Source of the DNA: Zygnema circumcarinatum SAG 698-1b
Lineage: Eukaryota; Plantae; Zygnematophyceae
Length of the DNA stretch: 64,000 bases
Reading direction: 5' to 3'
Assembly (NCBI GenBank): GCA_037447605.1
Contig: CM074822.1
Span: 1,201,492-1,265,491 of the forward strand
Shown here: positions 1 through 64,000 of the stretch, one piece after another
Layout of the letters: every line of letters starts with the position of its first letter
Numbering within the stretch: the first letter of the stretch is position 1
Translations under genes and position numbers: made by a program
Notes under the pieces: model-generated
Told to the model about the DNA's origin: nothing
The model's input: only the letters and a program-made list of their open reading frames with translations
Databases searched by the model: none

Positions 1-3000
1 TCCCGTCCTCTCCGCCGAGTTTGCATTCCGGGCGGCGGAACGAAAGCAGCCCGGCGAGGGCAGCCAAATTTGTGGCATCAATTACATTTCTGCCCCGACC
101 TACCTCTCAGGTAAGCATTCATGAAAAGCATTCATGACATGCAACAATTGACAGAATCATAAACTTTTACTTTTAATTCTAAAAATTCTGCACTTTTTTG
201 GCTTCCTAAACATGTCAACATTGAAACCTACTTTCATACATACCCGCCATTGTCAAGAACATGGCAGTCGATTCGTAGAGCCCAAACATATCGCCCCGCT
301 ACAACACATAGAGCTTCCATGTCGATTGCTCTGCTTTCCCTACACCACTTCAAACCCAAATCTCTATCAAATTCCACTCAAATTCTACCCAAATTCCAAC
401 CAAAACCCTTCACCAAAACCAATCTGAATTCCCCACCAAAGAGAAAAGAAAAACCCATCTGAAGATTGCAATTAAACTTCCTTCCCAAACCCAATTAACA
501 ACCTTCTAAACCAACCAGTCCTACCTCAGCCCTCTATCCACAATTCTCCCAAGCTCAACTGCCGCTATACTTGGTCGGCCGGGTTCAAAGCTTGGGTCCG
601 CCATGGCTGAAAACTCCGTCGAAATGAAGAGGGAGCCCTCCGATGGGCGGTCCGGGAAGGGAGAGGAAAGCTCCGCACTCACAACCGCCATCACACGCGT
701 TCTGCCAAGTTGGACTTCCGCAGTTCCATCCGTCCTGTTCCGTTTTCCGTTGGGTTAAGTGGAACACAAGATGAGTAAGGTTGAAAGGATGTAGAGGGAA
801 GGGGTGGGGGGAAGGGGGTTGGGAGGGGGGAGGGAAGGGGGAGGGAGGGGAGGGGAGGAGGGAGGGAGGGGGGAGGGAAGGGGAAGGGAGGGGGAGGGAG
901 GGGGAGGGGGAGGGAAGGAGGAGGGAGGGAGGGAGGGGAGGGAGGGAGGAGGGGAGGGGAGGGGAGGGAAGGGGAAGGGGAGGGAGGAGGGAGGGAGGGG
1001 AGGGGGAGGGAAGAGTGGGGGGGGTGGGAGGGGAGGGAAGGGGGGAGGGAAGGGGAAGGGAGGGGGAGGGGAGGGAGGGGGAGGGAAGGGGGAGGGAGGG
1101 GGAGGGAAGGGGGAGGGAAGGGGGATAGGGGAAGAAAGGGGGTGGGAGGAGGGGAGGGAAGGGGAAGGGGTGGGGAGGGTGGGGGAGGGAAGGGGGAGGG
1201 AGGGGGGAGGGAAGGGGAAGGGAGGGGGGAGGGGAAGGGACGGGGGAGGGAAGGGGGGAGCGGGGGAGTGGGGAGGGAAGGGGGAGGGAGGGGAGGGTGG
1301 GAGGGGGAGGGAAGGGGGAGGGAGGGGAGGTGGGGAAGGGGAGGGATGAGGAGGGAAGGGGAAGGGAGGGGGAGGGAGGGGGGAGGGAAGGGGAGGAGGG
1401 AGGGAGGGAGGGGAGGGAGGGGAGGGAAAGGAAGAGGGGGCTGGGAGGGGGAAGGTGGAGGGAAGGTGAAGGGAGGGGGAGGGAGGGAGGGGGAAGGGGA
1501 GGGAGGGGGTTGGGAGGGGGAAGGGGGAGGGAAGTGGGAGGGAGGTGGGGATGGGGAGGGACGGGGGAGGAAAGGGGGGGGTGGGAGGGGGAAGGGATAG
1601 GGGAGGTGGGGGTGGATGGGGGAGGGAAGGGGAGAGGGAGGGAGGGGAGGGAAGGGAATGGAGGAGGGAGGGGGAGGGAGGGGGAGGGAGGGGGAGGGAA
1701 GGGGGAGGAGGGGAGGGAAGGGGGAGGGGAAGGGACGGGGAGGGAAGGGGAGGGAGGGGGAGGGGAGGGAGGGGGAGGGAAGGAGGAGGGAGGGGAGGGG
1801 GAAGGGGGAGGGAAGGGGAAGGGAGGGGGAGGGGAGGGAGGGAGGGTGGGGGGGTTTGGGAAAGCAAAATGGGAGGAAGAAGGCATTGGGAGAGTGAGTG
1901 GAGAGAGGGGGGGAGAGAAAAAGGGAGAGAAAGACAAGAGAAAGTGAGGGATCGGGAGGGAGAGAGAGGGCGGAAGGGGAAAAGAAAGAGGGAGAGTGAG
2001 GGAAGAGATGGGGAGATAGAGGGAGAAGAGGTTGAGAGAGGAAGGAGAGCAGAGGAGGCAGAGAGTGGGGAGGAGAAAGTAAGGGAGTGGGAGGAGAGAA
2101 AGAGAGGGGGCGAGAAGAGAGGAGTGAGGGGAGGGAAGGGTGATGGGAAGAGAGAGCGTGGGGGGAGGGGAAAAGAGAAGGGAAGGGGGTTTGGAGACAC
2201 AAAAAGAGGAAGTGAGAGAGGAGGGAGAGAGAGGGGGGGAGAATGAGAAGATAGGGGGAGCGAGAGTTTGGGTGAGGAAGTGAGGGGAGTCGGGAGGGAG
2301 AGAATGAGAAGAGAGATAGAAAGTGTAAGAGTGAGGAGAAGTGAGCGCGGTCACCGGGCGGGAGAGCGAGAGGTCGGAGGGAGGGAGGGAGGGAGGGAGG
2401 GAGGGAGGGAGGGAGGGAGGGATGGAGAAGAGGTTGTGGGTAGCGTCTACAGAGAGACACTGGATTAGGTTTAAATGAAGGCATTGGTATTTTCCTTTCT
2501 TTAAACTGTGAAATATCTCCTTAGGAGTTTTTCAGTTTACTAGAATCATCGCAGTATATTTTCTTTTGAATCTTCATGGGTTTAGAGTCCTAATGCTTTT
2601 GGATGCTTCTTGATTTAAAAGTTGGGATTTTCGTCAATTGAGGGTGGTTGTTCTGGTTTCTGATTCTGAGTCTGAGGACCAAATAACTAATAACTAGTCT
2701 AAAATATTTAGGGTTTTCATGGCATTAAGCGAGTTTAAACGTCCCGTAGAGATCTCAACCTTCCGAGGGTTAACCCTAACCCTAAACCCTTAACACTAAA
2801 ATCTAACCTTTAAACCCTAACCCAGAAACCCGAACCCTAACCCTAAACCGATAACCCTAACCCTAAAACCCTAACCCTGCTGCCCTAACCCTAAAATCCA
2901 AACTCTAACCTAACCCTAACCAGAAAATAAAATGCTTGAGCCATTTCTGGGGTTCAGGATCCCACCTTCTTTAAGGCCTGCGGGGTTTTTCCGAAAATAA

Positions 3001-3186
3001 AAGAAAAAAAAGGGGTCAGAAATTGAGCTGCCCTAAACCCTAACCCTAAAGTCCTAACCCTCCTTACCGGCCAAACTCGATTATCGCCGGCCGGTAATCG
3101 AACGGCCGCCGGCCGTCAACGCGGATGTCGGCCGACAGAGCTTCCAATATGAACTCGCGCTCGTTCTTGGAAACTTCCTCCGCCAT
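1..3186 (-). CDS. RRP45: Exosome complex core subunit RRP45 (EXOSC9-like, RNase PH family); 4 exons in window, C-terminus outside
   Basis: Exons 3186-3068, 734-525, 339-244 and 89-<1, all GT-AG and all phase 2. They translate to [32 protein letters not shown]...[21 protein letters not shown]...[15 protein letters not shown]...[66 protein letters not shown], which matches plant RRP45 motifs. The supplied ORF track misses this gene. Confidence 0.93.
781..2440. repeat. Polypurine (GGGA/GGA/GA-rich) low-complexity tract in RRP45 intron 1 (pyrimidine-rich on the sense strand)
   Basis: About 1.66 kb of almost exclusively G and A on the + strand. It is the source of the poly-Pro and Gly/Arg/Glu ORFs in the track. 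Confidence 0.95.
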
Positions 3187-3450
3187 CCCTGAACCCTGAG
3201 CCCTCCCTTAAACCCTAAAACTGCAGGCCCTTGGTGTAACCATTCGGCTCTGAACCCTAAAAAACAACCGTAACCCCTAAACCCTGAACCCTAAAACCTA
3301 AACCCTAAACCCTAAACCCTAAGCTTAGACCTTTAACCCTCAATCGTCAACCCTAAACCCTAATCCAACACCCTAAACCTTAAACCCTAAGGCGCTTCCT
3401 TCACCTCTCGAAACCTGAACCCTGAATCGCTTTTAATTCCGGAAACCCTA
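2771..3450. repeat. Degenerate interstitial telomere-like repeats (CCCTAA/CCCTAAA) on both sides of RRP45 exon 1
   Basis: Runs of aaccctaa/aaaccctaa at about 2771-2920, 3030-3060 and 3190-3450. Confidence 0.85.
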
Positions 3451-3479
3451 AAAAATTAACTTCGAAAAGAGGCTAGAAA

Positions 3480-3910
3480 TCGATTGACCGTACAATGTCT
3501 AGCCTGGACCAATCAGAACGCGCCACCTGTTAACGTGCCGACGTGGCAAGCTGTGATTGGCCCTCACTTGTGTACTTTTTTTTCGGTTTGCTGAAGCTAC
3601 ATGCGCTAAACGACAAAGAAAATCAAGTAGATTGGTCTCACTTCCAGTTGAGGCCACCGTTAAAGGATTTGAAAACGGAACTGGTCTGGAATTTCGGAGC
3701 ATGGAACAGGTGAATTTCGGCCGTACGGTTTTTTGTCCACCCGATGATGGCCTTGTGGGTCCAAGGGGTCCATCGGATGGCCCCCCCCTGGAACTGTACG
3801 TCACCGTACGTTCGTACCATCGTAGCATGACCGTACTGAAGGTGTACCGACAAGGACAACGGACGGCTGGATTGATTCACAAGTGTGAAGTCGGAATCGT
3901 ACGGATGAAA
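3480..3910. promoter_or_regulatory. Probable shared (divergent) promoter of RRP45 and the GT92 gene
   Basis: Lies between two head-to-head start codons (3186 - and 4458 +). Contains CCAAT/ATTGG, ACGTGG and 9 GTAC motifs. Function is inferred from position only. Confidence 0.45.
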
Positions 3911-4457
3911 ATTAATTATCTATGTGTAAGAATGTTGAAGGGTTGTTGAGCGTTGAATTTTTCACTTTGGCGTTGTTCACAGTTCCTTTAAAGTTAAAAG
4001 GTTTTGTCGTTCTATGAGCATAGAACCCCTGTTGAACTTCTCCTGGGAGTGTTTGTCCGTCCAGCTGTCTATCCGTTTTCTCTCCCTCTCCTCCATCTCC
4101 CACGCTCTCTCTCTCCATCTATCTGCCCCTTCCCTCCCTCTCTCTCCCTCCCTCCCGCTCCCTCCCTCTCCCTCTCCCTCTCCCTCTCCCTCCCTTGCTC
4201 TCCCCTTCCTCTCTCCCTCCCCGTCCTCTTTCTCTCTCTCTCTCTACCTTTTGCAGTCTCTCCGAAATCTCCTTCCTTCACTCTCTCTGGAATGGCTGCT
4301 GGATCTGCTTGGATCAACGCTGCGCTGCAGCTTGCAGAAGATTACATAGAGCCCTCCGCCATTTCCGATTGCTAGAAGAAGAAGGAGGAGGCCCTCCCCT
4401 CCCCTCCCCTCCCCGGGCTGGTTATGCTGCTCTGCCTCCTCCTCCCTTCCTCGGGCG

Positions 4458-10071
<5,614 letters not shown>

Positions 10072-13000
10072 AAGGAGCTGCTGTTTCAAAGAAGATTGCT
10101 TCTAAAAACCTCCAAAATAGCTCCAAAAAACGCTCTCAAAAAACCGAATAACACGCCTTTCCGTCAGAGAATACCGGCTGGTAATTTATCCTGTTCTCGG
10201 ACCCCCCACTAATGGAGGAAAACCTCCACTGCCTTGCAAGGAGATACATGTGAGAAGTCTCCTCTTCAGTTAGAATTAACAAAATTAGAAGGATGTTAGA
10301 GTTTCATGTGCTTGTTCGCACGGCTACTCCGCATTCGGACCTTACCCATTTAGAGAGAAGAAGGGGAAGGCGGGAGGTCCGATTCCGGAGTGAAACGTTG
10401 CGAAGAAATAGGGAGAGAAAGGTTTTTGGTTAGAAGACTCAATCTCCCAAATTTCCGATTTCTGGAAAGGCCTGGAAGGCTGTTGGATGTTGCCAGCTGC
10501 TTTTTGATAGAGATGGTAAGAGCTCTTCTCTTCCCTCCCCATCCCCCTCCCCCTCCCCCACTCCCTTCCCCCCTCCCCACTTTCCCCTCCCCTCTCCGCT
10601 CTCTCCTCTCTCCTCTCCCCTCTCCCCTNNNNNNNNNNCTTCTTCATTCCATTCCCCCCTCCTCCTTCCCTCCTCCCCCCAGTTCTTTCTATCTCTGCCG
10701 CTTCCTTCCACGTCTGCAGCACCACCTCCCCTTCTCGTTCCCATCCGCCCAATGGAGCACTTGTTGCAATGCCCAACTCCCTCCCTCTCTCTTCCTCTTC
10801 TCTCGCTCTCGCTCCCCCTCTCCATCCCTCCCCTTGTCCCCCTTCCATTCTGCTTATCTCTCTCACCCCATCCTCCCTCCCTCCCTCCCTCGTCCCTCCC
10901 TCCCCTCTACCTCTTGACCTATTGCACCCCTCTTTCCCTCTTCACCTCTTCCCAACCCCTCTCTTCCCTATTACTCCCTCCTTTCCCAGTAAGTTTGTCT
11001 TTAGCTGATGGGTCCCTTTGTTGGGGTGATGCAGGCGACCAGTACCACTTTGTCTTCTACAATAGAAACAGGTTTAGTGTACCGTTATTGCTGGTGGTTT
11101 CATTGGGAAGATGAGTTGTTTTTATGACGGGAAGCCTACTGAAACCTGGGCTGCTTAGCAAAGGGTGGGGTTTCGAAATTGAGAAAAAAAAATATGTGTT
11201 CCTTCTCGTCCACGTCAGAGTCCTCGAGCAGTACACAGTAGGGCACATTTTTTCCAAACTCCTAAAAAGAAAAATCAGAAATGTTTTTGTGAACAATATT
11301 TGGGCATGTTGTACGTTGATTACGAAGTGTCTCAGCGTTTTTTCGGTTTTCTTCCTGCCTCTCTCTCTCTCCTCCCTTTCCCTCTTCTCTCTCTCTCCCA
11401 CTCTCCCTCCTCCTCTCCCTCCCCCTCTCCCTCCCCCTCTTCCTCCCTCTCTCTATCCTTCTCGCCTTGCCCTCCCTCCACCCTCTCCCCTCTCCCCCAT
11501 GCCCTCCCCATAATCCTTAAGAAGTTACTTCCGATTCTATAATGGGAAGCAACTGTAAGTCTGAGTCAAATCCGCAATTCAAGCGCATTTGACAAAGGTT
11601 TACACTCCCTATTACTTGCTTTCTCCTACTAGTCAATAGAATCTTTTTTTTAGTATGTAAATTTTCTGCCATAAATTGATTGTGTTACCCATCGTTCATG
11701 TGTTACAATGAAACTGGCACGTGCGGACTAATGCAGGTACTTGGTTCAGAGTGTGAACTCTCGTGCTAGATGGGCTGAAGCAAAACGACTCAATGCGATC
11801 TTGGAGACCAGGAGGGCTCTTTCGGAAGAAAGCATGACATGCTCCTTGAAAACAAACATAAGAACTGATTGCCAAGCAATGGAGCAGTAACTGTTATTTT
11901 GCATGACTATTGCAGATGCGTTCCATTGAATTACTTGAAACATGAGGCACAGAAACCTTCGAGATGGTCCTTCGATGCGAGGGGTGAGGAATGGGCTGTA
12001 ACGAAATGGCAGGTGGACTGTTTACGGGACGGGAGCGGAAACGGAAACGGTTCACGTGTCCACGGAACGGCGTGGAGTCACGTCAATCAGTGGGTGCATG
12101 TGCTTAGTTTAGGGATCAGTTCAGTTTCAGTCAATGGTGACACACTGACATGGACACAATCCCATCCCATTACAGTCTGCCTACACCATTGGCAGATCGC
12201 CCTTCAAAACTTTGCCGACACATAGAACCTCTCCTTTATAAAGTACCCCCACCATACCATGCCACATCCAACCCCATCATCGCACACTTCCATACATCCA
12301 AACTCGTATCTCATAGGGTCGCAACCCCAACACGTTCTTTCATGAATATGGCCTCACGGGCCTTTGATTCTGTTTCCTCTGCCTCCGGCTTCATAAAACA
12401 TCCTCTCCCAGAAAGAGCTTGTCAGTCCGTCTCCACATATCACTGACGGCCTGCACTAAGTCAGCGCTGGGCTCTTGTGCCCGGCCCTGCTGCTATCCTC
12501 GCCTGAAGAATGAACCCATTATCCCACTCTCACTCTCCTCTCCTCACCTCTCCTCTCCCTAACCCTCCCTCTCCCTCTCTCCGCCTACCTCCCCACTCCC
12601 TCACTCCAGCAGGCAGGGTCTGTGACCCTCTGCCATTAACAATGAGCAGCCTGTGGGCGCTGTACACGGGCAGTAAATATGCTACAGAGCATTGGCCCCA
12701 ATACACCCCCTGATAAGCTCTCTCTCAGCTGCTCTCACACAGCAGACTTCCGCTACCGACTTGGAGGGAAAGAGCGAGAGGGAGAGAGAGATAGATAGAG
12801 ACCGTGAGAGAGAGGGCAGGGAGGGAGGGAGGGGACTCGCGTGCGCCCTGACAAGCACGCCAAGGCATGTCAAGTAGGTGCGGAAAAATAAGGCCAACCT
12901 AACCAGCTCGCAGCAGTACGCGCTTACCCTAATTTCGACCCCTTTGGTCTCTCCGAGCGCCTACAGATTCCATAATGGGGTGAGCATAATAGCTCCCTAA

Positions 13001-13133
13001 GGCTCCACTATTCAGCCGCCCGCTCTGCCCTGCATTAGGGTTCACTATAGAATACAATGCGAGCTCCGACAACAAATTTACGCCCATTTCAACGGCCGGA
13101 AAAAGACAAAGAAAAACAGAAACAAATCTACCC

Positions 13134-17196
<4,063 letters not shown>

Positions 17197-18173
17197 CCTC
17201 TCCCTCGTTCCCTCTCCTTCCCTTCTCTCTATCTCTCTCTCTCTCTCTCTCACTCACTCTCCCGCTCTCTTCCTCTTCCTCTCCTTCGGCCTCCTTTCGC
17301 TCCCTCTCACACTCCTTCCCACTTCCCTCCTTCCCCGCCCACTCTCTCCCTCCCTCTCCCACTCTCTCTCCTCCCTCTCTCCCTCCCTCTCCCACTCTCT
17401 CCTTCTCCCTCTCTCTCCGTCCCTCCTTCCTCAGCTCCCTTTCTGTGTTTCTCCTCGACTCTCCGACCCTCTCCCTGTCCCCCTCTCTTTCCCTTTCCCT
17501 CTCTCTCTCCCTCTCTTTCTTGCCGCCGCTCGCGCTGTTCGCACCAAAAACCCTGGCGGCGCACAAATAGGGTCCAGGGCCACCGGCGGCGGCGCGAACA
17601 CCATTGGTGGATCGGGTCGTCGCACGTGCGGAAACTAAACGGAACGGCTCGCCCGTTCCGTGTCAAAACTGCGACCAACGGAGGACCCAACCAGGAACCG
17701 TCACGCAACTTGCGAAGGAAAAAAAGAATTTGGATGGTGGGGACGGCAAAAGGAAACGGGGAGAAAAAAGGAAAAAAACAGGGCAGAAAAAAAAACGTTT
17801 TTTTATACGTCAATGTTTTTTTCCGGGTAATATTGGCCAATGGCAACACGGAATCAGCAGTTTTTGCGCGTGTCAGGAAGGAGAATTTTTTTCGGGTAGG
17901 CTCTGAAAGTTTTTTGGAAGGGGAGGGGCAACTTGAAAGGAAATCTTTGGGGTTTCGTCCTCCGTAGACGGTTAGAGGTCTCAAATTTCCTCCAATCACA
18001 AATCGGCACGTCAGAAAACCTTTGACGTGGCGCATCTTCATTGGCCGATGTCATCTTGACTTTTCCCACATTTGCGGAACCCCATTTTCCGGTGTGCGAG
18101 AAAATGCAATTTCAATTTTTTTTTTTGTCTTGAACGGTTAAGGTTTCGTTTTCAAGATTCAACTTCATTCAAT

Positions 18174-18222
18174 TTTGCTGACGTGGTTCAAGTTTGCTGA
18201 CGTGGTTCAAGTTTGCTGACGT
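18174..18222. promoter_or_regulatory. Triplicated 19-bp unit TTTGCTGACGTGGTTCAAG containing the TGACG(T) bZIP-type core, upstream of the helicase
   Basis: Two full copies and one partial copy are visible. The regulatory role is inferred. Confidence 0.4.
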
Positions 18223-18383
18223 CATCTCGCACATGCGACATTTGAAGGTCAATCAATTGACGCTCGTTGAAAAACTTTGTTTCGGAGGTTTGCAGACTTT
18301 CCGCTTCAGTTTCCAACTCCGGACCTTCAACCAGTTAAGTTGAATGAACCATAGAAACACAGTTTGAAGCATGTGACGACAAT

Positions 18384-18952
18384 CCCTAAAATGGGCTTAC
18401 ACCCTAACAAGGGCTGAAACCCTACAATGGGCTGAAACCCTACAATGGGCTGATACCCTACAATGGGCTTACACCCTAATATGGGCTTACACCCTAAAAT
18501 GGGCTTACACCCTAAATGGGCTGAAACCCTACAATGGGCTTACACCCTAAAATGGGCTGAAACCCTACAATGGGCTGATACCCTACAATGGGCTTACACC
18601 CTAAAATGGGCTTACACCCTAAAATGGGCTTACACCCTAAATGGGCTGAAACCCTACAATGGGCTTAAAACTGAAACCCTACAATGGGCTGATACCCTAC
18701 AATGGGCTTACACCCTAAAATGGGCTGAAACCCTACAATGGGCTTACACCCTAAAATGGGCTGAAACCCTACAATGGGCTGATACCCTACAATGGGCTTA
18801 CACCCTAATATGGGCTTACACCCTAAAATGGGCTTACACCCTAAATGGGCTGAAACCCTACAATGGGCTTACACCCTAAAGTGTGCTTAAAACTTAAAAT
18901 GGGCAGGAACCCTACAATGGGCTAACACCCCAAAATGGGCTTAAACACTAAA
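18384..18952. repeat. 18-bp minisatellite of ~31 units (ATGGGCTGAAACCCTACA / ATGGGCTTACACCCTAAA / ATGGGCTGATACCCTACA)
   Basis: Tandem units read directly from the sequence. They are the source of the (WAxTLx)n ORF at 18463-18879. Confidence 0.95.
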
Positions 18953-21013
18953 GTGAGCTTCATCCATTGAACGGCGATAATGACTCTTGTATGGCCTTTA
19001 GCTTGAGTGAAGCGGAAGCTTTAAGGAGAGAGCCGAGTTGATGAAGATGATGGAGAAAAAAAGACCTTTCAAAAACTCCGAAGAACTCCATTAGGGCATA
19101 TCAGACTTAATCCGTTTCTCGAAATTATGAGACCAAAACAGATACTCCGGTGACACGGCGATACACCTGTAGGGTACTCCTTTAACTTTCTTTCGTAGGA
19201 TTTCGTTGTATCTGAACCCCTGTTGATGATGATTAGTCAGTCCATCAGTTTAATTTCATTTCGTAAACCTTTTCACTATTGCGACTCGAATCCACTGCAA
19301 AATATAGTTGTTTGATTGAAGGTGTGGGCAGCGAGCAGCCATTGGATAGATTGAGAGTTTTTATTGAGAAGGAAGGAAACTGTACCCACCAATGGACTAC
19401 AGCCCTTCTCGCTTGGTCAGTTAGCTTGATTAGATGCTGAATTTGTTTTAGAACCCGAAATTTTGGACACCTCCATACAACCAAGTAACCTAAGTTCAAA
19501 CTAGAATGCATAGGTACACCTACAGCGCACTTGCACAGGTAGTATCCAATAAATTGATAGAATATTAAAGTGGTGATATTGAAACCCTGATGATAAGCCC
19601 CTGATAAAGCTAGTCCAGTTCAGAAAAGAACGCTAAGAAAATTCTGAACGTGCAGACACGCCGACTATATTCATCAAATAGAAGAGCGCCAGTATCAACT
19701 CTGAATCCTAAATTAGAAACCTGCACATGTCCTGACCATTTGCTGATCATGATCATGTAGATGTTATCCATGATAACAACTGACATCATGCATACAGTAA
19801 TGACTGATGCTATGACTATGTGCTCATCATAGACGAGCGTGATGTCATCCAACAATAGCTTCATACCTTTCCTTGAAGACCGCCAAACCCTAGTTTTACT
19901 TATACATCAACTTTCTGCACAGCTTTAAAGCTCATCTTCCTGTACCGGTTTTCCTAACCTTCTTCCAACACTACCTCCCACCCTACTTCTAACCTTACTT
20001 TCAACCTTACCAGACTCTACAGAAAACCACACAGGCCTGCCTTCACCTGCAACACTTTTTACAGTACAGAGTCTGTTCCTCACAGAGACTAAAAGAATCA
20101 TACAATCAGACACGCAAAGAAAGGGCAAAACGACAACACTCCTATCCATCAATCTTCCGAGCTGCAACATCGTTTTAAGGAAAAAGTTCACCAAAACTGC
20201 CCTACCTGCACAGTAAGGACTCTACCAGGAAAAGTTCCCTTCCTCGAAACTGCATCCCCAGGCAGGATACAAAGCACACCTTCCAAGGCAAACGGCAGAC
20301 AGGTGGGTGTTTTATCTTTGGAATCATACAAAAAATCGTGCAAACAACCGTCATCCGCTCTTGAAACTCCTGTAATGAATCTGGAAAAAGGCCAATTCTA
20401 CTTTGGCCACCTGCCTAACCCTAAGTAATGACCAGAGACTGGAGGAACTGCTGCCTGTGCTCATACCATTGGCTCCCACCCCATCTCATCCCATCCCGTC
20501 TCATCTCATCTCATCTCACCATCTCTTCAGCACCAAAGTACACTCCTCACCAGGAACAGCAGCACAATGTGTGGACGAAAGCATAGAGATTGCCCTAGTA
20601 GTGGTACGTGGTGGAGGCAAACAACTGCCTGCGAGATAGGACTGTTCCAAATACCAGTATGGAATCCAAAGACCTTTTTTTCATGAGAAAGACACGTACG
20701 ACGAGAATTTTATCAGCGCAATCGTCAAGAAGGATCGATTCGATTGCCACCAATTTCACCAGCGACGAATGAGCCTGGACCCCCTCCATAATAAGAGCCA
20801 ACAAGAGAATCACCCTGAGTACAACTTCACATATGGGGTACTGCTGTTAGAGGGATACGAACTACTTCAAGCACATTGCTTCAGGAAAGAGGAAAGTACT
20901 TCTATGAAACATTTCAAAAACATAATTAATAGAGAAAACAAGGAAAGGGGCGCAAACGGCGAAAGTAAGCAAGTCTAGATTCAGCAAGAGGAGGCATCAG
21001 CACATACCTATGC

Positions 21014-23013
<2,000 letters not shown>

Positions 23014-23543
23014 GGCTCCTGCTCAACCTGCGCACGCGTGAAGTCATCCGAATCATTTTCATGGTTAAGCAGCATCCGTCTCCCAGCCACTATATCCTGC
23101 AAACTGCACTGCTCAATACAGCTTCTGCATCCTTCAAAAACCTAACCTGCTCTGCCTGACTCAACCAACCATCCAAAGACGATGACCAACCAACCAACGA
23201 ACTTAAGCATTCCACATGCATACCCCCCTCTTCCACCACACCGCCATCCAAAGCCTCCTTCAATTCGTCCTCTCAAAAAAGATCCAAAAATGATCCAAAT
23301 CGACCTAATTGCATCCAAAACCAAATAACCTCAGAGCAACGAAGCTTATGCAAACCGAACCTGCTCTTTCTGCTTCTCCGAAATCCGCAGAGAATGAAAG
23401 GTGATGATCCTTAAAGAGATAATGAAGGAGGCGAGATGATAGGCGGCGTGCAGGAGAAGGCAGAGGAGACGGGCAGACTTTGTCTCCTTCACCTACTGAT
23501 AGACAAAGAGACCAAAAAAGGGCTAGTTTTGAAAGGGAGGGCA

Positions 23544-23796
23544 TTCCTGCACTGAAAACTGTTTTCAGGAAACTTCACCAATGGGAGCACGTCACGTAGA
23601 CAGATTCTGTCACGTGGCGAGTCCCCATTGGGTAATGTCTGCACGCGGAGAGAGGAAAAAAGTCCGCTTTTGAAACGTACCAAGACAGAGGGGGGACCTT
23701 CCTGCACTGCAAAACTGCTTCAGGAAAACTCACCAATGGTAACACGTCACGTGGACAACTCTGCCACATGGCGCGTCCCCATTAGGCAATGTCTGC
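23544..23796. promoter_or_regulatory. Directly duplicated ~100-bp module (CCAAT plus ACGT/CACGTG boxes) upstream of actin
   Basis: Copies at 23544-23642 and 23699-23796 (period 155 bp), roughly 80% identical by eye. Confidence 0.6.
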
Positions 23797-24708
23797 CGAA
23801 CGAGAACAGGAAACCTCTGCGCCATTTTAATTTACAAAAATTCTCAACCTAGTTTCACCCTTCTGCCATGCGAGGTGGGTAAGGGGGACGGGCCAATTGG
23901 AATACGCCACGTATCAGAAATATCCACGTGGCATGTTTTCATTGGAGGATACATGGCATTGTTGAAAAAAAAGGCCCGGGGGAGGGAAGGTGGCGGTTGG
24001 CAATCAGTACTGATTTCGGGATTTTACGGGCAGGATAAAAAACATAGAGACGAAATCGAAAGGGACAGGTACTGATTCTATTGTTATTGGGCAGGAAGAA
24101 AAATGTTGGAGAGGCGAAAATCGCGACAGCGGACTTTGCAGGAATGCGAAGAATATTTTTCGGGCAGATTATTGGATAGAAAAATAATAACAGAATTGTC
24201 CAAATTCTTGAAATTTCGAATTGGACTACAGAAATGGAGATGCGTAAAAAAACATTTCGTTTTTTTAGTTTTACGGGCGTACCAGGGCAGCGGTTTCTGC
24301 CGTTTGAAAGTTTTCTGGAAGGGACAAAAGTTGGGTCCTTTGCTCCTTTCTTTGGGCCATTTTGTCGTGTAGCGCGGACGTTTCTCGGCCTCTGAAGGTT
24401 CAGGTCTGGTGTTCGAGACCTGAATTTTCGATTGCCGGCCTTTTTGATTTTATTTCATTTCCAATTTTATGAGAGAATAATTTGAATTTGAATTTGAAAT
24501 TGGCACATGGACAGAAGATCAATAATGTTGTGGACGATGGGATTCGGCAACCAACCATTGGAGGTCCATTGGATGGCAATGGTTGGCGGGCCAATGGTTG
24601 GCAACCATTGAATCCAATGATTGGCACCATTGGGAATGGCTGGCTGGGTCGCGAATCAATGTTTCAACATTGCCAGCCATGCCGCCAAGTTTGTGAGAGC
24701 CGACCAAA

Positions 24709-25408
24709 CATGGACATGGACATGGGCATGGACATGGACATGGACATGGGCATGGACATGGACATGGGCATGGACATGGACATGGACATGGGCATGGGCA
24801 TGGGCATGGACATGGACATGGACATGGACATGGACATGGACATGGGCATGGACATGGACATGGACATGGACATGGACATGGACATGGACATGGACATGGA
24901 CATGGACATGGACATGGGCATGGACATGGACATGGACATGGGCATGGGCATGGACATGGACATGGGCATGGACATGGACATGGACATGGACATGACACAT
25001 GGACATGGACATGGACATGGACATGGACATGGGCATGGACATGGACATGGACATGGACATGGACATGGACATGGACATGGACATGGGCATGGACATGGAC
25101 ATGGACATGGACATGGACATGGACATGGGCATGGACATGGACATGGGCATGGACATGGACATGGGACACATGGACATGGGCATGGGCATGGACATGGACA
25201 TGGACATGGGCATGGACATGGACATGGACCTGAACATGGACGTGGGCATGGACATGGGCATGGGCATGGACATGGACATGGACATGGACATGGGCATGGA
25301 CATGGACATGGGCATGGACATGGACATGGGCATGGACATGGACATGGGCCTGAACATGGACGTGGGCATGGACATGGGCATGGACATGGACATGGACATG
25401 GACATGGA

Positions 25409-25466
<58 letters not shown>

Positions 25467-28197
25467 GACATGGACATGGGCATGGACATGGACATGGGCA
25501 TGGACATGGACATGGACATGGACATGGACATGGACATGGACATGGGCATGGACATGGACATGGACATGGACATGGACATGGACATGGACATGGACATGGA
25601 CATGGACATGGACATGGACATGGACATGGACATGGACATGGACATGGACATGGACATGGGCATGGACATGGACATGGACATGGACATGGACATGGACATG
25701 GGCATGGACATGGACATGGGCATGGACATGGACATGGGCATGGACATGGACATGGGCATGGACATGGACATGGACATGGACATGGACATGGACATGGACA
25801 TGGGCATGGGCATGGACATGGACATGGGCATGGACATGGACATGGGCATGGACATGGACATGGACCTGAACATGGACGTGGGCATGGACATGGGCATGGG
25901 CATGGACATGGACATGGACATGGACATGGACATGGACATGGACATGGACATGGGCATGGACATGGACATGGGCCTGAACATGGACATGGACATGGGCATG
26001 GACATGGACATGGACATGGACATGGACATGGACATGGGCATGGGCATGGACATGGACATGGACATGGGCATGGACATGGATGGGCATGGACATGGACATG
26101 GGCATGGACATGGACATGGACATGGACATGGGCATGGACATGGACATGGGCATGGACATGGACATGGACATGGGCATGGACATGGACATGGACATGGACA
26201 TGGACATGGGCATGGACATGGACATGGACATGGACATGGGCATGGACATGGACATGGACATGGGCATGGACATGGACGTGGGCATGGACACATGGACATG
26301 GACATGGACATGGACATGGACATGGACATGGACATGGACATGGACATGGACATGGGCATGGACATGGGCATGGGCATGGACATGGACATGGACATGGACA
26401 TGGACATGGACATGGACATGGGCATGGACATGGACATGGGCATGGACATGGACATGGACCTGAACATGGATGGGCATGGACATGGACATGGGCATGGACA
26501 TGGACATGGGCATGGACATGGACATGGACATGGGCATGGACATGGACATGGACATGGACATGGGCATGGACATGGACATGGACATGGACATGGACATGGA
26601 CATGGGCATGGGCATGGACATGGGCATGGACATGGACATGGACATGGACATGGGCATGGACATGGACATGGGCATGGACATGGACATGGGCATGGACATG
26701 GACATGGGCATGGACATGGACATGGGCATGGACATGGACATGGGCATGGACATGGACATGGACATGGGCATGGACATGGACATGGACATGGGCATGGACA
26801 TGGACATGGACATGGGCATGGACATGGGCATGGACATGGACATGGGCATGGGCATGGACATGGACATGGACATGGACATGGACATGGACATGGACATGGA
26901 CATGGACATGGACATGGACATGAATGGACATGGACATGGGGCATGGTTTATGGTTTATGGTTTATGGGCATGGACATGGACATGGACATGGACATGGGCA
27001 TGGACATGGACATGGACCATGGACATGGACATGGACATGGACCTGAACATGGACGTGGGCATGGACATGGACATGGGCATGGACATGGACATGGACATGG
27101 ACATGGACATGGACATGGGCATGGACATGGACATGGGCATGGACATGGACATGGACATGGACATGGACATGGACATGGACATGGACATGGACATGGACAT
27201 GGGCATGGACATGGACATGGGCATGGACATGGACATGGGCATGGACATGGACATGGACATGGACATGGACATGGACATGGGCATGGACATGGACATGGGC
27301 ATGGACATGGACATGGGCATGGGCATGGGCATGGGCATGGACATGGACATGACATGAACATGGTTTTATGGGCGTGGGCATGGTTTATGGGCATGGAGCA
27401 TGGACATGGACATGGGCATGGACATGGACATGAACTGAACATGGGCGTGGGCATGGACATGGGCATGTGGACATGGACATGGGCATGGACATGGGCATGG
27501 AGCATGGACATGAACATGGACATGGTTTTATGGTTTATGGTTTATGGACATGGACATGGTTTATGGGCATGGGCATGGTTTATGGACATATGGACATGGG
27601 CATGGACATGGACATGGGCATGGACATGGACATGGACCTGAACATGGACGTGGGCATGGACATGGACATGGGCATGGACATGGACATGGGCATGGACATG
27701 GGCATGGACATGGACATGGGCATGGACATGGACATGGACCTGAACATGGACGTGGGCATGGACATGGGCATGGACATGGACATGGGCCTGAACATGGACG
27801 TGGGCATGGACATGGAGCATGGTTTATGGACATGAGCATGGACATGGACGCTGGGCATGGTTATGGACATGGACATGGACATGGACATGGAGCATGGGCA
27901 TGAACATGGACATGGACATGGGCATGGACATGGACATGGGGCATGGTTTTATGGACATGGGGCATGGTTTATGGTTTATGGTTTATGGACATGAGCATGG
28001 ACATGGACATGGGCATGGACATGAACATGGGCATGGACATGGGCATGGACATGGTTTATGGACATGAACATGGGCGTGGGCATGGACATGGGCATGGACA
28101 TGGACATAGGCATGGTTTATGGACATGGGCATGGGCATGGACATGGGGCATGGTTTATGGGCATGGACATGGACATGGACATGGACATGGACATGGA

Positions 28198-28255
<58 letters not shown>

Positions 28256-28937
28256 GACATGGACATGGGCATGGACATGGACATGGGCATGGACATGGAC
28301 ATGTGGACATGGACATGGACATGGTTTATGGACATGGTATGGACATGGACATGGACATGGACATGAGCATGAACATGGACATGGTTTATGAGCATGGACA
28401 TGGGCATGGACATGGACATGAACTGGACATGGACATGGACATGGGCATGGACATGGACATGGACATGGGCATGGGCATGGACATGGACATGGACATGGAC
28501 ATGGACATGGACATGGACATGGACATGGACATGGACATGGACATGGACATGGACATGGACATGGACATGGACATGGACATGGGCATGGACATGGACATGG
28601 ACATGGGCATGAACATGGACGTGGGCATGGACATGGGCATGGAGCATGGACATGGACATGGACATGGACATGGGGCATGGTTTATGGACATGGGCATGAA
28701 CATGGACATGGGGCATGGTTTTATGGACATGGACCTGAATTTTATGGGCGTGGAGCATGGACATGGGCATGAACATGGACATGGACATGGGCGTGGACAT
28801 GGACATGGGCATGGACATGGACATGGTATGGACATGGTTTATGGACATGGACATGGGCATGGACATGGGCATGGACATGAACATGGTTATGGTTTATGAA
28901 CATGGACATGGACATGGGCATGGACATGGACATGGAC
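24709..28937. repeat. Hexamer satellite (CATGGA/CATGGG)n, left part
   Basis: About 4.2 kb tandem array with a recurring variant block GGACCTGAACATGGACGTGGG. It becomes more degenerate (GGTTTAT, CATGAA, CATGAG) from about 26930. Confidence 0.97.
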
Positions 28938-28940
28938 TGG

Positions 28941-29944
28941 TGTTGGTGGAGAGGGACTCACTCCAGCTGCTGCCGTCTTCTCCCGTTCGGGTCGCCACTC
29001 ACGGAGTTGGCGTTCCGTCGGCGATGGCATCTTCAAATCTCTCACATTCACTCATAGCCCATTTTACTCACAGAGTGAATCACAAAGAAATAATGCAATG
29101 AATAACAGAGAGAAATGAATAGAGAAAGCCCTGGCTCTAAAACTCCTTAATAGTGAATTCACTCATACATTGAGAGACCCCTTCAAATCGCCAGCAATCT
29201 CATGTACCACTACCTCACACAAAGACGAAAGTGTAGTGTCGCAACATCGTTTAACAAAGATAAATGTAATTTTACATGTAACAAAATTTCGAATGAAATT
29301 GTTTGCCTACAAATAACAAAAACAACTTAAATACTATGTCACAACACGCGGACAACAACATGCTACGGCTTCACAACATCGACTAGCTGCATCAAGTAAG
29401 GCCTTATCCCATCCTAATCTCAAGGCTGGCCGGATCCTCGTAGACCTTCACACGATTCAAAGATTTTGCTTCCTTCGCCGATCCGCACTCAGCTCTTCCG
29501 CTCAATCCACGCCTTGGCGCCGTAGGATCTGACCTGCTCCAAAGATAGATGACGCTGGCCAACTGGCTGCCTCACGCCACGCATAACTGACGCGAGTTCG
29601 TGATAATTCTGAATCAAGCAAGGCCGACAACCCGCCACGCCACCAAGGCCAAGTCCAAATCAATCCAAAGGCTGACGCCGCCAAGGCCGGGCTGGGATCA
29701 CAAGGCAAGGCCAAGCAAATATCTTCTCGACTGGCCCGCTGTCCGCCCGCCGCCAATGGCTGACCTCCGCCGCTGGCCGCCACCGCCACCGGGACCGCCA
29801 CCGCCGCCTCCACCGACCAAAGTCCGTACCGCCGCCCGTCGGTCTAGGCGCACATCGCCGCCAAGGGCCACACACACAACACATGCACACAAAACTAATG
29901 TCCCAACAACAACTTGTCTAGTGACTAACTACTATACACTAACA
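28941..29944 (-). mobile_element. 3' LTR of the copia element (~1.0 kb)
   Basis: On the + strand it starts TGTTGGTGG and ends CTATACACTAACA; both ends match the copy at 34327-34905. Confidence 0.9.
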
Positions 29945-32900
29945 ATCCTTTGGGACTTTAGCTTGCATGGGCCCCAACAACTAACCTCGCCATTCACCGC
30001 CAGGTTTCTCCGCTAACTCGCCGATATCGGGCGCTTGCTCCTTCAGACACCTATTTAACTTCACATCGATCAAACCCTCATAGACCAACTCCCGTAAATA
30101 ATGGTACTGCACTCTGATGTGCTTGGTCCGCTTGTGAAACACCTGGTTTCCCACCAGGGCTTTCGATGATTGATTATCGGTGAACAAGGTAATCGGGCGC
30201 TTGTTCTCTTTGTATCTATCAAAGAACTGCCGAACCATACGGCCTCCCTTTGCAGCATGACAAGCACCCATGTATTCTCGCCTCTCCTGCATCTCGACAT
30301 AACGCTATCGAAGTCCTCGCAGAGCTCCAATGCAAATCGCCCACCCATAGCTACAGGTAAATGAAACTCAAGTCGAAGCCATGTATCTACATCACCGCCT
30401 AATCCGGAAATCAGAGAAATAATCACTCAAGTTGGCCCTCTCACCTGCCTGATCCCATAATCAAGCGCCCCTCTCACATATCTCAATATCCTTTTCACGC
30501 TCCTCCAATGCTCGAGGCCCCGATTCTCCATGACGGGCTGGCCGAAGCTCATCGCCGCATCCGACGCTGCCCAATCATCAGGTACATCGACTCCCAATTG
30601 CAGTAGACCTCGTAAGGCACACACCGGCCGATCTTCGTACTCTCTCGGGCCGCACTCGGCGGGTGACATCTCCTTCTCGCATTAATCTAGCTTATCTCCA
30701 TCGGGCCGAGCACGCTCAGAATCTTCCATGTGGAACCGGCAAGAACACCGATACTTCTTCCGACACAAGAATAAGTCAGCCATCTTACCCCCCTTCACCG
30801 CATCCCCCGCGCATACCGGGCACCACCCAAATCGACATCTTGAACAAATTTGCTGAAGCAACCCCTTTTCAAGGAACTCGATTCTTCTGCAGAGGCTCAC
30901 TATTATGAGATCATCAACGAACCTTTAATTTAACATGATGTCCGGCCTCTCTCTGACGGTATACACGAATGATCTCGCTTCAATCGCCTAAACCACTCCT
31001 CCTCGTAAGATCATCTATCTTCTCGCATTCACACTCTCCTCGCTTCAAACCATATATAGGCTCTTCACTAGTCGACAGACTAGGTGTTCCTTTCCTGGGA
31101 CCACCTTCCCCTCCGGCTGCTCCATATAGATCTCTTCCGTTAGATCTCCGTACAGGAATGCCGTCTTGATGTCCAGCTGATGGACATGCATTCCTTCAGC
31201 CGCTGCGATGGAAATCAAGGCTCTTAAGGAGTTGAACTTTACCACTCTGTGAGCCGAAAGTCAACTCCATGCCTCTGGGCGTGTCCCTCGCCACTAGCCG
31301 CCAGCCTCTTCATCTCACTGCCCACGCCCCGCCTTCTCCCTCCTCTTGACTTCTTGAAGACCCATTTGCAGCCAATAGCTCACCTCCCTTGAGGCAGCTC
31401 CTCCAACCTCCACGTGTCGTTCTCTATCAAGCTGTCCCACTCGCTATCGATCGCCACCCGCCATTTGTCGCCATCGACTCCGTCGTGTGCTTCCTCAAAG
31501 GTCTGTGGTTCCGTGATCATAAAGCAATGGGCAACTCCCACGAGGTCAGCTGAATCTGAAGGCACTCTTTCTTGGATGAGGTTGTTCCCCGTGCGAGTAC
31601 CCATCTGGTCGCCTCCCCGTCTCCTACCCGCTTCTTCCGAATCTCCTTCAAGGCCGGCCCCTTCCTCGATAGAAGTAGAGTCCGGTATTAAAACCCCGAG
31701 GCATGTTAGCTAACAACATAGCCTTCCTCTCGGCCGCCTGCTGTCCTCCTGACTATGCGCAACGCTCCACGAGTTCTCTTCCTCCTCTTCCCTTTCACTC
31801 AAACCTGAAAGTGCACCGCAATCGCTCTCAAGCCACTCCCGCGCTCCTCCGCATGCGCCCTTCCGGGCGACTCTCCTCCAACATCAGCAAAGTTTCCTCG
31901 CTTGACGCAGCCAAGCTGGCTCGCTCTTCACTGCGGATGTGCTGGCACCCCGCATGCGACATCACGCCCACTCGCCTCCTCCCTCATAAGCACACGACCA
32001 AATCCGCCGAGGTGCGAGAGATCCGAGTCTCAGCACGCCGTAACAAAGACTTCCCTCATAAACCGTAATGTCCCTCGCGGGCTCGTGACCTCCCCGCAAA
32101 TGTAGGTTCCATTACCTATAATGCGGCGCTGTTGGTGTTATGGGTAGCCGAGAACATAACCCTCCACCGCTCGGGGGTCAAACTTCTTCTTCTGTCGCGC
32201 CTTGGGCAGTGCAGCCCAGCATCGCGCGCCAAAGGTCCTCAGGTGGGAAACTGTGGGCTTCCTCCCACTCCACATCTGCTCAGGGACCTGGTCTTTCAGA
32301 ACAGAAGACGGACATCTGTTTCTAATGTACGCAGCAGTAGAAACCGCTTCTCCCCAAAAAGAAGCTGGAAAGGGGGAATCAATCAACATGGTCCTGTTTC
32401 ATGTCCCCCACTGTCCGATTCACTCGGCCACTGCTCCATTGCTCAGGGAATAGGGGCAGAATTACGCCTTATATCATGTTCTTCTCAGAACTCGCTAATC
32501 CCTTCATTTGAATTCGCCATTGTCTGGAAGTTTCAAAGCCTTCGCCCCCCGCGATTCTGCCTCCTACCGTTCAAATGGCATCCTCGGTGCGTCTTCAAAA
32601 GCCTCTCACTTGTTCTTGGAGGAGCCGCAACCGTAAATCTTCTCAGTAATCGCCGAGGAACGTGATCTAAGTAACGCTCCGCCGCTATCGCCGTGTAATC
32701 AGCCGCACAAGTCAGAACGTACCATTCCAATCCTCACAATGATAGGACCTCGTCTCCACTTCACTTCACGGTCTCCTGCGGGCGCCTTTGCCCTCCACAC
32801 ACTCGGCACAACCCAAGCTCCTCCACACCCGGCCCAGCCCACGATTCAACCCCTCAGCCCAACCGCTGCATTCCCTCTATGGTGGGGTGACCAAGTCTTC

Positions 32901-34312
32901 TATGCCATACATCTACGGCATTCTCTGAGATTGCATTGGCATGCTCATAATTCTCCCTCTTATAATCAAGATAATACAGCCCTCCTCTCTCATAACCCCT
33001 AAACAGCTGTCTCCCAGTTTCTGTATGGATGGCCACGCATGACTTCTCCTCAAACAGAACACTGTATCCTTTCTTACACACTTGGCTAACAGACATGAAA
33101 TTCTGCTTTAGCTCAGGGGTGTGAAGAACGTCACCAATTGACAACTTCTCTTGTATGTCTTCTTCATTGATGACCGAGCCGTCTCCGAGTATCATCCTCA
33201 CGGCTCCACCTCTCGTCACGGTGACTCCTTCACCGGTTGCTGAATGGACTGAGCGTGTCTTCTCCAAGTTGTCGAGCTTGGAGAACATCGATGTGTCTCC
33301 GCACATATGCGTAGAAGCGCCGGAATCAATCAGCCACGGCCGCTTCGGATCCTCTACCTGAATCCTTCCCACAAACGCATTCTCAGTATTCTCCGCCAGC
33401 ATGAGGTTGTTCTCAACTGCTACCTTGCAGTCTGAACTCTTGTGGCCTCTCTTCTTGCATTTGAAGCAGTGCCAATCAACGCTTCTTCTTCTCCCTTCTG
33501 CTGATGAAGTCGCTGCTTCTCCCTTCTGGCTGCTCGCCTTTAAAGCAATTCTACCGAGTAGTGGCCGCATCTTGCCACACGAACACGCAATCGGCGCCGC
33601 CTTCCCCTCGGCTGACTCCCTCTTCTCGATTTGGTCGAGTGTGCAACGCTAGCACTTCGTGGTCACGCATATCCCCTAATGGAGTCCTCCTCCTTTATCC
33701 CACGCTTTGACTTCCGCCAAGAGTCATCGCGGGTATTAGTCGTGAAACCGCCCCCTCAAAGCCGCCAACGCTACATCGTAATCTACTGGGTCGCAAACCC
33801 CCTAGAAATCGCTTATCTTATGAATTCCGGGCTTCTAATGGTTTCCCTAAGGGCTAAAGTAACCTCTCCAACAGAGCATCAAAACTCCACCATATAGTTT
33901 CTAGTTTCTCATATCCGGCTTCGGCCTTTCATCTTGCCTAGCTATGCGGTAAAGACCGACGATCGCCACATTGTCTTTTACATCATACATTTCCTCTAGG
34001 CATCTCCACATGGCATGAGAGGTCTTCAGATCATAAAGCATAGAGGACGGACTTCCTCTTACGCTCATTACAATCTGCGTCAGGGCCTTGTTGTCCTTGG
34101 CTTTCCATCGTGCGAGCGCCACGTCGTGCTCCGACTGCTGCTCCGCTGAGGCTCCAACCGTAACTCCGCGCCTTGATGCTTTCGCCATCAACACTCAAGC
34201 AACCTCTTTGCCTACAAGCAAAGGGAACCTCAACCTCATCTCCAGCTTTGTAATCCCCGCCCCATCAAAGGCCGGAATGCTGAACTTGACGTGGTCCTCC
34301 GAGTCTCCATGA

Positions 34313-34324
34313 GCTCTGATACCA
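34313..34324 (-). other. Primer-binding site complementary to tRNA-iMet (TGGTATCAGAGC)
   Basis: Exact motif located 2 nt inside the 5' LTR end. Confidence 0.92.
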
Positions 34325-34326
34325 CT

Positions 34327-34905
34327 TGTTGGTGGAGGGACTCCTCCACTGCTACCGTCCGTTCCTCCATTCGGGTCACCCTCCATCGGAGTTCGCGTTC
34401 CAATCGACGATGACATCTTCAAATCTCTCACATTCACTCATAGCCCATTTTACTCACAGAGTGAATCACAGCAAATAATGCACAGCGGAATAACAGAGAG
34501 AAATGAATAGGAGAAAGCTCCTGGCTCTAAAACTCCTTAATAGTGAATTCACTCATACATTGAGAGACCCCCTCTCAAATNNNNNNNNNNCGCCAAGTCC
34601 AAATCAGCCAATCCAAAGGCTGACGCCGCGCCGCGTCAGTTTCGATTCGCGCGCAGTTTCGCGCGTCGCGTCACATCTTCGATTCGCTCCGCGTCCGCGT
34701 CCGCGCCACGTCACATTTCGAATCGTCGCGTCGCGCCTCGTCAATTCTGACTCCGCCGCGCCGCGCCTCTCCACCGACCAAAGTCCGTACCGCCGCCCGT
34801 CGGTCTAGGCGCACATCGCCGCCAAGGGCCACACACACAACACACGCACACAAAACTAATGTCCCAACAACAACTTGTCTAGTGACTAACTACTATACAC
34901 TAACA
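34327..34905 (-). mobile_element. 5' LTR of the copia element (about 450 bp hidden by the N gap at 34581-34590)
   Basis: Same termini as 28941-29944. Long near-identical stretches, e.g. catcttcaaatctctcacattcactcatagcccattttactcacagagtgaatcaca and ccaccgaccaaagtccgtaccgccgcccgtcggtctaggcgcacatcg. Confidence 0.9.
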
Positions 34906-35486
34906 CTGAACATGGACGTGGGCATGGACATGGGCATGGACATGGACATGGGCATGGGCATGGACATGGACATGGGCATGGACATGGACATGGGCATGGA
35001 CATGGACATGGACCTGAACATGGACGTGGGCATGGACATGGGCATGGACATGGACATGGGCATGGACATGGACATGGACATGGACATGGGCATGGACATG
35101 GACATGGACATGGACATGGACATGGACATGGACATGGGCATGGACATGGACATGGACATGGACATGGACATGGACATGGGCATGGACATGGACATGGGCA
35201 TGGACATGGGCATGGGCATGGACATGGGCATGGACATGGACATGGGCATGGACATGGACATGGACATGGGCATGGACATGGACATGGACCTGAACATGGA
35301 CGTGGGCATGGACATGGACATGGGCATGGACATGGACATGGGCATGGACATGGACATGGACATGGACATGGACCTGAACATGGACGTGGTCATGGACATG
35401 GGCATGGACATGGACATGGGCATGGACATGGACATGGGCCTGAACATGGACGTGGGCATGGACATGGGCATGGACATGGACATGGA

Positions 35487-35520
<34 letters not shown>

Positions 35521-35538
35521 GACATGAACATGGACATG
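34906..35538. repeat. Hexamer satellite (CATGGA/CATGGG)n, right part
   Basis: The same array resumes directly after the LTR with CTGAACATGGACGTGGG. Confidence 0.96.
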
Positions 35539-35867
35539 TGATCAACAATGAGTCACAATTTCTTTACCATCATTCAACAAAGTCACAAAATTCAAACGAT
35601 CTGCATGTCATACATGGCATGCAACATGTAGCTTGACTCTTTTTGGTCAACAATAAACTCTCAAAACCACTAGCAACTTTTCATATGAGCCACACGAGAA
35701 ACAAAGCACCAAGGTCATGTGAAAGTTGTGAGCCCTAAGTAGTCAACAAATCCTAGACAGCCCTCTCTTTTCTACAAGTACCAAAACTTCACAACAAAAA
35801 AACTTGGGGATGATGTTCATTCTAATATATGACAACCCGTCACGTCACGTCACCTCACGTTCCGTTC

Positions 35868-38800
35868 CTAAACAAGCCCTCCAACTCGAGCATAGAACCC
35901 CCCTTTCACATGCTTCAGTTTTCCATCAGTTCCGTAATGCACAGAAATCTGGCGAATTTCGCTCTCATTCACGACCCATGTAACTGCAAACATTAACGCT
36001 TTCCCTAACTGAGGAGCGTTCGGTGCACAAACTGTAACTGGAAACGGAAGATGGGTCAACATGTAGTCCCCATCCCCCCATGACGCTCCCCCTGAAAACC
36101 CTTTCCATTCTACCCCTTCAATTTCTTTGACATGTAATTGGGGAGTGGTCCAAACCTCCCTCCCTACAAACCTTCCTTTGGGCTCATCTCTATGAGGGAC
36201 AAGGTCCCCCTTCTCATGCTTCCATGCATTGCCGTTCCATGTCGCAGTTTGCCGTTCCGTGCTGTTCAACGCATCTTCTAGCAACAGCGCCACAAGGAAC
36301 TTGCCGTTGGCTTCGAATCCGACCGGAACGCTGAAGCGAGCGTCAGGGCCTGCCACACTTTGCAATGGGTTTTTTTTGGTTTTTAGGGTTAGGGTTTTAG
36401 GGTTTTAGGGTTAGGGTTTAGGGTTTTAGGGTTAGAGTTTGGGGTTAGGAGTTCAGGGGTCAGGGTTTAGGGTTAGAGTTTATGATTAGGAGTTCAGGAG
36501 TTTAGGGTTAAAAGTTAGGGTTTAAAGTTAGGGTGTTAGGGTTAGGGTTTAGGGTTTTATGGTTTTAGGGTTTAAGGGTTAGAGTTTGGGGTTAGGAGTT
36601 CAGGGGTCAGGGTTTAGGGTTAGAGTTTACGATTAGGAGTTTAGGGTTTAAGGTTAGGGTTCAAAGTTAGGGTTTAGGGTTTAGGATTTAGGGTTAGGGG
36701 TTAGAGTTTAGGGTTAGGATTTAGGGTATAGGGTTAGGGTTTTAGGGTTTTGGGTTAGGATTTAGGGTATAGGGTTAGGATTTAGGGTTAGAGGTCAAGG
36801 GCTAGGGTTTAGAGTTAGGATTTAGGGTTTAGGGTTAGGGTTTCGGGTTTTATTCTAAGGGATTAGGGTTTAAGGTTAGGATTTAGGGTTTTTGGATTTT
36901 TGGGTTAGGGATAAAGGTTAGGAGCTTAGGGTTTAAAGTTAGAGTGTAGGGATAGATTTCAGGGTGTAGCGTTAGGGTTTGGAGTTTTAGAGTTCGGGTT
37001 TAGGGGTTTCGAAGCAATAGTGTGAGGGAAGATGTAAAAGGGCCCTCATTTCAAAAGGAGGTTTCCATGAACAGGTTGAACAGAGTGGCAGTATGGCGTT
37101 GAACCAATTGAAAGAGAAAGAAGTCATAGCATACATGCTCATGACCCTAAAAACCCTTAAAACCCTAAAAACCCTAAACACCATCTTTTCTAGATATTTT
37201 TCATGCACGGTGGGGACTTGGTATGATCTTGGCTAGGGATGAGGATTTGGTACTACTGGTATCGTTTCTAGGGATGAAATCACGGTTTTTTGTGTTGGGT
37301 TTGGTACTATCTTTTTTAGGGGATGAAAGCAAGTTTTTGTTGTGTTGGATTTGGTACAAAGATCAAGGTGAGTAGGGTAGAGAGTTCACCGATGATCTGG
37401 GAGGGGTGTAATTTGAGGATTAGAGAGATATTTCTGCATGTGAAATTGTCCCCACCGTGTATGAAAAATATCTAGAAAAGATGGTTTTTAGGGATTTTAG
37501 GGTTCTGAGAGTTTTTAGGGTTTTTAGGGTTTCTAGTCCCCACCGTGCATGAAAAATATCTCCACAAAGAGCGGCGCCTTCTCTCCCTCATTCGGCACGC
37601 GGAGCTGCGCCCAAGCGGCGTCTCCCTCGGGCGTGACACATGTCACGCGGTGGTCGGGGCTCTGCGGGTGCGCAATGCCGTCGGCGCGACTGCTCGCCTC
37701 GAGGCGGAGCTCCCACGGGCCGCCCTCCCACCGCCACTGCAACTCGCCGCCGGCTTCGTACCACTGGTTCTGCATGCATCGAGAATTGAGAGTTATTACA
37801 TGATTATATCATATAATATATATAAACAAAACATTGGTGTGGGGGGGGGCGGGGAGCCAAAATAAGAGGGTGGGGTTTCCGAAAGGGGCGGGATATCCAA
37901 AAATGGGGGGCGAGGTATCATTTTCCTTTATGTATTATTGTATTTTTATTTTCTTGTTGTGATTATTGTTGTTGTTAGAGATTATATTATGTTATCATTG
38001 AGAGTTTATATGCAGTGGCGGAGCTGCATGTGTGTTAGCTCCTCGTCGAAGTTTCGAGCTGCTTATGTAACTCTCGCTGGTCGATAACTTTGTAGTCAAA
38101 AGTTTGATGAAGTGATACGAGTTCGGGGGCTCAGCCTTCCCCTGAGATTTTGAAAACTCAACTTTTTTTCATATTATCTTATATAAGTTATGCTGAAAGA
38201 GGGTTTACTTAACCCATCCTCAAAGTTAGACTTAGCCCTCCCCTAAGCAAAAGTCCCTGATCCGCCACTGTTTATATGTGAAGACTATGTAATGATATGT
38301 TCCGGTTGGGGTGTTCTCCCCTTTTGCTATTTCTGTTGTTTTCCTCTGAGCTCTCTAGTGTTTGAGAATCCCTACGAGAATGTTTCAAGTTAAGGGCTGT
38401 GAAGAATGTTTCTAGTACCCTAAAAACCCTAAAAATTCTCCGCCAGAAGCTTTCACATGCGGCCCACCTTGTGAATGACCTTCGTCTTCTCCTCGTTGAC
38501 CGGATTGAACGACCGAATGGAGCGATAGGACTTTACAAAGTGCGGCGAATTGAGAGGCTCCCAAAGGGTCCACTGCCCGTGCCAATGCCGAAAGTGGGCT
38601 GCACTCCACCGCCAATGCTCCTCCCTTGTGAGGACTCTGCCTTCGCCCCTTCCTTCACCAACCCTAACATCACCAGTCATGGCTAGGGGAAGCATGCCAT
38701 CCTTAACATCACCAGCCATGGCTAGGGGAGCCATCAGCTTATTCGAACCATGTTGGATGATGCAATGGGGGGGTCTTTTACAATGCCGATGGTTTTGCCA

Positions 38801-39063
38801 ACCTGCAAGCGAGGAATCAAAGCAAAGGAATAGCTTAAATATCATATTAATAACAACACATAAGGACATAAGAACCTTCTAGAAGCCCTTAAGAAAGAAA
38901 AGAACTGAACTGTTGGCACATATAGAGCCATGTTAGAGCCAGCCATAGAGATGGTTCGAACGAGAGTGCCTTGAGAGGAGGAGGTATGAAGCTTGTGTTG
39001 ACGACCCTTCTTTATGAGAGCGAGTGGAGGCCCGGCATTGGAGAGCAGGCCCATGGCGGCCAT
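35868..39063 (-). CDS. DUF3598-like (cyanobacterial/plastid beta-barrel family) protein; N-terminal exon uncertain
   Basis: Exons 38802-38468, 37769-37544 and 36349-35868 join with matching phases (0 and 1). The motifs WHGQWTLW...SIRSF, FVEIFFMHGPDARFSVPVGFEANGKFLVALLLED and FAVTWVVNESEIRQISVHYGTDGK resemble DUF3598 from recall, not from a search. A transit-peptide-like ORF starts at 39063, but its donor site was not resolved. Confidence 0.55.
36379..36980. repeat. Degenerate telomere-like array (TTAGGG/TTTAGGG on +) in the last intron of the DUF3598-like gene
   Basis: About 600 bp of ttagggtt/tttagggt variants. Confidence 0.9.
37145..37561. repeat. Inverted repeat plus direct copy of the exon/intron junction GATATTTTTCATGCACGGTGGGGAC
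   Basis: The arm at 37145-37217 is the reverse complement of 37448-37525 and, over 26 bp, a perfect reverse complement of 37536-37561, which spans the real donor. Confidence 0.85.
38013..38270. mobile_element. Non-autonomous DNA transposon (MITE), hAT-like, 258 bp, intronic
   Basis: Perfect 10-bp TIRs CAGTGGCGGA...TCCGCCACTG, flanked on both sides by the 8-bp direct repeat TTTATATG (38005-38012 and 38271-38278). Confidence 0.85.
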
Positions 39064-39185
39064 GAGCGGGAGGGGGGTAGGGAGGGAGGGAGGGAGAGGG
39101 AGAGAGAGGACTCACCCACCTCCCTGCATGGAGCTGCAAGACCGCCGGGCCGATGCATGCCGATAGTATCCATAATATCGATGAA

Positions 39186-39285
39186 NNNNNNNNNNNNNNN
39201 NNNNNNNNNNNNNNNNNNNNNNNNNNNNNNNNNNNNNNNNNNNNNNNNNNNNNNNNNNNNNNNNNNNNNNNNNNNNNNNNNNNNN
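39186..39285. other. Scaffold gap (100 N); other 10-N gaps at 10629, 16885, 34581, 40264, 40900 and 44356
   Basis: N runs are visible in the sequence. Confidence 0.99.
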
Positions 39286-39763
39286 GCATGTTCAGAATTC
39301 TCAATACTGAAGAAGGGTGGTATGCAGGATTCTCCCTCGTGTTAAGAAGGGGTCTTTTTAGGGTTTGTAGGTCAATTGGGGCTTTCAGGGGTGGAAAAAC
39401 CTAGTTCAGTAATTCACCTAAATTTATATCTCTCTTTCTCTCTCTCTTTCTCTCTCTCTCTCCTTCTCACTCTCTCTCCCTCTCTCCCTCTTGCTCTCTC
39501 TCTCCTTCTCTCCCTCTTGCTCTCTATCTCTCTCCCTCTCTCTCTCTCTCTCCCTCTCGCTCTCTCTCTCCCTCTCTCTCTCTCTCTCTCCCTCTCCCTC
39601 TCCCTCTCGCTCTCTCTCTCCCTCCTCTCTCTCTCTCTCTCTCCCTCTCCCTCTCCCTCTCCCTCTCCCTCTCTCTCTCCCTCCCTCCCTCCCTCTCTCC
39701 CTCCCTCCCTCCCTCCCTCTCTCCCTCTCTCTCACTCTCTTTTCTATCTTCCTACTCACCTAC

Positions 39764-41220
39764 CTCTACAGTCAGGTAAAAACCCCATTCAGTACCCTAG
39801 AGAGAGCAGAGATGGTTTATTATTGTTCACAGAACTACCTGAAGCAGACCTGCAACGCTCCAACGGACCACATTCTGCACAGAACCACCCTCCCGTTCGC
39901 CTTTGCAGGAAAATCGCTGAAAGACTCGACCAACCTGCAAAGCAAACCTCATAAAAATTTTGATCAAGTGAAACTAAGTTAGCTCTCCCACTCTTCTCTC
40001 TCTCCCCCACCGTTCCTCGACCCCCTCTCCTTCTCTCGCTCTCCCACTCTTTCCCACTCTTGGCCTCGGTCTGTTTCTCCTCTCCTCCCTCTCTCGCTCC
40101 TTCCGACCTCACCCCTCTCCCTCTCCCTCTCCCTCTCTCTCTTGCACTCTCTCTCTCTCTTCTTCGCCCCCATTTTCCCTCGTCTCCCTTACCCTCCTCC
40201 CACTCTCCCACACTTTCACTCTCTTGCCCTCGGTCTGTTTCTCTCTCCCCTCTCCCCCTCGCCNNNNNNNNNNCCTCTCTCTCTCTCTCTCCCTCTCCCT
40301 CTCCCTCTCCCTCTCCCTCTCCCTCTCTCTCTCCCTCCCTCCCTCCCTCTCTCCCTCCCTCCCTCCCTCCCTCTCTCCCTCTCTCTCACTCTCTTTTCTA
40401 TCTTCCTACTCACCTACCTCTACAGTCAGGTAAAAACCCCATTCAGTACCCTAGAGAGAGCAGAGATGGTTTATTATTGTTCACAGAACTACCTGAAGCA
40501 GACCTGCAACGCTCCAACGGACCACATTCTGCACAGAACCACCCTCCCGTTCGCCTTTGCAGGAAAATCGCTGAAAGACTCGACCAACCTGCAAAGCAAA
40601 CCTCATAAAAATTTTGATCAAGTGAAACTAAGTTAGCTCTCCCACTCTTCTCTCTCTCCCCCACCGTTCCTCGACCCCCTCTCCTTCTCTCGCTCTCCCA
40701 CTCTTTCCCACTCTTGGCCTCGGTCTGTTTCTCCTCTCCTCCCTCTCTCGCTCCTTCCGACCTCACCCCTCTCCCTCTCCCTCTCCCTCTCTCTCTTGCA
40801 CTCTCTCTCTCTCTTCTTCGCCCCCATTTTCCCTCGTCTCCCTTACCCTCCTCCCACTCTCCCACACTTTCACTCTCTTGCCCTCGGTCTGTTTCTCTCN
40901 NNNNNNNNNCCCCCCCCCCCCCCCCCAAGAATATAAAATTGGTTTAAAATTTCTAGGATAGACCCTACCACATATTCTTATTTTTACCGCAAGGTCTTCC
41001 ATAACTGCAGCTGCTCAATATATGCAAAATGCACAAGCATCATCGAAAATGATAATTTGAGTGCAATGCTCCTTCAAGCCATGAAGGGAGAGGGCAGGCC
41101 CCCCCTGCTTACCTCCCAGAGCCCATCCAATGGGTCCAAACCCTCTGCAAGGGCAGCTCCGCCAAAGATTTCCACTCCCACCTGCTCCCTCTCTTCCTTT
41201 CCAGCATCAATATTTACTCG

Positions 41221-41270
<50 letters not shown>

Positions 41271-41901
41271 CTTTACTTTTGTTCTCTCTCTTCTCTCTCT
41301 CTCTCGATCTTTACTTTTGTTCTCTCACTCTCTCGCTCTCTCTCTCTATCTTTACTTTTGTTCTCTCTCCTCTCTCTCTCTCTCGATCTTTACTTTTGTT
41401 CTCTCTCTCTCTCTCTCTCTCGATCTTACTTTTGTTCTCTCTCCACTCTCTCTTAAGATCTTTACTTTTGTTCTCTCTCTCTCTCTCTCTCTCGATCTTT
41501 ACTTCTGTTCTCTCTCTCTCTGACACACTTTCACATTCTCCTCGCTACTCCTGCTCTCTTCTGCACATCTCCCTCCCCACTCCCACTCCCACGCCCACTC
41601 CTCTTTCTGACATAGTTATAGAACCGAAAACTATGACTTAAAACCAGAAATGTTTCCAGAAGGCTCTAAAATGTAGAGACGAGTACAATCCCTCTTTGGA
41701 ATTTACCTGCGCTTCTTCAACAGCTGCCCGCTGCTCTGAAGTTGTCCGAGCGCCTCTCTCTGTAGCTTGCAGGGCATTTAAAAGTTTTTTTTTGGCTTCG
41801 GGCAGCCCAGACTGGCCCGGGGGAGGGCACACAAACAGGAGTTACAGCATGTGAGCTGCAGAGGATGGAGGGCCGCTCATACACTGTAGTAGTATGAGAG
41901 G

Positions 41902-41935
<34 letters not shown>

Positions 41936-42590
41936 GAGGGGGAGATAGGGAGAGGGATAAAGGGAGAAGAGAAAGGAGAGAGAAGGATGGAGAGGGCGCC
42001 AAAAGACCTGCGTCCACCGTCCGAGATCGAAGAGGAAAGAGAGGGAGAGAGAGAGAACAAGGGAAAGGGGGACAGTGAGGGGGAGCGGGAGAAGGAACAA
42101 GGGGGGAGTGCGAAGGAAAAAAAGGACGACAGAGAGAGAGAGAGAGAGAAGGGGAAGTGGGGGGGAGAAAGAGAGTGGAGGAAAAGCAGAGATCGAATGC
42201 TATAAAAGGAAAGGGGTTTGAGGCACAGAGAAAGGGAGAGAGAGGGAGAAAGAAGGGGAAGGGAAAGAGAGAGATGGGAAGGGAGAGAGACAGGAAGGGG
42301 GAGAGGATGAGCGAGGCTGGAGATGGAGAGGAGAGGGTGTTCAAATAGAAACTCCCTCATGCATGTCCATTTCTCAAATTAGGGTTTCAGTTGGGCACCT
42401 TCAAGTCTTCATGGAGCTGTACGGATGCGCTTGCTACTGCCGCTCTCGTCTGCAGAATTTTAGGGTTTTTCCGGCTGTGAGGGTTCAGGGCGGTAGGGTT
42501 TAAGCGGAGATGGGAGAGAGGGAGATGGGAGAGGGAGGGAGGGAGAGGAGGCAGACGGAGGGAAGCGGCAAACATGGCTGACGGATGCAT
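39764..42590 (-). CDS. Plastid-lipid-associated protein / fibrillin (PAP_fibrillin, FBN8/PAP10-like); incomplete because of gaps
   Basis: Exon 42590-42399 is transit-peptide-like. Further exons: 41811-41707 (KKKLLNALQATERGARTTSEQRAAVEEAQ), 41181-41113 (LDPLDGLWE), 40588-40493 (VGRVFQRFSCKGEREGGSVQNVVRWSVAGLLQ) and 40450-40418. The last two are duplicated 654 bp lower. The expected YTSAPDV exon and the C-terminus were not found and probably lie in N gaps. Confidence 0.75.
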
Positions 42591-42608
42591 TTCCTCGCCG
42601 CAGGTAGG

Positions 42609-43075
42609 TTTTAGGATTGGGATTTTAGAGTTGGGATTTTAGGGTTAGGATTTTAGGGTTAGGATTTTAAGGTTAAAATTTTATAGGGTTAGGATTAAGG
42701 TTAGGGTTAGGGTTAAGGTTAGAATTTTAGGGTTAGAATTAGGGTTAGGAATAATGTTAGGGTTAGAATTAGAATTTTAGGGTTAGGGTTCAGCGGTATG
42801 GTATTGGTTTAGGATATGTTGACACTCATTAGGGTTAGGGTTGGGGCCAGCAAAGGGAGGGTTAGGGTTTTAGGACTCGTCTGAAGTGAAGCGATTTGAA
42901 GTTGGGGTTAGTGCCTTCTTTAGGTAAGAGGTTGGGAGGGTGGAACTTTAGGGTTTAGCGTTTAGGGTTAAGGTTTTAAATTTTACTTCAGCGTACTGGG
43001 TTTTTAAATTTTTTTCTGTTTCTCAGGGTTTAGGGTTTTAGGGTTTAGGATTTTAGGGTTTCTAGGGTTGTAGGG
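42609..43075. repeat. Degenerate telomere-like repeats upstream of the fibrillin start codon
   Basis: ttagggtt/tttaggg runs at 42609-42850 and 42940-43075. Confidence 0.85.
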
Positions 43076-43450
43076 TTTTTGGAATCTCGGGCTTTCCGAG
43101 AGGTACTGTACGGAATCGGTAATGTACGAAGTACTCCGCGAGCGACCTACGTTTCCTTACAGTGACGTCATTTTCGGTTCTATCGTCACCTTTACAGTAC
43201 TTTTCGGCGAGCGGGCGTTTGTAGGTGACGTCGCCCACTTGCAAACCGACGTCTCAAACCTACCAAAAACTTAAGAAAAGTTTGTCACCAGTGATATTAA
43301 ATAGAACAAGTACCTTTTGCTCCGAAATCTGTATTTACCTTAAGTATTTGTTCGGGTTTCAAAAATACCGAAATTTTGCTTTCAGTAAAATTGACGGTTT
43401 TCTGAGTTTGCGCGCCCTTAAGTTACCGCGAGAGCCTCCGCGCTGGAGCG
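43076..43450. promoter_or_regulatory. Probable shared (divergent) promoter of the fibrillin and CCHC genes
   Basis: Lies between head-to-head genes. Contains TGACGTCA (~43163), TGACGTCG and several GTAC motifs. Inferred from position. Confidence 0.4.
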
Positions 43451-43609
43451 CTAAGATCGAGGGAGAGGGAGGAGAGGGAGAGAGAGAGGAAGCGGAAGAG
43501 AGGGAGAGGAGACCGAGGACAGAGGGAGAGGAAGTGGAGGAGAGGGAGAGGAGACTGAGGAGGGAGAGAGGGAGAAGGAATAGAGAGCGGAGCAGAGGGA
43601 GAGGAAGCC

Positions 43610-46600
43610 ATGGATACGCAGGAGAAGCTGAATATGAGTCTGGACGAGCTCTCGGCGCAGACCAATGGGAGGAGGGGGTCGTACCCCCTCGCGCTGAGGA
43701 AGATGCAGAGGAGGCCTGCGCCCTACAGGCCCTACACGGCCGGGCGGGGAGGTGGCGTGGCCGACAGGCGGCCGAGTTTGGGGAGGGGAGTGGGAAGGTC
43801 GGCACTCGAACGCGTGATTTTAGGGTTAGAGTTAGGGTTAGGAAGTGGGAGAGAGGGAGAGTTAGGGTTAGGGTTAGGGTTAGAGAGTGGGAGAGAGAGG
43901 GAGTTGGGGTTAAGGAGTGGGAGAGAGAGGGAGTTAGGGTTAGGGTTAAGGTTAAGGAGTGGGAGAGAGAGGGAGTTAGGGTTAGGGAGGGGTGTAAGTC
44001 TAGGGTTGAAGAGAGGGGTGGAGGTCAGGGTGAGAGGGAGGGAGTTAGGAGACATGACAGGGGCTTGACTTAAGGTTTGGTTGTTCAGAAGTTTGGGTGT
44101 GCAATATAGCATGAAGGAAGAGGAGTGGAGGCTTGAGCAGCAGTTGGTGGTTTGCTGCTGTTTGAAGAATTGCTGATGGATTTCTAGGTTATATTCTGTT
44201 CAGGGTTAGGGGAGAATAACTTATTTTTGGGGCACTCTAAAGATATGACTTTGGGAACAGGAAGGAGAAGTAGAGGATGGAGGTGGCAGGTGGAGATGAG
44301 GTATAAGAGAGAGGGGAGAGGAGGGCGGAGGGAGGAGGGAGGGGGGAGGAGGGAGNNNNNNNNNNGGAGGGAGGAGGGAGGAGGGACGAGCAAGGAGCGA
44401 GGAGGGAGGAGGAAGGAGGGAGGTGGAGAGGAGAGAGGTGGGAGGAAGGAGGGAGGAGAGGAAGGAGGCTGGTGTTGAGGAAGGGAGGAGGAAGGAGGTT
44501 GAAGGGAGAATGGAGGAGGGTGATGGGACAGGAAGGGAGAGGAGAGGAGGAGAGAGAAGGATGTGTTTGTTGAAAGGATTCTGTGATGATGAAGATGGGA
44601 AATGAAAGGAAGCAGAAGGTGTGGGAGTGAGAGTTGCTGTAAGGAATGAAGGAGAATTTTTCCTGCGTGTAGGAAATTATGATGATGAAGGGAAGTGATG
44701 GCTGGAGAAGGATGGAAGTGTGGATGTGAAGTGGTGATTCTGTGTGGAAGGACGAAGAATGTTAGTATGCTTTTTAGGGTTTCAGAGACATAGGATCGTT
44801 TGCAGTAGGCAGTGAGCCCATCGAAAGAAGGGAAATTTTGACGAGCTTCTGCTTGGACCCATTTCACTGTCCAAGACGATGGAGGAGGCTATACACCTGC
44901 TGAATCCTCATTTGTCTTTTTGCTGGGAAACTCAATCATGACTGGAGGCATAGGTACTGGAAGTATGCGGACTTGTGGGAGCTCTCTCACGTCCGCTCTC
45001 TCTCTCTCTGTCTCAAGTTGTACCTACGGATTTGTGTACATGTGTAAGGTGAGGGAAGAAGTGGAGTTCCGTGCAGGATGGGGATGGAGCGTTGTAACAA
45101 CTGCATGCAAACCGGCCACTTTGCAAGGGACTGCCCTAACGAGACTCTATGCCGTAAATGTGGCCAACCGGGGTCAGTTTCTCTCCCTGCTGCTGAACAA
45201 GCAGATGAACTTAACAGAGTTTTCAGCTTCTGAGTGTGACATTGCTGATTAAAGCCTGCAATTTTACATGTTTTTTTCTTATCCTGTTTCTTTTCTTTGT
45301 TTCACGTTGCAGGCATTTGGGTTACGAGTGCAACAATCCAGTGGTCTGCCACAACTGTAACGAAGAGGGACACCTGGCAGCAGCTTGCCCTTCAGGAACA
45401 TCGAATGAGGGCACAATGTGCTACAACTGTCATGGATTGGGCCACGTGGCAGCCAACTGCCCTTCAAAGGGAGACCCATATGCGGTTGCGCACGTGCCAA
45501 AATCCCAGGTAAGTCGTCAGAGTGTTTAGAGCTAACGTTTTTCCGGGAAAAGAATATGCTATTCACTAAAATCAGAAGAAATGGTTTGAACTAATACCTG
45601 AAGCATGAAAGTAATAATCTGTCAAAGCTACGCATTCAGTCCCGCTGTACGGTCAGTTGCACTTTTATTCCAAAGAATAAATGCAAGAAGGTCATGCTCT
45701 AGACCAACCCCGTTGAGGGAGAGGGAGAGGGAGAGGGAGAGAGAGAGGGAGAGGGAGAGGGAGAGTCTCATCGACAAGAACTCGACCGGTCAGAAACTAA
45801 GCACTAGCAATCCAATAACATTCCTTTGAACACAACAACAGAAGCAACAATCGAAACACTGCCTGAACTAACCGACTGAACCTCACTTCCTAAACATGTT
45901 CCAGCTTTGCAACAACTGCAACAAGCCCGGCCATATTGCTGCCTTCTGCACTGCCGAATCTGCATGCAACAACTGCCGCCAACCCGGTCACCGTGCTATT
46001 GACTGCCCCAACGATCCCGTCTGCAACAAATGTGGAGTCTCTGGCCATTTCGCGCGGGAGTGCACCTCCTCCTCTGCCCAAATGGGACCCATCTGCAGGA
46101 GCTGCGGTTTAGCAGGACATCTCGCAAGGACTTGCCCTAACGGTCGACCATTTGTGGTGAGTCGCAGATGAACAGTCAGAGGTGATGAGGGAGAGGGAGA
46201 GAGTGAGAGAGGGAGAGAGGAGGGGGAGAGGAGGGAGAGAGGGAAAGGGAGGGAGTGAGAGCGAGGGAGAGCGGAGAAAGTGGGGGAGAGCGAGAGTGAG
46301 AGAGGGGGAGAGGAGAGAAGAGAGGGAAAGGGAGGGAGTGAGAGTGAGGGAGAGTGGAGAAAGAGGGGAAGAGCGAGAGTGAGAGAGGGGAGTGGAGAGA
46401 GCGAGGGAAAGGGAGCGAGTGAGAGTGAGGGAGAGTGGAGAGTGGAGAAAGAGGGAGAGAGCGAGAGTGAGAGAGGGGGAGAGGAGAGAGCGAGGGAAAG
46501 GAAGGGAGTGAGAGTGAGGGAGAGTGGAGAGTGGAGAAAGAGGGGGAGAGCGAGAGGGAGAGAACGCGAGAGGCGAGAGAGGAAATCAAGAGGCCATTTT

Positions 46601-47221
46601 TATGAGCTTTATCTCCGTAGTTTTCTGAGTGTAACCTTCCGTTTTTGGGCATCAGGGAAAGTTCACGTCTGTCCGGTTTTTCCCACTCTCTTTCCTTTCC
46701 CCCTCCTCCTCTCCTGTTTGTTGCTTCCGTCCGTCTTGCACACTCTATCCCGCCCACTCTTTTTTCTCTCTTGTTTCTCTTGTTCTCTCCATCTCTCTCC
46801 CCCTCTCCCCTTCCCTTTCCTGCTCCCTCTCGTCCGTGATCTCTCCCTCCCCCTGTTTCTCACTCTTCCCCTTTTGTCCGCTCCCTCTTCTCTCCCCCTC
46901 TCCTCTCCTCTTCTCTCCCCTCTCTCGCCTTCCTCGTTCTCCCTCTATTCGCCCCTCCTCCCTTCCCCCCCTCCCCTGCTCCCCCCCTACTGTCTCCCTC
47001 TGTGTGTAGTCAAATGCTGATGATTTCTTGTGGTGCCCTCCTTTTTCCTTTGCCGGCAGGCTCGTCCCCGTGCTGATGGATTTCTCTGCAACAATTGCAA
47101 GCAGCCCGGCCATCTCGCCAGAGACTGCTCTCGGCTTCCTGTCTGCAACACCTGCGGAGGAAAGGGCCACCTTTCAGTAGACTGCCCCTCTGATCCTTTC
47201 CTCGTTCGTAGGCACGAGTAG
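43610..47221 (+). CDS. CNBP/GIS2-like CCHC zinc-knuckle RNA-binding protein with 10 knuckles, ~297 aa
   Basis: Exons 43610-43797, 45077-45172, 45313-45508, 45905-46156 and 47060-47221, with consistent phases (894 nt). Ten CX2CX4HX4C motifs run from CNNCMQTGHFARDC to CNTCGGKGHLSVDC. Confidence 0.88.
43819..43990. repeat. Telomere-like (TTAGGG) repeats interleaved with GA tracts at the start of CCHC gene intron 1
   Basis: gagttagggttaggg units alternate with agtgggagagagaggg. Confidence 0.8.
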
Positions 47222-48607
47222 GGAGGGAGAGAGAAGGGAAGGAGAGGGCGAGGGAGAGGAACAGGGAGAGAGGGAGGGGGAGGGGGAAGGAGAGAGGGAC
47301 GAGATAGATGGGAAAGATGTGGGAGAAGTAAGTTCGTTTGGAGATCAGAGAGTAGGGAGTGGTGTTCGGTATGAGGAGGGAGGGTGCTTTTGAAGGTGAC
47401 TTGTTTGGAGGGTGGAATCATGTGCCCGGTGGAACCGTGAAGTGGGTTTTGTAGAGGGGCTGGATCGGAAGTGGAATGGATCAACTGGAGGGGTTGGAGA
47501 TGAGAACAGTGTCAGGTTCGTTGAAAGAGATGTGAATAGATGACATGCGGTGAGGGCAGACCACGAATGAACTTTGAAGGCGGGGGATTGTGTTTCTATA
47601 GATGGTGAGATGATGAGTGTGAAGGTGATGACGATCACGATGATGAGAATGACTGGTGATGATGGTGGTGATGCTGATGACGATGATGATAATAATGATG
47701 GCATGTATGCATGTATGTCTTATCGTATGACCGAGGAATGTGGAATGGAGTTAGCGTGCTGGTTCAGGGCTGGATTAGGGCCAGAGTCTGTGTCAGAAGG
47801 TGTCCCCTACAGAACTCATAAAACTAAAAACTGAAATGTCAAGCCAGAAACAAGAAACTTATTATCGAAAAACTAAAAACTGGAAACTAGAAACTGAAAA
47901 CTGCCGTAGAAGCTATAAACTAAAAACTAAGAATGTACGGAAAAGCAATTACAGTACGATTTCGCACGTTTTGTCGTAACCTAGCAAGGAGTCACGAAGC
48001 TTCCTCCATTTTGTCATATTTGTCCGTACACTATCAACGTGACTCGAGCATGTCCATGAGCCGCGTCACCCTAAAATTTTTTTTGTGCCAGGCGACGTGG
48101 CGCAAGGGCGTTCGCAGAGCCCCTGGCGGGCAGGGATGAAATGTTTTTTAGAAGCCAATTCTGGTCACAGAAGTGTCAATAATGTAAAATAAAATCCAGT
48201 TTAACATGTTTCAGATAGTGTGAGCGGGACGGATTTAAACTGGTTCCGATTTTGTGGGCAGGAGGGGACATAGGCACTGCCTGCCTCCTTTTGATTTTTG
48301 CCGCTGACAAAAATCAAAAGAAAGTTTTTCTTAGTGTGCCCGCTGTCACGAGCAGACTAAAAACGTTATCATTCGTTTCAACTTCTGCCCGAGCTCCCTT
48401 CCAAAAAAAACAAATCAAAACAAAAAAGTGTTGGCCTGCCCGTCTTCGATCCCTTCTGAAATAAAAATAGAAGTTCACTAGGAATTTTCCTGATCACGCC
48501 TCGAAGAACAAAATTCAGAAATATTATTTTGTACAAATTTCACGAATGTCCAAATATGGAAATATTTTATCGCAAGTCCGAAACGAAAACGTTTTCATCT
48601 GCCCTAT

Positions 48608-48662
48608 CCCTGCCCGGTCCCTGCCCAGTGCCTGCCCGGTCCCTGCCCGGTCCCTGCCCGGT
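48608..48662. repeat. Five tandem copies of the 11-bp unit CCCTGCCCGGT in the METH upstream region
   Basis: Read directly; two copies carry single substitutions. Confidence 0.85.
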
Positions 48663-49456
48663 CCCCCGCTTTCTGCGTCACTCAAACTAGGGCGCCTTCA
48701 ATTGCAGAACTTCAATCGATCGACCATCAGCCAATGGAAACTCGACACGTGTACATTTGTGCATACGTGGCGTTTCGTGATTGGCCATTCTCTCCCTTCC
48801 GGTGCTCCATCCCCTCCATAGGACCCCAAACCCTTCGACATTTTTTCCTCCCTCTGTCCGTCCCTCCCTCCCTCTCTCGGCTGAGGAGAAGGGCCTCCTT
48901 CCTGCTCTCCTGCAGCAGGCAGCCCCTGCAGCGGCGGCGGCGGAAGGGGTGGGGCAGCTCTCCTGGGGGAATTGGAAGCGGAGGAAAAACGCTTGGATCT
49001 GATTGACGCAGGTAATGCCTCTCTCTCGCTCTCGCCATGCTTTCTTGCTTCCTTCTCTGTCTCTCGCTCTGTCTCTCGAGCTCTCGCTGAGGTCTGCAAT
49101 CTGATTGAAAGCTGGTACTCCCTCCCTCCCTCCCTCCCTCTCTCCCTCCCTTTCTCAGCTCTTCAATCTAATTGACAGCTGGTATTCCTCCTTCCCTCGC
49201 TCCCTATCGTACCATATGATCTAGAAACCCCCCTCAGCAACCAAGCATCCTCTTCAAGCCAAGTCTCCACTCCGCTTTAAATCCTGAATCATCTCTACCC
49301 CTCTGTGTCTATTTGCATCAGCCAAAAGCTCAAGCATGCCGAAACCTCATCCAAATCCGTCCAATTCTCTAGCGTTTTTTTGCCCAGCAGCATAGAAATC
49401 GGTGATATCTGACTGCTATTGGGAAGCGTTGGCTGCTGTTGAACAGGTTTTGCAGC

Positions 49457-52400
49457 ATGGAACCCATTCGGAATGTGTTGGGGCGCATTAAGTCCCAGCC
49501 CTTGGTAGCTGTTAGCGTTGCGGCCGTTGCCTTTGCTTGGCAGTTCCTCTCCTTCGATGCACTCCTTCTCCTCGTGTCCGCGCTTTCAATAGCTGTGCTC
49601 CTATTTGAGGGGGGGAGGAAGGCTACGCCGGATGTTGAGGCTGAAGCCACGGTTGCCCCTGAGGTGAAGCCGAAGGAGGAGCAAGTGAAAGATGTTGGAG
49701 GAGAAAAGACTTCAAAAACAGGTGAGGATTGATGGAATGATGTATTTTATGGAGGATGAAGTGTGGCTATGATAATGGTAGAAGGCAGCAGGACAACTCT
49801 GCGTCTCTCTCTCTCTCTCTCTCTCCCTCTCTCTCTCTTTCTCTATATATATAGCTGCCCTTTCTCTGCCGCCCGCCTCTCCTTCTGTGTTTGTTTCTTT
49901 GCGTTTTTCCTCTCCTCCTTTCCGTCCTCTCTCCTCTCCCCCACCTTCCCCCCCTCTCTCGTAGGTCCAGCCATTGCTCGGCATCATTTCACATCAGTTA
50001 CATCTTTCCATTTGCATGCTCTAAAGGTAGGCTGCATTTTAGTAGAGAAGTGTTTACTTGATTTAGTCCGTTGCTCCATTCTTCTAATTCGTCCATTCAA
50101 TGTTGTACTGCCAGTTGCAACTCGCCGCCGGCCTCCGCCACCGACTCCTGGAAGTAAGTCTATCGTTCCCCTTTTTTCAACTCTCTTTGAGATTTAGGTC
50201 TTGTTATTGCTAAACCTGAGCTTCCACTAGAGAGAAGCTGTTTTATTTATTTTGTCCTGTCCCTAAACTACCAATTAATTTCAGGTTTTTCCTTTGTAAT
50301 GCAGAATCTGGAATCGCCCAGTTCATGTGGCGCCATGGAGGCTCTTCTGTGGAGGTGTTCGGAAGCTTCTCGGAAGGCGCCTCTGTAGCAATGGAGCCTT
50401 CCAAGGTGGAAACAGGCACCTTTTTCCTCCACTATGCGTGCCCACAGGGGAAAATTCAATACAGGTATGTAGTTATTATGGTTTGATTGAAATTATCTTT
50501 TGACTTTTTCCTTCATCCTGAACCAAGTGAGGATTTGAATGATAGTGATTCCATCTGAACTAGAAATGAGCCTTCACTGAATCTCCTCCTCGGATCCACC
50601 TTGGTTGTTGATCTGGGATCAGGTTCAAAGTGGATGGCAAGGAGCAAGTTGATCCGGAATCTCCAGTCAGTTCAGATAACTGGAACATTGCGGAAGTTAC
50701 AAGGGACTGCCATTCAGTTCTACAAAGCATGATGAAGGAACGGATTCTGATAATAGATGGAGCCATGGGAACAATGATTCAGAGACACAAGTTGCAGGAA
50801 AAAGACTTCCGTGGGGAAAGATATGTGAATCACTCCCACGATCTTAAGGGAGATAATGATCTGCTTGTTATCACTCGCCCGGATGTGATCGAGGAAATTC
50901 ATACCCAATATCTCGATGCAGGCTCCGATATCATAGAAACAAATACCTTTAACGGAACTTCGATTTCTCAAGCTGACTATGAACTGCAAGCACACGACGA
51001 GGTGGTTCTAATTAACATCGAAGCAGCGAGAGTGGCTAACCTTGCAGTTGAAAAAGTGACTAAGAAGAATCCCTCTCGTCCTCGTTTTGTTGCGGGAGCA
51101 GTCGGCCCCACTAATAAAACTCTCTCAGTTTCACCAAGTGTTGAAAATCCAGCTTTTAGAGCCTGCACTTTTGACGAAATTGTGGCTGCATATAGAGAGC
51201 AAGTGGAAGCTCTCCTTGAAGGGGGGATCGATCTATTGTTGGTAGAGACGATATTTGACACTTTGAATGCGAAAGCTGCTCTTTTCGCGATCGATCAACT
51301 GTTTGATGAACTGGGTTATGAAATTCCGATCATGATAAGTGGAACTATTGTGGATCAGAGTGGGAGAACACTTTCTGGGCAGACTGGAGAAGCATTTTGG
51401 GTCTCTGTTCAGCATGCGAATCCGTTGGCTGTCGGACTGAACTGCGCTCTGGGAGCGAGAGATATGCGGTCATATGTGGATACCCTCAATAAGGTACTAA
51501 CAATTCTCTTTATCAACGTTTTTAGTCATGTAATTCATTAAAGTTGTTGGTATTCTGGTATAGTAAGGAGTTCTATTTTGTGCTTTATTTATTTTCCAAT
51601 ACGAAGGGGTGGAAATTTTTGGAAGTTTTTTCAACTTTCGACTTTCTTTTTCTTCCTCAGATTGCAGAGACCTTCATCCTCTGCTACCCAAATGCCGGCC
51701 TTCCAAATGCAATGGGGGGATATGATGAGACCGGTCCTCAGTTTGCGGATAATATCGCCGACTTTGCTTCCGGAGGACTCATCAACATCATCGGAGGTTG
51801 CTGCGGTACAACTCCGGATCATATTCAAGCTGTAGCGAACACGGTGACTCTCTCTCCCCTTCTCTGTCTCTCTCTCGTCTTTCTCGCTCCCTCTCGCTCT
51901 TCCCCCTCTATCTCTTCTCTCTCTTCCCTCCTCCCTGTCTCTCTCCTCCACTCTCCCTTCTCTCTCCCCCCTCTGTCTGTCCTTTCCACTCTTTTCCTTC
52001 TCTCTTTTCCCCCTCTCTTTTCTCACCCCTCCTATCTCTTTCCTCTCTCTAGCTTTCCTCTCCCCTTTCTCTCCCCTATCTTTTTTCCTTTCCCCTCCTC
52101 TCCCTCTTCTCTCCTCTCTCTCCTCTCTCTCGCTCTCTCTTCCACCTCCAAATGCTAAATGCCAGGAATAGCTTAATCCGACACACTGAACTTACCAAAA
52201 CCTTACCTTTGCAGATTCCCCATGATTCCCAAATGCCTCACTCTTTCCTTGTCCACTCCTTCCTTTCCTTCCCTTTCCCCTCTCATTCCCTCTCTCTCTA
52301 TGTGTTCGCAGGTCAAGTCCCGCAAACCCCGTCCCGTCCCCAAAGTCCGAAACTTGATGCGAATTAGTGGTTTAGAGCCTTTGAATTACATTCCCGAGAC

Positions 52401-55400
52401 CATTCCCTTCATCAACATTGGCGAAAGATGCAATGTGGCCGGGTCCGCCATATTCAAGAAAGCAGTAATCAACAACGACTGGGACAAGGCTCTCAGTATC
52501 GCTGTGGCTCAGGTCGAGGCCGGGGCACAAGTGATAGATATCAATTTCGATGAGGGGCTATTGGACTCCGTCGCATGCATGACTCGCTTTGTGAATCTTC
52601 TCGTTTCTGAGCCCGAGGTGAGAGAGGCCATTCCCACGAAGGAAAATTTCTTTTGTTGAAGGGATTGAGTTGTTTTTTGCGGCACTGAAAGTGATTTATG
52701 TGGGACAGGAGACCTTGAGTTTGTTTGTTTGCTGCATTTTGGGTTTTAGGTGGTATTCTTATGCTTTCTGTCTATTTCTTCTCTCTCTCTCGTTCTCTAT
52801 TGTTTCCCTCTCTCTACCTCCATCCTTCCCCTCCCTCTCTCTCTTTAGTTTCCCTCTCTCTATCTCCATTCTTCCCCTCTCTCTTTTGCTTCCCTCTCTC
52901 TATCTCCATGCTTCCCCTCTCTCTCTTTTTTGTTTCCCTCTCTGTATCTCCATTCTTCCCCTCTCCCTCTCCCCCACTCTCTCACTCTCACTTTCTCTCC
53001 AATTCTGCAGGTGGCCAAAGTCCCTTTCATGATTGACAGCAGCAAGTTCCATGTGGTGGAAGCGGGTCTGAAATGCTCCCAAGGGAAGTGCATTGTCAAT
53101 TCCATCTCTCTCAAGGAGGGAGAGGAAGCATTCCGAAAGTATGCCAAAATTGTGAAAAGACATGGAGCCGCCGTTGTAGTTATGGCATTCGATGAAGAAG
53201 GGCAGGCCGCTACAGAATTCGATAAAGTCAGAATTTGTTCTCGAGCATACAAAATTCTCGTGGAGGAAGTGGGATTTAACCCAGAAGATATCATTTTCGA
53301 CCCCAATATTTTGACTATTGCAACGGGGTTGGAAGAACATAACAATTACGCTGTCGATTTTATCAATGCAACTCGTAAGATCAAAATTGTTTGTCCCGGA
53401 GCTAAAATCAGTGGAGGAGTTTCAAACATTTCTTTCTCCTTCCGTGGGAATGAACCCGTTCGCCGAGCATTCCATTCTGCCTTTCTGTATCATGCTATAA
53501 AGGCAGGCATGGATATGGGAATTGTGAATGCTGGACAGATCGATATTTATGATGATATTGACAAAATTCTCTTAGAGCATGTAGAGGATTGTCTGCTTAA
53601 CCGCCGTCCGGATGCAACAGAACGAATGCTTGAATTAGCACAAAAAATTGATCCCAAAGCAGTAGGAGCAGACAACTCCCAGAAGAATGTATGGAGAGAG
53701 GAGCCGGTAAACAAGAGACTTCAATATGCTTTAGTGAAAGGAATTGATCAGTTTGTAGTAGACGATGTTGAGGAGGCAAGAACATGCGGAAAATACCTCC
53801 GACCCCTTCACATCATTGAGGGGCCACTAATGGATGGAATGAATGTAGTGGGAGACCTTTTTGGGGCAGGAAAGATGTTTCTTCCTCAGGTTATTAAGAG
53901 TGCTCGGGTGATGAAGAGGGCAGTTGCTCACCTTATTCCCTTTATGGAGAAGGAGAAGGAGTTGGCTAAGCTGGCCAATCCTGAGCTTGAACAGCAGTCG
54001 AATGCAGGAACTGTTGTTCTCGCTACAGTGAAGGGAGATGTGCATGATATCGGAAAGAACATTGTTGCTGTAGTTTTAGGTTGTAACAACTACACAGTCA
54101 TAGATTTGGGAGTTATGTGCTCTTTCCCCAAAATTCTTGAAGCATGTAGGGAGCATAAGGCAGATATTGTGGGTCTTTCGGGACTCATTACTCCCTCCCT
54201 TGATGAGATGGTAACAGTAGCGAGAGAGTTGGAGAGAGAGGGATTCCGGATTCCTCTACTTATAGGGGGTGCTACCACATCTCGAATGCATACTGCTGTG
54301 AAGATTGAGCCTAACTATGGTGCCCCTGTAGTCTATGTACTGGATGCTTCTAGAAGTGTTCCGGTAGTCTCCAGTCTATTGGACCCTAACATGAAAGAAG
54401 ACTATATTGCTGATGTTAGGGAGACCTATGCTCAGCTTCGAGAGGAGCATTATGCTGGTCTTGAGGAGAGGAAATATATTCCTATTAGCAAAGCGAGGGA
54501 TTTGCGATTACAGGTGGATTGGAAACTTCCGCAGAATGTTCCGGTGAAACCTACCTTTTTGGGAACAAAGATTTGGGATAATTATCCATTGGAGAAGCTC
54601 ATCGATTGCATCGATTGGAATCCCTTCTTTCAGGTTTGGCAGCTTCGAGGGCGATACCCTAACCGAGGGTATCCCAAAATTTTCAATGATGAAACGGTGG
54701 GAGAGGAAGCAAAGAAACTTTTCGCAGAGGCTCAGACTATGCTTGGAGAGATTGTGAGGAAGAAGAAGCTGAGGGTTAGGGGAATCATTGGTCTCTATGC
54801 GGCAAATTCAGTTGGAGATGATATTAAGCTTTACAGTGATGAATCGAGAGTATCTGAATTGGGGACTCTTCACACGTTGAGACAGCAAGCAGAGAAGGAA
54901 TCGGATGACCCATATTTGGCCTTAGCAGATTTCATAGCTCCCCGGGAGAGTGGAGTGGCCGACTATGTGGGTATGTTCGTTGTATCTGCTGGGTTTGGGT
55001 TGGATGAGTTAGTGGCTAAGTATAAGTCAGCCAATGATGACTACAGTTACATTATGGCAGAGGCCTTGGCTGACCGACTAGCTGAAGCAGCAGCAGAGGT
55101 TTTGCATAGAGAGGTGAGGAAAAACTATTGGGGCTATGCTAAAAATGAGAATTTGGGGGTGGAAGACCTTCTCAAGGTGAAGTATAAGGGAATTCGCCCT
55201 GCTGCGGGTTACCCTTCTCAGCCGGACCATACAGAGAAGGAGTTCATGTGGAAGCTGATGAAGGTGGAGGAGAAGACAAAGATTTCTCTAACGGAATCTA
55301 TGGCGATGTTGCCGGCAGCTTCCGTTTCAGGACTGTACTTTGCGGGAGAGAAAAGCTCCTATTTCGCTGTGGGGAAGATCACGGAAGATCAAGTGAAAGA

Positions 55401-55476
55401 CTATGCGGGAAGGAAGGGGATGCCTTTGGAGGAGTGTCAGAAGTGGCTCGGACCCATGCTTAACTACGAGCCTTAA
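49457..55476 (+). CDS. METH: Cobalamin-dependent methionine synthase (METH/MTR) with an N-terminal hydrophobic anchor and a CBM48-like domain, ~1416-1429 aa
   Basis: Exons 49457-49721, (probable 39-nt exon 50115-50153), 50305-50464, 50623-51493, 51661-51843, 52312-52617 and 53011-55476, with consistent phases. Contains [19 protein letters not shown] and GGCCG (Zn ligands), the pterin-binding domain [11 protein letters not shown], the B12-binding motif [13 protein letters not shown]...[10 protein letters not shown], and the AdoMet activation domain [14 protein letters not shown]. Confidence 0.96.
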
Positions 55477-56169
55477 GGAGGGGGAGGAGAAGATATGAGG
55501 GTTAGGGTTACGTGCCGTTGGGAGAGGAAATCTGTTGAGAGGGTGGGAGGGAGAGAGGGTGAGAGAGAGAGAGGGGGAGAGATAGTAGAGGTAACAACCG
55601 TAGAGGGTGATGCGTGCAAAATTAAAGGGGTAGCAGAGCGGTATGGGAGGTAGTAGTGTAGGGGGGTGGAGTGGTCAGGGAAGGGTTCAAGGAAAGTTCA
55701 AACTTTTCCCAAATAAAGCATGCACTTTTTTCACTTTTATGGTCAACTAACTGACATTAGTGTTGATGTCGTCTGCCATCTCATTTTCTTTCCAGGTTGA
55801 CTCTATTTGTTGATGTTTTGTCAAGTAGTTGATCTCTCTCTGCTCTGAAGCCCGCTCGCTACTCCAATGCTCCTAGTGTCAGCTCAGCGAGAAAGATTCC
55901 TGTCCATGTCTCTGGGAGGCTTGGACGAGTCAACCCTTCCACATTCAGCTGAATCGAATGTACGATTAAGCTTGCATGTGGATCAAGCATTCAAGCTTGA
56001 TCCACATTCAAGCTGTACTGTACTTGTATGTTTGCACATACAGTAGGGGGTCCTCATATTTTCCACCCTGGTTTTGGCCAATATGAGGCGGAAATATTGA
56101 TTTTGCATATATAAGGTTCGTGTTACCAATAGACGGGCGGTATTATGTTAGAGTTCATGTTGGACCGTA

Positions 56170-56565
56170 TGTATCGTACCGTACCATATCGTACCGTATC
56201 GTACTGGAACGGCTACTACAGCTCATACGGCTAGTACGGATAGTGCCGTATCGGGGCGTTTCGTAGCGTACCGTATCGTATTGAAGCCAAAAAGAAGGGG
56301 AGAAGAGCGAGCGCCTCTTACGGCGGCACGTGCGGGGAGATTAGGTGACTTTTGCGTAAGCCCGTAACGGCTAGTACAGCTAGTACAGCTAGTACGGTTA
56401 GTACGAAAAGTACGAAAAGTATGAATAGTACGGCTAACACAAAGTTACCGTACAAAAAGGTGGTTTCGGCAAAATCGGGGCGAATTTCTTGGGGACGCAC
56501 TCCTCAGGGCGGTAAATACGACTGTTGACTGTACACAAGTACATGTACATGCTGACTCGAGTACC
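56170..56565. repeat. GTAC-rich short-repeat cluster (CGTAC/AGTAC units) in the intergenic region
   Basis: 17 GTAC tetramers counted in about 390 bp. Confidence 0.7.
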
Positions 56566-59261
56566 TCCAATACTTTCGGAGGCAGCCCTGACGAGTCTGA
56601 GGCATTGAAAAAGCTGAAGGTAAGAGTGACGATGCATCTGCTGCTCATTAGGATGTGATTGCAAATGGTTGAAATTGATTCTGGAGATCAGTGATAGTAT
56701 TTTGAGCTATTGGAAGCCGAATTGGGAATTGAAGTCGATGCACCCTTACAACGCAAATAGACAAGCAAACTGCAAACTGCTATCTTCTGAAGCAAGAGTT
56801 TGTTCACTATGCATATGGAAACTACGGCGTTTTATCCCCGCAAAATTCGACTTGCAATGGCCCAACATATTCTCCACAAAAGGTAAGCTAGGCTAAAATG
56901 AGTCAGAGTTCACGCTGATTGGTTACCTTTTCTTTGGCTTTTTGATTTCTCTCGGCTCGTAATTGATTTATTTGTTGTCGTAAATGCTTTTTTTGTCAAG
57001 TAGCAACTTAAGCGCAACATCGACTGCTGTCATTTCCAAGGTGAAAGACCGGCAATGTGGATAGGCAATGTTGTTTTCCCCACTTTCCTGTGTCCATTGT
57101 TCGCTTTCTTTTTGATGGTGTCTATGGGAGGCTCGTGTAAGCCACAGCTATAGTGGATAGGGGCACACTTTTTCAATTCTTGAAAAGGCGAGATTTGAAG
57201 AAATATATGTGTTGTACTATACAGTTTTTTGGGACTTGGCACATAGAAATGACTGTTTGTAAAGTTTTGTTCAGATTCACATAGGTTGGACTCTATGGGG
57301 GAGAGAGGGAGAGTGGGTTTCTTTTCTGTTTGCGTTGTAAGCATGCATCAACTTCAATTCTCAATTTGGCTTCCAATAAATAAATAAATAGTAGACATTT
57401 CAGAATGAAGATAATGCAAAGGAATCAAGCATTCACTACAAATATTTTAGAGAATGCTTTGCAGCCTAAAACTCCATTACGAAGGTAAAAGGATTACAAA
57501 TGATATGTCAAGTATTCAACCTTAAACTATCATCTAAATCCCTCTTTCTAATCCCAATAAATAAGCCTGAGCTATTCTAATTCCCACCTCCTCCACTCAG
57601 CCTCCACAAAAAACAGAAGTAGATAAATCTATGCCATGCTCTTAAACCCTCTTTCACCCTATTTAACCCCAATCGGGTTGTACGGCGATCCGTACACCGA
57701 CACGTGTGTCTCGCCTTCCTGCACAATACAACGGAAAAACCCTAAAAACCGTAAAAACCCTAAAAGCGTTGCAAGGGCCGCGCGCCGCTCGCATTGCCCG
57801 GCGGCGCATGAAACAGTTTGCAGCGGACTCGAGCATGGCCTCGTCGCAGATCTCTCGGCATTTGTCGATCAGTCGCGTAAAGTGGGATTGCGCGCATGCA
57901 AGTCAACCTTGGAGTTAATTCTTCAAATGCTCTCCATGAGGGCATCATCGCCGTCGGTCCTGTGTGCCTCCGGGTATAATTCCCAGCGCATATGTTGGAG
58001 ATCTGGGTTGACTTTCAACCATTCACGTGATATCTGTTTGTCGATAGGCTTCGCAGCTATTGAAAGCGTTCAGCAAGTCGAGGAGGGAAGGACAAGGCAT
58101 TCTTCAAAGCCTTACAGACGTTCGCCAAAGGTGGCTAACCCAACATGATCATTGTCGCGGAGAAGAGTACTTACAATAATTGTTGTCCAACCATTGCTAC
58201 TTCGGCTTCTGCCTTAGTGGCTAGGACGCCGGGGACGCTGCGTAACCTCCGTGACATACTCGGATCGATCCTTGGTAAAACAAACAAGGTTCGAGGACCG
58301 CACGCGACGTGGTTACACCGCGGCCCAACCAATGGGTGACCTGCGGCTCAACGTGGTGTACCCGACGCGGAACTTTCGTGGGTCCCTTTTGCGAGATACG
58401 GGCCGTCCGTACAGGCAACGGTTAGCCGTTGGTACGGACCAACCGACAGGCGGCGCCGCGCGCCGCGCACGGGCCACGATGCGAAATCGTTTGGATGTTT
58501 CAGTAACATGTTCGGGTGTTTTACTGGCTACATTTTAGCGGTTTTTTTGGCCTAATTTAGGATGGTTACAGTCGTCTTTCTTGGCTGAAACGGCTGGGAA
58601 CATAAAGTTTCAAACGTTGCAAAGGAAAAGTCGCCACTCATCGCAATTGTGAACATAGCATGGGAACGAACTGAATAGGGGTAAGATGTGGCATTGATCT
58701 CAAGATGGCGATCTTTCGTTCTTTGAGAAATGTACAAAATTTTACAATACGGAAACCGCCCACCCAATGTTCATTAAATCACCTCTGAAGCTCCTACTCC
58801 TCAGTTTTCAGGTTTTCGAGTTTCGGGATTAGGGATTTGAGGGTTTAAAGTTTCTTGAAATAGATTCAAGGATCCGCCCTACTCCTTTCCACATGACTTC
58901 TGGCAGCAGTTTGCGAGATACAAATTTCAATTGTCGCAGCTCTCAAATGCACCGAACCCCCTTAAGAACCAGTTCTCCACAACTTTCGCCACTAAAACTA
59001 AACAGCAAAACTACTGAACATGGTTCAGGCGACCTAAGTCGCAACTTGCCTCTGAACCCTAAACCTTGAAGCTACCATCAAGCTCCGAAGATTTTACCAA
59101 AGCCTACAGTTGACTTTCCTGGGGTACACTGAACCCTTCCCCATCCTTGAGGCTAAGGATGAGAGGAGAGAAAGGGAGAGACTAAGAAAGAAAAAGAGAG
59201 AGAGGGAGAGTATGAGAGAGAGAGCGAGGGAGCGAGGGCGAAAGGGAAGGAGTGAAGTCAA

Positions 59262-59306
<45 letters not shown>

Positions 59307-59531
59307 AAGAACGAGTGAGAGAGAGACTGACTGCGCAAAGGAGACCGTATGGAACAGCCTTGACCTTCCTGTACAACATATTCACAAACTGAGCCATGTA
59401 TGGCTCCATTCTACATGACCACTCCCTCACAAATGAACCCACCGTTGAAACCCTAATCGATGAAACCGTCCACCGCGAAGCAAAGAGCTTAGGATAGATA
59501 TGACACGTGGCACCTTCTTCCGAGTCGATTT

Positions 59532-62500
59532 CTACAAAGTAAAATTCTCAATGAGTTCGGGGGTGTGCCTCTCATAGCTTCCATCGAGAAGCTCCGCCCC
59601 CAACTGTCCTTTGCTCCCGGAGCCACATGTGAGCACTGTTCCGTTCTCCGTTAAAGCCAACATGTGGGCGTCCCAATGTCCGGCGTTGGAGGGGCTGACT
59701 TGAACCACGCGGTCGCCAGATGGCAAATGCTCTAAAGCAGGCATACGTTTGGGGCGAAACACATCCTTTCTCCGATGCTGGAGAGGGAGAGGGAGAGGGA
59801 GAGGGAGAGGGAGAGGGAGAGGGAGAGGGAGAGGGAGAGGGAGAGGGAGAGGGAGAGGGAGAGGGAGAGGGAGAGGGAGAGGGAGAGGGAGAGGGGGAGG
59901 GGAGGGAGAGGGAGAGAGAGGGAGAGGGAGAGGGAGAGGGAGAGGGAGAGGGAGAGGGAGAGGGAGAGGGAGAGGGAGAGGGAGAGGGAGAGGGAAGAGG
60001 GAAGAGGGAGAGGGAGAGGGAGAGGGAGAGGGAGAGGGAGAGGGAGAGGGAGAGGGAGAGAGAGGGAGAGGGAGAGGGAGAGGGAGAGGGAGAGGGAGAG
60101 GGAGAGGGAGGGAGAGGGAGAGGGAGAGGGAGAGGAGAGGGAGAGGGAGAGGGAGAGGGAGAGGGAGAGGGAGAGGGAGAGCGAGAGGGAGAGGGAGAGG
60201 GAGAGCAAGAGGAAGAGCGAGAGGGAGAGCGAGAGGGAGAGGGAGAGGGAGAGGGAGAGGGAGAGGGAGAGGGAGAGGGAGGGAGAGGGAGAGGGAGAGG
60301 GAGAGGGAGAGGGAGAGGGAGAGGGAGAGGGAGAGGGAGAAGGGAGAAAGAGAGGGAGAGGGAGAGGGAGAGGGAGAGGAAGAGGGAGAGGGAGAGGGAG
60401 AGAGGGAGAGGGAGAGGGAGAGGGAGAGGGAGAGGGAGAGGGAGAGGGAGAGGGAGAGGGAGAGGGAGAGGGAGAGGGAGAGGGAGAGGGAGAGGGAGAG
60501 GGAGAGGGAGAGGGAGAGGGAGAGGGAGAGGGAGAGGGAGAGGGAGAGGGAGAGGGAGAGGGAGAGGGAGAGGGAGGAGGGAGAGGGAGAGGGAGAGGGA
60601 GAGGGAGAGGGAGAGGGAGAGGGAGAGGGAGAAGGAGAGGGAGAGGGAGAGGGAGAGGGAGAGGGAGAGGGAGAGGGAGAGGGAGAGGGAGAGAGGGAGA
60701 GGGAGAGGGAGAGGGAGAGGGAGAGGGAGAGCGAGAGGGAGAGCGAGAGGGAGAGGGAGAGGGAGAGGGAGAGGGAGAAGGAGAGAGGGAGAGGGAGAGG
60801 GAGAGGGAGAGGGAGAGGGAGAGGGAGAGGGAGAGGGAGAGGGAGAGGGAGAGGGTGAGGGAGAGGGAGAGGGCGAGGGAGAGGGAGAGGGCGAGTGAGG
60901 TGAGGGAGAGGGAGAGGGAGAGGGAGAGGGAGAGGGAGAGGGAGAGGGAGAGGGAGAGGGAGAGGGAGAGGGAGAGGGAGAGGGAGAGGGAGAGGGAGAG
61001 GGAGAGGGAGAGGGAGAGGGAGAGGGAGAGGGAGAGGGAGAGGGAGAGGGAGAGGGAGAGGGAGAGAGAGAGGGAGAGAGGGAGAGGAGAGGGAGAGGGA
61101 GAGGGAGAGGGAGAGGGAGAGGGAGAGGGAGAGGGAGAGGGAGAGGGAGAGGGAGAGGGAGGGAGAGGGAGAGGGAGAGGGAGAGGGAGAGGGAGAGGAG
61201 GAGCAGAGGGAGAGGGAGAGGGAGAGGGAGAGGGAGAGGGAGAGGGAGAGGAGAGGGAGAGGGAGAGGGAGAGGGAGAGGGAGAGGGAGAGGGAGAGGGA
61301 GAGGAGAGGGAGAGGGAGGAGGGAGAGGGAGAGGGAGAGGGAGAGGGAGAGGGAGAGGGAGAGGGAGAGGGAGAGGGAGAGGGAGAGGAGAGGGAGAGGG
61401 AGAGGGAGAGGGAGAGGGAGAGAGAGGGAGAGAGGAGTGGGAGAGGGAGAGGGAGAGGGAGAGGGAGAGGGAGAGGGAGGGAAGAAGGAAGAGAGAGGGA
61501 GCGGGAGAGGGAGAGGGAGAGGGAGAGGGAGAGGGAGAGGGAGAGGGAGAGGGAGAGGGAGAGGAGAGGGAGAGGGAGAGGGAGAGGGAGAGGGAGAGGA
61601 GAGGAGAAGGAGAGGGAGAGGGAGAGGGTGAGGTGAGGCTAGGGCGAGGGAGAGAGGGAGAGGGAGAGGGTGAGGGAGAGGGAGAGGGAGAGGGAGAGGG
61701 AGAGGGAGAGGGAGAGGGAGAGGGAGAAGGAGAGGGAGAAGGAGAGGGAGAGGGAGAGGGAGAGGGGAGTCAAATTCAGGTTCAAAGTTCCGAAAAGAGA
61801 AAGAATATGCTAATGGAATCGATCAGTTTTTCAATGACAACGAAATGAATGTGCTTTTACATATGTACTGTAACAAAGAAGCTCAACTCACCGGTCTCTC
61901 ACCATCCCCATCTCCGTCTCCGTCTCCCTCTCCCTCCCCATCGCCTCCTCCCACCTCTCCCACTCCCTGCCCGAGACAAGATGACTCCCCATTCCCAAAC
62001 GACCACACCTCCCCTCCACTCCCAACAACAAACGTGGTGTAATCACCAGCCGCCACGTGGCACACTTTTGTCGTTTCCGGCCCTCCCAAACCCTCCACCA
62101 CTCTCGGAAAAAGCTCACATTGGTCGCTCCCATGTCCCAAACATCCATGCCGACCCCATCCCCATGTGGCCACTCTCCCATCCATAGAGAGAGCGGCTGC
62201 ATGCCACGCGCCAGCGGCGACTGCCATTGGCTGAAAATTTAGGGTTCCAAAATGCTCAATTTTCCGAGGCAAGCGTTCGTCGCTTCGGCTTCCATGACCG
62301 AGCTTTCCACCGAGACCGCAACCGACAGACCAGACAGATCTGGGGAGGTGGGAGAGGGGAGAGAGGTAGAGAGTGGGAGAGGAGGAGAAAGGGAGAGAAG
62401 GAGAGAAGCGAGAGGGGAGAGGGACAGTGGGTAGAGGGGAGAGGGAGAGAGGGGAGAAGGCGATAGGGGAGAGGGAGACAGACAGGGGAGAGGAGAGAGG

Positions 62501-63459
62501 GGAGAGGGACAGTGGGTAGTGGGGAGAGGGAGAGAGGGGAGAAGGCGATAGGGGAGAGGGAGACAGGGGAGAGGAGAGAGGGGCGAGGGACAGTGGGGAG
62601 AGGAGAGAGGGAGAGGGAAGAGGGGGGAGGGAGAGAGGCGAGAGGGAGAAAGGGAAGAGGGCGAGAGGGGGGAGGAGAGTGGAGGAGAGAGAGAGAGTGG
62701 GGGTGAGAGTGGCGGTAGGGAGAAAGAAAGGGGGAGATGAGAGGGGAGAGGGAGTGGAGGGAGCGAGGATGGGAGATGAAGAGGGGGAGGGGAGAGAGGT
62801 GCGGGAATAAGGAAGGGCGGGACAAAAAGTGGAGAAAAGGGAGAGAAGGAAGAGTGAGACGGAGGGAGGCAAGACAAAAAAAACAGAGAAAGACAGGAGA
62901 TAAACAGTTAACATTAGGATTTTTTTACTAGAGACAAAGAGATTGTATGAAGCCCTCTGTCTCTCTCCTTCCTCCGCTTTCTACTCTCTTCTCCCCCTTC
63001 TCCTCCTCTTCCCCGCTTTTCCTTTCACACTCACTCTCCCTCCAACTGCCTCTCCCTCTCTCATCCCAGATCCCTCCTCAACCCCTCAGTCCTCTCTCCC
63101 TCTCCCTCTCCCTCCTCCCTCCATAACCCCTCCCCCTCTCACATCCCTCGATCGCCCCCGCTCCCGCACCTCCCCCTCACCCCCATTCTCCGTCTTCCTC
63201 CCTCTCCCTCTCCCTCTCCCTCTCCCTCTCCGCCCTCCCTCACCCACCTGCCATTCTCTCCACAGGCGAGAGCCAGCAGATAACAATGTCCCCCTGCGAT
63301 CTGCACCACTGGCAGGCTGCCAAGTGGCCCTTCCAGGACACGTGGCATCATGTCATTGGAGTCTGTCGCGTGGCCCAGCCTCTCCTTCTCCCCCCATGCC
63401 AGAGTGTACACCCTCCCCTCTCGCGATAAAACTGCTGTAAAAAAACTCCCCATAGAAAC
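59532..63459 (-). CDS. RCC1-repeat (UVR8-like beta-propeller) protein; 5' exons lie outside the window
   Basis: Exons 63459-63248, 62339-61892 and 59777-59532, with consistent phases. Motifs [62 protein letters not shown] and HMLALTENG...GQLG match a conserved plant RCC1 family protein. It is not UVR8 itself. Confidence 0.9.
59781..61765. repeat. (GAGAGG)n hexamer microsatellite filling the last RCC1 intron
   Basis: About 2 kb of near-perfect repeat, reading (CCTCTC)n on the sense strand and ending directly at the CAG acceptor. Confidence 0.96.
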
Positions 63460-63621
63460 CTGCAAAATTCCAATCCTTCAATTCACATTAAAAATCAAAA
63501 ACGTCCTTTCATACCCCCCTTTCTTTCCTATCTTCCTTTCCAGAACCTTATCGTTTGATAGCCCATTTCCCCCTCTCCTCCCCCTCACCTTTTTTCCTCC
63601 CTTTTTTATATCAAACATTAA

Positions 63622-63945
63622 AAATTTAAATTAAAACTTAAACTGTAAACTTTAAACTTCAAACTTTAAACTTAAACTTTAAAACTTTAAACTTAAGCTT
63701 AAAACTTTAAACTTAAACTTTAAACTTTAAATGTAAATTTAAACTTCAACTTTAAACTTTCACTTTTAAACTTAAACTTTAAACTGTAAACTTTAAACTT
63801 CAAACTTTAAACTTAAACTTTAAAACTTTAAACTTAAGCTTAAAACTTTAAACTTAAACTTTAAACTTTAAATGTAAACTTAAACTTCAACTTTAAACTT
63901 TCACTTTTAAACTTAACTTTAAACTGTAAACTTTAAACTTAAACT
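63622..63945. repeat. AT-rich (AAACTTT/AAACTTA)n array with an internal ~140-bp tandem duplication, in an RCC1 intron
   Basis: Read directly; the block starting aaactgtaaactttaaacttcaaac occurs at about 63640 and 63781. Confidence 0.85.
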
Positions 63946-64000
63946 AATAAACATTAGAATGAATGGTTACACTGCTACTACTAGGGTTACCGTACATTGT

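What the first reader, a model, noticed from the sequence alone, without database searches (positions are those of the whole stretch)
49457..50760. B12-dependent methionine synthase fused to a membrane anchor and an AMPK-beta-like CBM48 domain
Seen in sequence: the exon 50623-51493 reads without a stop from [26 protein letters not shown] (the C-terminal strands of a CBM48/AMPK1_CBM fold) straight into [16 protein letters not shown], the normal start of METH. The fusion is therefore inside one exon and does not depend on a splice guess. The preceding exon supplies [16 protein letters not shown]...CPQGKIQYR. The first coding exon adds a ~35-aa hydrophobic stretch ([36 protein letters not shown]) and a charged linker. 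Established: E. coli MetH and human MTR are soluble and begin at the homocysteine-binding domain. I do not know of this ~175-190 aa extension being described. Inference: a membrane-tethered methionine synthase, possibly coupling Met/SAM synthesis to a membrane (ER, plastid envelope, lipid droplet), to a cobalamin import site, or to a carbohydrate/SnRK1 signal.
Basis: partly seen in the sequence, partly recalled or inferred. Interest (0 to 1): 0.88.

Follow-up and report, generated by a model that had tools for sequence, protein, structure and literature searches.

The report
Membrane-anchored methionine synthase with degenerate CBM48
This alga's vitamin-B12-dependent methionine synthase really does carry an extra N-terminal piece, a predicted membrane anchor plus an AMPK-beta-like domain that has lost its sugar-binding residues; relatives share it, and no paper I could find describes it.

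Summary
A seven-exon GT-AG model (49457-55476, + strand) gives a 1429-aa protein. It consists of a 36-residue bipartite hydrophobic segment, an acidic linker, an RRRPPPP mini-exon, an AMPK-beta-type CBM48 beta-sandwich, and then a complete five-module METH. The CBM48-to-METH junction lies inside exon 4.

The same layout, with the same intron positions, is present in Closterium and in an unnamed Logan genomic contig. It also occurs as an uninterrupted transcript ORF in a close relative (P0121) and in NCBI Closterium gene models. Chlorophyte and prasinophyte METHs (Prasinococcus, Cymbomonas, Auxenochlorella, a marine metagenome picoalga) carry a comparable N-terminal hydrophobic segment but no CBM48. 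The anchor therefore looks ancestral to green algae, and the CBM48 looks like a streptophyte addition.

All ten METH-linked CBM48 sequences examined have Gly where AMPK beta1 has W100, and lack K126 and W133. W100G abolishes glycogen binding in AMPK, so canonical glucan binding is unlikely here.

Best reading: a cytosol-facing, endomembrane-tethered METH whose CBM48 acts as a protein-docking or spacer module. Membrane association, the identity of the membrane and the physiological role are all untested. I found no paper describing this, although database entries already carry the Pfam hit. It is a new variant of a known enzyme, of moderate to high interest.

The parts
49457..49721 (+). Coding exon 1. 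Holds the start ATG, a short basic N-terminal stretch ([14 protein letters not shown]), the bipartite hydrophobic segment P15-F50 (49499-49606), a basic flank (GGRK) and an acidic/lysine-rich linker.
   Evidence: ORF and translation. KD19 peak 2.4. Equivalent first exons in Closterium L001 9029-9353 and L004 1924-2170. Codon position 2 is conserved and position 3 is near random. No Pfam family.
50115..50153 (+). Coding exon 2, a 39-nt mini-exon encoding (V)[12 protein letters not shown]. It carries a conserved basic/proline motif just before the CBM48.
   Evidence: AG/GT borders, in frame. Equivalent 51-nt exons with an RRPPP(P/K) motif in L001 and L004. The same motif occurs in the P0121 transcript ORF and in Coleochaete P0003.
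50305..50464 (+). Coding exon 3, the N-terminal two thirds of the CBM48 / AMPK1_CBM beta-sandwich (…[26 protein letters not shown]…CPQGKIQY). G126 sits where AMPK beta1 has W100.
   Evidence: Pfam AMPK1_CBM 20.3 bits on this piece alone. The exon is exactly 160 nt, in the same phase, in the window, L001 and L004. Coding signature.
50623..50728 (+). 5' part of exon 4: the last CBM48 strands ((R)[14 protein letters not shown]…NIAEV) and the connecting helix. R155 and E162 sit at the AMPK beta1 K126 and W133 positions.
   Evidence: Open frame from 50612. The custom beta-CBM profile aligns across the exon 3/4 junction at 55.8 bits. Alignment A3.
50729..50734 (+). In-frame ATG ATG (M191, M192) just before [13 protein letters not shown]. 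This is a possible internal or alternative start that would give a soluble METH.
   Evidence: Sequence. Met is not conserved here in Mesotaenium P0001 (…NLCRERIL…).
50735..51493 (+). Rest of exon 4: the homocysteine-binding (S-methyl_trans) module, including the GLNCALG zinc-ligand cysteine.
   Evidence: Pfam PF02574, 237 bits.
51661..51843 (+). Exon 5: the end of the S-methyl_trans module, including GGCCGTTP.
   Evidence: Pfam PF02574, 67.5 bits. Model check.
52312..52617 (+). Exon 6: the start of the pterin-binding module.
   Evidence: Pfam PF00809. Borders.
53011..55476 (+). Exon 7: the rest of Pterin_bind, then B12-binding_2, B12-binding (DVHDIG) and the Met_synt_B12 activation domain (RPAAGYP), then the stop codon.
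   Evidence: Pfam PF00809, PF02607, PF02310, PF02965. 81% identity to Mesotaenium METH.

Best explanation
The locus encodes one 1429-aa protein: a complete cobalamin-dependent methionine synthase preceded by about 190 residues.

Residues 15-50 form two short hydrophobic helices joined by a short turn and flanked on both sides by basic residues. The most likely arrangement is a helical hairpin inserted from the cytosolic side of an endomembrane (ER-type membrane, lipid-droplet surface or an organelle outer membrane). Both ends, and therefore the catalytic modules, would stay in the cytosol.

A disordered acidic linker and a conserved RRPPPP motif lead into an AMPK-beta-type CBM48 beta-sandwich. 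A single helix fuses this to the homocysteine barrel. Because the two stacking tryptophans and the lysine of the AMPK glycogen site are replaced (G126, R155, E162), the module probably does not bind alpha-glucan. It more likely serves as a rigid spacer or a protein-docking surface.

The anchor is shared with chlorophyte and prasinophyte METH. The CBM48 is found only in the streptophyte branch.

Shown: the gene structure, the fold, the residue replacements, the conservation, and the transcripts in relatives.
Inferred: membrane insertion, topology, which membrane, and purpose. My preferred purpose is to hold METH at the endomembrane where imported cobalamin emerges (CBA1 is ER/endomembrane-associated), or where methyl demand is high.
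For: Gene model: all introns are GT-AG, giving 1429 aa. The protein is 77% identical end to end to P0121, with gaps only in the linker. All five METH Pfam modules are present.

Same four-exon N-terminal layout in other genomes: Closterium NIES-67 genomic DNA (L001) and a Logan genomic contig (L004). Exon 3 is 160 nt in all three.

Transcript evidence in relatives: P0121 is an uninterrupted 4452-nt ORF on two independently assembled ~5 kb contigs, each with an in-frame stop in the 5' leader. The NCBI gene models of Closterium NIES-64, NIES-65 and Naga37s-1 carry the whole extension.

Anchor across green algae: 21 of 104 METH hits begin with Met and have KD19 >= 1.6. Twenty of them are green-lineage sequences (Prasinococcus cluster, Cymbomonas cluster, Auxenochlorella, a Tara metagenome picoalga, and streptophytes). 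The other, P0111, is an unplaced Logan model that looks mispredicted. In-frame stops lie upstream of their ATGs.

Structure: AF2 of P0121:1-620 gives helices 15-33 and 39-54, a disordered 55-145, and a beta-sandwich at 156-233 with pLDDT 92-96. The CBM-only model matches AMPK beta CBM structures (TM about 0.8, rmsd about 2.1 A, top 46 hits).

Profile and sequence matches. Loss of W100/K126/W133 in all ten METH-CBMs. W100G and K126Q abolish glycogen binding: PMC6274970.

Phylogeny: green METH forms one clade with streptophyte and chlorophyte subclades. The window falls in the streptophyte subclade.

CBA1 is ER/endomembrane-associated and abundant in a lipid-droplet proteome: PMC10828217.
Against: - There is no RNA or protein evidence for this organism's own gene.
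- The Coleochaete scutata transcript ORF (P0003, labelled complete) has the CBM48 but no hydrophobic segment. The anchor is therefore not universal, or isoforms exist.
- Two in-frame ATGs at 50729-50734 could give a soluble form.
- The hydrophobic arms (about 14-19 residues) do not distinguish a monolayer or leaflet hairpin from two short transmembrane spans. pLDDT there is only 59-78.
- Homology of the chlorophyte and streptophyte anchors rests on position and pattern, not on a significant sequence match.
- Non-canonical sugar binding by the CBM48 is not excluded.
- No localisation data for any algal METH was found.
Confidence: 0.65

Rival explanations
1. Anchored METH whose CBM48 is a working glucan-binding module. 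It would attach the enzyme to starch or soluble glucan, or let carbohydrate status tune methionine/SAM synthesis.
For: The domain is a true AMPK1_CBM/CBM48 fold. The AMPK N150-equivalent Asn is retained. CBM48 modules fused to enzymes (SEX4, LSF) are real starch binders and appear among the structural matches.
Against: W100 is Gly, K126 is S/R/H/M and W133 is E/S/K/R in all ten METH-linked sequences. W100G and K126Q each abolish glycogen binding in AMPK beta1 (PMC6274970). In green algae starch is plastidial, whereas a METH anchored with its bulk in the cytosol would not meet it (established knowledge).
Confidence: 0.12
2. The extension is mostly not made. The main transcript starts in or after intron 3 and translation begins at M191/M192, giving an ordinary soluble METH. 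The upstream exons would then be a minor isoform or a leader.
For: In-frame ATG ATG at 50729-50734 immediately before the canonical METH start. Met also occurs at this place in Closterium, L004 and P0003. The Coleochaete ORF lacks the anchor.
Against: Exons 1-3 show protein-level constraint and conserved intron phases across taxa. Full-length transcripts exist in relatives. Mesotaenium has no Met at that position. The CBM48 would be cut in half by any start inside intron 3.
Confidence: 0.1
3. The hydrophobic N-terminus is a cleaved targeting signal (secretory, plastid or mitochondrial) rather than a permanent anchor.
For: It lies at the extreme N-terminus and is followed by a flexible linker.
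Against: The hydrophobic stretch is 36-45 residues and bipartite, far longer than a signal-peptide core. It is unlike hydroxyl-rich transit peptides (sequence; established knowledge). METH needs cytosolic folate, homocysteine and reductase partners.
Confidence: 0.08
4. Annotation artefact: two neighbouring genes (a small TM+CBM48 protein and METH) read together.
For: None beyond the unusual architecture. Some public models (P0001, P0002, and the genes called on L004) split or truncate the N-terminus.
Against: No stop separates the CBM48 from METH inside exon 4. The last CBM strands are encoded only there. Single uninterrupted transcripts occur in relatives. The upstream neighbour is a separate zf-CCHC gene that ends near 46171.
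Confidence: 0.02

Closest known systems
Cobalamin-dependent methionine synthase (E. coli MetH, human MTR, algal METH)
   Same: All five modules in the usual order. The zinc-ligand cysteines (GLNCALG, GGCCG), the DxHxxG cobalamin motif (DVHDIG) and RxxxGY (RPAAGY) are all present. Identity over the C-terminal 821 residues is 61-70% to non-streptophyte eukaryotic METH and 77-81% to streptophyte METH.
   Different: About 190 extra N-terminal residues (hydrophobic hairpin, linker, CBM48). In the 120-protein sample most non-green METHs have only 3-46 residues before the DGAMGT motif. The few longer ones look like mis-modelled N-termini or, in one animal, a possible targeting peptide, and none starting with Met has a credible hydrophobic anchor or a CBM48.
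AMPK/SNF1/SnRK1 beta-subunit carbohydrate-binding module (Pfam PF16561, CBM48)
   Same: Same beta-sandwich. The best sequence matches (1z0n, E 3.6e-7) and the best structural matches are AMPK beta1/beta2 CBMs. Six of the ten single-domain database relatives that I scanned (out of many more) are beta subunits with an AMPKBI domain.
   Different: No AMPKBI domain. Fused to an enzyme rather than to a kinase scaffold. The glycogen-site residues W100, K126 and W133 are replaced.
CBM48-enzyme fusions of starch metabolism (SEX4 / LSF phosphoglucan phosphatases)
   Same: A CBM48 covalently joined to a catalytic domain. They appear as lower-ranked structural matches.
   Different: Those modules bind glucan and the enzymes act on starch. 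Here the partner is a one-carbon enzyme and the glucan site is degenerate.
Hairpin-anchored ER / lipid-droplet proteins (oleosin, promethin/LDAF1)
   Same: A bipartite hydrophobic stretch of about 36-45 residues with a central turn that is often proline-rich, and with both flanks polar or basic. There are weak Pfam hits for chlorophyte METH N-termini: Promethin E 0.0034 and Oleosin E 0.0021.
   Different: Those hits are below the curated cut-offs and may reflect composition only. The window's exon 1 hits no family. No localisation data exist.

Membership tests
Cobalamin-dependent methionine synthase (METH/MetH) | Five modules: S-methyl_trans, Pterin_bind, B12-binding_2, B12-binding, Met_synt_B12 | tested here: met
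   Pfam hits, all above their cut-offs, on exons 4-7.
Cobalamin-dependent methionine synthase (METH/MetH) | Catalytic and cofactor motifs: zinc-ligand cysteines, DxHxxG, RxxxGY | tested here: met
   GLNCALG and GGCCGTTP. DVHDIG and RPAAGYP in the exon 7 translation. Motif identities are from established knowledge of MetH.
Cobalamin-dependent methionine synthase (METH/MetH) | Enzyme activity and B12 dependence | not testable with these tools
   Needs an assay or complementation.
AMPK1_CBM / CBM48 fold family | Profile match to PF16561 | tested here: met
   Orthologues score 35.9 and 45.8 bits against a cut-off of 26.8. Window exon 3 alone scores 20.3 bits (half a domain). The spliced window domain scores 55.8 bits against a profile of non-METH beta-type CBMs, against a shuffle maximum of 8.3. 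Pfam's own model could not be run on the spliced window sequence, because no reference exists for a spliced protein.
AMPK1_CBM / CBM48 fold family | Beta-sandwich fold superposable on AMPK beta CBM | tested here: met
   The AF2 core has pLDDT above 90. The Foldseek top 46 hits are AMPK beta or Sip2, with TM about 0.8 (target-normalised) and rmsd about 2.1 A. This was done on the orthologue P0121, which is 60% and 42% identical to the two window CBM pieces in alignment A1.
AMPK1_CBM / CBM48 as a functional carbohydrate binder | Glycogen-site residues W100, K126, W133 (AMPK beta1 numbering) | tested here: not met
   The window has G126, R155 and E162. All ten METH-linked sequences lack both Trp residues. 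W100G and K126Q abolish binding (PMC6274970).
AMPK/SnRK1 beta subunit | C-terminal AMPKBI (alpha/gamma interaction) domain | tested here: not met
   No PF04739 hit in the window pieces or in the orthologues, whereas beta subunits found in the same search have it.
N-terminal membrane anchor (helical hairpin / signal anchor) | Hydrophobic segment long enough to enter a bilayer, with basic flanks | tested here: met
   P15-F50. KD19 peak 2.4. Flanks are RIK… and …GGRK. The AF2 orthologue model gives helices 15-33 and 39-54.
N-terminal membrane anchor (helical hairpin / signal anchor) | Demonstrated membrane association and topology | not testable with these tools
   Needs fractionation, carbonate extraction, protease protection and imaging.
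Oleosin / promethin lipid-droplet hairpin families | Profile match above the curated threshold | tested here: not met
   The window's exon 1 hits no family. Chlorophyte homologues score 17.6 and 18.2 bits against cut-offs of 27 and 25.

The most novel reading that the evidence does not exclude
Green-lineage METH is ancestrally a hairpin-anchored endomembrane enzyme. It would sit where endocytosed cobalamin leaves the CBA1/ER-endosome route, so that cofactor loading and methionine/SAM regeneration are spatially organised. In streptophyte algae (and possibly hornworts) a sugar-blind AMPK-beta-type CBM48 was then added as a docking site for a partner such as a cobalamin chaperone, the reductase, or a SnRK1-type regulator.
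Probability: 0.25. Interest if true: 0.78.

Novelty: new variant of a known kind. Interest (0 to 1): 0.6.

Why it matters
METH is the reason about half of all algae need vitamin B12, and it has been treated as a soluble cytosolic enzyme.

A conserved membrane anchor across prasinophytes, chlorophytes and streptophyte algae would mean that B12-dependent methionine synthesis is spatially organised in the green lineage. That gives a concrete handle on how imported cobalamin reaches its enzyme, which is an open question in algal B12 biology (CBA1 acts at endomembranes, PMC10828217).

The streptophyte-only CBM48 is a clean example of a carbohydrate module that has been repurposed after losing its sugar site. 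It also marks the METH lineage that persisted up to the ancestor of land plants (PMC11439496).

There is a practical consequence too. Several public gene models cut this N-terminus off (P0001, P0002, and the genes called on L004), so surveys based on the five canonical Pfams miss it.

Tried and rejected
- Two separate genes: rejected. No stop lies between the CBM48 and METH, and relatives have single transcripts.
- M191/M192 as the only start: rejected as the sole explanation, because upstream coding constraint is clear and Mesotaenium lacks Met there.
- Pfam on exon 1: no family. The Oleosin and Promethin hits on chlorophyte N-termini are sub-threshold, so I treat them as a lead only.
- Origin of the CBM48 from the representative search: the top hits are bacterial multi-repeat CBM48 proteins, which rank high only because repeat scores are summed. 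Six of the ten single-domain hits I scanned are beta subunits, but no specific donor could be named. Because that library is clustered at 50% identity, it also hides most full-length fused METHs.
- Lipid-droplet proteome check: the held supplement of PMC4855234 does not contain the protein table, and no paper links METH to lipid droplets.
- Literature searches for CBM48/AMPK1_CBM with methionine synthase, streptophyte METH, membrane-bound METH, and METH1 in Chlamydomonas found no description.
- Source organism: it could not be named. The tree only places the window's METH with Mesotaenium and P0121 in the streptophyte clade.
- Whether the CBM48 docks onto the homocysteine barrel could not be judged, because model coordinates and PAE are not returned.
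- Pfam's own model was not run on the spliced window N-terminus, because a spliced protein has no reference. I used pieces, orthologues and a custom profile instead.
Full report
**What is in the sequence**

The window is eukaryotic nuclear DNA with short GT-AG introns full of CT/GA microsatellites. It reads (R)[53 protein letters not shown]… without interruption.

I extended the model through 50623-51493, 51661-51843, 52312-52617 and 53011-55476. This gives 4290 nt, 1429 codons and a single terminal stop. All five METH Pfam modules are present and above threshold. The usual cofactor and zinc motifs are visible in the translations.

**Is the extension real coding sequence?**

Four lines of evidence say yes.

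- A relative's protein, P0121 (1483 aa), has the same order of parts. It is encoded as an uninterrupted 4452-nt ORF on two independently assembled ~5 kb Logan contigs, each with an in-frame stop in the short 5' leader. These are assembled mRNAs. The window model aligns with it end to end at 77% identity, and gaps occur only in the linker.
- Genomic DNA of Closterium NIES-67 (L001) and an unnamed Logan genomic contig (L004) contain the same four N-terminal exons, unannotated or split by the gene callers. These are a first exon with the hydrophobic segment, a 51-nt mini-exon with RRPPP, a third exon of exactly 160 nt in the same phase as in the window, and a fourth exon that runs from the last CBM strands into METH.
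- The NCBI models of Closterium NIES-64, NIES-65 and Naga37s-1 ('unnamed protein product') carry the complete extension and match my conceptual splice.
- Codon-position identities are those of protein-coding DNA. In exon 3, positions 1/2/3 are 0.54-0.71 / 0.58-0.79 / 0.19-0.48. In exon 1, position 2 is 0.56-0.73 and position 3 is 0.19-0.37, which is the pattern expected when hydrophobicity is maintained.

The upstream neighbour is a separate zf-CCHC gene ending near 46171.

**The CBM48**

Pfam AMPK1_CBM (PF16561) scores 45.8 and 35.9 bits on the Coleochaete (P0003) and Mesotaenium (P0001) N-termini, against a cut-off of 26.8. It scores 20.3 bits on window exon 3 alone. A spliced protein cannot be passed by reference, so I built a profile from twelve non-METH CBMs found. 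The spliced window residues 106-177 score 55.8 bits against it, across the exon 3/4 junction, while the best of 2000 shuffles scored 8.3.

The nearest solved sequences are AMPK beta1/beta2 CBMs (1z0n, E 3.6e-7). An AF2 model of the orthologous domain has a core pLDDT above 90. Its 46 best PDB matches are all AMPK beta or yeast Sip2 CBMs (target-normalised TM about 0.8, rmsd about 2.1 A, about 30% identity), followed by SEX4. Of the ten single-domain database relatives that I scanned, six also carry the beta-subunit AMPKBI domain. The METH proteins have no AMPKBI domain.

The module is degenerate as a sugar binder. In the alignment with beta-type CBMs, all ten METH-linked sequences, from the window and at least seven other sources, have Gly (in one case Glu) where AMPK beta1 has W100. 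They have S/R/H/M at K126 and E/S/K/R at W133. The window residues are G126, R155 and E162. The N150-equivalent Asn is kept. According to the review PMC6274970, W100G and K126Q abolish glycogen binding by the beta1 CBM, and W133 mutations weaken it. So the fold family is met, but the feature that defines function as a glycogen or starch binder is not.

**The hydrophobic N-terminus**

Window residues P15-F50 are hydrophobic, with a polar break (WQFLSFD) in the middle. Basic residues lie on both sides (…GRIKSQ before, GGRK after). Orthologues have the same pattern, often with prolines at the turn.

AF2 on P0121:1-620 predicts two helices (15-33 and 39-54, pLDDT 59-78), a disordered 55-145, the beta-sandwich at 156-233 (pLDDT 92-96), and one helix leading into the homocysteine barrel. 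Short arms, a 5-7-residue neutral turn and positive charge on both flanks fit a hairpin with both ends in the cytosol. That is where METH must work. This topology is inferred, not shown.

**Distribution**

Among the 104 best METH hits that have the DGAMGT motif near the start, 21 begin with Met and carry a hydrophobic N-terminal segment (KD19 >= 1.6). One of these, P0111, is an unplaced Logan model that looks mispredicted. The other 20 belong to the green clade:

- the Prasinococcus capsulatus cluster (P0007);
- the Cymbomonas tetramitiformis cluster (P0009, carried by three independent transcript contigs);
- Auxenochlorella protothecoides (P0040);
- an intronless gene on a Tara Oceans metagenome contig (P0022, L008);
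- the streptophytes.

In-frame stops precede their start codons. These chlorophyte and prasinophyte proteins have the anchor and a basic linker, but no CBM48.

In a maximum-likelihood tree the green METHs form one clade (support 100/99). It divides into a chlorophyte/prasinophyte subclade (100/99) and a streptophyte subclade (99/96). The streptophyte subclade contains the window, which sits nearest to Mesotaenium and P0121. All seven of its sampled members carry the CBM48. The simplest history is an anchor already present in early green algae, with the CBM48 inserted in the streptophyte line. Homology of the anchors is argued from position and pattern only.

There is one exception. The Coleochaete scutata transcript ORF, labelled complete, has the CBM48 but no anchor.

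**Function**

Nothing I could find localises any algal METH. A survey of METH in streptophytes and hornworts lists only the five canonical Pfams (PMC11439496).

The algal cobalamin-uptake protein CBA1 is reported at the plasma membrane and ER-like endomembranes, and among the most abundant proteins of a Chlamydomonas lipid-droplet proteome (PMC10828217). That makes 'METH parked at the membrane where B12 arrives' an attractive hypothesis, but it is untested.

The weak Oleosin and Promethin hits on chlorophyte N-termini point the same way, but they are below threshold.

Alternatives are an organelle outer-membrane signal anchor, and a soluble isoform made from M191/M192.

**Verdict**

The membrane tether is plausible and conserved, but only predicted. 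The carbohydrate and SnRK1 idea is weakened.

The feature is not catalogued in the literature I could search. It is already present, unremarked, in public protein sets with a precomputed PF16561 hit, and the anchor is widespread in green algae. I rate it a new variant of a known enzyme, of moderate to high interest.

Noticed in passing
window 50115-50153; L001 9544-9594; L004 2235-2285: A tiny separate exon (39 or 51 nt) encodes a conserved basic/proline motif just before the CBM48: RRRPPPP in the window, RRPPPK, RRPPPP, KRRPVPK and KRRPAPP elsewhere. It resembles an SH3- or WW-type docking motif. Its role is unknown.
   Followed up: partly
window 59720-61631 (also 1-2500, 6300-8200, 24500-27600): Kilobase-scale strand-asymmetric low-complexity tracts. 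At 60-62 kb, where I read the sequence, this is a (GGGAGA)n hexamer array (GC skew +0.86, AT skew +0.82). These tracts create long spurious ORFs in several frames on both strands.
   Followed up: partly
window 45236-46171 (+): The upstream neighbour encodes several CCHC zinc knuckles (CNBP-like) over at least two exons. It is a separate gene from METH.
   Followed up: partly
window 61883-62911 (-) and 16178-16969 (-): ORFs with RCC1 repeats and with a DEAD-box helicase N-terminal domain, respectively. They are ordinary nuclear genes.
   Followed up: no
window 39789-40211 and 40443-40928 (-), with runs of N near 40300-40450 and 44400: Two ORFs share an identical ~130-aa text on either side of an assembly gap. 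This suggests a tandem duplication or a scaffolding artefact.
   Followed up: no
L001 9770-9800 versus 9900-9930: In Closterium NIES-67 the acceptor region and the first bases of the CBM48 exon (…GTGCGTGCAGAGCTGGG…) occur twice about 130 bp apart. The upstream copy is not followed by an open CBM frame.
   Followed up: no
public models P0001 (Mesotaenium), P0002 (Closterium NIES-67), the genes called on L004, P0285 (Cymbomonas, 2783 aa), P0123 (1601 aa): Several database METH gene models are truncated at the N-terminus, split in two, or fused to neighbours. Domain surveys that rely on them will miss the anchor and the CBM48.
   Followed up: partly
P0121 residues 28-40; L004 exon 1: The turn of the hydrophobic hairpin in P0121 reads P-x5-L-P-x3-P. 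This is the spacing of the oleosin proline knot (P-x5-S-P-x3-P, recalled from memory). The window and Closterium lack prolines there.
   Followed up: no
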